From assembly GCF_030028105.1 (NCBI RefSeq), contig NC_092400.1, positions 29,966,206 through 30,030,205 on the forward strand: 64,000 nt of DNA. The letters run 5' to 3'. This document shows, in pieces, positions 1 to 64,000 of the stretch. Numbering within the stretch: the stretch's first letter is position 1; the number at the start of each line of letters is the position of its first letter. Made by a program: the position numbers and the translations under genes. Source of the DNA: Mobula birostris (Eukaryota). The notes beneath the pieces were generated by a model that ran no database searches, was not told where the DNA came from, and saw only the letters and a program-made list of their open reading frames with translations.

Positions 1-599
1 GAAACTTCAGCTCAGATGTCAGCCTTTTTGTAACGGCAAATCCACAGTTAAGAGTTTAAAGACAGAAGAAGTTGAGGACAGGACATTCCGCTCATTCAAA
101 CAAACTGGAGGCTGCAACAGAATCCCTGGAATCATCCTGCATGAAGAGTAAACCAAATAGGCCAAAGCCCTTTCTCAATTAAAGCCACAACCCTTAAAAA
201 CTTTTACAAATATACCAACTGAGCATCTAGTTGACACTTTGTGCTGCAGGTACTGATCCTTCATCACTTTGCCCTTCAGGACAGTAGTTCGATTGGGGGC
301 ACCAGCATTTGAAGTTTTAGCATCTTTGGCTTCTAAAGTTTACAGGACTCAAATACTCCACTTGACAGATAGCTCAATCTGAACTGGAGACTTGAGATGG
401 AAAACTGAGACCAGGAAAGGCAGGGCTGAACTAGCCCAGCACAAGTTGTGGACAAGTCCCTCGATTTCAATTAAAAGTTGGCTTTTCTTTGTATTATAAA
501 GTAAGAGTTTCTTCCCTGGACAATGAGATCTGACTACAGACCTACTTGCTCCCACGGGTGTGATCTGCATCATCGGTCTTTTCCTGAGCACAATGAAGA
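1..599 (-). other. Candidate long non-coding (5'UTR) exon of an unidentified minus-strand gene continuing off the left edge
   Basis: Strong acceptor ccctttgctttctctttacag| at 600-601; non-repetitive sequence; all three frames contain stops; several short upstream ATG ORFs. Confidence 0.45.
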
Positions 600-669
600 C
601 TGTAAAGAGAAAGCAAAGGGAATTTTGGAAGTGCAGAAACACAAAACTTAACTGTACCACTGCTGTCAA

Positions 670-1125
670 AAACACAAGAGTTTCTGCAGATTCTGGAAAT
701 CTTGAGCAAAACTTGCAAAATGCTGAAAGAACTCAGCAACTCCAACAGCATCTAAACAGTTGACACTTCGGGCTGAGACAATTCTTCTGGTCTGGAGAGA
801 AAGGGGCAAGAAGGCAGAATAAGAAGATTCAGACAGGGGAAGGAGTACAAGCTGGCAGGTGATAGTTGAAGGCAGGTGAGTGGGTAGGGGAGGAGGGGGA
901 TGAAGAAAGAAGCTGGGAGGCGACATGGAGGGGAATAGACAGTATTGACGTTTTGGGCCAAGACTTTTTATCGGGACTGGAAAAGAAGGGGCAGAAGCTA
1001 GAATAAAGACGGTGTGATAGGAAAAGTGTACAAGCAGACAGGTGATAGATGAGACCAGGTGCGGGAGAAGATGGCTGGGTGGGAGAAGTGGGGGATGAAA
1101 TATGAAGCTGAAGGTGAAGGAGATA
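670..1125 (-). mobile_element. Degenerate Penelope-derived short repeats (3'-end/pLTR fragments)
   Basis: ctgcagattctggaaat...aaatgctgaaagaactcagc and gacgttttgggccaagac motifs match the 3' end of the Penelope copy at 21932-22100. Confidence 0.6.
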
Positions 1126-1126
1126 A

Positions 1127-1545
1127 GAACATAGAAACATAGAAATCTGCAGCAGCACATTACAGGCCCTTCAGCCCACAATGTTGTGCCGACCATGCGA
1201 CCTACTCTAGAAGCCGCCTAGAATTACCCTACCACATAGCCCTCTATTTTTCTAAGCTTCTTTGACCTGTCCAAGAGTCTCTTAAAAGAACCTATTGTAT
1301 CCACCTCCACCACCATCGCCGGCAGTGCATTCCACGCACAAACCCCTCTCTGTGTAAAAAAACTTACCCCTGACATCCCCTCTGTACCTACTTCTAAAGC
1401 TGTGCCCCCTCGTCTCAGCCATTTCAACCCTGGGAAAAAGCCTCTGACTATCCACATGATCAATGCCTCTCATCATCTTATATACCTCTATCAGGTCACC
1501 TCTCATCCTCCGCTGCTCCAAGGAGAAAAGGCCAGGTTCACTCAA
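1127..1545 (-). mobile_element. CR1-clade LINE 3' fragment
   Basis: LFSLEQRRMRGDLIEVYKMMRG...FFTQR C-terminal CR1 ORF2 motif; (acatagaa)n tail. Confidence 0.85.
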
Positions 1546-1687
1546 CAAGAGGCTAAAGAAGGAATCTGATAGGAGAGGACAGTGAACCATGGAAGAAAGG
1601 GAAGGAGGAGGAACACCTCAGGGAGATGGCGGACAGGCAAGAACATCCACAGAGTTTATTCTCCTCCATAGACGCTGCCTGACTTGC

Positions 1688-1755
1688 TTTCTTTCTTTAT
1701 TAATCTTTTTATTGATTAAAAAAAAGCATAAATATAATCAAGAGGAGGATTAGTT

Positions 1756-1797
<42 letters not shown>

Positions 1798-2281
1798 TAA
1801 CAATATAAACCAAGATTAAGATAGACATTGTCAAAATCATAGATATTGTTAAACTAGTATAAAATATACAATAAAAAAAAGAAAATAACAATTCTCCTCT
1901 TACCAGTTTATGAAGAGAAAGGAAAACACATTGGGTTTTAAATGAAAAGAAACAAAAAAAACCACTATGCTATATAAAAAAAAACAAAAAAAAAAAGGGA
2001 CTGGGCAGTCCATTTTGAGGATACGACCAAAAAAGAAAGAAAGAAAGACTTTCTGATCAAATCTAAAACTTCGAAAAAAAGATTGAAAGAGTAATAAATC
2101 AAATTAAATGAAAATATCGGATAAAAGGTCACCAAATTTGCTCAAATTTAAAGGATGTATCAAATGTCCGACTTATTTTCTCTAAACTTAAACAGGACAT
2201 AATGGAGGAGAGCCAATAAAAGACGGTAGGTGGATTAGAATCCTTCCACTTCAATAAAATGGCTCTCCTAGCCAGAAAGGT
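1688..2281 (-). mobile_element. L1-clade LINE 3' fragment
   Basis: Minus translation LARRAILLKWKDSNPPTVFYWLSSIMSCLSLEKI...FEQIW*PFIRYF resembles fish L1 ORF2 C-terminus, followed by a T-rich 3'UTR and A-rich tail. Confidence 0.75.
1759..1794. repeat. (AT)18 microsatellite
   Basis: Perfect dinucleotide run. Confidence 0.95.
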
Positions 2282-4069
2282 CAAAAAACAATCAGATTGT
2301 TTAGGAATTTTTAATAGGAGACGAGCACAAGCTAATAATGAGGTAACTAATGCAATGTTAATGACTTGATCTCATTGATCAGTACTGCAGGGATTGGTCC
2401 TTAGGCTCCAACCACTGGATGAGGGGACCAGGTTTTCTGAATCCACTGAGCTGGCTAAGGTGCTTCGACTGCAAGTCTCAGGGTGGATTCAGCCAGGCTA
2501 AAGGAATGGACAGCAATATAGCAAGTGGACAGCAATGTGGAAAAATAAAAAGCACACAGACAAAATGCAGGATGAACTCAGCCCACTAGGCAGCATCCAT
2601 GGAAAATGATGGACGATAATGCAGAAGTGCTCGACAAAGCGGTCCGCCAATTTACAAAGGATCTCACCATTGTAGTGGAGGCTTCATGTGGAAAAACTAC
2701 AAGGTCAAAAATTTAGGCGGATAAAATGGGAAATCAGAATATTTTCTAAATTGTGAGAGATTGAAAGGCGATGCTCAGAAAAGACCTGGATATTCTTGTG
2801 CAAGAAGCATTGAAGGTTAGCGTACTTGGAGTTAAACATTTGGATATAAATTAATGTTGTATTTCGACACATTAGCCACAATGATTTTCAACTTTAAGTC
2901 TTCCAAATCACTGACTGTTCAATCATCATACTATTCCAATTTCCTCTAACATTTCCTGCATTTATGTATTTATGACGTGACTATACATTAGGGGAAAGAC
3001 TCCACATTATTATTGGAAAAAATAATAAGACAATTACAAGCGATGACTTAACCTTTCTTGAATTATTGCACTTTGCTTGTTTTCACATAGCTCCCCAACC
3101 TTTAATCTAAATATCTTATGACCCTGGTTTCATCAAATGGGCATATGTTAACCCTTTCATTCCTTGTGTCATTCTCCTGAACATCTTCTAGATCCTATCC
3201 AATACCAGCACATCTTTTCTTCGAAAAGGGGCCTAAAACTGCCCACGATACTCCAAATGTGGTCTGACAGATGCCTTATAAAGCCTCAGCAATACACCTT
3301 TGCCTTTTTATTCTAGTTATGATCTTGTTTATGATGTGGTCTGCTCCTTCTGCCACTGTCTCCGGGCTACTATGTGCATCCAGTGGCTGAACTTGAATCT
3401 GAATGCTCATCCCCCATTTTGAATGGCATGGGTTTGAGATTCCCAGGAGCCAGCGGTGTTCCATTTCTTGAAGAGAGCTTCAAACAAATCCTTGAATTGT
3501 TTCCCCAAACACCTGGTAATCTTTTCATGTAGCAGAATACAGAATAGACTATCTACTTCAGGAGTCTGGCGTCGTGTATTCTAATAATGTAGTTTTCCCA
3601 ATATAACCAAATGAGAATAACCAGGGCCTTAATATTAACAACATTGGCCTGGAAGACAGCTCTGAAGTGGTTCATTTGTCCTTACAATGGATTTGGAGGA
3701 TTTTGTGAGTTAGGGTTGGTGGTGTCTTTCTATTCCATAGGTCGCCCAGGTCTCAGAAACTTATGGAAGGCCAGAGATCATGGCTGCCTGCTAGATTATG
3801 AGTATTATGTCAGATCTTGATTTTCAAATGACCATCCTCAATTGACCAAAAGCTGTGTTGGGCACCCACAGAAAGTCTACATTTGTTCCATGACAGTATG
3901 CAAGCTATCACATAACCAGGGTGTCTACCGCAGAGTTAGGCTTAGCTTAGACCATTATCGGCTGCACTTTCCTCTCTAAATTTGTCAGACTCCCAGACCT
4001 GGGCCTCTTCATCTCCCCAGTGCAACTGGAACCTGGACTTCCTCACTGGAAGACCACAATCAGTGCAGA

Positions 4070-4935
4070 TCGAAAACCTCACCTCTTCAGTGACCATCAA
4101 CAGAGGTGTACCTCTTGGCTGAGTATTTAACCCCCTGCTCCACTCCCTGTACAGCTGACTGTGTGGCTAAACATAGCGCTAAACCTTCTACAAATTTGCC
4201 AATGGCACCACAGTTGTGAGCAAAATCACAGATGGCGATGAAGGGGAGTGACATAGGTTGTAACAACAACCTTGCGCTCAGTGTTAGCAACGCCAAGGGT
4301 CTGGTTGTGGGCTTTAGGAAGGAAAGGTCATCGGAACATGCACCAGTCTTCGTTGAAGGATCTGCTGTGGAAGGGGTGAGCAGCTTCAAGATCCTGGGTG
4401 TCAACATCTCAGAGGACCTCTCAGGGGCACCGGCACCTGCATCTTCTTAGAAGTTTCAGAAGATTCGACACGATTTCGAAGCCCCTGAGAAACATCAACA
4501 GATGTACTGCAGAAAGCACTCGAGTGCTTACATCAGCACCTGGTATGGGAAATCCAATCCACAGGAATGCTATAGGCTACACAGATGGTGGACCTCAGCC
4601 AGTTCCATCATGCATAGAGCTCTCCCCATTATCAAGAACACCTATAAAAAATATCAGGAAGTGACCACATTCTTAAGGACCCCCCCCCCGCCATACCTCT
4701 TCATGATTCTGCCAACAGGCAGGAGGTACAGGAGCCCAAGGACAAACACCTCAAGGTTCAATAGCACTGCCATCAGGTTTTGTGCTTTATTTTTACTCAC
4801 ATGTAAATTACGTCTAGTTTATATGGATTTAAGTTTATGTTCATGAATTTTTGCTGTTTTGTAACGTACTGTGCTGCTGGAGCAAAAGCTATTTTTTATT
4901 GATGTACAGACATAGGATATAAACTTAAACTTGAG
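4070..4935 (+). mobile_element. Rex1/Babar-like LINE 3' fragment (decayed RT C-terminus)
   Basis: VEGVSSFKILGVNISEDLS and RCTAES...YISTWYG...LPTGRRYRS..TNTSRF motifs with frameshifts; (aaactt)n tail. Confidence 0.75.
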
Positions 4936-5319
4936 TTTCAACATCCTTACTCCAAGACTTTGCTCAATCTGTCTTGATACATTATACCTTACTTTCACTC
5001 TTCCAGAGTGCTCTTAAATCTTCTAAATCTACAGGATGCTGTTCAGACTTAGGCGATCACACCCTCAAACCACAGCAGACAGAGAGAAGCTGGGTTCATG
5101 GGCAGAATGACTGATAATCATAGGGTGCAGATTTACCACAGATAACTGACTGAAAAACCACCAGGGAAATGAGTAACTTTTAAAAAAAAAATCATCAGTA
5201 ATGAGCTGAAAAACAAGTTTACTGGATTTTCAGATGTAGGTGACAGATCCAAGGTCATCGTTATTTGCTATCCCTAACTGACGTTACGACAGAGATGATC
5301 AACTCTCTCTTGATCAGAT

Positions 5320-6108
5320 CTATTGAGCAAATCTACATGGAGTGCTGCCATGAGAAAGCAGCATCCCGTCACCAAAGACCCCCAACAACCAGACCATGCT
5401 CTCGTCTCGCTGCTGCCATCACGTAGGACGTACAAGAGCCTAGGTCCCACACCACCAAGCTCAGGAACAGTTAATACCCTTCAACCATCAGGTTCTTGAA
5501 CCAGACTGGCTAACTTCACTCATCTCAACACAGAACTGATACCACAACCTATGAACTAATTTTCAAGAACTCTATAACTCATGATATTCGTATTATCTAT
5601 CTATATATTTTCAATTTGTTTATTTGTTATTTTTGTATTTTCATGGATTGTCTTCCTTTTCACATTGGTTGTCAGTCTCTGTGTGTAGGTTTTAAATGAT
5701 TCTTTTTTTTGGCGTGTGCCCGCGTGCGTGCGAGTCTGTGCGTGTGTGTCTGTGTGCATCCATGATGAGGTCTTTGTCATGACTTTTACAAGGTGCGGAG
5801 CGAGAGAGAGACTGTGTGGCACGCCACTCCTCACACAGACATTTTCGCAGTATTTTTCCCTTCGTTTTACGAGGTCGAGTTGCGATCTCGACACTCAACC
5901 CGGCACGGATGGAAAGCGTACTCGAGAGTGGACCCGACTGGTTTCGAACCCGGGAACCTCCGCTCCTGGGTCCGGCGCCGATGTCGTTGTGCCACCAGCC
6001 GGCCCAGGTTTAATTGATTCTATTGTATTTCTTTGTTCTATTGTGAATGCCTACTATCAGGGTAATACTATAGTGATATATACATATTTTGATAGTAAAT
6101 TTACTTTG
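5320..6108 (+). mobile_element. Rex/Babar-like LINE 3' end interrupted by a SINE
   Basis: Same 3' end as the 13.5-14.1 kb and 45.9-46.3 kb copies; split at 5703-6005. Confidence 0.65.
5703..6005 (-). mobile_element. Young tRNA-derived SINE with A8 tail and ~16-bp TSD
   Basis: Head GGGCCGGCTGGTGGCACAACG (A box) and GGTTCGAAACC (B box); CpG-rich; imperfect TSD aggttttaaatgattc (5687-5702) / aggtttaattgattc (6006-6020). Confidence 0.85.
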
Positions 6109-6319
6109 ATCTCGAGTGATAATAACCCTCAGATGATAATACTACAGGAATTAGTCTCAGCAACAATTGGGGAACTACAGTATTATTCCGAGTCAGCATA
6201 GGATGGACGTGCAAGCGATGGTGTTCACGTGCAACTATTGCCCTTGCCCCTTGGCAGTAGAGGCCAAAGGTTGGGAAATGTCTTGAAGAGTAATCTGGGC
6301 ACTTGTACTTATGATGGAT

Positions 6320-6604
6320 TTTAAAGTCTGTCATGAGCCTTGTGGCCTATCAGGCCAGTGCTTATGCCGATTTCCATGGCGTGAAGCGACTGAGATTCCA
6401 CCCCCCCCCCCCCTGATAGGACACCAGTCTATCTCAAGGTTAACCCCCAGCATTTTTTGCCGGTACCCATTCTCAGCTGGGTAGACTGGAGTATTGTGTG
6501 GTTAAGTGCCTTGCTCAGGAACACACACGCTGCCTCGGCCGAGGCTCGAACCCACGACCTTCGGATTGCTAGTCCAACGCACTAACCACTTGGCCACGCG
6601 CCAC
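6320..6604 (-). mobile_element. Young tRNA-derived SINE (CORE/V-like modules) with perfect 13-bp TSD
   Basis: A box TGGCCAAGTGG, B box GGTTCGAGCC; GCAAGGCACTTAACC...AATGGGTACC central module; TSD acttatgatggat at 6307-6319 and 6605-6617. Confidence 0.88.
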
Positions 6605-6631
6605 ACTTATGATGGATAGGGTGAGCATACT

Positions 6632-6917
6632 GGGGGCAGCACAGTGGCGTGGTGATTAGCACAACACCATACAGTACCATCCACCTGGGTTCATTTCCCG
6701 CCACTGTCTTTTATGAGTTTGTACGTTCTCCTCGTGACTGTGTAGGTTTCCTCCGGGTGCTCCGGTTTCCTCCCACAGTCCAAAGATGTACCAGTTGGTA
6801 GGTTAGTTAGTCACTGTAAATTGCCCCGTGATTAGGCTAGGGTTAATTTGGGGGTTCCTGAGTGATGTTAGCTCGAAGGGCCAGAAGGAACAGTTCCACA
6901 CCACATCTCAATAAATA
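6632..6917 (+). mobile_element. HE1/V-type SINE of elasmobranchs
   Basis: tRNA head plus V-domain ggtttcctccgggtgctccggtttcctcccacagtccaaaga. Confidence 0.85.
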
Positions 6918-7389
6918 ACTGAGGGCTCCACGAACCCCAGTTTGGGAGCCCCTTATCTAATGGAATGGGTGCCAATCAAGCAAACCACAATGGGGACGGT
7001 GAAATTTTCAACAGTGCTGCCAAAACTGGACTTGTTCTACAACTAATTGATGGGATTTGTCAGAGGTTGAGAGGGATAATAAATCAGCCGTGATGGAATG
7101 GTAGAGCAGAATCGATGGACCAAATGGCCTAATTCTGCTTCCATCTTATAGCTTTTTGGAACAGGCAAGAGAGCTGAACTAAAATGGCCATGTATTAGAA
7201 AGCAGGTGCACATACAATGGGTTAAATGTTCCCTTTGAGCGTTCTACAGTTATGCTTTTGTTCTCAGACATCGTCAGATGAGAATAGGCTGAAACAAACA
7301 CAATAAATGCTCAAATTCCTCTTCCGATAAAAATAAAACCTCAATTCACACAGTCATAGAAACCAGGCTTTTAGAAAAAAAAAACTCAC

Positions 7390-7576
7390 TTTGAACTCCA
7401 ACACAATTAAAATATTCAGTAAAGTACAAAACGGTTGGTCTGCTCAGAGTTATCCTTTTAATATCTCTCTTCTCGGTGCAGTCCTCCGACTCCAAACAAC
7501 TGTCATGTCGTCTAAGAGGGAGTTGGTACCACCTTTGCTATTCCCGGCTACTTCTCCCCCTCGTTTAGTGTAACAC
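7390..7576 (-). other. Candidate 187-nt non-coding 5'UTR exon of the left gene
   Basis: Branch-like CTAAT ~20 nt before acceptor ttgacag| (7577-7578) and donor AAA|GTGAGT (7384-7389); unique sequence; only short ORFs. Confidence 0.5.
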
Positions 7577-8877
7577 CTGTCAAGATTTCAACATAATTAG
7601 CAGAGCAAATGTCGCATTGCTTCCACCTTTAATAATTGCATGCTTACAATGTATTATCTGGGTATAGTTTAACCTCCAGCCAACCCCTTCAGTTAGGGTG
7701 CACAGACTGACTGCCAGGTACCCAGTTGTTCATATGCAGACCATCTGTGCACCTTAACTTCATTACCAACCTGTAACTCACTCCAAAGTTTCCACGACAA
7801 CTCTCTGTGCTTCTCAATACAAATCGGGCAAGGACCCATTATAGTCAATCTAACCAATTATTAACACAGGAGCCCAAGGTATAGAATTTCCTCAGCATCT
7901 GGAGGGGGACATTACACGGTCACTGCACAGCACAACCAAAAACTGTTTTGATTTTGGATCCGTGGCTTGGAAACTTAATTGTGCCCGAGTCCTGAAGCTT
8001 CACCAAGAAGGCAGCCTTTCCTTTGCAATCTGTACCAGCACAGAACCCGTGAAACAAATCAAATGAGCATGGGTCAGCTGTAATAAACTGTGGGGAGGGG
8101 GGGTGGAGAGAAGGGGAGGGTGGTTTCACAGATGATCAGTGGGTGAGGATGGAGGGGACTGGGATGGCAGTGGGTGATATCTACAGGTATGTAGTGCCTG
8201 TTGAATGGGAAATGGTGGAAGGGGTGAAAAATAGCTGTTAAGTAACTCAAAGGAAACTCACTGAGATAGCCCTCCCTCCCCAAGCCTCAGGCTGCAGAGA
8301 ACAACACTTGATTTTTTTTTAAATTTCAAAAACAATACTTTTAAAAAAATACAATTTATACATAAACAGTGTGTGTTTTTCACTTGGGGTGTCAGATCTA
8401 TATTTTTGCATACATTCTATGTATAAAGCACAGGGCCTTTTTTTTCCAACACACTCTAGGGTTTGTAGGGCGTTACACAGAATGAGCCCTGGAATGTTGA
8501 ACACAGTTCCACTTCCATTGAAGCTGGCTGACCTACTGAACACCTCAAGAATTCTGTTTCTCATGAGTCCTGCTTACGTGCTGCTCAATCAACATAACCC
8601 TGCCTCTGCTAAACTTGCCTGTTGCCTGACTGATCAAAGGTGTCTTTTTCCTGGAAGTGGTGTCCAGATATGAACTACATATCACTGGACACAAATGAGC
8701 ATGGACAATGTCCCTCATACAGAAGGTAACCACAAAAGCCATACTGCAGTTTTCTGACACGTGTTCTTTACGGGTTTTTAAAATATAGAAGTTGGCGACC
8801 CGAGTGCATAAAAACAGCTCTATGAACTCTGATTTCCATCACTCTGCAATGGGCAAAATAGAAGCGCCAGAACAAAG

Positions 8878-9205
8878 AGGGTGGGGTGGAGACACGTCAC
8901 TACCAAAGGTGGTGTAAGGCACTCCTTCCCTCCGCTAGCCGGCAGATCACCCTTGGGCAAGGTGCAGCACCTGCTTAGCCCCCAACCGGTCAGGGTCACG
9001 TGAAGCCATGGGTGCAAGTGGTGGATGGTCGTATGAGTAGATGGCGCATGTCACAAGCCCTGGTTATGCAACCACTGACACCAGGCAGACAATCTCTGAA
9101 GAGTCTCGATAACGGCTGGGGTCACCCATCTTGTAAAGACACTGCCCAGGAGAAACATTTGCTACGAACAATCATTGATACGGCATGTAATGATGATGGC
9201 GATGA
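8878..9205 (+). mobile_element. ~330-bp non-autonomous retroelement-like repeat, copy 1 of 3
   Basis: Similar copies at 17030-17400 (+) and 23670-24032 (-); ends in (gat)n. Confidence 0.7.
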
Positions 9206-9744
9206 GAACAAATACGGAGCCCGAACAAATACAAAGAAAACCAGCAGCCAGGTAATGCAGTTACTTTTTATTATTCAGAATCAGAATCACACAAGATGTG
9301 GTCATCACAGTCAAGATAAGCATTAACTACACATTAACTGCCCACAAGTCAGTAAGCCGCTCTGTGCAGTCCGTGTGGTGAAGCTAGTGCTACAATTTCT
9401 TTGGTAGGGGCGCCCAGAACTTGAAGGTGGCAATGATATTGGAAAGGCAACTTCATTTTCTGAAATAATGTGAGGGAGAAACAATTTGGCTGCAGATTAG
9501 CTACTGGAGTGGTGGGAATCCCAGAAGGAAGCAGGAACCCATGGATCTACTATACAAGACTTCTGTTTGAAATAATTTGCAAGTGCAGCAGCCTTTTCCT
9601 TCTCACTAACGTGCTCGGCCCAGCTGCTGTTAAGAATATAAACACACGAGATTCTGCAGATGCCGAAAATCTTGAGTAACACACACAAAATGCTGGAGGA
9701 ACTCAGCAAATCAGGCAGCATCTATGGAGGGGAACAGACAGTAA

Positions 9745-10375
9745 GGAGGGCAATTGCAATGTTAGCATTCATATTAACAGGAATATAAACACAAGGATGT
9801 AATGCTGAGGCTTTATAAGGCATTGGTCAGACCACAATTGGAGTACTGCGTGCAACTTCGAGTCTCATCTCCGAGGATATACTGGCATTCTCATAACCCC
9901 TCCTGGGTCCAAAGAAGGTTTCCGAGAATGAAAGGGCTAATGTGAGGAGCATCTGATGGCCCTGGCCTGTAATAGCTACAGTTTAGAAGAATGAGCGGGG
10001 ATCTCCTTAAAACGTACCAAATGTTTAAAGGCCTAGATAAAGTGGATGTGGAAAGAATATTTCCTACAGTGAGAGAGTCTAGGACCAGAGAGCATATACT
10101 CAGAATACAAGGATGTCCCTTTAGAACAGAGATGAGGAAGAAATTCTTTAGCCAGAGGTTGGTGAACCTGTGGAATTCACTGCCACAAACGGCTGTGGAG
10201 GATAAGTCACTAGGTATATCTAAAGCAGAGGTTAATAGCTTCTTGATTTGTGAGAGCATCAAAGGTTATGGGAAGAAGGCAGGAGAATAGATGATAATAA
10301 TTCAGTCATGATGGAATGGCGGAGTGGACTCAATGGGTCGAATGGAGTAAATCTGCTCCTATGTCTTATGGTCTA
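9745..10375 (+). mobile_element. CR1-clade LINE 3' fragment
   Basis: GDLLKTYQMFKGLDKVDVERIFP...FFSQRLVNLWNSLPQ. Confidence 0.85.
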
Positions 10376-10378
10376 ATA

Positions 10379-10572
10379 CAGGGGTGACCAACCTTTTACA
10401 TTCCATGCGTCAATTTTTTCACTCACGAGTTCAGATGCGCCACACAACTCTTGTACCCCCACTCAATTCTTGTAAAGATATGTTAATATAGAACTCGTGC
10501 ATGAAAAAAAATTGCATCTGAACTTGTGCATCAAAAAATTGACGCATGGAATGTAAAATGTTGGCCACCCCG
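10379..10572. mobile_element. hAT-type MITE (194 bp)
   Basis: ~60-bp imperfect TIRs starting CAGGGGTGACCAAC; perfect 8-bp TSD gtctaata (10371-10378, 10573-10580). Confidence 0.9.
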
Positions 10573-11210
10573 GTCTAATATTTGTATGGCTGGCGATTAC
10601 AGAAGTAGGGAGGATAAAATTCACAGATCACACAGTATTGGAAAAGAAGGGTGACAATTTTACAGTTAAACCAAAACTCCTAATCAGGATGATGGGTTAC
10701 ATGAGATGTGGTCATTAGCACCTAGGCAGAGTTGTTCTGACTCAGTTCAAGTTAACAAAAAGTGGGAGCTGCGAAGAAGGGAAGTAGCTGTAAATGGACA
10801 ATGGTGACAGAAGCCTTGATACGGATTATGACAGCAGACAATATTAGAACAAGACAGCAACGACGGGAGGTAGAGCTGGTTAGTAGCCCGGGTGATGATG
10901 TGGATATGAGGTTGGAAGCTCACCTCAAACTCCAATAGGATGTCAAACTGGCCAACAATCTGGTAATCTGTCCTCTGGTATCTCATTAACAATGACAGCC
11001 CCTCAAGTAACACGTCACCTCCAGAGCATTGCAACATTTCCTGTAACCATGAACCTGCATGCAAAGTTCAAAGGGCATTTATCATCAAAGTATGTATGCA
11101 GTATGCAACACAGAGATTCATCTCCTTATAGGCAGCCACGAAACAAACAAAGGAAACCATGGAAACTGTCCAAAGAAAAGCACCAAACCCAAAGTACAAA
11201 AAAAACCACT

Positions 11211-11490
11211 CAGGGAGGCACATAGCATAGTGGTTAGCACGATGCTTTACAGGAGAGGTGACTTGAGTTCAATTCCCATTGCTGTCTGTGAGGAGATTGT
11301 ATGTTCTCCCCATGACTATGTGGGTTCCTCCAGGTGCTCCAGTTTCCTCCCACAGTCCCAAAGACGTACCGGTTGGTAGGTTAGGCTAGGATTAAATCAG
11401 GGGATTGCTGGGCGGCCTGGCTTGAAGGGCGACAAGGGCCTACCAGGGCCTACTCCACACTGTATCTCAATAATAAGAAATAAAATAAAT
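11211..11490 (+). mobile_element. HE1/V-type SINE
   Basis: Homologous to 6632-6917. Confidence 0.8.
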
Positions 11491-11689
11491 CATGCAAATG
11501 GCAAAAAAAACAAGTGAACAACACAGAACATAAATCACCAAACCATAAATCATCGGAACAGTCCAAGCATATTCAGATCAATCTACCCATGTCGCTCGTT
11601 AACTTCAGGGCACCGAGCCAGTCCGCCCTGAGCAGAAATTGCACAAAATAGCAACAAAAGGGAGTAAAAGTAAAACACTTGCTTCTTTT

Positions 11690-12735
11690 ACTGTTCATAC
11701 AGATCAAATCATTACACAATGCACTGAGCTAGAATAAGGTAAAATAACAGCAATGAAGAACAAGGTGGAAAGCTACCAAAAAAGTGCAGTGCAAGTAAAC
11801 GACAAAGTGCAAGACCATAACGAGGTAGATTGTGAGCTCGAGAATCCAGGTCACCGTACAAGATGCCCTTTTAAGTGTCTGATAGGAGTGGGATAGAAGA
11901 CCCTAGAGCTTGGGGATATGTGGTTTCACGCTTTTGTATCTTCCAACTGATGATAGAGGGGAGGAAAGAGAATTTCTGCAGTGGGAGGAGATCTTTGATT
12001 GTGCTAGCTGTTTTACTGAGGCAGCAAGAAGTGTAGACAGAGTCCATAGAGGGCAAGGTGACCCCTGTGCTGAGCTGTGTCCACAATGGTCCACAGTTAC
12101 TTGCAGTCACGTGCCGAGCAGTTGTCACCAAGTTGTTATGCATCCAATCAGGGTGCTTTCTATGGTGCATCAATAAAAACTAGTAAGGGTTGACAAGGAC
12201 TTGCCAAATTTCTTTAGCCTCCTGAGGAAGTAGAGGTATTAGACAGGAGCAAATGCACTGTCTCCCACCCCTTCTGAAGCTCTCTTGTTGACTATGAGGA
12301 AAAGTGTCGTGATACACCATGCCATGAATCTCTCTATCTCCTTCCTGCACTCTGACTCAGAACTCAGAGATGTGGCCCACCACAGTGGAATCATCTACAA
12401 ACTTGTAGTTGGAGTTAGAGCAGACTCTGGCCACAGTCACGAGGGTACAGGGAATGGAATAGGGAGCTGACGATACAGCCTCGTGGGACAGCAGTGTGGA
12501 CAATCTTGGTGGAGGTGTTAATGCCCACCTTCACTGACTGTGGTCTGTTAATCAGGAGATTGAGGATTCAGTTGCAGAGGGAAGTATTGATACTCAAGTC
12601 TTGGAGTTTTGTGATAGAGTTTGCTTGAAATAATAGTACTGAATGCAGAACTGTAGTCAACAGACAATAGTCTGGCGTGGGTATGTTTACTGTCTAGATA
12701 CTCCAGCGATGGGTATAGGGCCAAGGAGATGGTTT
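11690..12735 (-). mobile_element. Rex/Babar-like LINE fragment
   Basis: Decayed RT C-terminal motifs (LPSMDSVYTSCCLSKTASTIKD; GRYKSVK). Confidence 0.6.
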
Positions 12736-13524
12736 GCTGTTACTTTAATGTCATCTCCATTGTTACCCTCGCTCTGAAGATTGGAGTGAATAATATAACA
12801 CCATGGGCTCACAGTCCTTTGGATCCACCTACAACTAAGATGTTCCTCGATCCAATATCAGACTGCCTCAATTCTCAAAAACTGGTCTAAGCATCTCTGA
12901 CAATTAATCTGGCCACCAAGCAATAAAACTTCACAGTTGCAGTCATGAATTCCCACATACAGAATTACCAGGATTAAGTATCTGCTCTGGACAAAGAACA
13001 GGAACAGAAACACCTGGAACACACACCTGCCTCAATAAAATGAATTAGTAACAAGGGAACTAAATTAGCAAAACGAATACATGGAATATTTCTGATGAAG
13101 ACTAACAAATAGTTAAGTGTGCCTTATTTTACCCAAAGACAAGAATCACACTGTAATCATCATCCATTTCTTCAGTGGAAGGCAACGAGCAGACGCTAAG
13201 GGAGGCTATGATTTGACTGAACCAATACAATTAACTATATTTTTCCAATTACTTGTAAAATCCTCCAGCAGAACAGTGACTGGAGCACTTCAGACTTGAC
13301 AATCAACTGAAATATTTGTCTATCGTGCTTGTTTTTTCCATAACATCCAATATATCTGTTCTATAGCATCTATAGAAAAGATAAATATAGTTTTACAAGT
13401 ATGGAATGCAGACGTCATTGTTAGACCAAGAACTTACTGCTTTGCTCCAATTGGCTTTGAGAATCTGGGGTTAAACTGTCTTCTTGAACTGTTGCAGTCT
13501 CTGCAGGGGGCTCTCATTGCTGTT

Positions 13525-14146
13525 TAAAGTTCAACTTTCAAAGTAATTTTATTATCATAGTGCATATGTGTCACCATATACAACGCTGAGATTCATTTTC
13601 TTGCAGGCATACTCAATAATTCCTTAGAATAATAACCATAACAGAATCAATGAAAGCCCGCAGCAACGGGCATTCAACCAGTGTGCAAGAGACAAAAAAC
13701 GGTGCAAATACAAAATGAAAGAAACAATAATAATAAATATCGAGAACTTAAGATGAAGATCTTAAGATGAAAGTGAGTCCATAGCTTGTGGGAACATTTC
13801 AATGATGGGGCAAGCTGAGTGAAGTTACCCCCTTTGGTTGATGATTGAGGGGTGATAACTGTTCCTGAACTTGGTGGCGTGAGTCCTGAGGCTCCTGTAC
13901 CTTCTTCCTGATGACAGCAGTGAGAAGAGAGCAGGTCCTGGGTGGTGGGATCCCAGATGCTGCTTTCCTGCAACAGTGTTTCGTGCAGATGTACACGATG
14001 GTGGCGAGGGCTTTACCCATGACGAACTGGGCCATATCCTCTACTTTTTGTAGGATTTTGTGCTGAAGGACCTTGGTGCTTCTACACCAGGCTGTAATGC
14101 AGCCAGTCAGTATACTCTCCACTACACATCTATAGAAGTTTGTCAA
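13525..14146 (-). mobile_element. Rex/Babar-like LINE 3' end
   Basis: TNFYRCVVESILTGCITAW motif; shared 3'UTR with (ttgaac)n-type tail. Confidence 0.8.
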
Positions 14147-15129
14147 AGGGGGTTGTCACAGGAACTAGACACAGCAACAATGAAGAAGTAGCCCATATGT
14201 TTCCACACGTCCAAATATGACCTAGAGGGAGAACTGAGGGTGTGCACAGGAACTTACTTCCTTGTCCTTCTTTATGAGAGAGATTGTTGATTTAGGAATA
14301 CTGATAAACACTAAAGCCACATTACTCTGGTGTAAAGAGAATAAATCTTTTACCAACTGATATGTCACCAGTAAAACAGATTACTTTGTCCGAGATAGTG
14401 TCTAATTGGTTGCTCCTGTTCTGTTCAATCCAGCATCTGCAGAATCTCATGTTTAAAAAGTGTAGTTGTTTAACCTTTCAATGAAATATTGTATTTTTTT
14501 TATGGTTTAATTCTAACCTTGACCCCTTTTCCCTTAATACTTTGCATTATTTAAAATCAATCACACAGTGATGATTAACACCTCAGTATCAAAGATTAAA
14601 CATGACAGATTAATGGCAATAGTTCTGCTCAGAACCTTTGACAGTCCGGCACTGATCTACATCGGGCTGATACTGAGGAACTGGTTGATTCATTATTCTC
14701 ACCTGCAAACAAGCAATACAGCTAGGCACTACCTAAGACAGCCAACCTCGTGCAATTGAAATCAGAGAGTCTCAAATTCTTCCCAGCCCAAAATCATTCA
14801 TGAAATCCTGAACTTTATTCTTCACTTATTTCCTTAATACTCAACTCCCCAACTAACAACATTTTTCCTCATCTACTTTCACAAAGCCTGAGACCGAGTC
14901 AAACTGAGCACAACCCATACTTTGTGGAACTGCTTCTCACAACTTAACCTCTCGTGTTCAATAACTATTCTAGTAAATCAAACCACACTCCTTCCAAGCT
15001 TCTCAGTGATGCCCAAAATTACCGCTAACAAAACAGGTTCTTGGATATGGTATGGTTCCCAGATTTACTTCGTACTCTGCATGTGCTTTAACCACTGCTT
15101 TGCTCAGCTATGACATACCTTCTAACAGA

Positions 15130-15850
15130 AAAGCCTACAAAAAGTAGTAGATACAGAACAGTCCGTCACAGAAAAAGCTCTTCCTATGATTAAGCACATC
15201 TGCCACAAAAAAGCAGCATCCATCATCAAGGACCCCCACTATCCAGGACACGCTCTCTCCTCACTACTGCCATCGGGATGGAGGTACAGGAACCTCGGGA
15301 GCCACACCTCCAGCTTCAGGAACAGGCGTCTGAACCAGTGTGGATAGCTTCACTCACTTCAACACCGAACACAACCTACTGTATATACAAGGCCACTGCA
15401 AATCATATCCTCAGCATTGTTTACTTGTTTGTATTTGCACATCTTGTCTTCTTTTGCACATCGGTTAATTGTCAGTCTTTCTGTATAGTTTTTCATTGGT
15501 TTTATTGTATTTCTTTGTTCCAGCATGAATGCCTGCAAGAAAATGAACCTCAGGGTAGTACATTGCGACATACGCTTTTATGTACTGAAATCCAGTGTCG
15601 AATAGACCCAGCGATCAGCAATCCCTGATTTAATCCTAGCTTAATCACGGGACAATTTACAATAACCAATTAACCTACCAGGTCTTTGGACTGTGGGAGG
15701 AAACCAGAGCACCCGGAGGAAACCCACACGGTCACGGGGAGAATGCACAAAGTCCTTACAGTCAGCGGCAGTAATTGAACCCCGGTCACCTGTACTGTAA
15801 AGCGCTGTGCTAACCACTACGCTACTGCAATAATAAATTTACTTTGAACT
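15130..15850 (+). mobile_element. Rex/Babar-like 3' end with a nested minus-strand HE1 SINE (~15620-15827)
   Basis: LINE tail resumes (taataaatttactttgaactt) after the SINE. Confidence 0.65.
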
Positions 15851-17029
15851 TTATATTCCAATCCTTTGTATCTAAAGGCCTGCATACCACAAGTCCAAAT
15901 TATGTTATACCCATTCAAGAAATGTTAATATAATTTGTTTGACACGCCTATGTTCTTGTGTTGTACCTTCAGTGTGTTGGCACCTTACTTTTACATCAGT
16001 TGCCGCTGTTTATAGCACGCTCTTCAAAAACCAGACTCAATTACACTGTCTGCAGTACGAATAATCACCACAAAGCTTCCACAGTATAATGTAGGACTTT
16101 GTATCTTTTCACAATTACTGAACACGTGACCACATATGCAAAAAATGTTAATCTGCTATGTCACTGCAATATATGAAAAGCATCCTTAAATATGACATAA
16201 ACACAGCATGGTCTGCAAATGCTGGAAATCCAGAGTAACTTGGGAAATGCTGGAGAAACTCAGGTCAGGCAGCATCAATGGAAATGAATAAGCAGTCAAC
16301 GTTTTGAGCCAAGACCATTCTTCAGGACTGGAAAAGAAGGTGGAAGACACCAGAATAAAAAGGTGGGGGGGAAGAGGAGGATAGCAAGAAGGAGAAAGGT
16401 GAAGCTGGGTGGGTGGGAAAGATAAAGGGCCAGAGAGGATGGAAACTGATCAGACAGGACAGTAGACCGTAAGAGAAAGTGAAGGAGGACGGGATACTAT
16501 GAAATATGACATACTATAAGGCCGAGCAGATTCAAAGTTCCCAAAGCAAAGGTCATAAATACAATGCAATAAGATTTATTTTCCCCCTTTTACGTATATT
16601 CCCACTTCTCAGCTTCATTTGCAACCAATAATCCTCAATAAATCTACACTGGAGACATCGATCAAGCCTAGATCCATCTCCTATTTCAGGACTTTCTCAA
16701 AGCAGAAGTCTGGTATCCACCTTTCAAGTGGATGGTATACTTTTCTATGCAGTGAGCAACTGCTTCACACAAAGCTCTCGTCTTAAGAGTGTGGGTTCCC
16801 AAACTTTTTTAATGCCATAGACCTCCACCATTAACTGAGGGGTCCGTGGACCCTAGATTGGTACCCCTATTATAAAGCAAATCACCAGCCACCCAATAAG
16901 AGCCAAACAAGACTGAAGGAAAATGTAAAGTGAGAGATTAATAGCAAAGGTTTGATCAGAGTTTCTGATATTTCTATGTTTACTGATCCATAGCAGGCTA
17001 GATACTTCATAATTTCAAGAAGATACCAG

Positions 17030-17400
17030 TTGAGTGGCGGGGTGGAGAAACGTTTCTACCAAAGGAGGTGTAAGGCACTCCTTCCCTCGCTAGCCTGCAG
17101 GTCACCCTTGGGCAAGGAGTAACCCTTGCTTAGCCCCACCTCCCCAATTAGGGTCACGTGAAGCCATGGGGGCAGGTAGTGGATAGTCGTATGAGCAGCC
17201 AGTCCTGGTTGTACGACCACTGACGCCGGGCAGACAATCTCTGAGGAGTATTGATAATGGCCGGGGTCACCTGTCTTGTAAAGACACTGTCCAGAAGAAG
17301 GTAATGGCAAGCCACTTCTGTAGAAAAATTTGTGAAAAGCAATCATGGTGATGAAAAGACCATGACTGCCCATATCATTCAATACAGCACATGATGAACG
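17030..17400 (+). mobile_element. ~330-bp repeat, copy 2 of 3
   Basis: Homologous to 8878-9205. Confidence 0.7.
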
Positions 17401-17450
17401 AGGTGGTATATCACTCCCACTTGCAAACAAGCGACACAGTTGCACATTAC

Positions 17451-17510
17451 CTGAGACAAGTTTAAAATAGATCAGTCATACAATGGTTATCAGGCCCAAT
17501 TATGCACAGC
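17451..17510 (-). other. Candidate 60-nt non-coding 5'UTR exon of the left gene
   Basis: Acceptor gcattttatctacacag| and donor CAG|GTAATG. Confidence 0.35.
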
Positions 17511-19299
17511 CTGTGTAGATAAAATGCAATATCCATTTTAGTTCTCTAGAATTCAGGCACAAAGGTCCAAGTCTACCTTTGTTATTAATCTGTGTAACAG
17601 ACAACTCAAACTGTGGGCACTGCCTATTTTCTCAATGTCAATTTTCTCTTTATCCTATCTAAAAAAGTGTCCACTTCCCGTGGATGTATGTGGACCCCTT
17701 GTACACAGCCACGTTATGACCTTCATTGAAGTGAAGTGGTAGAGCAGCTAATACCTGACTGCGGGAGCATCGCGAATGGGCCCTACAGAAACGTCCACCA
17801 ATTGAACAAGATCCAAAATTGGAACCACACTACATTTTCATCCAACTCAGAGCTCAGATTTAATATTACAGAATCATAAAGCAAGGATACAGGCTCTTTG
17901 GACCTGCTGACCAAGGTTTTCACCTAAGCTAGTCGCATTTGTCCTTGTTTGGTCCATATCCTTTTAAACCAGGGGTTCCCAACCTTTTTCTATGCCATGG
18001 ACCCATACCATTTACCAAAGATCCATGGAACCCAGGTTGGGAACTCCTGGTACACACCAATCTTATCCACATATTTATCCAAATGTCTCTTGGTACTTCT
18101 AAAATTAATCTTATATTTATTAAAAACTAGGATGTTAAATTTTCACAGGTTTTTTTTAAATGCAAGTGAGTGTCAGTAACAATTGCAACTCTTCAGTTTT
18201 GAACAGGCAAGGTATCAAGCCTTGGGCATCCTGGAACAGAACACAATACACTGTCTGGTGAACTATTCTGATAACTTTGCAGTTGGGTGGGACCAGTTTT
18301 GGCAAAAACACAGACAGCAGCCCATTTTATATACAATAAAAAGCACAGGAGTTCAGACTGTGTCGTTAGTCACAAGAGCACGAACATAAATAAATCTGAA
18401 GCATGACAATGTTTTCTTGTAAAAATTGGACAACAGGACAAAGGCTTAGTCCAAAAAGTTACTAGGAGGGAAACAAAATAATATCCAAACAGACCAGTGT
18501 GTAAGATTTTAAGAACACAGACTGTGATTTTCCATCCTATCTGTAAACGATTCTTTTGTCCCTGAAATGTCAAAATCCTAAACAATGCAACAAGCCCGCA
18601 CAATTTACAATGCACCAGCGTTACTTTCAATGAAAAGAAAGTTGTAGGATCCCGCTTCTCTGGCGGTTTTAAAAGCAGAATATATTTTTTTTAAAAAAAA
18701 ATACGCGTTGCCAGGTTACTGTGTTCTGTCCCAACGTCGAGTCTGCAATCTGCCCTCAGTCCCTGAACAATGCAGTTGGTGACAATCTTCGGTGGGGGAA
18801 GGAGAGGGAAGGGAGGGGAGGGGGGCAGAGAGGTTCTTCCCCCTCCCCGACACCTCCCCGCAGTCGATTCATCTCAATTTCACAACAACCAAGAAGTATA
18901 GGTATTTACATGTGAACGCGAGTTGAAGAGCAATTCCTAAAGACTACACCAGGCGATTTCTTGTTGTAGAAGGCTTCGTGTAAAATACAACCTCTTCCAA
19001 ACAAAACAATTTTGAAAGAACAACAGTGTCTTTTTTGTGCGGGTGATTCTACAGCCGACTCCTCTGCCCCAGGATAAGAAACACTTCGTTCCCAACGCGG
19101 AGGTTAAACTCTCGGGGTGGTGCGGGCGGGAGACGGTGGGGAATGGGGAAAGGGAAGGAGACCAAAGCATGGGCGGGGGGGGGGTGTTGGAGGGGTTAGC
19201 GAACTCCGTTCAAACGGGATTAAGAGGATGGAGAGAATGTCAAAGGAGAGGGTACGGATGGGTAAGGTGGGGGAAGGAGAATGGTTGAAGGTTAGGTGA

Positions 19300-20170
19300 G
19301 GGTAGCCGGGCGGGGGAGGGAAGCAGAAGGTGGGGGTTAGGTGAGGAAGGGAGGTGAGAAGCAAACTCCGGGATCAAGGGTATAGAGGAGCGAGGTTTGG
19401 GCTGGGAGTTAATACCGAGGGGTAGCCCCCGCTCCCCCCGGCTCCTGCCGCCAACGTGTCCCCCCGGCCGGGCCGACATCCAACCTCCAGCAAACTTCAC
19501 CATCTATCCGGCAAAAGCCCAGCCGCACCTCCTGCGGTTCAGACCACTTCCTTTAAACTTCAGCGAGGAGGAACACCGAGGACCGTCCCGGCAGCAGATC
19601 CAGACTTTCACCCGCCACCTGGACTCGCCTCCGGGATCAGACCGAGAGTCCATACCTGAGAAAGGCGGCTCGCCCTGAGCACCGATCCCCTCAGCTTCCA
19701 CCATTTGCACCTGCTGGAGTGACCCTTCACCTCCTCCGAGAGTGGCCCAACTTGGTCCAGCCTCCGGTGCTGGAGGAGGGCCACGGGCCGTCAGCTCGCA
19801 GCCCCAAACAAACAATGAAGACACGCCGCCCGCTGCCGCAAACACAACATACTCTGCCGGATCAGTTCCGTATTACGCCGCCGACACAAAGGGCGCAACA
19901 ACCTGTTCGCCGGAGCGGCTGGGGGAATGCCGCGATCAACATCAGACTCTGGCGGGGAACCCGTGCATTTCAGTCAGACCGCAGCAAGAACTTGGAAATG
20001 CGGATGCCTCTTTCTCCCAAACACCTAATAGGCGGCGGGGGGTAATCAAATAAAATGTTCCTGGGTCTCGACAGGATAAGCAAGATGATTCCCCCACGCC
20101 GGGGGAGTCTGGAACCAGAGGTCACAGACACAAGAAGCTGCGCCATTAACGGCAGAGCTGGTAACAAGAG
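19300..20170 (-). promoter_or_regulatory. CpG island promoter and first exon of the unidentified left gene
   Basis: Dense CpG/GC region in a CpG-depleted background; donor CAG|GTATGG with exon end at 19656; C/T-rich intron start on the minus strand. Confidence 0.7.
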
Positions 20171-21459
20171 GATGGAAATTAGCAGAAAGAGAACTTATGG
20201 TCTCGCTGCCTGTCGACGAGATCATGAATGATTTACCTCTGGGTTTTTTTCTGCACTGTGCCCATAGCTTCGGACTCCCTTAATACCCAGAAATCTATCA
20301 TTGTTATGAGTGCACCCAGTGACGAGGTCGCCTCAACCCTCGAAGATTTACCAACCCGTGAATGAAGAAACTGCTGTCAGCTTGGTCCGAAATAGCTCAC
20401 TCTCTGCTCTGAGACCCTGATCCCTCGTTCCGGACTAGCCTGGGCAAACCTTCTCCCTGCATCAAAACTGGAAAAAATTTAAATTGCAGAAATTGATACC
20501 TGATGACCATTCCCATATTCCCCCACCACATTTTGCTTTCCCTCATTACTGTTGCCCCCTCACAACCTGCCCCTCAACTCCCTCTGGTTCACCACCTTCT
20601 TCCCTTTATTCTATGGTCTACTGTCCTTTTCTATCAGATGCTTTCTTCTCCCCCCATCTTCTCACATCATTCCTTTTCATCTCCCTGCCTCACCTACCTA
20701 CCTACCCCTCACCTAGCACCTGCCAGCACATGCTCCTCCATCACCAACCCCCCCCCCCGTTTTTTATTCTGGCTTCTGCTCTCCTTCCTTTCCAGTCCAT
20801 CTTAGCCCAAAACATCAACTCCCTAAATGGTGTCTGATCTGCTGAGATCCCCCAGCATGCTGTTGCTAAAAATGTTGGCATATTTCAATGTGATCATCTT
20901 GCATTGTTCTAAACTTGATAAAATATTGGGCCAATCAACTCAATATCTCTTCATATGTCAAATCCATCACCCCCGGAACCAGCGCAATGAATCCTCTCAC
21001 TGCACCCCCTCCATATAATTTTTCAGGATATCAATACAGTACACACTCTCACCCAGACCAACGTAAATGCAGTAAGACATGTAAACTATTGTAGTCAACT
21101 CATTTTCTAATAAAAACCATGTACCTTCCTGTTAATTCCACCAAATTCATTTCAGTCTTCCATGGTTTATTTCAAGACACCTAGGTCTCCTTAAACATTA
21201 CATTTCCCAGTCTTTCATCACTTCAAAAACAATTTTGTTTTTCTGCTTTGAATATCGAAGTGGATGATGTGACATTTTTTTGGCATTATGTTCATCCAGC
21301 ATGTTCTTATCACTTGTTTATATTCCCTTGAAATTCCTTTACATTCTTGCCCATTTGCAATTCCACATGGATTTGTATCATCAATAGACTTGGGAAATAT
21401 AATATTTCATCCCTTCAGCTTGGTTGTTAGCCAGATTGTGAACAGCTGGGTCCTTATCG

Positions 21460-21931
21460 AGTGGTCAGTAGTGGAAAAGTTGAGCAGTTTCAAGCTCCTG
21501 GGTGTCAACCTCTCTAAGATTTATCCTGGGCCCAATAATACATTGATGCAATTATGAAGAAGGCACGTCAGCACCTGTATTTCATTAGGAGTTTGAGGAG
21601 ATTTGGTATGTCACTAACAACTGGCAAATTTCTACAGATGTACCGTGAAGAGCATTCTAGCTGCTTGCTTTACCGCTTGGTTTGGAGGGACCACCGCCCA
21701 GGATCAACAAGAGCTGCAGAGGACTGCAAACTCAGCCAGCTTCATCATGCGCACTCGCCTCCCCTGCATCGAGGACATCTTTAAAAGACAATGCCTCAAA
21801 AAGGCGACATCCGTCATTCAGGACCTCCTTCACCCAGGATATGCTCTCTTCTTAGTACTAACATCAGAGAGGATGTACAGGAGCCAGAAGACACACACGC
21901 AACATTTTAGAAACAACTTCTTCCCTTTTGC
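21460..21931 (+). mobile_element. Rex/Babar-like LINE fragment, continued at ~23175-23370 after a Penelope insertion
   Basis: KKARQHLYFIRSLRRFGMS...SILAACFTAWFG; 3'UTR resumes after 23175. Confidence 0.75.
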
Positions 21932-23175
21932 AAACACGAGGAATTCTGCAGATGCTGGAAATTCAAGCAGCACATATCAAAGTTGCTGGTGAACGCAGCA
22001 GGCCAGGCAGCATCTCTAGGAAGAGGTACAGTCGACGTTTCGGGCCGAGACCCTTTGTCAGGGCTAACTGAAGGAAGAGCTAGTAAAAGATTTGAAAGTG
22101 GGAGGGGGAGGGGAAGATCTGAAATGATAGGAGAAGACAGGAGGGGGAGGGATGGAGCCAGGAGCTGGACAGTTGATTGGCAAAGAGGATATGAGAGGAT
22201 CATGGGACAGGAGGCCCAGGGAGAAGGAAAAGGGAGAGTGGGGGAAAACCCAGAGGATGGGCAAGGGGTATAGTCAGAGGGACAGAAGGAGAAAAAGGAG
22301 AGAGAGAGAAAGAATGTGTGTATATAAATAAATAACAGATGGGGTACGAGGGGGAGGTGGGGCATTAGTGGAAGTTAGAGAAGTCAATGTTCATGCCATC
22401 AGGTTGGAGGCTACCCAGACAGAATATAAGGTGTTGTTCCTCCAACCTGAGTGTGGTTTTATCTTTACAGTAGAGGAGGCCGTGGATAGACATGTCAGAA
22501 TGGGAATGGGATGTGGAATTAAAATGTGTGGCCACTGGGAGATCCTGCTTTTTCTGGTGGACAGAGCATAGGTGTTCAGCAAAATGATCTCCCAGTCTGT
22601 GTCGGGTCTTGCCAATATATAGAAGGCCACATCGGGAGCACCAGACGCAGTATATCACCCCAGCCGACTCACAGGTGAAGTGTCACCTCACCTGGAAGGA
22701 CTGTCTGGGGCCCTGAATGGTGGTGAGGGAGGAAGTGTAAGGGCATGTGTAGCACTTGTTCCGCTTACAAGGATAAGTGCCAGGAGGGAGATCGGTGGGA
22801 CAAATGGACAAGGGAGTCGCATAGGGAGCGATCCCTGCGGAAAGCAGAGTGGGGGGGAGGGAAAGATATGCTTAGTGGTGGGATCCCGTTGGAGGTGGCG
22901 GAAGTTACGGAGAATAATACGTTTGACCCGGAGGCTGGTGGGGTGGTAGGTGAGGACCAGGGGAACCCTATTCCTAGTGGGGTGGCGGGAGGATGGAGTG
23001 AGAGCAGATGTGTGTGAAATGGGGGAGATGCGTTTGAGAGCAGAGTTGATGGTGGAGGAAGGGAAGCCCCTTTCTTTAAAAAAGGAGGACATCTCCTTTG
23101 TCCTGGAATGAAAAGCCTCGTCCTGAGAGCAGATGCGGCGGAGTCAGAGGAATTGCGAGAAGGGGATGGCATTTT
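21932..23175 (-). mobile_element. Penelope-like element, 5'-truncated, with GIY-YIG endonuclease
   Basis: IYCVWCSRCGLLYIGKT...EH...VATHFN...EEQHLIF.LGSLQPDGMN and FFKERGFPSS...PLVLTYHP, frameshifted; CT-rich 3' end. Confidence 0.88.
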
Positions 23176-23669
23176 TGCCATCAGATTTCTGAATAGTCAA
23201 TGAACCCATGAACGCTACCTCACTATTTTTGCTCTCTTTTGCACTACTAATTTAGTGTTTTTATATATATTTATTATAACTTACAGTATTTTATGTATTG
23301 CATTGTCCTGCTGCCACAAGACAACAAATTTCATGACATACAGTACGTCAGTGTTAATAAACCTGATTCCGATGCTGGTGATACTGTACTGCCTAAGAAA
23401 TTTCTTGTTTTCACCTTGAGATTAGAGAATCCTTAGAATTCCTGACGGAATAATGATGAGTATATTCAGGACAGAGGTTGGCAAGTTTCTGGATGTTTAG
23501 AAAAAAGAAGGGATATTGAGTTGTTGCAGGTCTGGAGCTGAAGACTGAGCAGGGTCTGACTGAATGCTGGAGCTGGCATAAGGGGCCAAATGGCATGTTC
23601 CTGCTTCTACCTCTGAAACATTGTTCTTATATGGTGCTCCTAGTGCTGATTTCGTTCCTGGTGAAAACT

Positions 23670-24032
23670 CACCATCATCATCACATGCTGTGTCATGTGA
23701 AATGGACATCCATGGTCTTGACCATGATTGTTCTTGGCAAATTTTCCTGCAGAAGTGGTTTGCCATTGCCCTCTTCTGGGCAGTGTCTTTACAAGATGGG
23801 GGACCCCAGCCATTATCAATACTCTTCAGAGGTGTCAGTGGTCGCATGACCTGTACTTGTGATGTGCACCAGCTGCTCATCCGACCATCCACCACCTGCT
23901 CCCGTGGCTTCAGGTAATCCTGACTGGGGGGTCTAGGCAGGGGCTATACCTTGCCCAAGGGTGACCTGCAGGCTAGCAGAGGGAAGGAGCACCTTACAGC
24001 TCCTTGGTAGAGACGTATCTCCACACCACAAC
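23670..24032 (-). mobile_element. ~330-bp repeat, copy 3 of 3
   Basis: Reverse-complement homolog of 8878-9205. Confidence 0.7.
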
Positions 24033-24559
24033 CCTGAAAACTAGCCAAGTTTATTGTTATGTGCACAAGTACGTTGAGGTCCAGGTAGAGTGAAAGATTG
24101 ATTGCAGCAACATCACAGGCACGTAGGTACAGTCAAAACATAACACAGAACATAAACCATATATAAACTTTACACAAATATACAAGATAGTGAAGATAAA
24201 AAAGACTGGAAGACTAAAACATAGTTGGAGATGAAGAGTCTCAACCCAAAACGTTGACTCTTTATTCTTTTCCATGGATGCTGCCTAACCTGCTCAGTTC
24301 TTCCAGCATTTTGAGTGTGTTGCTTTGGATCTCCAGCATATGCAGAATCTCTTGTGTTAGAGAGAAGTTAATAGAACATAGAAGAGTACAGCACAAGAAC
24401 AGTCCACTCAAACCACAATGTTGTGCTGAACCAGCTAAAAAGCAAATCAAAAATACAGTACCCAAATACTAATACCTCCTACCAACACCATGTCCATATC
24501 CTTCCATCTTCATTACATTCAGGTACCTATCCAAACGTCTCTTGAAAGCCTCTAGTGTA

Positions 24560-26157
24560 CAGCAGTGCTAGAAAGTTTGTGAACACTGTAAAATTTTCTC
24601 TATTTCTGCACAAATATGATCTAAAATTTGATCAGATCTTCAGTAAGTCCTAAAACTAGATAAAGAGAACCCATTTAAATAAATAACACAAAAACATTAT
24701 CTTGTTCATTTATTTATTTATTGAGGAAAAAATGATCCAATATTACATGTATTTGTTGGAAAAAGTATGTGAACCTTTGCTTTCAGTAATTGGTGTGACC
24801 CCTCCCCATTGTACAGCAAATAACTTCAACCAAATGTTTCTGGTAACTGTTGGTTAGTCCTGCACATCAGTTTGGAGGAATGTTAGGCCAGTCTTCCTTA
24901 CAAAACTGCTTCAACACTAGGATGTTGGTGGGTATCCTTGCATGAGCTGCTTGCTTCAGGTCCTTCCACAACATTTCTTTAGAGTTAATGTCAGGACTTT
25001 GACTTGGCCATTCCAAAACACAAATTTTCTTCTTTTTAAGCCATTCTGTTGTTGATTTACTCTTGCCTTTCTGATCATTGTCCTGTTGCATTATCCAATT
25101 TCCATTAAGCTTCAGGTGATGGACTGCTACCCTGACATTCTCCTGTAAGATGTCTTGATACAATTTTGAATTCATTGTTCCCTCAATGATTGCAATCTGT
25201 CCAGACCCTGAGACAGCAAAGTAGTCCCAAACCATGCTGCTCCTTCCACCATGCTTCACAACTGGGATGAGTTTTGGTGTTGGTGTGCCATGTCCTTTTT
25301 CCTCCAAACATAGCAATGTGCATTTCTGCCAAAAAGTCCAACTTTGTCTCATCTGTCCACAGAACATTGTCCCAGAGGTGTTGTAGATCATTCAGGTGAT
25401 CTTTTGCAAACATGAGACAGGCAACTATATTTTTTTTGAAGAGCAGTGGTTTCCTTTATAATGTCCTTCCATGAACACCATTCTTGTTCAGTGTTTTTCT
25501 TAAAGTCAACACATGAACAGAGATTTCAGCAAGTTCTAGAGACTTCTGCAGGTCTTTTGCTGTTACCCTTGGATTTTTTTTTACCTCCTTCAGCATTGCA
25601 TGTTGTACTGTTAGTGTGATCTTTGCAGATTGCCCACTCCTGAGGAGTTTCCTCCATTTGTAGACAATTTCTCTTACTGTGGACTAATGAACACTCAAGT
25701 CTCTAGAAATGTTCTTTGTAGCCTTTTCCAACTTTGTGCATCTCTACAATTCTTCTTCTAAGATCCTCTGAAAATTGTTGTGATTGAGGCCTGCTGCACA
25801 TAAACAGATCTTTCTTGAGAAAAGCAGGCTCTGTCCGTTACCTGACTTTGTGTGTCTTTTTTATAGGGTAGGGGACCTCTACAACCCTCACCTCCAATCT
25901 CATCCCATTGATTGAAACAGCTGACTTTTGTAGAAAGGATTACCCCAGAGGTTCACATACTTGTCCCAACAAATACATGTAATACTAGAGCATTTTTCTC
26001 AACAAATAAATGAACAAGTATAATGTTTTTTGTGTTATTTATTTAATTGGGTTCTCTTTACCTAGTTTTAGGACTTACATGAGGATTTGATACATTTTAG
26101 GTCATATGCCCTAATAGTGATAATTCTACAGGAGTCACAAATTTTCTAGCACCGCTG
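24560..26157 (-). mobile_element. Tc1/mariner DNA transposon (DD34E, long TIRs), full length with frameshifted transposase
   Basis: TA TSDs 24558-59 and 26158-59; ~215-bp TIRs starting CAGC(A/G)GTGCTAGAAA; VLWTDETK, QQDND-(34 aa)-E with WPSQSPDIN; inserted in a CR1 fragment. Confidence 0.92.
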
Positions 26158-27019
26158 TATTTGCCTCTACCACCACAACAGGCAGCACATTCCAGGCTTC
26201 CACCACTCTCTGAGTAAAAAAACTTACCCCTCACATCCCCCTTGAATCTACCCCTTTCCATCTTTGTGGTAATGCTAAAGGTGGTCGTAATGTTCTGTTG
26301 CCGAGGTAGGGTTAGTGTTGTGCAGGCCATTTTAAGAACTTCATGGTTGTAGGAAAGTAGCTGTCCTGAACTTTAGGCTCCTGCATCTCCTGCCTTACAC
26401 GAACAGTTAGAAGAGCGGATGACCTGAATGGTGGGGACCCTTGATGATAGGTGGCGCCTTCCTGAGGTAGCCGCTCATCTGGACAGTTTCACCGGTAGGT
26501 CGGGTTGTGCCTGTGATGGACCCAGGGTAGTGAACACTAGTCTCTGCAGTCTCTACATTGGAATTGCCATACCAGGTCATAACGCAACCAGTCAGGATAC
26601 TTTCATCAGTGCATCTGTAGAAGTTGTTACAGTATTTGGAACATGCAAAATCTCCTTTAGCTTTTAAGCTTCTAATTGAAAACCTTGTAAATAAAACAAT
26701 CATTCATTGGAAAAATGAGGTTAAGCGTTAACTACTGTTTGTATCCAATGTAAAAAGAAAGGTTTCTATTTACTTATATCCCCCAGACACCCTAAAGCAA
26801 TTTACAGACACTATCATTCTTTCGAAGTATGGGGGATGCTGGAGTTTATGCACAAGTTCTCACAAACTACGCAGTCTGTTTTAATGATGTGGACTGAGGA
26901 GAGCCACAGTAACGTTGCAGTTCGTTTGACTCTTTTGCAGCTCAGGACAACTGTGCTTAGAGTTCAGAGTTCAATTCTAACATAGTCTGTAAGGAGGGGT
27001 TGGTAGCGCTGAGGAAGCA

Positions 27020-27870
27020 ATGCGATTGCTGCAGAACTTAGACTAATTGGAAGAATGGGCAAAAAAGTGACAGATGGAAAGTACGATAATGCATTTTGGT
27101 GGAAGGAACAATAGTACAGTCAATTTTCTAAATGGGGAGAAGCTTCAAACATCAGAGGAGCAGGGGGACTTAGCAGTCCTCGTGCAAGTCTACCAGAAGG
27201 TTAATTTACAGGTTGAGTCTGTGGTAAAGAAGGCAAATGCAATTTAGCATTTATTTCAATGGGAAGAGAATATAAAAACAAGGAGATAATGCTGAGGCTT
27301 TATAAGATACCAGTCAGGCCACATTTGGTGTACTGTCAATAGTTTTGGGCCCCATATCTCAGAAAGGATGTGTTGTCATTGGAGAGAGTCCAGAGGAGGT
27401 TCACAAGGATGATTACGGGAATGAAGGGGTTAACATATGAGGACCATTTGGCAGCTTTGGGCCTGTACTCACTGGAATTTAGAAGAACATGTGGGGATCT
27501 CATTGAAACCCACTGAATGTTGAAGGGACTAGATATGTTGGATGTGGAGAAGATGTTTCCTGTGGTGGGGGTATCCAGAACTAGAGGGCACTGCCTCAAA
27601 ACTGAGGGGCAACCTTTTAGAACAGAGGTAAGGAGGGAGTTTTTAGCCAGAGGGTAGTAAGTCTGTGGAATGCTCTGCCACAGACTGCAGTGAAAGACAA
27701 GTCCGTAGATATATCTTAGGCAGAAGTTGATTGTTTCCTGTAGGGCATCAAAGGAATGGCAAGAAGGCAGGTGTGTGGGGTTGATTGGGATCCAGGATCA
27801 GCCATGGTGAAACAGCAGTGCAGACTTGATGGGCTGAATGGCCTAATTCTACTCCTATGTCTTCTGGTGT
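27020..27870 (+). mobile_element. CR1-clade LINE 3' fragment
   Basis: ggagagagtccagaggaggttcacaaggatgatt (LERVQRRFTRMI) and the typical CR1 3' end. Confidence 0.85.
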
Positions 27871-27983
27871 AGTCTGCATGTTGATTCAGTCAAATTATGT
27901 TAAATGCATAAATTGTTGACATTCCAGACCATTTCAGTAGGTTCTCTGCAGGCAAGGAATTATTCCACAAACTTCCCAAGTGG

Positions 27984-28102
27984 TTAAAAGGAAAAAGAAA
28001 CTCTCAGAGTACGGATTTGGGAAATTACAGGATAGGGTACATCTAGTGTTGGCTGTTCCATGTCACATAAGGAGACGGCAGAATTAGTTGAAGCAGAAAC
28101 TG
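27984..28102 (-). other. Candidate alternative terminal coding exon of tmem17a (AVSASTNSAVSLCDMEQPTLDVPYPVISQIRTLRVSFSF*)
   Basis: NAGNAG acceptor ttttcaactttcag|cag; phase 1 open to TAA. Confidence 0.25.
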
Positions 28103-28444
28103 CTGAAAGTTGAAAAATGATTACTACCCAAAAGATAAACTTTACCACGACTGAGTTATCCAAACGTAAATGGTTCACAATAAAGAGTAACAGTCTTAAA
28201 CTACATGACAAGATACATCGAGTCATAGAAAACTGCAGCACAGGCACTTCAGCACATCCAGTCTGTGCCAAATCATTTAAACCGCCCCGTCCTATTGACC
28301 TGCACCCAGACCATACCAATGGAGAAGCATGGTGTTAATGGACAGTCAACAAGGGCTACACAGCTTTGGTAAGCAAACATACGATCAATGGGGATTTAGA
28401 GTGAGAGGTACAATATCTACATGGCAGTCAGAGCAGGTGATGTA

Positions 28445-28972
28445 GTCAAGACCAGAAGATGTAGGAGAAATAGGCCATTTGGCCCATCGAGTCTGCTCTG
28501 CCATTCAATCGTGGGCTGATCCAATTCTTCCAGTCATCCCCATTGCCCTGTTTTCACCCCATACCCTTTGATGCCCTGGCTAATCAAGAACCTATCTGTC
28601 TCTGCCTTAAATGCACCCAATGACTTGGCCTCCACAGCTGCTCATGGCAACAAATTCCACAGATTTACCACCCTCTGACTAAAGTAATTTCCCCGCATCT
28701 CAGTTCTAAAAGCATGTCCTTCAGTCCTGAAGCCATGCCCTCTTGTCCTAGACTCCCCTACCATGGGAAATAACTTTGCCATACCTAATCTGTTCAGGCC
28801 TTTTAACATTCGGAATGCTTCTATGAGATCCCCCCTCATTCTCCTGAACTCCAGGGAATACAGCCCAAGAGCTGCCAGACGTTCCTCATATAGTAAACCT
28901 TTCATTCCTGGAATCATTCTCGTGAATCTTCTCTGAACCCTCTCCAATCTCAGTACATACTTTCTAAAATAA
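28445..28972 (-). mobile_element. CR1-clade LINE 3' fragment
   Basis: LERVQRRFTRMIPGMKGLLYEERLAALGLYSLEFRRMRGDLIE...FSQRVVNLWN. Confidence 0.9.
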
Positions 28973-29104
28973 GTTGGAAAATGAAGTTTGGTTAACACCT
29001 CACCTGTGGATTTACTGGCATCATCTATTGTGTCTAATGCTCCTGATGTGGCCTCCTTTGCGTTGGTGAGATGTGTTGTAAATTGGGGGATCATTTCATC
29101 GAGC

Positions 29105-29835
29105 ACCTCTGCTCCATCTGCTAAACGTGGAACTTACCATTAAAATTTTTGATTCCCATTCCCGTTCCGGCATGTCATCCATGGCCTCCTCGTGTGCCAA
29201 GATGAGGCCACCCTCAGGGTGGAGGAGCAACACCTTATATTCTGTTTGGGTAGCCTCCAACCTGGATGCATGAATATTGATTGTCCCTCCCCTTCCCCCT
29301 TTCCTCTATTCCCTGCTTATCACCTCCCCCTGGGTTCTCTCCTCCTTCACTTTCCCCTATGGTCCACTCTCCTCTCCTATCACATTCCTTCCTCTCCAGC
29401 CCTTGACCTTTCTCACCCACTAGGTTTCATCTATCACCTTCTGGCTATCCTCCTTTCCCTCCCTCCACTTTTTTATTCTTGTGTCTTCCCCATTCCATTT
29501 CCTGAAGAAGGGTCTCGGCCCAAAACATAAACTATTTATTCATTTCCAAACATGCTGCCTGACCTGCTGAATTCCTCCAGCATTTCACAAACAAGGGAAA
29601 ATCTGCAGATGCTGGAAATCCGAGCAACACACACAAAGTGCTGGAGGAACTCAGCAGGCCAAATAGCATCTATGGAAAAAGTACAGTCGACGTTTCGGGC
29701 CAAAACTTTTCAGCAGGACTAGCCTGAAAATGCCGACTGTACTTTTTTCCATAGATGCTGCCTGGCTAGCTAAGTTCCTCCAGCATTTTGTGTGTTGCTT
29801 TGGACTTCCAGCATCTGCAAACTTCATCGTGTTTA
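29105..29835. mobile_element. Cluster of Penelope-derived fragments in alternating orientation
   Basis: EEQHLIFCLGSLQPGCMNID; inverted copies at ~29600-29700 and 29725-29825. Confidence 0.7.
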
Positions 29836-30043
29836 AGTATGGTTCAGACTGACTTGAAGAATTATCATTCACAGCAACTGCCATTTAAGTTAGAGGTCTG
29901 TGAGTGGAATAGTGATTTGTAATTGTAGTGACGGTATCAGCAGAAAGTATTATTCACAATGAAAGTATGTTATTTCATTACATGATTCTGGCTATCCATT
30001 TCACTGTGGATTTGAACCACTATCAGAGACAGGGACAGTTATC

Positions 30044-30231
30044 TTAGTAAGATATTGCTCCCAAACAAGACAGAATCAGTTTACAGGCAGTACTGGCATT
30101 TGTTCTTTCACTTATATGTGACTGATGGATACTTTCTAGAGGAACACTGCCTTGTTTCTCTGATTTCTGTGTCTTAGGCCAATGCACTGGATTCTCCATT
30201 TTCTTCTCCTTTGTCACAAATTTCACAAAGA
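30044..30231 (-). other. Candidate alternative downstream coding exon of tmem17a (VFVKFVTKEKKMENPVHW...)
   Basis: Long polypyrimidine tract ctctttcccccttctctcactcaacacattgacag|; phase 1 open for 62 codons, compatible with internal donor CTG|GTATTT at 31140. Confidence 0.35.
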
Positions 30232-31101
30232 CTGTCAATGTGTTGAGTGAGAGAAGGGGGAAAGAGATGCAAAAGTATCTTTGTGTTTAGATATGAACAA
30301 AGAGTTGATAAGAATAACCAATGATACTAACCTCCAGTAACCTGTTCTCAAATATTTACATATATTTCCATACATTTACATCAGAGTTGGTGTGCTCCAG
30401 CAGGGGCGGTGTGCAATGGTATCCGGCTGGAGATAGCGCTGCTCCCCCGTATTCGCTCGGCCAAAGACAAGCTGCATTGTGGTGGACCGCAGATTTCTGC
30501 AGCTCGGGTCAGGATTCTTATCGCATGGCTGTACCTTACTACACTTGCTATCTTGTACATGCTTTGTGCCATATGTGGCTGTTGGTACTGTGTTTTGCAC
30601 CATGTCCCCTGGGTAACACTGTCTCGTTTGGCTGTATCAGCGATATTTATGTGAGGTTGAAGACAATTAAACTTGAATTGAATTGAATTTACGTATTGGT
30701 GACACACCTCTTAGGTCTAAAATAGCAGTCAATGCATGGAATCATACAGGAAGATATTGGATAAAGGAAGGAAACTTGGAAAATGTCTGTGATATACAAA
30801 GAAAAAAAAATCATAAATGCAATGCAAAGAATTTAATGCTAATGAAAATTTCCCACAAAGGAATAATCTTATATAAAAAATTCTTGGGTCAATTATTCTA
30901 CTAACAACATAGATTCATATTTCTTCATGCAATTCAGTACAGATCAGGTGATGAAATATTCTTTATTACTCTGGAGAGGTCAATGTTGCTACAACAGGTG
31001 GCTTTTACCTGAGAAATGGCAAAGAAGCCTGGATCTCCACATGGTGGCAATGCCAACTGGATCAATTGTAAGAGTTAATGCATTTGAAAGTCCTTGGCCC
31101 A

Positions 31102-31401
31102 CTACACAAGGAAAATAGAACCGCTCCCAAATGAAATACCAGTTTCTTGACTTCTTTTGTGCCGTTGAGGATACTCTGGCTCCTGAAACTGTTGGAGGTA
31201 GAAGCGTTTTGTTAGGTGATTCGTCATTTCCCTTAGGGCCCGGAATCCCAGAACCAACTCAAAAACCAGGAATATGGAGTAGATAATATTCATACCCCTT
31301 TCCAGGGGTAGGATGATGATGGATTCATCGGTGAGGAGGAACAAAATGATGGGTAGCTGGATGACAAAGGACAGCAACCAAAATCCAGCTAACTCTGGCA
31401 G
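31102..31401 (-). CDS. tmem17a: TMEM17A-like transmembrane protein, exon 4 (last)
   Basis: cttttcatcctacag|LPELAGFWLLSFVIQLPIILFLLTDESIIILPLERGMNIIY...LREMTNHLTKRFYLQQF; matches TMEM17 VPELAGFWLLS..LQLPLILFLL; TAG at 31102-31104. Confidence 0.92.
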   Translation of the reverse strand: MPELAGFWLLSFVIQLPIILFLLTDESIIILPLERGMNIIYSIFLVFELVLGFRALREMTNHLTKRFYLQQFQEPEYPQRHKRSQETGISFGSGSIFLV

Positions 31402-31781
31402 CTGTAGGATGAAAAGAAGAATTTGAGAAGGTAAGAAATATAAGCAGGAATCTATGTTTTTTCCATCACTCAGTAAGATCAGGGCTGATATTGTAACTTA
31501 GTGCCACTTTCTCACATTAACTCTATATCCTTTAATTTCCAGTATATCTAAATCCTAATGAGATGAACAAAAACACATGCACACTAGTAATGTCTATTGT
31601 TTTTAAATAAGATTAAAGGGTTCTCTTACTGCAACAAGCAGTAGGGGAATCAAATATAAATTCATGTAAACAAACTGAATATATTGGAGGAACAAAGTTC
31701 AGAGTAAGTTTGTTATCAAAGTACGTTTGTACATATATGATACCACACTGAGATTCATTTTCTTGTGGGTGTTCACAATAA

Positions 31782-32574
31782 TGTTACGAACCCACAGGTT
31801 TTGTTTACTGTGGACTGTCGCTTTAAGCGCCTGAGTGAGGCAGGACTATGACATTAGTTACAGGCTGCTGCGAACTTAAACTCATATACAGAGAGCGACC
31901 TTCAGGGGGAGGGGGACAGGGAGGGGGAGAGGGAGACAGGGGAAACTGGTAGCTTCAGCTTGTGGCATCTGAGACTTGGAACCCTCTTATGCCCACAAGG
32001 GTGGGTTAAACATCGGCACGGAGTGCATAACGAATGTGTGACTGTCACTTCATACAATCCATAGGAGTGGATTTTTTGGGGTATCTTGTGGGACCACTTT
32101 TGTAGCCCTTGCCTGGGTATGTGGTGTGGTAAGCACTGGAGGACGATATTCCCGTGACAGGTCACTTTCAGTGATAATTCGTATGTGGATCTGGAATGGC
32201 ACGACGGACAAGATCTACGGTGACTATTATCTCATTTTACCATCGTGGAATCTGTGGAATACTTCGCACTTGCCTTTTCTCTACGTTTCACCTTGGGTTA
32301 CAAATATCTCTCTCCCATCATTTTATTTTGTGGATTACTGAACTTTGCTACTTTACCATCTCAAGACTCTAAACCTTGTTTCCCCCAAGCTCAATCATTT
32401 GGGAGTTATATTTACACACATATCTACACATAACATGTTAACTTTTGTTTATCTTGGTTAAGTTACTATATTATGAGTAGTTACTGATAAAGATAGTGGT
32501 TTTAACATCAAAACCAGACTTGGTGTGAAATCTCTTGCTGCTGATTTGTTTCTAAAACGTTACAGTTCGTAACA
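31782..32574 (+). mobile_element. Solo LTR (793 bp) in tmem17a intron 3
   Basis: TG...CA ends with perfect 10-bp inverted termini TGTTACGAAC/GTTCGTAACA; interrupts a LINE tail; TSD degenerate. Confidence 0.75.
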
Positions 32575-33107
32575 GTATACAAAAAAAGACACCATAGAAT
32601 GAATGAAAAAGTGCACACAACAGAAACAGACAAAAAAACCAATGTGCAAAAGACAACAAATTATGCAAATGCAAAGAAGAAAAAGTAAGTGATAAATATT
32701 GAGAACATGAGTTATATAGTCCTTGAAAGTGAGTCCATAGGTTGTGGAATTAGTTCAGTATTGGGGTGAATGACATTATCCTCTCTGGTTCAAAAGCCTG
32801 GTGGGGTGGGACCTAATGCTCCTGTTCCTGAGAAGAGGATGGAGGTCCTTGATGGTGCACGCTGACTTTTACGTGAGATGCCACTGGGAAACTTAGGAAG
32901 TTATTAAATAAGAACTTGTGTTTATAAAACATGCCAGGGAGCCAGAGAAAATAAATCTCATCTGAACTTTAACTGGGCTTTATTAGCGTATAGTTCAATC
33001 CAGGGAGCGCTTGCTGAAATAGCTGGAGCATTTATCCTTTGTGCCACAGGCTAAAGATGCAGATACAAAAAGCATTTACAAATAACTATGATTTATAATT
33101 TGCTTAC

Positions 33108-33221
33108 CTTTTCTTCCAAGTTTCCCATGTAGCCCAGACACAGACGAATACTTTCAGTCACTGTGATAATTATTACAGCAGCCAGCAGTAGCCATTGGTA
33201 GTATCCTGGCAATATGTTGTA
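33108..33221 (-). CDS. tmem17a: TMEM17A-like exon 3
   Basis: 114 bp, ag|YNILPGYYQWLLLAAVIIITVTESIRLCLGYMGNLEEK|gtaagc; family motif E.IRL.LGY.GNL.EK. Confidence 0.94.
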
Positions 33222-33359
33222 CTGGTTCAGGGAGGCAATGCGGAGCAACAAAAGTTAGGCACTAGAAAAACATTCTTTTCTATTTACTTTGCTCTATGAA
33301 TCAGGATTGAGAAGACTTTCAATCAGGTTTAACTACAAGGAAGAGAAACATCTACCCTG

Positions 33360-34390
33360 CAATATCAAAGTTGCTGGTGAACGCAGCAGGCCAGTCAGCA
33401 TCTCTAGGAAGAGGTACAGTCGACGTTTCGGGCCGAGACCCTTCGTCAGGACTAACTGAAGGAAGAGTTAGTAAGAGATTTGAAAGTGGGAGGGGGAGAG
33501 GGAGATCCAAAATGATAGGAGAAGACAGGAGGGGGAGGGATGGAGCCAAGAGCTGGACAGGTGATTGGCAAAAGGGATATGAGAGGATCATGGGACAGGA
33601 GGCCCAGGGAGAAGGAAAGTGGGGGGGGGAAGCCCAGAGGATGGGCAAGGGGTATAGTGGGAGGGACAGAGGGAGAAAAAGGAGAGAGAGAAAAAGAACG
33701 TGTGTATATAAATAAATAACAGATGGGGTACGAGGGGGAGGTGGGGCATTAGCGGAAGTTTGAGAAGTCAATGTTCATGCCATCAGGTTGGAGTCTACCC
33801 AGACGGAATACGCTCTGTCCGCCAGAGAAAGCAGGATCTCCCAGTGGCCACACATTTTAATTCCACATCCCATTCCCATTCTGACATGTCTATCCATGGC
33901 CTCCTCTACTGTCAAGATGAAGCCACACTTAGGTTGGAGGAACAACACCTTATATTCCGTCTGGGTAGCCTCCAACCTGATGGCATGACTATCCGTTATT
34001 TATATACACACATTCTTTCTCTCACTCTCGTTTTTCTCCCTCTGTCCCTCTCACTATACCCCTTGCCCATCCTCTGGGTCCTCCTCCCCCTTTTCCTTCT
34101 CCCTGGGCCTCCTGTCCCATGATCCTCTCATACCCCTTTTGCCAATCAACTTTCCAGCTCTTGGCTCCATCCCTCCCCCTCCTGTCTTCTCCTATCATTT
34201 CGGATCTCCCCCTCCCCCTCCCACTTTCAAATCTCTTACTAACTCTTCCTTCAATTAGTCCTGACAAAGGGTCTCGGCCCGAAACATCAACTGTACCTCT
34301 TCCTAGAGATGCTGCCTGGCCTGCTGCATTCACCAGCAACTTTGATGTGTGTTGCTTGAATTTCCAGCATCTGCAGAATTCGTGTTGTTT
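33360..34390. mobile_element. Penelope-like element with inverted structure (minus 3' end joined to plus GIY-YIG C-terminus and 3' end)
   Basis: 33361-33722 is the reverse complement of ~33991-34345; PVATHFNSTSHSH...LGSLQPDGM on + strand. Confidence 0.85.
33418..33453 (-). ncRNA. Minimal type I hammerhead ribozyme motif in the Penelope 3' repeat
   Basis: AGUC-CUGACGA-A-GGG UCUCGG CCC-GAAAC-GUC^GACU: intact core boxes, stem I AGUC/GACU, 3-bp stem II, palindromic minimal stem III. Confidence 0.7.
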
Positions 34391-35167
34391 ACCCTGCAAT
34401 ATACTTTGTTTCTGCATTGGGACAATCAACAACTCTGTTGTTAACTGACCTAAGAACTGTGTCTTCATGGCCCTTGTCAGCCCTCCCATCATTTCAGATT
34501 TTATCTCACCCTCTCCCATTCACCACCCTATTATCCCTTTCCTTAACCTTTGAGATCTTTTTCAATTGCCTAGTCCCGCATCCCACCCCTTCCAGTCACT
34601 GAGGCTGAGTTTTTCTACATTTGGTTCTTAGTTCTCTCTTAACTTGAAGGACTTTTACCCTCCATCCAATGATTTCACCCAGTGTCTGGAAATTCAGAAT
34701 GGATATTGGGTAAGTTTCTGAATGGTTCTGTTGCTGATGATAGTGTTGGACTTTTAAATACTCAACAACATATCTTCAGTCAATGGAGAGAAATAAGTAA
34801 TTTCTAAAGGTAACTACATTCTGCTGACTATATTTTCTGGAGCAATTGCCATGTTGTTGGAGTTCCAATCATGAATTCTGTTTGCTGCAGCTAAAATAGC
34901 CCCTGTAATCTGTTTGCAGGAGACCACCATTTCAATTATCACTTCCCCTTGGTATCAAGGATCACTGCATCCCACTCCAGTATTGGGGGCACAGAGGTGC
35001 AGAGTGAGGTCAATATGGGGCCTCTTTATGTTTAAATGAAATCCATTTGTTGATTGAGCAGGCTTTGCAAAGGAGAATATTAACTATGAGTTCTGCTATA
35101 AATTCAATGATCTTAAAACTTGTTGATTGTGTTAATGATGTCAATAATATTTACAACAAACTCTCAC

Positions 35168-35271
35168 CTTAAGATGGATCATAACCACTTCTGACACCCA
35201 CCAGAATGGAAAGAAGATGGCATTGAAATACAGTGCCATCTGTAAAGGGAGGCTGGACACTGTCTCATTAA
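35168..35271 (-). CDS. tmem17a: TMEM17A-like exon 2
   Basis: 104 bp, ttaacag|(V)NETVSSLPLQMALYFNAIFFPFWWVSEVVMIHLK|gtgaga; family motif SSL.LQM.LYFN. Confidence 0.94.
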
Positions 35272-36049
35272 CTGTTAAGAGAAAATAATGAATATCCAAA
35301 CATCTTTTATCGTGCTAATTAGCAGACAAATTTATTAAGCCAAAATAAATTTATACATAAATCCCAATATATACTAATTTGGCATTAATTGTATATGAAA
35401 AAATATCAGTGAAGTTGGTGAAAATGTGACAAGCAACCAGTAATAATAATCAACATAATTCTTATCCTGTACTTAGCTTCTCAATCCATTTAATAATCTT
35501 TTCAATTGTTCAATTTAATATCAGAAAATGTATACAGTATACAACTTGTAAACCTTACTCTTCGCAAACAACCTGAAATTCTTATTTTTCGCAGACATCC
35601 ATGAAACAGAAAAACCCCAAAGAATGAATGACAGAAAAATGAACCCTTGCATGCACAAGCAACAGTGAAAGCATCAACCTCCCCCCCGCCCCCCGCCGAC
35701 TATCCACCATCCAAGCAATAGCAAAACCCCCAGAGACCATGGCTTAGAGTCCATCAAAGCAAAACTGCTGTCCATCCCCAACACTTGGGCATCTCACATC
35801 TTCTACAATCAAATTATTTTCATAAATATATTTGTATTCTGTTATATAAACAAAAACTTATAAGCAGTAGGCCATTGAACTGATATTCTCCTTTAACATG
35901 CATATTATTAATATATTTTAAAATTTAGTTTTCTGAGACAGTGTGTTAACTGATGATCATGCATCCTTCAACCAACATCACCATGAGCGGATTTTCTAAA
36001 ATTTTGCCATTAATGGAGATAAATTTGCAACATCTTGTGATCAACCAAG

Positions 36050-36500
36050 TACAGCATCCACATCAAGGTGAAGCTGTGTTCTATCCACACTCTTTTATGG
36101 GTCAGAATGCTAGCACATGACAGAGAGTGACCTTGCCAAGCTGTCGTCATTCCACACCACGGGCCTCCAGAAGATCCTCTGTATTTTCCGTCCAAAGAAG
36201 ATCTCCAACCACGCTCTAGTCCTTCAGTGTCACCAAGAGAGCATGAACACAATCGTCATGAGGAAATGCTGGAGATGGATTGGGCATGAGATGTGAAGAG
36301 AGGTCAATTCCATCATCAAGACAGCATTTCATTGGACTGAAGGAAACGCGGGAGACCAAAGACTTGGCGCCGTACCATAGAGGCAGAAATGAGAACCCTG
36401 AGCCACACCTGAGGCACAATAGAGAAGATGTTCAAGGACAGAGATGGTGGACCTTCACCACTGCCCTAAGCACCAGCAGCGTAACAGGCAGTAAGTAAGT
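36050..36500 (+). mobile_element. RTE-clade LINE 3' fragment
   Basis: Decayed RTE C-terminus (ggagaccaaagacttggcgccgtac) ending in (gtaa)n. Confidence 0.65.
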
Positions 36501-37321
36501 GTGGAGATAAATTGATTATTGATTTTGTCAATGAAGCAATCACAACTACAATTTAGAATTAAATGATCTGTGTCATACCAACAGAAGACAATTATAAATA
36601 TAAGTATGTAGTTCTTGCACTTCAATATACAGCATCTACTGACTTTCTCATGTTTATGATTTGCTGCTTCACTGTGAAGTCTTGAGGGATGCCTACCCTG
36701 AAGAAGTTTAAATCTTCTCTTTGACGGCAGTTCAGGGAAACCCTCTCTCACTGCTCCCCCTCTGTGATCTCTGCTGCTCTCCGACTCCTTGCTTCACCTA
36801 TCACCTTCCAGCCAGCCTCTTTCCCCTCCTCCCTTCCCTCTCAGTTCTGAAGAAACATCTTGGCCCGAAATGTTGACTGTATACTCTTTTCCATAGATGC
36901 TACCTGGCCTGCTGAGTTCCTCCAGCAATTTGTGTGTGATATCCATGTAAAGGTGTATCTAATTTATAAAGCATTGCTGTATTCACAAGTTCTCTTTCCA
37001 AATTCAGTGTTCCACCATAAACTCTCCATAAAACGTAAAAGGATCTTTGGTAGCTCATGGTTTATATATATTACATCTTTATATTGGGGCACTCGTGCTT
37101 TGAGGATTGGAGTTATTGCCAGCATTTACAATTTTTGGATTGTTAATGTCATGTCCACGCATGGGAGTTGGCTGTAAACACTCTTAATTATTCTTTATAT
37201 CTTGTTAGAAAAATTCACTCTGTGTTGTGTAGGTTTGGTCATCGTTATGAAACAGTTGAACACATCCTATTACAATGTGAAGCATATAAGGTTGAAAGAA
37301 ATCAATTGTAGGCCTCACTAC

Positions 37322-37712
37322 TTTTTTTAGATTATGAGAACACTCAGTCCTCTTTTATTGTCATTTAGAAATGCATACATGCATTAAGAAATGATACAAT
37401 GTTTCTCCGGAGTGATATCACAGAAAACAGGACAGACCAAAGACTAACACTGACAGAACCACATAATTATAACATATAGTTACAGCAGTGCAAAGCAATA
37501 CCATAATTTGATGAAGAACAGACTATGGGCACAGTAAAAAAAGAAGTCTCAAAGTCCCCGAGTCGATCGACTCCCGAGTCCCCGATAGCCGGCGGCAAAA
37601 GGAAGAAACTCCCTGCCATAAACCTCCAGGCACCGTCAACTTGCCAATGCCTTGGAAGCAGAGGACCACAGCCGACACTGAGTCCATCCATCTGAAAACT
37701 TTGAGCTTCCTA
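37322..37712 (-). mobile_element. Non-LTR retroelement 3' fragment
   Basis: AATAAA and A-tail on the minus strand; CpG-rich body in an AT-rich intron. Confidence 0.5.
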
Positions 37713-39150
37713 AGTTTCTTTGACGGTTGATAGTTTTCATTTAAAATCTTAATTAAGTTATGGAATTGACTTTAATTTAATTCACAGTAATGTCTTTCAT
37801 TACTTACAATCTACTTTTTGGGGTAATTTAGTTTTCATTTGATAAAGAATTAGTATGGGTTTTATTTTCCAATTCTGTACACCTAATGCACCATTAAGTT
37901 GGACTGCCAACTGCAATTAAAAGTTAGAAGAAGAAGATTTGCTCTCGAGTGACTGCAGGTATGCCAAGAAGTATTTAGACTATTGCCAGAATTGGTCCTC
38001 GTGGCAGTCAGCAGTAAAACAAAGAAGCTTGCTGCTGAGCATGGGCAAAGCTGCTCACAAAAGCCAAGTGATTACTGTGATTGATTTCTTCTCATTTCCA
38101 GTGCTGTTCTCTATTTGTTATTCAAAGCGATTGCTGGTGTCCACCAACTGTGATTTCATCAAGCAGTTTGAGCAACCATGAACCATTCTCGCAGGTTGCG
38201 GCAAAACAAACAAAGAGAGCAACGTTTTGGGCTAATATTTTCCAGTAAAAGGTTGAAATGCATGTGGATAATTAAAGTAGAATGTGAACTTGAAATTTGA
38301 GCTGAAATAATACCTTTAAAAAAAAACAGATGGAGTTACAATCAACAGATGTGTTTTTGAGGGCCACGAACTCTGTCAAACAGTAATTATGATTTATGGT
38401 AACTATGATTAGTTCACCAATAAAAACTCACTTACATGTCTTGTATAGACGAATCAGGACTTTGCAATACCACTAGTATTTAAACACTTAATTTTTCTTG
38501 TCAGTTTAATTCATCTGTCCTAGATTGTACTTGTGTAAACTGTTATGGTATGCACCCCACTGCACTAGCCTCCAGGATTTAGACGTTCCCATTCTCCTGA
38601 GTATGGATAGCTGGCAGAGTCCCTTTAAAAATTCTGGCCTGCTCCACTAATTGGTGGCCATGTTTTGGTGCCAAGATTTGGATATTTAAAGAGCATCTGG
38701 ATCGTAAGTTCAGACCTCAATCGCCAGCTCAGCTTTGGTTCAGTCTGCGATTGCGTTTAGGATTTCTGTCTCGTTGGATTCTCGTCTCAGTCTCGAAATT
38801 GTCTCCAATACTCCAGCACTTGGGGCCTTACCATCCTTGTCTAGGCCTCTCATCACAGAAAACTGTGTACATAAATAACAGTGGCTTTATAATTTCCATA
38901 TTAAACTATCAAAATCACAAAGATGTTGTCAGTCTTTTTTTGTAATGTCAGATGTTTGACCGTCATTACAGCCACAAAATCCAGACCATTATGAAGGAGG
39001 TAAGGAGATCCCTATTAAAGTGTTAAGTATTTACTTATCTTTGGATTTTTCATTACATTGTGCATGGCAGTTCCTCCTATACACCGGCATTTTCAAAGGT
39101 TGTGTTGAAAAACTACATTTCTCAGTTGGATGTTTCAAAAAATGTCTTAC

Positions 39151-39268
39151 CTGGGATATTGTTGAATGCATCGCCACAGTCTCGAGTTTTATTGCTGATA
39201 AAAAGAGTACCAGTGAGATTGGTCAGATTCTGTCTGATATTATGAGGCAGAGAAGAGTGCAGAGACAT
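39151..39268 (-). CDS. tmem17a: TMEM17A-like exon 1 (coding part)
   Basis: MSLHSSLPHNIRQNLTNLTGTLFISNKTRDCGDAFNNIP+G|gtaaga; phase 1 joins exon 2; total CDS 118+104+114+300=636 nt (211 aa). Confidence 0.88.
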
Positions 39269-39744
39269 AACTGTTTGAAGGAGGATCTACTCTGCCTGCA
39301 TCAAATCCTTTAAGATCCCACTACCATCTGCTTAGATACGCTAATCCTTCAATAGAAGCGTAGAAAGATGAAAAAGGCATCAACGCTACACATTCAATGA
39401 AATAATTTTCTGTACAGACTTTACAATGTTCAGCTAATTATTTGCTATTTTAAATTATTCCAGCTAATTTCTATTTATAAACCTTCCACAAAACAATGTC
39501 ATACCCATTATTTTTGGAATTTTATAAAATGTTAAACATAATCACATGGAATAATTTTCAAATTTATACATCATATTTATTATTAAGAAGCTCCAGTGAC
39601 CAAGTGTACTAAGTTTAAGGAGTTATTAAGAAATATATTTATAAAATTTTCACTAAAGCCTCTGAAGCAAGTAATGCATGATTTAGTATAATTGGAGATT
39701 TCTCCTGTTGATTATTTCAGCCGGTAATTTAACTTGTGGATCAG

Positions 39745-40550
39745 GTCAAGATGGTGCCAGTGAACAACATGACCAATGGCCACATCCTTCAGGCAGTACA
39801 CAAAACCACTTCTTTTTTAAAAAAAATATAATTCTACTACTAAGATACATGTGATTGGGGCCCGTGATTTACATCTTGATGGTGTGTTTTTGGGCTAGCA
39901 CTTTGCTGTCTCCGAGGGAGTTTAGAGAGGTTTGGAGTGGAGTGTACGGCCCGGAGGCCAAGAAGTCTGGAGACTATGATTGATTCCATTTCTCGCCGAT
40001 TAAAGCGTCGAGCAAGATTGAAATCAACTAGGATGAGAGCGGTAGGCAAGCAGATGTTCAGCACCATCGATCTGCCTTTGACCAGTCTCCCTTTCTCGCT
40101 TGCTCACTGCTGCTGGAGAAAGGTGTTGGAATCTTGGATCTTGCTCATGGTTTGATCAGTGCTGGTTGTGGACTGTATTTAGAGGACTCTGCAGTTCATG
40201 GAATATGTCTTTCTGGTTTCTGGTTACTTTTTTTTACTGCCACTTTGTGCAATTTTGAATGGGACAAACCGGCTCTGTGGCTGGCAGTCAGCAAATTATA
40301 CAAGGATAAATTAAACAGAACTGAGCTAAACCGAACATTCCTAGACTGTTTCAAGACTCTACAGTTTGATGTTTAATACTCTGTGTGCTATTTACTCATT
40401 TTTTTTGTCGTTTGCGTGATTTGCTCTATTTTTTGCATGTGGGTGTTTGATGATTTCTTTGAACGGGTTCCATGATGTTTCTGTTTTGTGGCTGTCTGTG
40501 GGAAGACAGATCTCAGGGTTGTACAGTGCATACATATAATAAACGTACTT
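39745..40550 (+). mobile_element. Non-autonomous LINE-related repeat
   Basis: caagatgg 5' motif and tail ...tctcagggttgta...ataataaacgtacttt; related fragment at ~53120-53590. Confidence 0.5.
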
Positions 40551-41654
40551 TATGTTGTAGCATGAACAAAGTCACCTGAGGCAAACTGAACCTAGTGGGC
40601 ATAGAAGTGTTTATTCATCAAAATGAACAGCTATTCGAGACACTCTTGGAAGTAGAGGCCTGCTTGACCCAATATTACACGACAATTTTATATGCAAAAG
40701 ATCAAATTAACAGCACAACAAGTCTATAGTTACAATGTATCTACAATGCTTCCTTTGAATTACAGGTAGTTTTCACACACCCTTCTTTGCACCCACACCC
40801 AAAATGAATATTAATCCCCACTGACTCTGGGCTACATTCATGCAAACGCAGGTAACTGATGTCTAAGTGGAGTGCTTTTTTGTTTGCAAATGATCCCTAA
40901 CCTGCAGCTCCAGGAAACCCACTGTTCTGAACTGCATTTTAAATTCAATCTGCAATCCTCATTCAAATCTGAAGAATGGCTGCTGTTGAAATTAATATTT
41001 GTTATATACCCTAACTCCAGAATACACCTTAACTTTCCTGTATCCAACACCGTGGCCTTCTATGATACTGTCATACATTACAGAAACAGGCTATTCAGCC
41101 CAATTCATCCATGCCAAACAAGATGCCTAACTATGTTAATCCCATTTTTCTGAATTTTCCCCATCTCTCTCTATTTCTATCTAAATATTGTACCTCCCTC
41201 TATCAGCCCCTCTGGCATCTTGTTCCATATACGTACCTCGTTCTGTGTGAAAAACTTGCCTCTCTGAAATAGTTTAAGCATTGCTCCTCTTACCTTAAAC
41301 CTGTCCTCTAGTTTTACATTTCTCTACCCTTGAAAAAAGTGTGAATATCTCTCCTTTCAATGTGTCTTGTACTTTTATAAGCCCTGTAGGGTCACCCATC
41401 AGCGAGGAGAGCAATCCCACAGTGTGTGCTGACAGACGATTGAACCCAGGTGTGGAGCAACAACAAGCTCCCCTGTTGAGACAGAAAGACTGAGTTTATT
41501 CATCAGAACGCCAACTGAATATCAGTGGCTTGACCGAGCTACACCACAAGACGAATCAAACTCGAAACCTGAGATGAGTGCTAATTGGGAGTCCACTTTA
41601 AAAAAAATCACAGTAGGCTGAAAACCCATGTCAGTCAAAATATACTTGGCAAGA

Positions 41655-41750
41655 TTAAACAGAAAGCACAGGATTTAACAACACTAGATAAGACAACAAA
41701 TTATTTTGTTGTCTTATCTAGTGTTGTTAAATCCTGTGCTTTCTGTTTAA
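41655..41750. repeat. Perfect 46-bp inverted repeat with 4-nt loop
   Basis: 41655-41700 is the exact reverse complement of 41705-41750; loop TTAT. Confidence 0.95.
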
Positions 41751-42629
41751 CGAATACAGGTGCAAGTCGACAGGGCTCATGACACCCAGTCTATCCAATT
41801 TTTCATTGTAACCAATGCCCTCCATTCTAGCCAAATCCTGGTTGAATCTCTACTGCATTATTTCTAGTACTACCAGATCCTTTCCACAGAGTGGTGACCA
41901 GGACAGCACACAATATTCCAAGTGTGGCTTGCAAAGCTGCAATAAAGTGCCCCAACATTTTGTACTCAAATCGCAAGAAAACGAAATGCCTCCTTCACAA
42001 CCCAATCCACCTGTTTTTCCATTTTCATGGAGCAGTGAATTTGCATCCTAAATTTCTCCTGCACATCAATGATCCTAAGGTCACTGTCACTTCCTGTGTA
42101 TCTCAAGCTAGTGTTTGACAACTTTATGCAAACACAGTTCACAAATAGTAGCTTAAACAAGCACCATTGATAATGAAAAAAATTATTTGTACCTTGGCAT
42201 TTCTCTATAACTTTCAATGGCTTTTAAAAAGCAGCAGTACATACAAGGAATATTTTTAATTTTCAACAAATCAGAGACAACAGGTACAATTCTTATAAGG
42301 TGCTGGCAATGAGGATATATTTTTGGTGGCAGGGCAAGTTGAGAAAACATTCAATAAATATAAAGGATCCTGGGCTTCAAACATAAAAGTATTCTCCTAG
42401 AACACTGGTTAAGTAGAGTACTGCATACAATTTCTGCCACCATACATTCAGAGGATTTTGAAATGCTTGGAAAGGTGTGAAACAAAATTTACTGGAAAGG
42501 TTCTTGGGATTTCATATAAAATAGGAAAGAAAATCTGGGCTATTGAGAGTAGAATTGATACACGTTTAACATCTTGATAGTCTTTCATAGATTAAGTAGA
42601 GAGAAACTGTGCCTATTAATAGTGGGATA

Positions 42630-43800
42630 TGACTAGAAGACATAGGAGCAGAATTAGGTCATTTGGCTCATTAAGTCTGCTCTGCCATTCCATCATGGCT
42701 GATTTATTTTCCCTCTCAACCCTATTCTCCTGCCTTCTCCCAGTAACTTTTGACACCCTTACAAATCAAGAACCTGTCAACCTCTGCTTTAAATGCACTC
42801 AATCACTAAGCCCCAGAGCTGCTGTGACAATGAATTCCACAGATTCACCATCCTCTGGATAAAAAAAAAATCCTCATCTTGTTCTAAAGAGAGATCTTTC
42901 AATTCTGAGACTGTGCCCTCTGGTCATAGAACTCCCCCACTATTGCAAACATCCTCTCCATATTCATTCTATCTGGGCTTTCCAATATTCAACGAGTTTC
43001 ACTGAGATCCTCTCTCATTCTTCTCAACTCCAGTGGGTACAGGCCCAGAGCCATCAAAAACTCCTCATACAAGGAATATTTTAACCCTTCATTCCTAGCA
43101 CCATTCGTGAGAACCTTTTCCAGATCTTCTTCAATGTCAGCACATCTTTTCTTAGATAAGGGGCCCAAAACTGCTCCCAACACTTTAAAGTGTGGTCTGA
43201 ACAATGCCTTACCATTACATTCTTGTTTTTAGCTCAGCATTACAATCCTGCAGAAGTCCTAAGTCCCTTTGCACCTCATGTTCCGAATTGATTCCCCATG
43301 TAGAAAATAGTCTACACTCTTTTTGTTTCTACCAAAGTGCATGACCATACACTTCCCTACACGGTGTTCCATCTGCCACTTCTTTTCCCATTCTCTCAAT
43401 CTGTCCAAGTCTTTCTATACACTCCCTGCTTCCTCGCAGTAGATGTCTACAAACTTGACCATAACATGACCAATTCTGTCATCTAGATCATTGACATATA
43501 ATGTGAACAGAAGCGTTTGCAACACTAACCCCCTGTGAAACACCACTAATCATTGCAATCCAACCAGAAAAGGCTGCCTTTATCCCATTTTTTTGCCTCC
43601 TGACAGTCAGTCAGTTTATGCTAGTATCTCTTATCTTGTTTGGCCAGCCTCACGTGCAGCACCCTGTCAAAGGTCTTCGGAAAATCCAAATAAACAACAT
43701 TCACTGACTTTCCTTTGTCTATGCTGCCTATTATTTCCTTAAAGAATTCCAACAGTTTTGTCAGGCAAGATTTCCCCTTGAGGAAACTGTCATTTCCGAT
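42630..43800 (-). mobile_element. CR1-clade LINE fragment including part of RT
   Basis: FLKGKSCLTKLLEFF...VVYLDFPKTFDRV and ALGLYPLELRRMREDL motifs. Confidence 0.85.
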
Positions 43801-44014
43801 TAGCCAGACTCTGAAAGCTTGCACTCATTCCTCAATCATACTTTATTTTACTTGTGCACAAGGAGAACAGAGAAATGTCCCATTTTTTTCCAGAACTGAT
43901 CAGCAGTTAACCATTTGGTAAACCGTGTACGTTTGAACTCCTTATTTGTAAGATTAATCACCATTCACCACGGAGGTGTTAAAAGTCAATAGAAACTACA
44001 AGCTAACAACTGAT

Positions 44015-44570
44015 CAACACACACACAATGCTGGGGGAACTCAGCAGGCCAGGCAGCATCTATGGGAAAGAGTATTGTCAACATTTTGGGCCAAAACCCT
44101 TCTGCAGGGTAGATTGAAAAGTTGGGGGGAGGGGAGAGAGAAACACAAGGCGATAGGTGAAACCTGAAAGGGGAGAGATTAAGGAAAGAGCTTGGAAGTT
44201 GATGGGTGAAAGAGACAGAAGGCCATGGAATTAAGAAAATGGAGACGGTGCACCACAGGGAGTCGATGGGCAGGCAAGGAGATAAGGTGAGAGAGGGAAA
44301 AGGGGATGGGAAATGGTGAAGGAGAGGTGGGGGGCATTTCTTCCATGGCCTTCTGTCTCTTTCACCTATCAACTTCCAAGCTCTTTATTTCACCCTCACC
44401 TTTTTAATCTACTTCTCAGCTTTTTTTCTCCAGTCCTGGTGAAGGGTTTCAGCCTGAAATGCCGACAATACTCTTTTCCATAGACGCTGCCTGGCCTGCT
44501 GAGTTCCTCCAGCATTTTGTGTGTGTTGCTTCAATTTCCAGCACCTGCAGATTTTCTCTTGTTTGTGATT
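44015..44570. mobile_element. Inverted pair of Penelope-derived short repeats
   Basis: 44015-44100 vs 44450-44525 and 44184-44228 vs 44340-44385 are reverse complements. Confidence 0.7.
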
Positions 44571-45099
44571 AGCTAGCAACTGATGATACTTCAAAGTTAG
44601 TAAAACAGTTGTCTCTGAGTTGTTGTGTGAGTTTCACAAACTTCCGTTACATTCGTATAAGACCATAAGATATAGGAGCAGCCTTTTAGCCCAAGTCTGC
44701 TCCAGCATTTCATCATGGGTGATCCAATTTTCCTCTCAGCCTCAATCTCCTACCTTCTCCCAATATCCCTTCATGCCCTAATCTCGTCTTGTCTACAGTA
44801 GGTCGAAATGGCTTGGGGAATCTGTTGTGCAAAGACCTCCTTGCCTGGACATTGTGTGAACCCTGCTTTGCCACGACTTCCACAAAACCATGCTGACTTC
44901 AGCCTTTTTATGTCATGTGCCTATAAGTACCCTAAAGCCTCATCCTTAATAATGGACTATAACAACTTGCTAACCACTTAGTCAGGCTACCTGGTCTATA
45001 AATGCCTGTCTTTTGCCTCCTTCCCTTCTTAAAACTGTGGAGTCAATGACTATTGGAGCGACTTGGATCTGCTCCAACTTGCACACTGGCGCTAAAGGT

Positions 45100-46345
45100 C
45101 CACAGTACATGACATCTCATTGGCTCTTCACTCAACCTTGGAACATCTTGACAGCAAGGATACATACATCAGGATGCTCTTTATCAACTACAGTTCGGCA
45201 TTCAATACCATCATCTCCTCAAAAATAATAAGCTTCAAGGCCTTGACTTCAATACCTTCTTGTGCAATTGGATCTTCAATTTCCTCACTTGCAGACCCTA
45301 GTCAGTTCTGATTAGGAAAAAACATCTCCTCCACAATCTCCACCAGCACAGGTGCACTACAAGGCGGTGTGCTTAGCCCCCTGCTGTACTGTGCTACTGG
45401 CTAAGCAGAGCTCCAATGCCACATGCAAGTTTGCTGATGACACCACTGCCATAATCCAAATCAAAAGTAGTGACATATCAGCTTACATGAGCGAGATTGA
45501 AAATCTGGCTGAGTAGTGCCAGAACGACAACTCTCACTCAGGAGGAGGAAATTGGAGGTCCACGAGCCAGTCCTCATCAGGAGATCAGAGGTGGAGAGGA
45601 GAGAGTCAGCAATTTTAAATTCCTCAGTGTTATAATTTCAGAGGAACTGTCTTGGGCCCAGCATGTAAGTGCTATTATGAAGAAAGCACGGTAGTGCCTC
45701 TACTTCCTTAGGTACTTGTGAAAATTCAGCATGACATCTGAAATTTTAACAAACTTCTATAGATGTGTGGTGGAGAGTATGTTGACTGGCTGATTCACAG
45801 CCTGGTATGGAAACACCAATCCCCTTGAATGGAAAATCCTACAAAAAGTAGTGGATATGGCCCAGTCCATCACGGGTAAAGCCCTCTCAACCACTGAGCA
45901 CATTTACATGGAGTGTTATCGCAAGAAAGCAGCATCCATCACCAAGGACTCTCATCACCTAGGTCATACTGTCTTCTTGCTGCTGCCATCATGAAGGTGG
46001 CACAGGGGCCTTAGGACTTGCACCACCAGGTTCAAGAACAGTTTTTATCCCTCAACCATCAGATTCTTGAACCAAAGGAAATAATTATACTCAACTTCAC
46101 TTGCTCCATCGCTGAAATGTTGCCATAATCTATGCTCATTTTCAAGAACTCATCTCATGTTCTTGATATTTATTGCTTATTATGATGATTTTGCAGTTTG
46201 TTGTCTTGTACACTGGTTGATTGCCCAAGATGGTGCAGTTTTTCATTTATGATTCTGTTATGATAATTATTCTATTATGGATTTATTATGCCCACAAATA
46301 AGTGAATCTCAGGGTTGTACTTAGATAATAAATTGAGAATTTGAA
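45100..46345 (+). mobile_element. Rex/Babar-like LINE fragment (RT and 3' end)
   Basis: [30 protein letters not shown]; KFADD-like aagtttgctgatgac; NFYRCVVES. Confidence 0.85.
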
Positions 46346-46651
46346 TTGATTAGGAAAAGGTCAAAGGTTGATTTGTCACTTGACCATATTCAGGAATGGT
46401 AACTAATGCACCTCATCTTCTGAAAGAGATGGCACCAAGGGCAACATCCACAAAACTGCTTCTTTCACATGTAATTATGGTATTCTTGGAGCCTGGGATC
46501 TACAGTGTAATGGTGTGTTTTTGGGCCAACTGAGCAAACTGATGCTTTGGTGTCTCCAAGAGGGTTCTTGGGAGGAGCGAGGCTTCCTTGAGGTCAAGAA
46601 GCTTGGGACAGGGTGTAAGCTCATGGTTGACTCCATTTCTTGCCAATTAAA

Positions 46652-47485
46652 TGTCATGTGTGACGCCAAGCAGGGTTGGAACGGATGATGCTAATGAGAG
46701 AGATAACGGAAGACAATGGAGAAACATTCAAAATGCTAATGAGAGAGAAGGGAGAGATTAATGAGAAAGAAACACAATTCAGATATTGACAGACCGGTTG
46801 CTTTTAACCTGAACTGTTTGAAGTTTGATGGACAGGTGATACCCCAGCGGGGGGATAAAAAGAGCAGGTTTGATAAGGCACGAGACACACCACGAGACTC
46901 TGGAAAGAGCAGTGTGCCCCCACAAGTTGGTGGAATTGTGGAGGACCGGTTCGCGGGAACTGATCAGAGGCTCACAGGGTGTAAAGGTACGATCGGTGGA
47001 AACCTGGGGTGTGTGTCCGCCCTTGCCTGGGTGCTGGGTTCACCGCGGAAGAACGATCATATCCAGAACGGAGGGGTCACAGTCGGTGACCACAGTGGGA
47101 TTAGAAGACATCAAAAGGTCTGCCCGAAACCAACTGTGAAGACATCAAAAGGTCTGCCTGAAACCAATTGCATCTCCCACTCTCTCTCTCCAACGGTACA
47201 ACAACAGCGATTACTTCGAACTGCACTAAACTGAACTGAACTCTGCTTCACTTAAGACTGATCATTTTACCCCTAGATTGCGATAGAGCTTGGCTGATTC
47301 CTGTTACCCTAGTTCTGTGTATATGTGTGTATTATCATTGCTAACCTGTTACATTTATATCTTTACGATTAGAGTACTGTATTACTTATTTCTTTAATAA
47401 AACTTTATTAGTTCCTAGTAAGCACAGACTCCAATGAGCGTTCCATTTCTGCTGGTTTGACAACCCAGTTACGGGCTACGTAACA
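46652..47485 (+). repeat. 5' LTR
   Basis: TGTCATG...GTAACA; internal ~33-bp tandem duplication gacatcaaaaggtctgcc; AATAAA near 47396. Confidence 0.93.
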
Positions 47486-47586
47486 TAAGTGAGGATCTCT
47501 TCCGGGATTTTGAATGCCAAAATTTGGGACTGGGTAAATTGATTGGGTTAAAATTCCCGAAAGAAAGAGAAGGGCAAACAGCAGAA

Positions 47587-50500
47587 ATGAGGATTGAGGA
47601 ATTTCTAAAGGCGCCGACCTTGGAGGCATTAGAGGATGCCAGGAAATTAGAATTGGCGACTGTTGCAAAACGGTTGAATCTTTTTAAGGGGAAATTGACA
47701 ATGAGGAGAGTGGAGATGCACAGAGCTATCGTTGAGTATTATGTATCTAAAGGTGTGTTTCCCCACGGGGAGCTGAAGGTGATGTCTATGAGCAAACCTG
47801 GTGGAGAAGCAGTGCAGCTGCAGATGGAAAAATTGAGACTCGAGCACGAGTTCCGAGTCAAGCAGCTAGAATGAGAGGAAAGAGAGAAGCAATTAGAACG
47901 AGAAGAGAAGCAGTTAGAACGGGAGGAGAGAGTAAGGCAGTTAGAACAAGAGAGAGAGAAGGAAAGAGAGCTTGAGCTGGAGAAGTTAAGGATGGCGCTA
48001 GAGAGGGGCCAAATGCCGAACCAAGGTGGAAGGTTCAGGGCGGCCCAGGAGGTTAGGTTGGTTCCCCCATTTGAGGAGGCTGATGTTGATCGGTATTTTC
48101 TACATTTTGAAAAAGTCGCTGCAAGTCAGGACTGGCCGAGGGACAAGTGGGCTGTTTTGCTTCAGAGTGTACTTGAGGGGAAGGCTCAGTAAGCCTACTC
48201 CGCATTGTCAGCAGAAGAGGCCTAGAGATATGATGTGGTGAAAGAGGCTATACTCAGGATTTATGAGTTGGTCCCGGAGGCATACCGGCAAAGGTTCCGG
48301 AATGTGAGGAAGCAGTGGGGCTGCACGTATTTAGAGTTTGTCCGTGAGATGCAGATGTATTGTGAGTGTTGGTGCGCTTCGAAAGGGGTCACTGGCAATT
48401 ATGACAGATTGCTTCAGCTAATACTGATTGAGCAATTTAAAGGTTGTGTCCCTGAAGGTATGAGGCCCTATCTAGATGAGAAAGAGGCAGAAACCTTAGC
48501 CGCAACTGCTAAGTTAGCAGATGAGTACGCGTTAACACACAAAGCAAAGTTTACCCTGAGTAAGAGCTACCAGAAGGGTAATCGAAAGGGCAGAGAAAGT
48601 CCACCGGAAAAGCCAGAAAGTAAACTGGGGACTAGTGAGAAGGATAAGGAAGACAGGAAGCAGTTTGGTAGGAAGCCTCCTGGGGTCATATGCTATAATT
48701 GTGGGAAAGCCGGTCACTTTGCATCCAGGTGCTTTGCCCCAAAGAAGGAGACGGGGAAAGGAAAAACGACGACTCCGACTGGCTATATTGAGCCGGCAAA
48801 CAAACCGCTAGGGGAGAAGAGGTCTGATAGAGTTCAGGAAGGGTGCGAGAAGTTTATTTTGGCCAGGTTGGTGTCGGTGAAGGAGGGGTCAAACCCAGTT
48901 CCAGTACAGATCTGGAGAGACACTGGGGCTTGTTAGTCATTGATCTTAAGGAGGGTGTTAGACTTTGGTTCAGAGACCGAGATTGGGGAGGTCAGTGTGA
49001 TAAAAGGCATTGGGAAAGGGATGAAGCAGTACCTTTGCACCAGGTACACCTAAAAAGTGACTTGGTCTCCAGACTGGTCATGATAGGGATGAGGCCCGAA
49101 TTACGGATGGAAGACGTGGAGGTCTTACTCGGTAACGACCTTGCAGGTGGAGATGTGTACCCAGCAGTAAAGCTGACAAGCAAGCCTGCCAGGACTGAGG
49201 ACCCGCCCATGGACTCACAGGTTTATCCCGTTTGCGCAGTAACTCGGCGCATGTCGAGAAAGACTGCCGAAGCGAATGTAGATTTAGCTGAGACGTTTTT
49301 ACCAGCCTTATACCGGGAGGGGTTAGAAAGTGAGAAGAAGGAGCATAGTGGAGTGGAAGGAAGTGAGGGAGTTGAGGTAGATTTATCATTAGCGAGGAAG
49401 GAATTTATACAGGCACAGGAACGAGACGAGGAGCTGATGGTTTTGACGGAGACAGCTCTCCCCGAAGCAGAAATAAAAAGGGAACCAGTGGGCTATTATG
49501 TGAAGGAGGGAGTACTAATGAGGCAGTGGAGACCCCGTACCGTGCCCGCAGATGAGGAGTGGGGGGTGGTACACCAGGTGGTAGTGCCGAAAATTTATAG
49601 GGACAAGATTTTTAACCCGGCCCACAAGATACCCCTCGGTGGACATTTTTGGGTGAGGAAAACAGTCGGTAGAATTATGAATGAGTTTTACTTGCCAAAC
49701 ATGAGGAAGGATATTATTGAATATTGTAGACGTTGTCTGACGTCAGGTGGTAGAAAAGCCAAACCAGGTCCTGCCTAAAGTGCCCCTTCGACCGATACCC
49801 GCTTTCGGGGAACCTTTTTCACGAATAACTGTGGATTTTGTCGGTCCCCTGCCCAGAACTGCGAGTGGGCGAGAGTATGTGATGACTATGATGTGCGCTG
49901 CCACCAGGTTTCCGGAGGTGGTGCCCCTGGCAAGCATCAAGGCTCCCGCAGTGGTAAAGGCGCTTGTGAAATTTTTCACTATGGTGGGGCTGCCCAGGGA
50001 AATCCAGTCAGATCAGGGGAGTGTCTTCACATCTCACATATTCCGACGGATGTTGGATGAGATGGGAGCAAAGCAGATTTTGGCCTCCGCATACCACCCA
50101 GAGTCCCAAGGGGCGTTGGAAAGATTCCACGCAACATTAAAGACCATGATTAAAATTTATTGTCAAGAGAACGCTAGGGACTGGGATGATGCCTTGCCTC
50201 TTCTGGTATTTGCCGTAAGGGAAATGGTTCAGGTCATTGGGGTTCAGCCCATTTGAGCTCGTCTTTGGTCATCAGCGCAGAGGACCCCTGACCTTACTGA
50301 AAGAGCAATGGTCCAGTCCAGCAGTACAAGTCAATGTGATTGACTATGTTTTAAAATTTTGTGAGAGGCTTAAAAGGATCTGTGACCTTGCCAAAGAAAA
50401 TCTACAACATTCCCAAACTAAAATGAAACAGTGGTATGACAGATGTGCCCGCAAACAAGTGTTTCAAGTAGGCGATAGGGTCTTAGTTCTGTTTCCAGTG

Positions 50501-52155
50501 GTAACCAACCCCCTCCAGGTGAGATTCCACGGTCTGTGCAAAGTGATTAAAAAGATAGACTCTTTGAATTATGTCATCGAAACACTGGACAGACGTAAGC
50601 CAGCCCAATTAGTACACACTAATATGTTAAAAGCTTACCACGATCAGAAAGCAGATCTAGTTAGTGTTATCACGAAAATGAATGAGGCTGGGGTGCCAAG
50701 TGATAAGGGGAAAACCCATCTTGAAAAGATAAATATGGTGCCGACCAGATTGGAGAACTCTATTGTTTTGGCCAACTTTGCTGATAGGGTGTCTCACTTA
50801 AACCCCGAACGGAGCAAGCTGCTGATAAAGCCAATTAACCCGCATGCAGATGTATGTCCCGAGGCGATGCAAGGGTATGGTACATGATGTTGTTGTCACA
50901 TCAGACCAGCCTATTAAGCAACACCCCTATAAGATGAACTTGGAGAAGGGCAAGCTAGTGGAGAAAGAAATTGAACACATGCTAGCCACATATATTATTA
51001 GGCCATCCAAATTGGAATGGGCGTCTCCGTGTGGTTGTCCCGAAAGTCAGTGGGAGCATACGATTCTGTACAGATTACAGAAAAGTGAACTCCATCACAA
51101 AAACTGATGCTTATCCCATCCCAAGGGTAGACGATTGCATCGATAAAGTGGGGAGAGCTAAGTACATCACAAAGATCGATTTGCTAAAAGGGTACTGGTG
51201 CGTTCCTTTAACCGACCGGGCTAGAGAAATCTCAGCATTTGTGACTCCATCCGGGTTATATGAGTATAATGTTTTACCTTTTGGCATGAAAAACGCCCAG
51301 GGACCTTCCAAAGGATGATTAATTCAGTGATAAAAAGGTTAAAGAATGCAGGAGCATATATTGACGATTTAGTGGTCTGGAGTGACACGCGGGAGGAGCA
51401 CATTGTGGTAGTAGAGAAACTGTTTAAACGGCTGTCTGAAGCCAACCTGATAGTGAACCTCGCAAAAAGTGAGTTCGGCCACGCTAAGGTCACTTATCTG
51501 GGGTATGTGGTAGGATAGGGGCAGCTGGTACCGATGCAGGCTAAGGTGCAAGCTATCTCTGGAGTTCCCATCCCGACAGACAAGAGAGCCCTGAGAAGGT
51601 TCTTGGGGATGGTGGGGTACTATCGGAAGTTCTGCAAAAACTTTGCGGATATTACCCTCCCTCTTACTAAGCTCTTGCCGAAGAATGGGAAGTTTGTGTG
51701 GAACGTCTTTGTCAACAAGCCTTCGAGAGTCTGAAGGCGATTCTGTGTCACCACCCTGTATTGAATGCGCCTGACTTTTCAAAACCCTTCTCCCTAGCAG
51801 CAGATGCTAGCGACGAAGCGGTAGGTGAGGTACTGTTGCAGACAAAGAGGAGATTGAACACCCAGTGGCTTATTTTTCTAAGAAGTTTAATGTCCATCAG
51901 AGAAATTATTCCACTGTGGAGAAGGAATTACTGGCAATCATACTAGCATTACAACATTTTGAGGTTTATATTTGTCCGGCACGGAAACCACTGATAATTT
52001 ACACTGATCACAATCCATTAGTGTTTTTGGCCACAATGAAGGATAAAAACAAATGCTTACTAAGTTGGAGCCTGGTCTTACAGGAATTTGATATTAAGAT
52101 AAAACATATAAAAGGAACGGACAATGTGATTGCTGATTGTCTGTCAAGGTGTTAA
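47587..52155 (+). pseudogene. gag-pol of the Gmr1-type element, with multiple stops and frameshifts
   Basis: SCAN-like capsid (YELVPEAYRQRFR...LILIEQF), CCHC knuckle CYNCGKAGHFASRC, protease RDTGA, integrase VDFVGPLP/SDQGS/ERFH, RT YPIPRVDD/KIDLLKGYW/YIDD, RNase H DASD/EKELLAI/TDHNPL/ADCLSR. Confidence 0.93.
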
Positions 52156-52276
52156 AACTTAAAGTTCTCTGTATTAACCGAATAGCTGATGACTACCTGT
52201 ATATTAGTGTGTATCTTATAATGTGCATTCATGCCCATAATTTTTATCCCGGTAAAAATCCTTTTAAGGGTGGGGG

Positions 52277-53109
52277 TGTCATGTGTGACGCCAAGCAGAG
52301 TTACCGGACGGATGATGCTAATGAGAGAGATAACGGAAGACAATGGAGAAATATTCAAAATGCTAATGAGAGAATGGAGAGATTAACGAGGGAGAAACAC
52401 AATTCAGATATTGACAGACCAGTTGCTTTCAACCTGAACTGTTTGAAGTTTGATGGACAGGTGATACCCCAGCGGGGGGATAAAAAGAGCAGGTTTGCTA
52501 AGGCACGAGACATGCCACAAGACCCAGGAGAGAGCAGTGTGCCCCCACAAGTTGGTGGGAGTGTGGAGGACTAGTTTGCAGGAACTGATCAGAGGCTCAC
52601 AGGGTGTAAAGGTACGATCGGTGGGAACCTGGGGTGTGTGTCCGCCCTTGTCTGGGTGCCGGGTTCACCGCGGAAGAACGATCGTATCCGGAACGGAGGG
52701 GTCACAGTCGGTGACCACAGTGGGATTAGAAGACATCAAAAGGTCTGCCCGAAACCAACTGCAAAGACATCAAAAGGTCTGCCTGAAACCAACTGCATCT
52801 CCCTCTCTCTCTCTCTCCAATGGTACAACAGTGATTATTTCAAACTGCACTAAACTGAACTGAACTCTGCTTCACTTAAGACTGATCATTTTACCCCCAG
52901 ACTGCGATAGAGCTTGGTTGATTCCTATTACCTTAGTTCTGCGTATATGTGTGTATTATCATTGCTAACCTGTTACATTTATATCCTTACAATTAGAGTA
53001 CTGTATTACTTATTTCTTTAATAAAACTTTATTAGTTCCTAGTAATCGCAGACTCCAATGAGCGTTCCATTTCTGCTGGTTTGGCAACCCAGTTACGGGG
53101 TATATAACA
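52277..53109 (+). repeat. 3' LTR
   Basis: Colinear with 46652-47485, with several differences per 100 bp. Confidence 0.93.
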
Positions 53110-54806
53110 TAAAACATCAAGAAAGATTGAAAACATGGAGGCGAGTGTTCAGCACTGTGTACCAGCCTCTCACGCACTGCTGCCAGAGACAGGTGACTGT
53201 GTGCTGGTCTTTCTCTCTCTCCTCACTGCTTTTGAATGACTTCTCTCTCCTGCAATGCTGTCAGAGGACATTGCTGGAGGAAGGTTTAATCAACACAGTT
53301 TGTGGATTGGACTATGATCTGTTTTTTTGGGGCTTTGAATCAGAGCAGCCTGCAGCTAATGAACTCTGAGCTATACTAAATTTGGATTCCTTTGTTTTTG
53401 TGTTTTATATTCTGTGTGTTTACTTGTTCTTTTCGTTGCCACTTGGACAATTTGTTTCTTATGCATAGTGGACAGTTAATGTTTTTCTGTGAATGGGTTC
53501 CATGATTTTCTCTGTTTTGTGGTTGGCTGTGGGGAGATGAAAGGATTGTGTGTTGCATGCATCCTTTGATAATGAATGTACTTTGAATCTTTTACTTCAG
53601 CATTTAAAGGAGGCCTGCCCAAATTGCAATTTCCTTCACAGAATTAAACTATTCTCAGGATTCAATTTCATCACTCAAAACTTGAACTCCAATCTCAGAC
53701 TTTTGTCTGGAACTGCATGTGCTGCATTATGAAAATTATTAAAATAGTAATTTTGAAAACTGACAGGAATTTTTACACAAAACTTGCTTCCAACATACAA
53801 ACGACTGAAGGGACAAATACCAAATTTCAGGAAACTTAATGCAGAATAATTTTTGTTTCTAAGAATGTAAACTTTGCCAAGCCTATTTTCTTTAACACCA
53901 AACTTCACTCAAAACCTTACAAGATCGTGATATTCTAATTGCCATAATCCAAACATACATTGCTCCAGATAAAATAATCAGATGATTTACAGGTCACTTT
54001 ACATTCAATTTATGTGATAATAATTAATCCTTTACACAACACCACATTACGAACAAAAATTGGGATTTATGAAGAAGAAATATTGATTTTGGCACCTGAC
54101 TCCGGGAAATTAAATCCTCTCCCAGTCCAAGATGTTTCAACATTCACCTGAAGTAGAGTATCTGGGATCTGGGAAACAGAGTCGTCATTTAACATTTCAT
54201 CTCGAGGGAAGTAATCCAATCGTGCAACCATGGTGCCAAGAAACAGCCTTGCAGAGGTTGTTAGGTGACATCGTAATGTTCAATAGCATTTTCATATACG
54301 TTGAGTTATTATTCAAATTCCAATTGAGTTATGTGGAAGAAATTTTATTTAGGAATCCAGTACTGTTTTGCAACAATTCACACCTTGCACTGAACAGGGA
54401 AATTGCGATTCCAACTCAAACGCGTTTAGAGAAACTCTTATTTGCATAGGTTTTTTTTAATACATCGTTGTTCGAAGAGCAGTCCCTAAAGAATGGTCCC
54501 GTTAATTCCCAACCCACAAACCCTGAACAGCTAAACAAGGACATTTAAACCAAACAGGAGCACGATCGAATATCGCCATTTGGTTTAACATCAACTGGCT
54601 ATTCTAGAAATACTCGTACATTAACATCAACAGTAACTTCGAGATAAGTCACAGAATTATCGTCATATCAGGGCGGCGAGGCAAATCCGTTTCCAAAGCT
54701 GCTCCAATAAATCCGGGAAAATAAGATTCAACTGCAGGAATAGTAACCTGACCTTGCGCCCAGTCCCGGAAGGAGGAACCAGAATAACTTGGAACCGCCG
54801 CACAGC

Positions 54807-55112
54807 TCATTTAATGATCTGGAAGTCCGAATAGTCCCGCTGCTGGGTCCGCTTCTGGTTGGTGAATTCAGCCTTCTCTATGCGGGACCTCGGGCTGCCC
54901 GTCTTGCTAAGCCAAGTCTGCATGGCCCTCACCGGCTCATCGGCACCCTGCAGTTGTCCCTTAACTGTTCCTCTTTCGGTGTTCTGCACCCAACCCACCA
55001 GGCCCAGCCGCTTCGCCTCTTTCTGCGTATGTTTGCGGAAGAAGACTCCCTGCACCTTGCCGAACACTTCATAATCCACCGAGACAAGATGCCCCTGACC
55101 ACCCGACGACAT
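54807..55112 (-). CDS. acyp1: Acylphosphatase (ACYP1-like), 101 aa, intronless CDS
   Basis: MSSGGQGHLVSVDYEVFGKVQGVFFRKHTQ...GLVGWVQNTERGTV...GSP...DYSDFQIIK; catalytic Arg (FFR) and Asn (VQN) intact; Kozak GCGACCATG. Confidence 0.92.
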   Translation of the reverse strand: MSSGGQGHLVSVDYEVFGKVQGVFFRKHTQKEAKRLGLVGWVQNTERGTVKGQLQGADEPVRAMQTWLSKTGSPRSRIEKAEFTNQKRTQQRDYSDFQIIK

Positions 55113-55450
55113 GGTCGCAGAAGCTGAGACTATCGTGGTCCTTAGCAACCGCCACATCCACCCAAGAACAGCCTTCTGGGAATGATAGCACCCGGTAGCG
55201 TGTGGAACTACCGATCCCGACACCCCTCATGTCTAGTTCGCGCAGTCGCAAGACTAGAGGTGCGGGATATTTGAAACTGGAATAAAATATGAAAACGATC
55301 TCAGACGTGAAAATTGTTTGCGGCACTAAATGAAAGGGGGTGGGGTCTTGAGTCAACGTAACGAGTGATAGACCTGGCCGGGATAGATGGAAACATCCGG
55401 AAAGTCTTAAAGTGAAATATAGAAAACGCGACATTTTAAACAGCGAAGCG
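55113..55450. promoter_or_regulatory. CpG promoter of acyp1-like with two ZNF143-type motifs and an RFX X-box-like site
   Basis: GCTATCATTCCCAGAAGGC (55171-55189, -), ACTACCGATCCCGACACCC (55207-55225, +), GTGGTC-CTT-AGCAAC (55135-55149); CpG-dense. Confidence 0.65.
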
Positions 55451-56513
55451 TGAATTTGGATTATATGTTTTAGAATGATATATATTATTGTGATCTTCAC
55501 TAAGCCTAGATTCTTGTTCCCTCAGTTGGTCCAAAGGTTAAAAAAAATAGGAAAATGCATTTGCTGAAAAGGCAAAATAAAATCAGAAAAGTACTGGAAA
55601 TCTCAGATCAGTGATTATGAGAAGACAAACAGTTAATATTTCAGGTCCATCTATAAAACAAATTGCAGATTTGGAGAGAAGAAAAGGAATGTCTGATAAG
55701 GTGTGTCTGCGTGTGTAAACAGGGAAGTGAATGAGGATAAAAGAGAAAAATATGAAAAAAAATCAACATCCTGGAATTGTGAAAAGCTAATTAGAACAGT
55801 TGCTGGAAGTCTTAAGGCAATACTGGAAATAATCAACAAATCAGGCAGTATCTGCAGAGAAAGTAAAGCTGAGTTAATGTCACAGATTGATGATCTGAAA
55901 GGATTAAATGCTGAATTCAACTGTGAGGCCTACAAAGTGTCTAAACTGATGATGAGGGGCAGTACCTTGAGCTTATGTTAGGCTTTGTTGGAACAATTTA
56001 GGAGGCCAATGGCAGATATGTTGGAGAGGGAGTAGGATCTGGAATTATGGTGATTGGCAATTGGAAACTCAGGAGCACTCTTGTGGATTGATTAGAAGGG
56101 TTGAGGAAAATGTCATTTGGAATCTCTTTGCCTTCATTCCATCATGGACAGGTCTAATTGTTTTAGGGTGATATTGTTAATGACTTTCTTGTGCCATCAT
56201 TGTATGTCGCTATCTGTTTCTAAGAAAATTATTAACAATGTTCAAAATCTAGGGCTTAATTTTACTTAGACCTCTTGAAAGGGATTTTTATCTTTATTAG
56301 ACTTTAAGTTATAAATACTTGACATCATAGAACAAACATCCCTATGGTTGAAAGTAAACAAAATAAATTAGAACTGTTTGAAGGAAAATAAAATTACAAA
56401 ATTATTAATAGCAAATAATTTTACAGTATTTATATAAGAATGAAACAAAATGATTTGATAAATGATCACTGTAGAGCCAGAAGCTTTAAAACATTTTAGT
56501 ACATTCAGTAGAG

Positions 56514-56519
56514 TTTATT
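56514..56519 (-). terminator. Candidate polyadenylation signal of the FIIND-CARD gene
   Basis: AATAAA about 120 nt after the stop codon. Confidence 0.4.
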
Positions 56520-56637
56520 ATTGGAGAGATGAAACCTAGATTCTTATGTTATAATTCTAACAAAGAATACATTTCACTGGTGGAGTAAAGCTGATCATCA
56601 GATAGCTTCAGTTATATTGCATATCTGCAAAACTAAT

Positions 56638-57095
56638 TTATGAAAAATTGTGGCCAAGTAAATAACCTACAATCATACCACTGAATATACAAACCAAATG
56701 AGCCAGCCATGTACTTAATATTTTGTTATTAATATCCTTTACAGTTAAACTATCATCCTGTAAACAAGCTAAACTCCATTGTTTTAAACAGTTGTTACAT
56801 AATTTGTCTGAATAATTACATCCCACTTCATTCACAAAACAAGGATTATTTTCAAGTAGTATATTGTACAGTTCTTCTTCTGCTTCTTCTCCCCTTTTCA
56901 TTATTAGTTGAACTAGGGCTCTATTTTGTTGAACCTCTGTAATATGAGAGCCAACCTCACGCTCTTCATTTATGTTAATAACATTTTTGAGTCGCAGCTG
57001 TGACCAGATTGGTTGAGTCATTTTAAGACAATAAATAATTTCCTTTTTATGTCTTCGTACAAAATCCACACCTTTCTTCAATTTTTTAAACATAT
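56638..57095 (-). CDS. NLRP1/CARD8-like protein, last exon: CARD, Cys-rich linker and C-terminal transmembrane helix
   Basis: ttttatctccag| phase 1; VDFVRRHKKEII...NRALVQLIMKRGEEAEEELYNILLENNPCFVNEV (ASC/NLRP1-type CARD pattern), then ILSTWLAHLVCIFSGMIVGYLLGHNFS*. Confidence 0.82.
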
Positions 57096-57751
57096 CTGGA
57101 GATAAAAGATGAATTATCAATGGAAGTTAGAGAAATATAGGTGATTTATACTAACTACTACTTGCATTTTAAATTTCTGATTTGGTAGCTATATTAATTT
57201 TTGTTTGTTATTTTTTGGTGTTCAGATTTTCCACAGTCATTCATATATGACTGGATATTTGCTTGCATTGCTCAAGAGAAAGGCAGAAAAACAAATATCT
57301 ATCAATTGAGGATGTTCGGATTAGTACCTTCATTTCTGTACATTACAAAATAGGAAACCTATAAGATCTTGGGGACTGTGGTTGGACCCCAGATCTAACC
57401 CAGAGCTCAGAATTATTTATTGGATCCGCAAGGTGATCAGGTAGGTTAGAATTATAATGCCCTGGGGATAAACTCCTATTTTCACATTCATGTTACATAT
57501 AATACTTTCTAGTGGACATATTTCCTTGCATCAATGCTGGCTGCATCTTGGAAAACCAGACTATGAGAAAGGGGTCTCACAGACATTTGACTCATATTAA
57601 CAAAGCAAGGATTATTTGTGATTCAGGCATGATAAATACTTTGCAGATCTCCTGAAGAAAGAAAGCATGTAACTGCTTCAGTACATTCATATTAGCTTGT
57701 TTATGAGTTCAGTAGAAATTGTCATTTGTAAATAAATTTCTATAGCTTGTC

Positions 57752-58050
57752 ATAGAAACATAGAAAACTTACAGCACAATATAGGCCCTTCGACCCACAA
57801 TGCTGTGCCGAACATGTACTTACTTTAGAAATTAACTAAGGTTACCTTTAGCCCTCTATTTTTCTAAGCTCCATGCACCTATACCAGGAGTCACTTAAAA
57901 GACGCTATTGTATCCGCCTCCACCATATTCGCCGGCAGCCCATTCTATGCACTCACCACTCTGTGTAAAAAAACTTACCCGACATCCCCTCTGTACCTAC
58001 TTCCAAGCACCTTAAAAATGTGCCTGATCTATTAGCCATTTCAGCCCTTT
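57752..58050 (-). mobile_element. CR1-clade LINE 3' end
   Basis: Homologous to 1127-1440. Confidence 0.8.
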
Positions 58051-59298
58051 AACAATGAAGTATAAAATTCATATTTAATTTTGAAACTGACCCAATCATG
58101 CATGCTTGTATTTTTTGTCGTACTTTAGGTCCTTACTGTGTGTTTACAGTGCAGAAATAGACCATTTGGCTAGAATCAGCTATAAATGCATATATATATA
58201 TATATATACACACACAGAGCTAGGATGCCTAAGATTTGCGCTGTACTATATTTGTTGAGGTGGAGCAGAGAGCGAGTTTGTCAATCTGACGGGAGCAAAG
58301 GAGGTTGGGAATGGTGAGGGTAGATCTCTGCAGGAGGGCTGTGGGTCAGGTGGCAGAGAAGGAGTGCCAGGGCTGGGAGTTGGGGGGAGCTGTAGCACAA
58401 ATGCAGACACACCCAGCCCTGAGACACCCAGCTAGGTCATTTGATTCCAAACAAATGGTTTATTGATTATTACAAAATATTTCTCTGGTGTTTCCTGATT
58501 TCTCTACTCTCCCTTCCCCTTTTCCCAACCATGATTCCCTTTTCCCTGCCCATTCTCACTCTCAGCCCACAATGGAGGCCCATATCAGAATCAGTTTTAT
58601 CATCGCTCAAATATGTCATGAAATTTGCTTTTTGTGTGGTAGCAGTACAGTGCAACACATAAAATTACCACAGTACTATGCCAAAGTCTTAGGCAGCCTA
58701 GCTATATATATGCCTAAGACTTTTGCACAGTACTTCCATTCTTTTCCCTAATGTGTGTTTATCTAGATACCCTTTAATTTATTGACTCTAGTTCTCTTAA
58801 CTTATGGTAGAGCTCCAGTTTCTAATCATTCTCTGGGAAAAGAGACACCTCCTGAAATAGTGGATTTACTCATGACGATTTAAGTTATTGACCCCAAATC
58901 TGGTTTCCTGTAAGGGAGGTTCCTTCTTTAGGCCAACAGTGTTAAGTACTTTTTACAAAAAAAACTCACTAATATACAGTATAGCCAGTTTTGTTTAATT
59001 CCTTTTATACAAGCATGGTGCAGAGAACAATTCTACTGATCTTCAATCATTTGCTATTAAAACTATTTCAGAAATAATTCTGTAATCCTGGCTCACTGTA
59101 AGCCTTGATTTTCACCTTTAACAAGTATTTTTATTTCTATTACATGACAATGCCATGGAAAATCTAAACTACATTGTATTACACATGACTTGTCTTCAAG
59201 ATAAACCACATTAGCACCTATCTGATATACATTTATTTTATGTATCAATGAAATAAAATACATTCATTTAACCATCAGAATATTATGCACTGACTTAC

Positions 59299-59440
59299 CC
59301 GGTTTTATCAGTAATTCCCATAAAACAGCGATTTTATTTTTCTCTGTCAAACTTAGTTTAATACTGTAGTTCATATCTGTGCAATTCACTTCATAAAATG
59401 GTTGCTTTAGATTATACCTGAAGTAGCAGAATTTTATATC
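59299..59440 (-). CDS. NLRP1/CARD8-like protein, FIIND UPA C-terminal exon
   Basis: 142 bp, tttttaatgacag|DIKFCYFRYNLKQPFYEVNCTDMNYSIKLSLTEKNKIAVLWELLIKP+G|gtaagt; cf. NLRP1 ELELCY...QLFSEFY...[22 protein letters not shown]. Confidence 0.88.
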
Positions 59441-60523
59441 CTGTCATTAAAAAGAAATTTGGTAAATTGGATTGACAGGAAATTATTTTTAATCATTGTA
59501 CACTGGGTTATAGTGGCAACAATGGTAAATACAAGGAATTTGAAAAAGGACATTGAACGTTGTATCCAACATAAAATGCTCATTTTTTTTGCTGTTCATG
59601 ACAAGTCAACGTCATGATTAAATCTAGGAAATCAAAACAGTAAATTTGTCTTATTGTCAGCAATGTGTGTATTTTTCTAACATCATTAATTATTTCTTTA
59701 ATTACACTTAAATGCCCACTGTAAAGTTATAAGGTCAATTTTAATCTTACAAGTCACATGAAATTATCAAGACTTAACCTCTGGCTTATGCTGGAGTAGC
59801 TGATCTGATGTTGGATAATGGGAGCCACAGTTAGCACAGAATGGGATGACTCGGCCCAAGTTCCAACCTTGTGCCATCTTATCTTAGGTATAACAAAATT
59901 TAACTCACACAATCTTCAGGTCCTGCTGCAGTTATGAAACATTTTCCTTAAAGTCTGGTTAACAATTTCAAAATGTATAATGAGTCATAGGTGTGATTAT
60001 CAAGAACAACTGATAAAAGTGATGGAAGTTGTCATGATGGGAGTGAAGATATGTTAGCAGGGAAAAGAGTATAACCCCTTGTAAGAAACCAAAATATTCA
60101 ATGCAGTCATGCCGACAAATTGTGCAGTTTAGATTCAACATGTTACAGCAGATACAACTAAAAGACATGTATATTTTAGCTAGAAATTAATGAATTATAA
60201 ATGACTTGTCTGCAAAATTTGGTAGTAAGGAATACAATGGAAGTAAATCATTCAGCTGAACCTTAAAATTATGTAGGCACTGGAGGTTCTCAGACTTTCT
60301 TTTCAAAATATAATCAAAAGAATGTGGAATAGATTTCCATGCAAATAAATTAATCTAAAATGCATAGCTGTACAATTATATAGTAAGGAACAAACATACT
60401 GTATATATGTGGCTAAGGAGAGGAGGCAGGGGGCATTTAAAAAGTAAACAATGCCAATTTATTATACATTCATTAAGCATAACTCAAGTATTTTAAGTAA
60501 AGGAAAGCTTAAATCCTCCAAGA

Positions 60524-60790
60524 GAACCACAACCTTGTCATGGTTTGGATGCTTGTGTGCCACTATGACCTGGAGAGCTAGGTTGGCCGGAGTCAGGGCT
60601 TTATGTATTGGCTCTTGGTAGGGTCACCCATACCAAATAGGTCAGACTAAGAGTGAGCCACCAGTCCTCCAGGTTTAGGGGTACAGCCTAGAGCTAACAA
60701 CCCTGATTGGTAAAACAAAATTGTTATGGAAACAGCAGTGAACAATCCTTCTACGTCTGAGTGCAATGGTATTGTTGAGTTGTAATGGCG
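60524..60790 (+). mobile_element. RTE-like retroelement 5' fragment
   Basis: accttgtcatgg...agagcta...ggtagggtcaccca...aggtc resembles RTE/Expander 5'UTRs (recalled). Confidence 0.45.
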
Positions 60791-61483
60791 TAATGCAGTG
60801 GCATAGAAGTAACAAAGCTTAAATAGTAAAGCAATGAATATTTTTTGTGTCGAAATGCTGATAGGATTAAAAATGTTATTAAGTCTTTGGAACTGATAAG
60901 GGTTTTAAAGTTGAACTCAAGACAGAAAAGCTTGATTTATAGATAAGAAGGGGACAAAGGGATGTAAGGTAAGTGCAAAAAAAGTAGCATTGAGGTGAAA
61001 GAACAGTCATGATCTTTTTGAATGGTAAAGCAGGAATGAAGGACTAAATGGCCTACTCTTGCTTCTGTGTTCCTATGTACCTAATACTTCTTACTCGTTC
61101 TAGAATTTTGCATATAGCAGAAGTATCCAAAGAGTCATAAAGGTAAATCTGCAACTAGAAAAGGAGCACAATTACACTTAGTATACGATAAGTTAAGGAA
61201 ACATTAAAAATTAAAACTGAGAAGGCAAGCAAAAAAAAAGCTATTACAGAATGAATGTTGAATTTTTAATGTTCTGATGTTACATAAATTATTCTGTAAT
61301 AATTTTATTCATCAACTGTGTCATGATCAATCAGCTGGTGTCACCATTAAATATGCTATTAGTGTTGATAGAAGAAGTAGTGAACTTGATATGTATGCTG
61401 TAAAATATTGTAAATAATATAAAATAATATTGTACATAAATAATTATAAAATAGTTAATTTTGAACATTTTAATCCTACTTAC

Positions 61484-61606
61484 TGATGGTGTTATTGTCA
61501 CATTTGCACAGGATGTGAGCTTGTATTTCTTGCCATAGGTGAGGGTGATTATTTGTGGTCTTTGAATTTTCATTGATTTTATATTGTTTTCATGCAAGTC
61601 AACTGC
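61484..61606 (-). CDS. NLRP1/CARD8-like protein, FIIND UPA middle exon
   Basis: 123 bp, ttttttgtatttcag|AVDLHENNIKSMKIQRPQIITLTYGKKYKLTSCANVTITPS|gtaagt; cf. NLRP1 AIDDLEMKFQFVRIHKPPP..LYMGCRY...EILPK. Confidence 0.88.
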
Positions 61607-63671
61607 CTGAAATACAAAAAAGCTAAGATTTTTGGTCTGTAAAGTAAAAAAGTACTTTTTAAAGTGAATAACATGAATCAATACCATTTTTTCTATAGCA
61701 CCGTCACCATGAAGAATCTGAATATGCACAGTTTAATAGCATTAAATATATTATGATCAGTCCACTTAATCAATGTATACAATAATTAAAATATGAAATA
61801 AGGCTATTTGTAAGCTGAATGAGGCTAAATTTAATTTAAAAAACAACTGTAGATACTGGAAATGTAAAACAAAGAAAGAAAATGTTGCAAGTATGCAGTG
61901 GAGAGTGTTTCAAAAACTGTGTCAGAAATGAAAAATAAGGATAACCTAAACAAATGTTCTCATTTAATATTGTTCTGGACCATATATTTTAGGAATATTG
62001 ACCATATATTAGGTTCTCTGTACTTATCCCCTTTCCTGGTAGTAGATAAGAAAATGCTTAGAGTTTTATGTGGAATCAGTTCTCTTATTTGCCCTATATT
62101 CTCACATGTTCACTGGCATCTATCTGGAAGCTGGGATATCTGTTAATGAGTTATTAAATATGGTAATATATTCAAGTCTCATTCTACTTCATCTTTTCTG
62201 GTGGCTATGCGCAAGCAGATGAGTGGTTGAATTAAAACTTTTTAAAAAATCTTTCCATTCTTATCATTATCAAATCCCAAACACATATGATCCTCTGGAT
62301 AAAAATACTACTACTTTGTACTCCACAACCAATCTTCCCAAAACAAAAATGAAAAATGCCGCAAATACTCAGCATGACAGAGTGAGAAAAGAAATACATA
62401 GATGACCATGAGGATAACAAGGTGAGACGGGCAAAGTTTAAACCTTCAAAGGACATTTATGAGATGTTTTTGCTTACATAGAAAGTGGTAGGTGCCTGGA
62501 ATTACTGCCAGGGGAAGTGGTGGAAACACATATGATAGCAACATTTAAGAGGGATTTAGAGACACACAAACAAGTAGGAACTGAAGGGATATAGACCATG
62601 TGCAGGCAGATGGGATTAGAAGGTCTGAGGAACTAAATAGCCTACTTCTTCCCTTAATAATGTATGCTTGTATATAAATGCAACATACTACAAATTCCAG
62701 AAATCTGAACAGAAATTTCAGGAATTGTTCAGGTGATATCTGTGGAAAGGTCATTAGCCTAAAATATTATCTCATTACCCCAGAACTTGATCAGTGCAGA
62801 AAGCAGAAAGGCCCATTTCTGTGCTGTACTGTTCTATATTCTATCTTATTCTTTTAAACTCTGTGAAATGCAGATACTTACGTGATGTAATCTAAACAAA
62901 TGCCTAGATTGATATGAACCAGCACTGTGTACAATTTTCTTTCAAAACTCATGCATTTAATTAATATTAACACCTAAAATCATTACAGAATCATAATTAA
63001 AATAATAAATTCTATTGTTCTTTCTTGTGGGTGTAAAAACTCATTTAAATTAATCTGTTTATGAATATAATGTCATATCTATCCTCGAGTTCTTAACCCA
63101 TTCTGGAATCCACATGGAGCCCAGATGTGCAATGTAACCAGGAAATCACCAGAAAAACTGATTGAGTTTTGGGATTTCTGTATTCATGTGGCATATGCAA
63201 GTGCAATGGGAAATGTAGGTATTTCCAGAAAACACCAATGTTTGTGTGACATTAATATGTATAAATTGGAAGCCATGCTTCCTACACTGCAAATAAAACA
63301 CTTCACTGGCTGCAAAGAAATGAAATGTCTTGAGATTTTTTAAGCAAGGATTACTCAATATGGCTTGATAGTAAAGATTTCAGATGACTTTTCCTCCCAT
63401 TGTTCTGATGAAATTTAAAACTAATTATATTGACATAAAAAGGAGTCAAACGAGGGAAACTTTTGGGTTTATTTGGCCTACTTTCACACAGTATGACACT
63501 TACTAATCAGGCCTAGTAACCAGGCCATAATCATAATTGGTGAAGAATTTATTGAAGGAATTTGAAAATATTTGAGTTCCAAGATTTTATTATATACTAA
63601 ATGGAAATTAACACACTTACTTTAAAAATCAAAGATGGCTACTCTTCCTTATATTAAAATTTATTCATTAC

Positions 63672-63928
63672 CTGTATTAATGCTGAATCATTTGGTAGCA
63701 AATACACGTGGAAGTTTGAAGAATCGGCTTGGAGAGTCTGATATATTAATATGATAGCATGCACAGGCACTTGGCAAACTTGACACAGGATAACACCCAT
63801 AATGGTAAGAGGCTGATTTCTTAATATAGCATGAGATAAAGTCACTTCTGATGGAATTTCCAGGAAGAAAATATTATTTCTGAAACATGCAATGTTGTAT
63901 ACTGCAGAGTACATAGCCTCTCTTGAAC
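63672..63928 (-). CDS. NLRP1/CARD8-like protein, FIIND ZU5/UPA junction exon (upstream exons outside the window)
   Basis: 257 bp, atttttag| phase 1, SREAMYSAVYNIACFRNNIFFLEIPSEVTLSHAILRNQPLTIMGVIL...ILIYQ...FHVYLLPNDSALIQ|gtaatg; cf. NLRP1 AHFKEEGMLLEKPARV..HIVLENPSFSPLGVLL...FHLYLIPSD. Confidence 0.88.
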
Positions 63929-64000
63929 CTAAAAATATTGCGAAGTTTGATGCATTAATAAAGCTAAATTCATTTATAATAAATTAATAAAAATATACCA

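What the first reader, a model, noticed from the sequence alone, without database searches (positions are those of the whole stretch)
56638..63928. Membrane-anchored FIIND-CARD protein: NLRP1/CARD8-like gene with a C-terminal tail anchor
Seen: four exons (63928-63672, 61606-61484, 59440-59299, 57095-56638) with canonical GT-AG sites splice in frame into FIIND(ZU5 end/UPA)-CARD. After the CARD comes a Cys-rich linker (GCNYSDKLCNNCLKQWSLAC), a ~22-residue hydrophobic segment ILSTWLAHLVCIFSGMIVGYLLG with a GxxxGxxxG glycine zipper, and a 4-residue tail HNFS*. Known: mammalian NLRP1 and CARD8 end at or just after the CARD and are soluble, and their freed UPA-CARD polymerises to recruit ASC/caspase-1; CARD-plus-TM proteins such as MAVS and CARD19 lack FIIND. 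Inference: a chondrichthyan organelle-tethered UPA-CARD scaffold or decoy, combining inflammasome-sensor and MAVS-like topology. The non-basic tail suggests ER more than mitochondria. I do not know of a described FIIND-CARD-TM architecture.
Basis: partly seen in the sequence, partly recalled or inferred. Interest (0 to 1): 0.85.

Follow-up and report, generated by a model that had tools for sequence, protein, structure and literature searches.

The report
Shark-and-ray CARD8-like protein with membrane tail
A stingray gene for a CARD8-like danger-sensor protein carries an extra water-repelling tail, shared with catsharks, that probably pins it to an internal cell membrane, an arrangement I found in no paper.

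Summary
Four minus-strand exons with AG/GT borders are open in the stated frames. Searched one by one, they match the end of ZU5/FIIND, the UPA subdomain in colinear order, and CARD.

- **Splicing:** a 2153-letter contig from a related animal's run joins exons 2, 3 and 4 at these borders. It runs through the hydrophobic tail and the stop codon.
- **Conservation:** the 67-residue extension after the CARD aligns without gaps to predicted proteins of a stingray (60 of 67 identical) and two catsharks (37 of 67; 14 and 13 of the last 16). The chimaera relatives seen end at the CARD.
- **Rarity:** of 60 CARD relatives among 1.84 billion representatives, only the catshark cluster covers the tail.
- **Membrane helix:** likely, not proven. 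Two hydropathy measures favour it and a third is borderline.
- **Self-cleavage site:** it is altered.

My reading is an intact FIIND-CARD tethered to a membrane. Its role is untested. It is a new variant of a known family: database models exist, but my searches found no description.

The parts
63672..63928 (-). Exon 1 seen in the window. It encodes the last part of the ZU5 subdomain, the degenerate self-cleavage site and the first UPA strand. The gene continues upstream, beyond the window end.
   Evidence: Open in frame +2 with AG before and GT after. Pfam FIIND 89-126/131 and UPA 1-31/117. PDB NLRP1/CARD8 E 7.8e-8 to 4.9e-5. 62 of 83 identical to catshark P0001.
63804..63812 (-). Codons P-L-T at the place of CARD8 S295-F296-S297 (the SF|S self-cleavage motif).
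   Evidence: HMMER alignments to 7jkq_B, 6x6c_E and 7crw_A. Residue roles come from passages of PMC3210808.
63885..63887 (-). Cys codon at the place of CARD8 His-270, which is needed for autoprocessing.
   Evidence: Alignment. His-270 is described as crucial in PMC3210808.
61484..61606 (-). Exon 2, middle of UPA.
   Evidence: Pfam UPA 34-73/117. Piece 61483-61609 of contig record 1 of run X1.
59299..59440 (-). Exon 3, end of UPA.
   Evidence: Pfam UPA 76-114/117. Piece 59301-59439 of the same contig, adjoining exon 2 and exon 4 pieces in the record.
56842..57066 (-). CARD (residues 10-84 of the exon 4 product).
   Evidence: Pfam CARD E 1.1e-11. AF2 block means pLDDT 86-97 for residues 11-90 and 81 for 1-10. 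Best structural match is the CARD8 CARD filament 6xkj_A, TM 0.92, rmsd 0.8.
56722..56841 (-). Post-CARD linker (residues 85-124), with a conserved N-Y-S-D-K-L-C-x-N-C-x-K-x-W-S-L-A block followed by a variable stretch.
   Evidence: 17 of 26 (residues 85-110) and 4 of 14 (111-124) identical to catshark P0001, with no gaps. AF2 predicts helix, with pLDDT 56-64.
56653..56721 (-). Hydrophobic helix (residues 125-147), the putative tail-anchor membrane segment, with G-x3-G-x3-G.
   Evidence: KD19 maximum 1.85. Octanol-scale sum -9.7. Additive translocon-scale sum +1.4 to +1.85, borderline. Last 16 residues of the protein 14 of 16 identical to catshark. AF2 helix with pLDDT 76-83.
56638..56652 (-). 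Four-residue end H-N-F-S plus the stop codon.
   Evidence: The stingray model P0066 ends in the same way.
56434..56637 (-). 3' untranslated stretch covered by the spliced contig of run X1.
   Evidence: table 8. All 19 gap letters of that piece lie here, at 56446, 56525 and 56580.

Best explanation
This is the 3' part of a real, expressed CARD8-like gene (ZU5-UPA-CARD, apparently without NACHT-LRR) of a stingray. In sharks and rays its last exon runs 67 codons past the CARD, where relatives stop. The extension encodes a partly conserved helical linker and a C-terminal hydrophobic helix that ends 4 residues (ray) or 9 residues (catshark) before the stop.

Most likely the helix is a tail anchor, inserted after translation. 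The whole ZU5-UPA-CARD would then face the cytosol from an internal membrane. An ER-type membrane is likelier than mitochondria, because the end carries no basic residues.

The FIIND self-cleavage site is degenerate. The protein therefore probably stays in one piece and does not work by the NLRP1/CARD8 route of N-terminal degradation and release of UPA-CARD.

I infer that it acts as a fixed, membrane-bound CARD module. It could be clustered through its glycine-zipper helix. It would hold CARD partners at the membrane: caspase-1 or ASC-type CARDs, or freed C-terminal fragments of the canonical self-cleaving paralogue. A brake is somewhat more likely than a trigger.

Shown: the exons, the splicing, the domains, conservation of the tail, and the altered cleavage residues. 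Inferred: membrane insertion, which membrane, lack of cleavage, the partners, and the direction of the effect.
For: **Exons and domains:**

**Splicing and transcript:**
- Contig record 1 of run X1 (2153 letters) lies on 61483-61609, 59301-59439 and 56434-57097 with adjoining record coordinates (1230-1356, 1357-1495, 1496-2142).
- X1 has no depth in the unique intron bins, whereas X2 covers all 30 bins.
- All 19 gap letters of the exon 4 piece are in the 3' UTR.
- None of the 15 listed coding differences makes a stop. The two in the hydrophobic helix that change a residue are L to I and A to V.

**Conservation:**
- Window against Hemitrygon akajei P0066: 142 of 151 identical.
- Window against catshark P0001: CARD 67 of 84, post-CARD 37 of 67 without gaps, last 16 residues 14 of 16.

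**Rarity:**
- 1 of 60 representative hits covers the tail. The other 59 alignments end at query residue 84-97.
- 3 of 66 stored proteins have a hydrophobic C-terminus, and all three are these orthologues.

**Helix and hydropathy:**

**Cleavage residues:**

**No NACHT-LRR:** the catshark models are 432 and 843 aa and have none.

**Capture by uncleaved forms:** full-length FIIND proteins capture freed C-terminal fragments, according to the abstract of PMC11760013.
Against: - No dedicated membrane-protein predictor was available.
- The additive translocon-type sum is positive (+1.4 to +1.85). The catshark helix reaches only KD19 1.55, under the classical 1.6.
- Hydropathy misleads within this same protein. 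The first UPA strand scores higher (KD19 2.05-2.31) than the tail.
- Between close ray relatives the tail shows 6 non-synonymous and 2 synonymous changes (ratio 0.68), against 0.19 for the CARD. The counts are tiny, and up to 2 differences of that piece are unlisted.
- A Leu-Thr or Leu-Ser junction could still self-cleave. Ser is kept in catsharks, and Glu-279 and His-252 are kept.
- X1 is labelled RNA only as a guess, and it comes from a relative, not from this animal.
- The N-terminus of the window's gene lies outside the window.
- Only three annotated species, this window and two coded runs show the tail.
Confidence: 0.5

Rival explanations
1. It is a membrane-bound activating platform. The altered junction (Leu-Thr or Leu-Ser) still self-cleaves, or another protease cuts the protein. 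The UPA-CARD that remains anchored then polymerises on the membrane surface and activates caspase-1, in a MAVS-like topology.
For: - The CARD is strongly conserved (67 of 84 ray against catshark; pN/pS 0.19).
- It superposes on the CARD8 CARD taken from a filament.
- Ser or Thr is kept at the nucleophile position, and Glu-279 and, in catshark, His-252 equivalents are kept.
- The conserved G-x3-G-x3-G could drive clustering.
Against: - The His-270 equivalent is Cys, and the Phe-296 and Ser-295 equivalents are replaced. H270 is described as crucial, and F296H as severely defective, in CARD8.
- Only about 40 residues separate the CARD from the membrane. By inference, that may hinder a long filament.
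Confidence: 0.22
2. The C-terminal hydrophobic helix is not a membrane anchor. It would be a soluble protein-protein element, for example a glycine-zipper self-association helix or a helix that packs back on the FIIND or CARD to regulate it.
For: - Hydrophobicity is borderline on two of three measures.
- The helix contains S, T, H, Y and three G.
- Only its C-terminal half is sequence-conserved (2 of 11 identical in the N-half).
- The hydrophobic UPA strand shows that high hydropathy occurs in buried non-membrane parts of this protein.
Against: - The position at the extreme C-terminus, the length of about 23 residues, the basic residues just before it and the uncharged short end fit a tail anchor (sequence).
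- The N-half keeps its hydrophobic character although its sequence differs.
- The octanol-scale sums are -8.3 to -9.7 in all four sequences.
Confidence: 0.2
3. The tail has no function. It would be read-through into a former 3' UTR, a mis-annotation or a decaying gene.
For: - A 67-codon open run is not rare in this window (6% of positions), and hydrophobic ends occur by chance (8 of 244).
- The tail's pN/pS between close relatives is 0.68.
Against: - The alignment is gap-free and the end point nearly the same in ray and catsharks: 37 of 67 identical overall and 14 of 16 at the end.
- The frame is intact in two further relatives.
- A transcript-like contig covers the tail.
- The exons upstream are open and conserved.
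Confidence: 0.04

Closest known systems
CARD8 (and the FIIND-CARD end of NLRP1)
   Same: The order ZU5-UPA-CARD is the same. They are the best solved-structure relatives by sequence: catshark orthologue against rat NLRP1 5.8e-40, CARD8 6.4e-38 and human NLRP1 2.1e-34, and window exon 1 at 7.8e-8 to 4.9e-5. The CARD model fits the CARD8 CARD at TM 0.92. There is no NACHT-LRR in the catshark models, as in CARD8.
   Different: There is a 67-residue extension after the CARD, with a C-terminal hydrophobic helix. The self-cleavage motif S-F-S reads P-L-T (ray) or P-L-S (catshark), and His-270 reads Cys. The other 59 of 60 CARD relatives end within about 13 residues of the CARD.
Callorhinchus milii FIIND-CARD proteins (A0A4W3JMI4 = P0004; CARD8-like XP_007900105 = P0028/P0062)
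   Same: They have the same FIIND-CARD architecture. P0004 shares the P-L-T junction and 46 of 84 CARD residues with the window.
   Different: Both end right after the CARD. P0004 keeps the His, and P0028 keeps an intact S-F-S. I could not check whether the P0004 model is complete at its 3' end.
MAVS and CARD19 (BinCARD-2)
   Same: Each has a CARD displayed on the cytosolic face of an organelle by a C-terminal membrane segment. This is recalled. For CARD19 I saw only search listings and abstract starts, which call it a mitochondrial protein.
   Different: They have no ZU5-UPA. Their CARD is N-terminal, and no sequence relation to this tail was found. No MAVS or CARD19 sequence was compared here.
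UNC5CL / UNC5 receptors (membrane-bound ZU5-UPA-death-fold proteins)
   Same: A ZU5-UPA module followed by a death-fold domain is attached to a membrane. This is recalled; one search gave only listings.
   Different: Their anchor is N-terminal to the ZU5, and the death-fold domain is a DD, not a CARD. They were not compared by any search here.

Membership tests
FIIND-CARD proteins (NLRP1/CARD8 family) | ZU5-like subdomain | tested here: met
   Only its last ~40 residues lie in the window: Pfam FIIND 89-126/131, E 0.002, below the cut-off for one exon alone. The exon 1 product matches NLRP1 and CARD8 chains at E 7.8e-8 to 4.9e-5. The full ZU5 is present in catshark orthologue P0001.
FIIND-CARD proteins (NLRP1/CARD8 family) | UPA subdomain directly after ZU5 | tested here: met
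   Pfam UPA-FIIND positions 1-31, 34-73 and 76-114 of 117 lie on exons 1, 2 and 3 in order. Each exon alone is below the 27-bit cut-off (25.4, 18.1 and 20.5 bits).
FIIND-CARD proteins (NLRP1/CARD8 family) | CARD after the UPA | tested here: met
   Pfam CARD 45 bits against a cut-off of 23.9. Fold match to the CARD8 CARD.
FIIND-CARD proteins (NLRP1/CARD8 family) | S-F|S self-cleavage motif with Ser nucleophile | tested here: not met
   The window reads P-L-T and the catshark reads P-L-S at CARD8 295-297. S297 is required and F296H is severely defective (PMC3210808 passages). Thr or Ser at the nucleophile place leaves cleavage possible.
FIIND-CARD proteins (NLRP1/CARD8 family) | Conserved His-252, His-270 and Glu-279 that support autoprocessing | tested here: inconclusive
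   His-270 is Cys in the window and in catsharks. Glu-279 is kept. His-252 is kept in catshark but lies outside the window.
FIIND-CARD proteins (NLRP1/CARD8 family) | Binding and restraint by DPP8/9 | not tested
I did not map them.
Tail-anchored membrane proteins | A single hydrophobic helix of about 20 residues within about 30-40 residues of the C-terminus | tested here: inconclusive
   For: KD19 1.85 (ray), octanol sums -8.3 to -9.7, and an AF2 helix. Borderline: KD19 1.55 in catshark and a translocon-type sum of +1.4 to +1.85.
Tail-anchored membrane proteins | No signal peptide or other membrane segment upstream | tested here: inconclusive
   The window lacks the N-terminus. In catshark P0001 the maximum KD19 of windows starting at residues 1-12 is -0.08. 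The only other peak is the buried first UPA strand.
Tail-anchored membrane proteins | Post-translational insertion with the N-terminus in the cytosol | not testable with these tools
   This needs cell fractionation or insertion assays.
MAVS-like CARD signalling platforms | CARD polymerisation on an organelle surface that activates downstream signalling | not testable with these tools
   This is a resemblance of topology only, and no homology was tested.

The most novel reading that the evidence does not exclude
Sharks and rays have kept, since their common ancestor, an inflammasome-family protein that works without FIIND self-cleavage. It would be a tail-anchored ZU5-UPA-CARD that clusters through a glycine-zipper membrane helix. 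It would form an organelle-bound CARD platform or checkpoint for caspase-1 signalling. That would be a third way of using a FIIND-CARD module, beside NLRP1 and CARD8, and would link inflammasome sensing to a membrane as MAVS links RNA sensing to one.
Probability: 0.25. Interest if true: 0.8.

Novelty: new variant of a known kind. Interest (0 to 1): 0.6.

Why it matters
NLRP1 and CARD8 are understood as soluble sensors. They fire when their N-terminal part is degraded and a pre-cleaved UPA-CARD fragment is set free.

A conserved relative that is fixed to a membrane, and has probably lost self-cleavage, would show that the FIIND-CARD module can be used in another way. It would also give a natural test case for three questions:
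- What does an uncleaved FIIND do?
- Can CARD assembly be controlled by membrane tethering?
- How did inflammasome regulation look in early jawed vertebrates?

The practical gain is modest. The three public models are named automatically as 'NLRP1a-like', 'CARD8-like' and 'uncharacterized', and those names do not mention the tail.

Tried and rejected
**Searches that gave little**
I could not read the ray or catshark gene upstream of the window end, nor the chimaera DNA after its stop codon.
- More tail-bearing orthologues: a search with catshark P0061, residues 688-843, scored nothing. Its own cluster representative is shorter than the length window, so this blank says little. Searches with P0001 residues 277-432 and with the whole of P0066 returned only the same two clusters.
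- ESM Atlas with residues 88-151 gave no usable hit.
- Foldseek against the PDB gave no match at E 0.001 or below. The best was 1.5e-3, and the top rows are all CARDs.

**Ideas rejected**
- A zinc-binding four-Cys linker. Only 2 of the 4 Cys are kept in catsharks.
- Glycosylation of the conserved N-F-S end. By recall it lies too close to the membrane for the oligosaccharyl transferase. This was not tested.
- A chance ORF or a pseudogene, because of the conservation and the intact frames.
- The stingray model P0066 as evidence for a natural UPA-CARD-only protein; it starts at the Met two residues after the would-be cleavage site. It is more likely a truncated model. Window exon 1 stays open and is 62 of 83 identical to catshark across that point, and the X1 contig has 1229 letters upstream of exon 2.

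**Papers**
- One search was badly posed. Requiring 2 of 6 terms let elasmobranch-only papers fill the list, so it shows nothing.
- Searches found no description of a membrane-anchored FIIND-CARD. I read passages of PMC11258412, PMC3210808 and PMC12436146, and the abstract of PMC11760013. All other papers were seen only as listings.
- Supplementary files were not opened. Supplementary alignments of vertebrate FIIND proteins could hold such sequences.

**Organism**
- It was not named by any tool. The window is 94% identical in this exon's product to Hemitrygon akajei, so I take it to be a related stingray.
- The shark-ray divergence time is recalled, not computed.

Full report
**What is in the sequence.** Exon 63672-63928 reads in frame +2, 61484-61606 in frame 0, 59299-59440 in frame 0 with one base left over, and 56638-57095 in frame +2, ending in a stop. 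Every exon is preceded by AG, and the first three are followed by GTAATG, GTAAGT and GTAAGT. The window holds no N. The gene runs off the window end, so its 5' part cannot be seen.

**Domains, exon by exon.** Each product was searched alone, and the joined search or fold of the window's own model was left out.
- Pfam: exon 1 matches FIIND positions 89-126 of 131 (E 0.002) and UPA-FIIND 1-31 of 117 (E 2.2e-5). Exon 2 matches UPA 34-73 (E 0.0041). Exon 3 matches UPA 76-114 (E 0.0007). Exon 4 matches CARD at residues 10-84 (E 1.1e-11, 45 bits, cut-off 23.9).
- The single-exon FIIND/UPA scores are under Pfam's cut-offs. They are nevertheless colinear along one profile.
- The exon 1 product alone finds rat NLRP1, human NLRP1 and human CARD8 chains at E 7.8e-8, 2.5e-7 and 4.9e-5.
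- An AlphaFold2 model of the exon 4 product (38-row alignment, mean pLDDT 83) shows CARD helices; the 10-residue block means are 86-97 for residues 11-90. One long helix follows over residues 100-150, with pLDDT 56-83.
- The model's best structural match is the CARD8 CARD from its filament, 6xkj_A (TM-score 0.92 on the target, rmsd 0.8 Å over 81 columns). No row reached E 0.001.

**Splicing and expression.** No run of this animal itself was offered. Eight coded runs were listed, and two of them hold part of the stretch. I laid four runs on 56400-61700.
- Run X1 carries one 2153-letter contig, at depth 24, on the minus strand. Its record positions 1230-1356, 1357-1495 and 1496-2142 lie on 61483-61609, 59301-59439 and 56434-57097.
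- Exons 2, 3 and 4 are therefore joined with nothing between them. The offsets of one to three bases are the letters shared by the exon end and the intron end.
- The contig runs through the hydrophobic tail and the stop, and about 200 letters into the 3' UTR.
- X1 has zero depth in the unique intron bins. X2 covers all 30 bins at depth about 7, so it behaves as genomic DNA. The tool labels X1 as RNA only as a guess. A processed DNA copy cannot be formally excluded, but the coverage pattern is that of a transcriptome.
- Both runs come from relatives, not from this animal. The X1 exon 4 piece has 24 other letters and 19 gap letters over 664 letters.
- All 19 gap letters are accounted for by three indels in the UTR (1 + 13 + 5, at 56446, 56525 and 56580). 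The coding frame is therefore intact. The X2 contig over the exon has no gaps.
- Of the 15 differences listed for X1 inside the exon 4 coding part (at most two more are unlisted), 6 are synonymous and 9 are not, and none makes a stop. In the hydrophobic helix there are two synonymous changes plus L to I and A to V.
- The 1229 letters of the contig upstream of exon 2 leave room for exon 1 and about 970 further letters. If the contig is complete, that is too short for a NACHT-LRR.

**Relatives.** I ran a full HMMER search of the exon 4 product against 1.84 billion representatives.
- It gave 60 hits at E 0.001 or better. Only one, P0001 (432 aa), aligns over all 151 residues, at 69% identity and E 7.4e-61. 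In the other 59 the alignment ends at query residue 84-97.
- P0001 is XP_072343775.1 of Scyliorhinus torazame, named 'NLRP1a-like'. Its 90% cluster also holds XP_038675825.1 of S. canicula (P0061, 843 aa, 'uncharacterized'), which has the same C-terminal 430 residues behind a long N-terminal region.
- A word-indexed search added P0066, a 283-aa 'CARD8-like' model of the stingray Hemitrygon akajei.
- The window is therefore from a related stingray. This is inference, since no tool named the organism.
- Two further searches found no more clusters. The first of these blanks is uninformative because of the length window.
- Two Callorhinchus milii (chimaera) relatives end right after the CARD. One is P0004, which shares this clade's junction. 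The other is P0028/P0062, a CARD8-like protein with an intact S-F-S.

**The tail.** In the alignment, counted, the window and the catshark proteins align without a single gap from the CARD to the N-F-S end.
- Against P0001 the identities are: CARD 67 of 84; post-CARD 37 of 67; first linker block (85-110) 17 of 26; variable stretch (111-124) 4 of 14; N-terminal half of the hydrophobic helix 2 of 11; last 16 residues 14 of 16.
- The conserved pieces are a block around a C-x-x-C pair and the G-x3-G-x3-G half of the helix together with H-N-F-S.
- Only 2 of the ray's 4 linker cysteines are kept in catsharks, so I dropped the idea of a four-Cys metal site.
- Catsharks carry five more residues after N-F-S.
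- Sharks and rays separated, by my recollection, some hundreds of millions of years ago. An unconstrained 3' UTR would have lost both frame and similarity over that time.
- Within this window, staying open for 67 codons has a chance of about 6%, and 8 of 244 long stop-free segments end equally hydrophobic. Conservation, not the ORF, carries the argument.

**Is it a membrane helix?**
- For:
  - The Kyte-Doolittle 19-residue maximum is 1.85 in the rays.
  - Octanol-scale sums are -8.3 to -9.7 in all four sequences. Only one other of 67 proteins falls under -5 in its last 60 residues: P0007 at -6.6, a multi-CARD protein.
  - A confident long helix is predicted.
  - The helix sits at the extreme C-terminus, basic residues lie just before it, and it carries a conserved glycine zipper.
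- Against, or borderline:
  - The catshark helix reaches only 1.55.
  - A plain additive translocon-type sum is +1.4 to +1.85.
  - The first UPA strand of these same proteins scores higher than the tail (2.05-2.31), although it is a buried strand in the solved relatives. Hydropathy alone can therefore mislead here.
- I put the tail-anchor reading at about two in three. If it is right, the moderate hydrophobicity and the uncharged end point to an ER-type route rather than to mitochondria or peroxisomes. That step rests on recalled general rules of tail-anchor sorting and is inference.

**The self-cleavage site.** Passages of D'Osualdo et al. 2011 (PMC3210808) state the following for CARD8:
- Ser-297 is required for autoprocessing.
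- F296H is severely defective.
- S295A has a small effect.
- His-252 and His-270 are crucial.
- E279A reduces cleavage.

In the HMMER alignments, CARD8 S295-F296-S297 faces P-L-T in the window and P-L-S in catsharks. His-270 faces Cys in both. Glu-279 is kept. His-252 is kept in catshark and lies outside the window. The chimaera P0004 has P-L-T but keeps the His, while the canonical P0028 keeps S-F-S and the His.

I did not test its claim about DPP9 contacts. A hydroxyl residue remains at the nucleophile place, so cleavage is unlikely rather than excluded.

**How it most likely works.**
- Shown: a ZU5-UPA-CARD protein with a conserved C-terminal hydrophobic helix and an altered cleavage site. 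The CARD is conserved (pN/pS 0.19 between close rays), and the tail evolves faster (0.68, tiny counts).
- Inferred: the protein is inserted by its tail, stays in one piece, and presents its CARD at a fixed place.
- Full-length, uncleaved FIIND proteins take part in complexes that hold freed C-terminal fragments in check (abstract of PMC11760013). A permanently uncleaved, anchored copy could act as a brake on the canonical paralogue or on caspase-1 or ASC CARDs.
- The rival is an activating, MAVS-like platform. Neither can be decided here.

**What is known.**
- The sequences exist in public protein sets under automatic names.
- Searches for FIIND with 'tail-anchored' (0 papers), FIIND with 'cartilaginous' (1 paper, unrelated), CARD8 with 'shark' (27 papers, 15 of them listed; the one relevant paper was read in passages), NLRP1 with 'elasmobranch' (1 paper, unrelated) and two broader sets gave no description of a membrane-anchored FIIND-CARD.
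- A 2025 review of fish NLRs gives the order of NLRP1 domains as ending in FIIND and CARD, and its single use of 'transmembrane' is in a general list of motifs (passages).
- Subscription journals and supplements were not searched.
- The scan's own notes hold nothing on this gene outside this window.

**Verdict.** This is a new variant of the CARD8/NLRP1 FIIND-CARD family, conserved in sharks and rays. Membrane anchoring is plausible but unproven, and the function is open.

Noticed in passing
window 63740-63803 (first UPA strand); P0001 residues 144-162, P0066 residues 1-19: The strand right after the degenerate cleavage site is unusually hydrophobic in this clade. KD19 is 2.05-2.31 in the ray and catsharks, 1.67 in chimaera P0004, and under 1.4 in the canonical chimaera CARD8-like P0028. 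In NLRP1 and CARD8 this is, by recall, the new N-terminus that enters DPP9.
   Followed up: partly
P0066 (Hemitrygon akajei RefSeq model): The model starts at the Met two residues after the would-be cleavage site, so as annotated it encodes UPA-CARD-tail only. It is probably truncated, since window exon 1 is open and conserved upstream of that Met. An internal start has not been excluded.
   Followed up: partly
window 54807-55223 (-): An intronless ORF with a complete acylphosphatase domain (Pfam PF00708, E 9.4e-25, positions 2-85 of 85) lies 1.4 kb downstream of the CARD gene's stop. It may be a processed retrocopy or a single-exon gene.
   Followed up: no
window 47524-50887 (+): Remnants of an LTR-type retroelement: a SCAN-like gag with a zinc knuckle, an integrase zinc-binding domain and an integrase core domain, on ORFs in different frames. 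It is broken. I only described it.
   Followed up: no
window 57639-58877 and 60471-60824: Intron stretches with depth in the thousands to hundreds of thousands in all four runs laid. These are high-copy repeats shared among the related animals.
   Followed up: no
window 24867-25391 (-): An ORF with a DDE_3 transposase domain (E 4.2e-8), a Tc1/mariner-like remnant.
   Followed up: no
P0061 (Scyliorhinus canicula model), residues 1-410: There is a long, acidic N-terminal region with no aligned counterpart in the 432-aa S. torazame model. It could be a real CARD8-like disordered N-terminus or a model fusion.
   Followed up: no

Follow-up and report, generated by a model that had tools for sequence, protein, structure and literature searches.

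The FIIND of NLRP1 and CARD8 is regarded as a self-cleaving break point that is necessary for signalling. A locus of Mobula birostris raises the question of what such a domain might do once the residues of that break point have been replaced. The window, by which we mean the whole 64,000-nucleotide stretch analysed here (contig C36:29966206-30030205), carries on its minus strand four exons with AG/GT ends and an open frame throughout. The first (63672..63928, -), a single stop-free frame read from 63928 to 63672, holds the ZU5 end and UPA start of the second FIIND of the gene (FIIND2) and aligns with NLRP1 1180-1259 and CARD8 266-343. A second UPA exon (61484..61606, -) is spliced in contigs X1 and X2 from relatives, a third (59299..59440, -) lies within the spliced X2 contig, and both contigs link the FIIND exon to the last coding exon (56638..57095, -), which encodes the CARD, a C-x2-C spacer, the hydrophobic tail and the stop. 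An earlier sequence-only reading described a frame intact across four exons; the exon ends and the frame support it, but the gene is longer than that reading supposed and extends ~218 kb past the window edge.

The cleavage-site residues of FIIND2 depart clearly from those of the autoproteolytic sensors. At the position of the catalytic His (NLRP1 H1186, CARD8 H270, rat H942) the minus-strand codon is TGT, a Cys (63887-63885). The scissile codons (63812-63804) are CCT CTT ACC, Pro-Leu-Thr, followed by ATT for Ile (63803-63801), giving a degenerate site (63801..63812, -) that reads P-L|T-I against S-F|S-P in NLRP1 and S-F|S-L in CARD8. Alignment of the exon to PDB sequences with phmmer (E values of 2.5e-7 for human NLRP1, 7.8e-8 for rat NLRP1 and 4.9e-5 for CARD8) is gap-free from the His past the cleavage site and places C opposite H1186, L/T opposite F1212/S1213 and I opposite P1214 of human NLRP1. 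Both the catalytic His and the F|S pair are thus absent, with L|T in place of the latter. The codons and the gap-free alignment confirm what had been read from the letters, namely His to Cys, S-F|S to P-L|T and the next Pro to Ile, and the register is further fixed by the cleaved rat UPA chain 7crv_B, which aligns from residue 142 of the orthologue model, the P1' position. In CARD8 and NLRP1, replacing the His, or changing the Ser to Ala, is reported to abolish cleavage (PMC3210808; 10.1101/2020.08.13.250241). FIIND2 conserves another His, in an L-S-H motif eight residues before P1 that aligns to NLRP1 H1204, but rescue of cleavage by this residue is unlikely, because human NLRP1 has H1204 and still requires H1186, mutants of which are described as uncleaved (10.1101/2020.08.13.250241).

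How unusual these replacements are can be judged from a survey that pooled homologue, representative and cluster searches; it gave 183 domain hits, of which 172 covering both sites were retained, and its counts include isoforms and duplicate models. His occupies the catalytic column in 146 of the 172 domains and Ser the P1' position in 161. P1 is Phe in 154 and Leu in 15, and at P2' there are 75 domains with Pro and 60 with Leu. Neither His nor Ser is present in six domains: FIIND2 of Mobula, its chimaera orthologue in two versions, its Narcine orthologue, and domains from a lizard and a cavefish, the last being one domain of a tandem-FIIND protein. On these counts the double loss is rare, not unique, and the change of the Pro means little.

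The orthologous site can be read in six species, from RefSeq models or the genome. Cys accompanies L|T in Mobula and the chimaera, L|S in two catsharks and L|A in Narcine, while the skate Rhinoraja has His with L|G; a His together with Ser or Thr occurs in none of the six, and Thr or Ser is present at P1' in four, the chimaera and Mobula among them. An Ensembl-type chimaera model (P0007) has His at the column by way of a differently spliced segment, whereas both RefSeq versions have Cys, in register with the other species. The six FIIND2 orthologue domains form one clade with support 1.00, the chimaera basal, in a FastTree analysis of 54 of 151 retained FIIND domains over 248 columns. FIIND2 does not group with mammalian CARD8 in this tree and falls in a chondrichthyan clade of its own, the deeper placement having support 0.74. 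Identity over the domain is 84% to Narcine, 78% to the skate, 71-73% to the catsharks and 61%, over 199 residues, to the chimaera; over 283 residues the Mobula protein is 96% identical to one from Hemitrygon akajei, which places the genome among the rays. When longer orthologues were sought, Narcine and a single frog NLR were the only hits, which is weak evidence, and the ESM Atlas held nothing beyond ordinary FIIND-CARD clusters. That FIIND2 is uncleaved, as had been suspected, is very probable given that no orthologue keeps a His with Ser or Thr, and on sequence grounds it is likely to be an ancient non-cleaving FIIND, the product neither of a new Thr chemistry nor of decay.

Splicing and codon changes in relatives bear on whether the exon is maintained. 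The X1 contig (2,153 letters) and the X2 contig (2,554 letters), from two studies whose runs are presumed to be RNA, both have the FIIND2 exon spliced to a ZU5 exon on its upstream side and to those of the UPA and the CARD; the acceptor used in X2 lies 9 bases upstream, in frame. Relatives X1-X4 show 14 distinct codon changes, tallied away from the piece ends (9 of the 11 differences in X1 and 5 of the 6 in X2), and 9 of these are silent against an expectation of 22% silent sites (binomial p = 0.001; pN/pS ~0.16, with transition bias uncorrected). X4 spans only 63837-63988, and X3, at low depth, lacks 3 bases without loss of frame. No listed change falls in the Cys codon or, in X1, X2 and X3, in the P-L-T-I codons. 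These patterns indicate that the exon is under purifying selection, and the silent excess, the splicing in relatives and the 61-84% identity to orthologues uphold the view that the locus is not in simple decay. Two further runs, X8 and X9 (presumed RNA), gave no contig over the FIIND-CARD exons and are uninformative on expression. A Hemitrygon model (P0003) begins at a Met two residues past the Thr; we considered an internal start there and read it instead as an annotation split, since X1 and X2 include the ZU5 exon that lies before it and the position of the Met is occupied by Lys in Narcine and by Val in the skate.

The replaced residues sit in what is predicted to be a ZU5-UPA fold. An AlphaFold2 model of the catshark orthologue P0004, which is 73% identical over FIIND2 (50-sequence alignment, mean pLDDT 83.6), matches the rat NLRP1 FIIND (7crw_A) with Z 27.6, rmsd 2.9 A, 268 aligned residues and E 4.3e-24, and the CARD8 FIIND (7jn7_B) with Z 25.6; the ankyrin-B and UNC5B supramodules follow at Z 16.2 and 15.5. 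Pfam agrees, with FIIND and UPA-FIIND matches above cut-off in the Mobula exons and at E 4.8e-31 and 2.2e-21 in the catshark orthologue. The CARD (56842..57066, -; Pfam PF00619, E 1.1e-11) is weakly matched to that of CARD8 in sequence (E 0.04), and the CARD8 CARD is the nearest solved structure to that of the orthologue (Z 18.1, rmsd 0.7 A). Between the CARD and the tail, a C-x2-C motif (window 56790-56830, -) is kept in rays and catsharks. Hydropathy predicts a C-terminal transmembrane helix (56653..56721, -), putatively a tail anchor, with a 4-residue tail beyond it; the hydrophobic tail ends in a conserved N-F-S. A 19-residue segment has a mean of 1.85 on the Kyte-Doolittle scale and 1.94 on the GES scale, and Kyte-Doolittle means across five orthologous sequences are moderately hydrophobic at 1.55-1.85. 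Comparable tails score in 6 of 173 proteins, four of them orthologues and the other two with Ser-rich or repetitive tails. The chimaera models stop before the segment, and in the catshark orthologue model it forms a helix (402-425) at pLDDT ~40-60. The earlier suggestion of a membrane scaffold gains support from this conserved, predicted helix. Some 1.5 kb past the FIIND-CARD stop codon, on the same strand, lies a single-exon acylphosphatase ORF (window 54807-55112, -; Pfam PF00708, E 4e-25) with contigs in X1, X2, X8 and X9, and the region ~47587-50887 (+) holds gag/pol-like ORF pieces with a segment resembling integrase, which together look like a broken LTR retroelement.

The broader result lies beyond the window, where we assembled a gene model by homology-guided exon picking over 324 kb, aided by overlapping database models. 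It covers 226 kb in 39 exons and encodes 1,288 amino acids with no internal stop. Its 38 introns are all GT-AG, and those of the linker are all phase 1. Candidate exons near extended positions 157456 (with an in-frame stop), 112396, 107541, 104668, 99448, 97682 and 90645 were left out as homologous or duplicated copies. The order is a ubiquitin-like domain, a first FIIND (FIIND1, ~171-414), an acidic linker of ~430 residues, FIIND2 (889-1134), the CARD and the hydrophobic tail. These parts account for the whole 1,288-residue model, and Pfam scans of P0001, P0157, P0159 and P0004 detected neither NACHT nor LRR. A genome search with the Pfam FIIND profile found at least three loci, namely FIIND2, a same-strand locus 200 kb upstream and a locus on C5. 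The C5 locus (C5:61889478-61904524, +; L022, L025, L026 and L039) is a paralogous FIIND that has His together with S-L|S-P and precedes a death-domain exon (Pfam E 9.6e-11); it groups with cod-type FIINDs in the tree and is the only FIIND found in the Mobula genome with both His and Ser.

The linker, whose disorder we take from its acidic, low-complexity composition, is rich in motifs of the TQT type. Mobula has 6 [TVIL]QT motifs against 0.44 in shuffled sequences, Narcine 7 against 0.76, the skate 8 against 0.46 and a catshark 3 against 0.26; the short chimaera model has 1 against 0.29, which is not significant. One of them, DKGTQTE, fits at every position the natural LC8 consensus as given in PMC3078936, and it occurs in 3 of 173 proteins, all orthologues, as well as in the Mobula model. 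The linker is accordingly put forward as a candidate client region for LC8/DYNLL, with several motifs and predicted multivalent binding. LC8 genes were found in the Mobula genome, as split exons only. Part of the linker is locally triplicated (C36 ~30063000-30081400, loci L005-L007), with three near-identical copies of an 84-base exon and copies of a neighbouring exon, some with stops.

It had also been proposed that the DPP9-binding residues are all replaced and that the protein is DPP9-independent. Comparison with CARD8 and NLRP1 shows the first claim to be wrong and leaves the second without support. Only the position of NLRP1 Pro1214 differs, and in the phmmer alignment CARD8 itself has Leu, not Pro, after the scissile Ser. 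According to the structural report consulted, the C-terminal fragment of CARD8 stays outside the active site of DPP9, DPP9 continues to co-precipitate with the S297A mutant of CARD8, and interface I between ZU5 and DPP9 comprises K272-E274, M276, V277, L278 and E279 (10.1101/2021.01.13.426575). Rat S969A NLRP1 is likewise described in a 1:1 complex with DPP9 (10.1101/2020.08.13.250241), and a further account has rodent NLRP1 and CARD8 binding DPP9 with no need for cleavage and ZU5 alone suppressing the free C-terminal fragment (PMC11760013). In Mobula the strand equivalent to CARD8 K272-E279 reads R-N-N-I-F-F-L-E (63858..63881, -; alignment to 7jkq_B), and its interface residues, R,N,N,F,F,L,E against K,N,E,M,V,L,E in CARD8, appear largely conservative. 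As uncleaved FIINDs bind DPP9 through ZU5, loss of cleavage would abolish the site-B role but need not abolish DPP9 binding; two loci of the DPP8/9 family occur in the Mobula genome. The UPA-UPA face is half conserved. CARD8 L368/F370 correspond to L/Y, encoded in the second UPA exon, while R394/F405/Y406 become F/V/N in the catshark orthologue; this loss of face IIIa weakens the idea that the protein reproduces the site-A role of CARD8 directly.

We hold with moderate confidence that the protein is an uncleaved, LC8-dimerised, tail-anchored CARD scaffold that is restrained by default, the LC8, membrane and restraint steps being proposals. FIIND2 would be an uncleaved ZU5-UPA scaffold holding a CARD8-like CARD beside the predicted C-terminal membrane anchor. 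Neither FIIND would cleave in rays, because Tyr in FIIND1 and Cys in FIIND2 stand in place of the His. The tail would insert in an intracellular membrane and leave the CARD facing the cytosol, and LC8/DYNLL dimers on the TQT motifs would zip one chain to another, so that CARD clustering would be set by LC8 occupancy and membrane density, not by release of UPA-CARD. Intact ZU5 would remain on UPA, as in full-length S-to-A CARD8. The default output would be restraint, with the protein binding free UPA or CARD partners, and possibly DPP9 on ZU5, and seeding no filaments. Against this scaffold stands the Thr or Ser at P1' in four of six species, which a dead site would not need.

A wider form of the scaffold reading is tentative, and we offer it as a possibility. 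It is that a double-FIIND membrane CARD platform, in which LC8-driven multivalent clustering replaced autoproteolysis and functional degradation, has been kept in cartilaginous fishes since the chimaera-shark split. If true, an inflammasome-type CARD assembled from NLRP1/CARD8 parts would be under the control of a dynein-light-chain rheostat at the surface of an organelle.

The sequence-only reading, made without sight of the upstream ubiquitin-like domain and FIIND1, supposed that the protein would not work by functional degradation; a doubtful alternative moves that process upstream. A cut in FIIND1, or proteasomal trimming from the ubiquitin-like N-terminus, would free a UPA1-linker-FIIND2-CARD-TM fragment that clusters at the membrane and activates caspase, FIIND2 being a stable, uncleaved part of it. 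FIIND1 (C36:30221361-30221614, -) points both ways. Its T-F|S-L is intact in Mobula and kept in every elasmobranch sequence examined, and in the bamboo shark the His is present as well, making that FIIND1 canonical; however, Tyr replaces the His in Mobula, Narcine, three skates and one catshark, and mammalian His mutants are uncleaved. The ubiquitin-like domain (Pfam E 3.2e-9 in Hemitrygon) is suitably placed at the N-terminus, but a degron role for it is conjecture. The alternative also draws on the chimaera, where the gene neighbouring FIIND2 is a canonical FIIND-CARD, and on lungfish ubiquitin-like-FIIND proteins. A complex prediction for the catshark FIIND1 and FIIND2 domains scored 0.00 and is uninformative either way. 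The two lungfish proteins have non-canonical sites of their own, one with His and F|T and the other with Tyr and W|S (P0019 and P0023), and they suggest that the pairing of ubiquitin-like domain and FIIND is older than the shark-bony fish split or arose twice.

It is unlikely that the locus is instead two adjacent genes, one for a soluble ubiquitin-like-FIIND1 protein and one for a TQT-linker-FIIND2-CARD-TM protein, joined by read-through only in some models; FIIND2 would still be an uncleaved scaffold. The annotations of both catsharks, Rhinoraja, Amblyraja and Hemitrygon have two separate loci, one contig of the chimaera bears both its canonical FIIND-CARD gene and its FIIND2 gene, a repeat tail of its own closes the catshark FIIND1 model, and the spliced X1 and X2 contigs reach no further than 973 and 1,406 letters beyond the exon on its upstream side. 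Other models bridge the gap. Amblyraja P0159 extends from the ubiquitin-like domain across FIIND1 and into the TQT linker, Rhinoraja P0002 leads from the TQT region into FIIND2, Hemitrygon P0006 has FIIND1-ZU5 connected to FIIND2-ZU5, and Narcine P0001 covers everything, aligning end to end with the Mobula model at 66% over 1,382 columns. The uniform GT-AG introns, the shared phase of the linker introns and the absence of an internal stop also speak against two genes. A single FIIND1-FIIND2 chain is likely in rays and unproven in sharks. Residues 1-180 of Narcine P0001 hold an integrase-like piece (Pfam rve) and a short repeat, probably misfused to the true start.

FIIND2 is very unlikely to cleave itself by another chemistry, with Thr or Ser as the nucleophile, the Cys or a different His as its activator, and a membrane-bound UPA-CARD-TM fragment as the product released. 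The P1' hydroxyl kept in Mobula, the chimaera and two catsharks could be read in its favour, as could the L|S site of a His-containing FIIND such as the C5 paralogue and the F|T site of the His-bearing lungfish FIIND; Thr and Cys are described as nucleophiles in N-O and N-S acyl shifts (PMC3210808). The Ala of Narcine and the Gly of the skate are no nucleophiles, however, and the skate also lacks the Cys. With the complete pair of His and hydroxyl missing from every orthologue, and any nucleophile missing from two, conservation of a Thr mechanism is improbable, and the "different Thr chemistry" once suggested for this site is rejected as a general mechanism in view of Ser in the catsharks and Ala and Gly elsewhere at P1'. 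Neutral decay of the domain or gene, or an alignment out of register, is scarcely credible, for although several database models are truncated or split, the alignment is gap-free, the structural match is close, contigs from two studies are spliced, silent changes are in excess and the chimaera orthologue is still 61% identical.

If a FIIND-CARD has indeed been uncleavable from chimaeras to rays, the domain would have a job independent of cleavage, and these animals would offer a natural test of whether an intact ZU5-UPA represses free fragments, binds DPP9 or serves as a scaffold. A membrane anchor and an array of LC8 motifs on a CARD8-like CARD, if real, would be a new way of setting the threshold for CARD clustering. 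The elasmobranch FIIND1, with Tyr or His beside F|S, and the lungfish domain with His and F|T add natural variants from which the minimal cleavage chemistry might be defined.

CARD8- and NLRP1-like proteins have been reported across jawed vertebrates (PMC11258412), and parts of the Mobula arrangement have precedents in the tandem FIINDs of teleost database proteins and the ubiquitin-like-FIIND proteins of lungfish. Among the titles and abstracts of top-ranked papers, drawn largely from openly available journals, we found no account of the Mobula gene or its architecture, no membrane-anchored or LC8-linked FIIND protein, no FIIND work on elasmobranchs and, in a search for LC8 with a FIIND protein, no link between them. 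By its residues, the Mobula protein is a member of the FIIND family that lacks the defining features of the autoproteolytic NLRP1/CARD8 sensors. With human CARD8, a ZU5-UPA-CARD inflammasome sensor regulated by DPP9, it shares the FIIND fold, a CARD that most resembles that of CARD8, a P2' residue other than Pro and a similar interface-I strand; unlike CARD8, it has no His/Ser pair and adds a ubiquitin-like domain, FIIND1, the TQT linker and the predicted membrane anchor. NLRP1 of human and rodents is the best structural match for FIIND2 and likewise places a FIIND before a CARD, whereas the Mobula protein has no NACHT, LRR, His or F|S-P. Mouse Nlrp1b allele 3 is reported to have an uncleaved FIIND through V988D (PMC3334886). 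That is one allelic change, whereas the non-canonical state of FIIND2 is lineage-wide and conserved.

Other families supply separate parts of the comparison. The UNC5B and ankyrin supramodules, which are not known to be cleaved, act as intact ZU5-UPA scaffolds beside a death-fold domain, and FIIND2 belongs to the same fold family (3g5b, E 1.1e-11; 4d8o, E 2.1e-11). By sequence, though, it belongs with the FIINDs: in structural alignments it is 28% identical to NLRP1 and only 9-13% to UNC5B and ankyrin, and the Mobula protein differs from them in having a CARD in place of a death domain and a predicted C-terminal membrane segment. MAVS and CARD19/BinCARD-2 combine a CARD with a C-terminal membrane helix, as the Mobula protein is predicted to do from hydropathy, but they have no FIIND. 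The Mobula-type CARD is closer to the CARDs of CARD8, ASC and NLRC4 than to that of BinCARD (Z 18.1 against 13.6), and the short tail without basic residues may mean that the target membrane differs from that of MAVS and CARD19. Finally, ASCIZ and KANK1 are multivalent clients of LC8/DYNLL, and the Mobula linker resembles them in carrying several TQT-type motifs, one a full match to the consensus, in an acidic, low-complexity sequence, which makes it a candidate for the same kind of binding.
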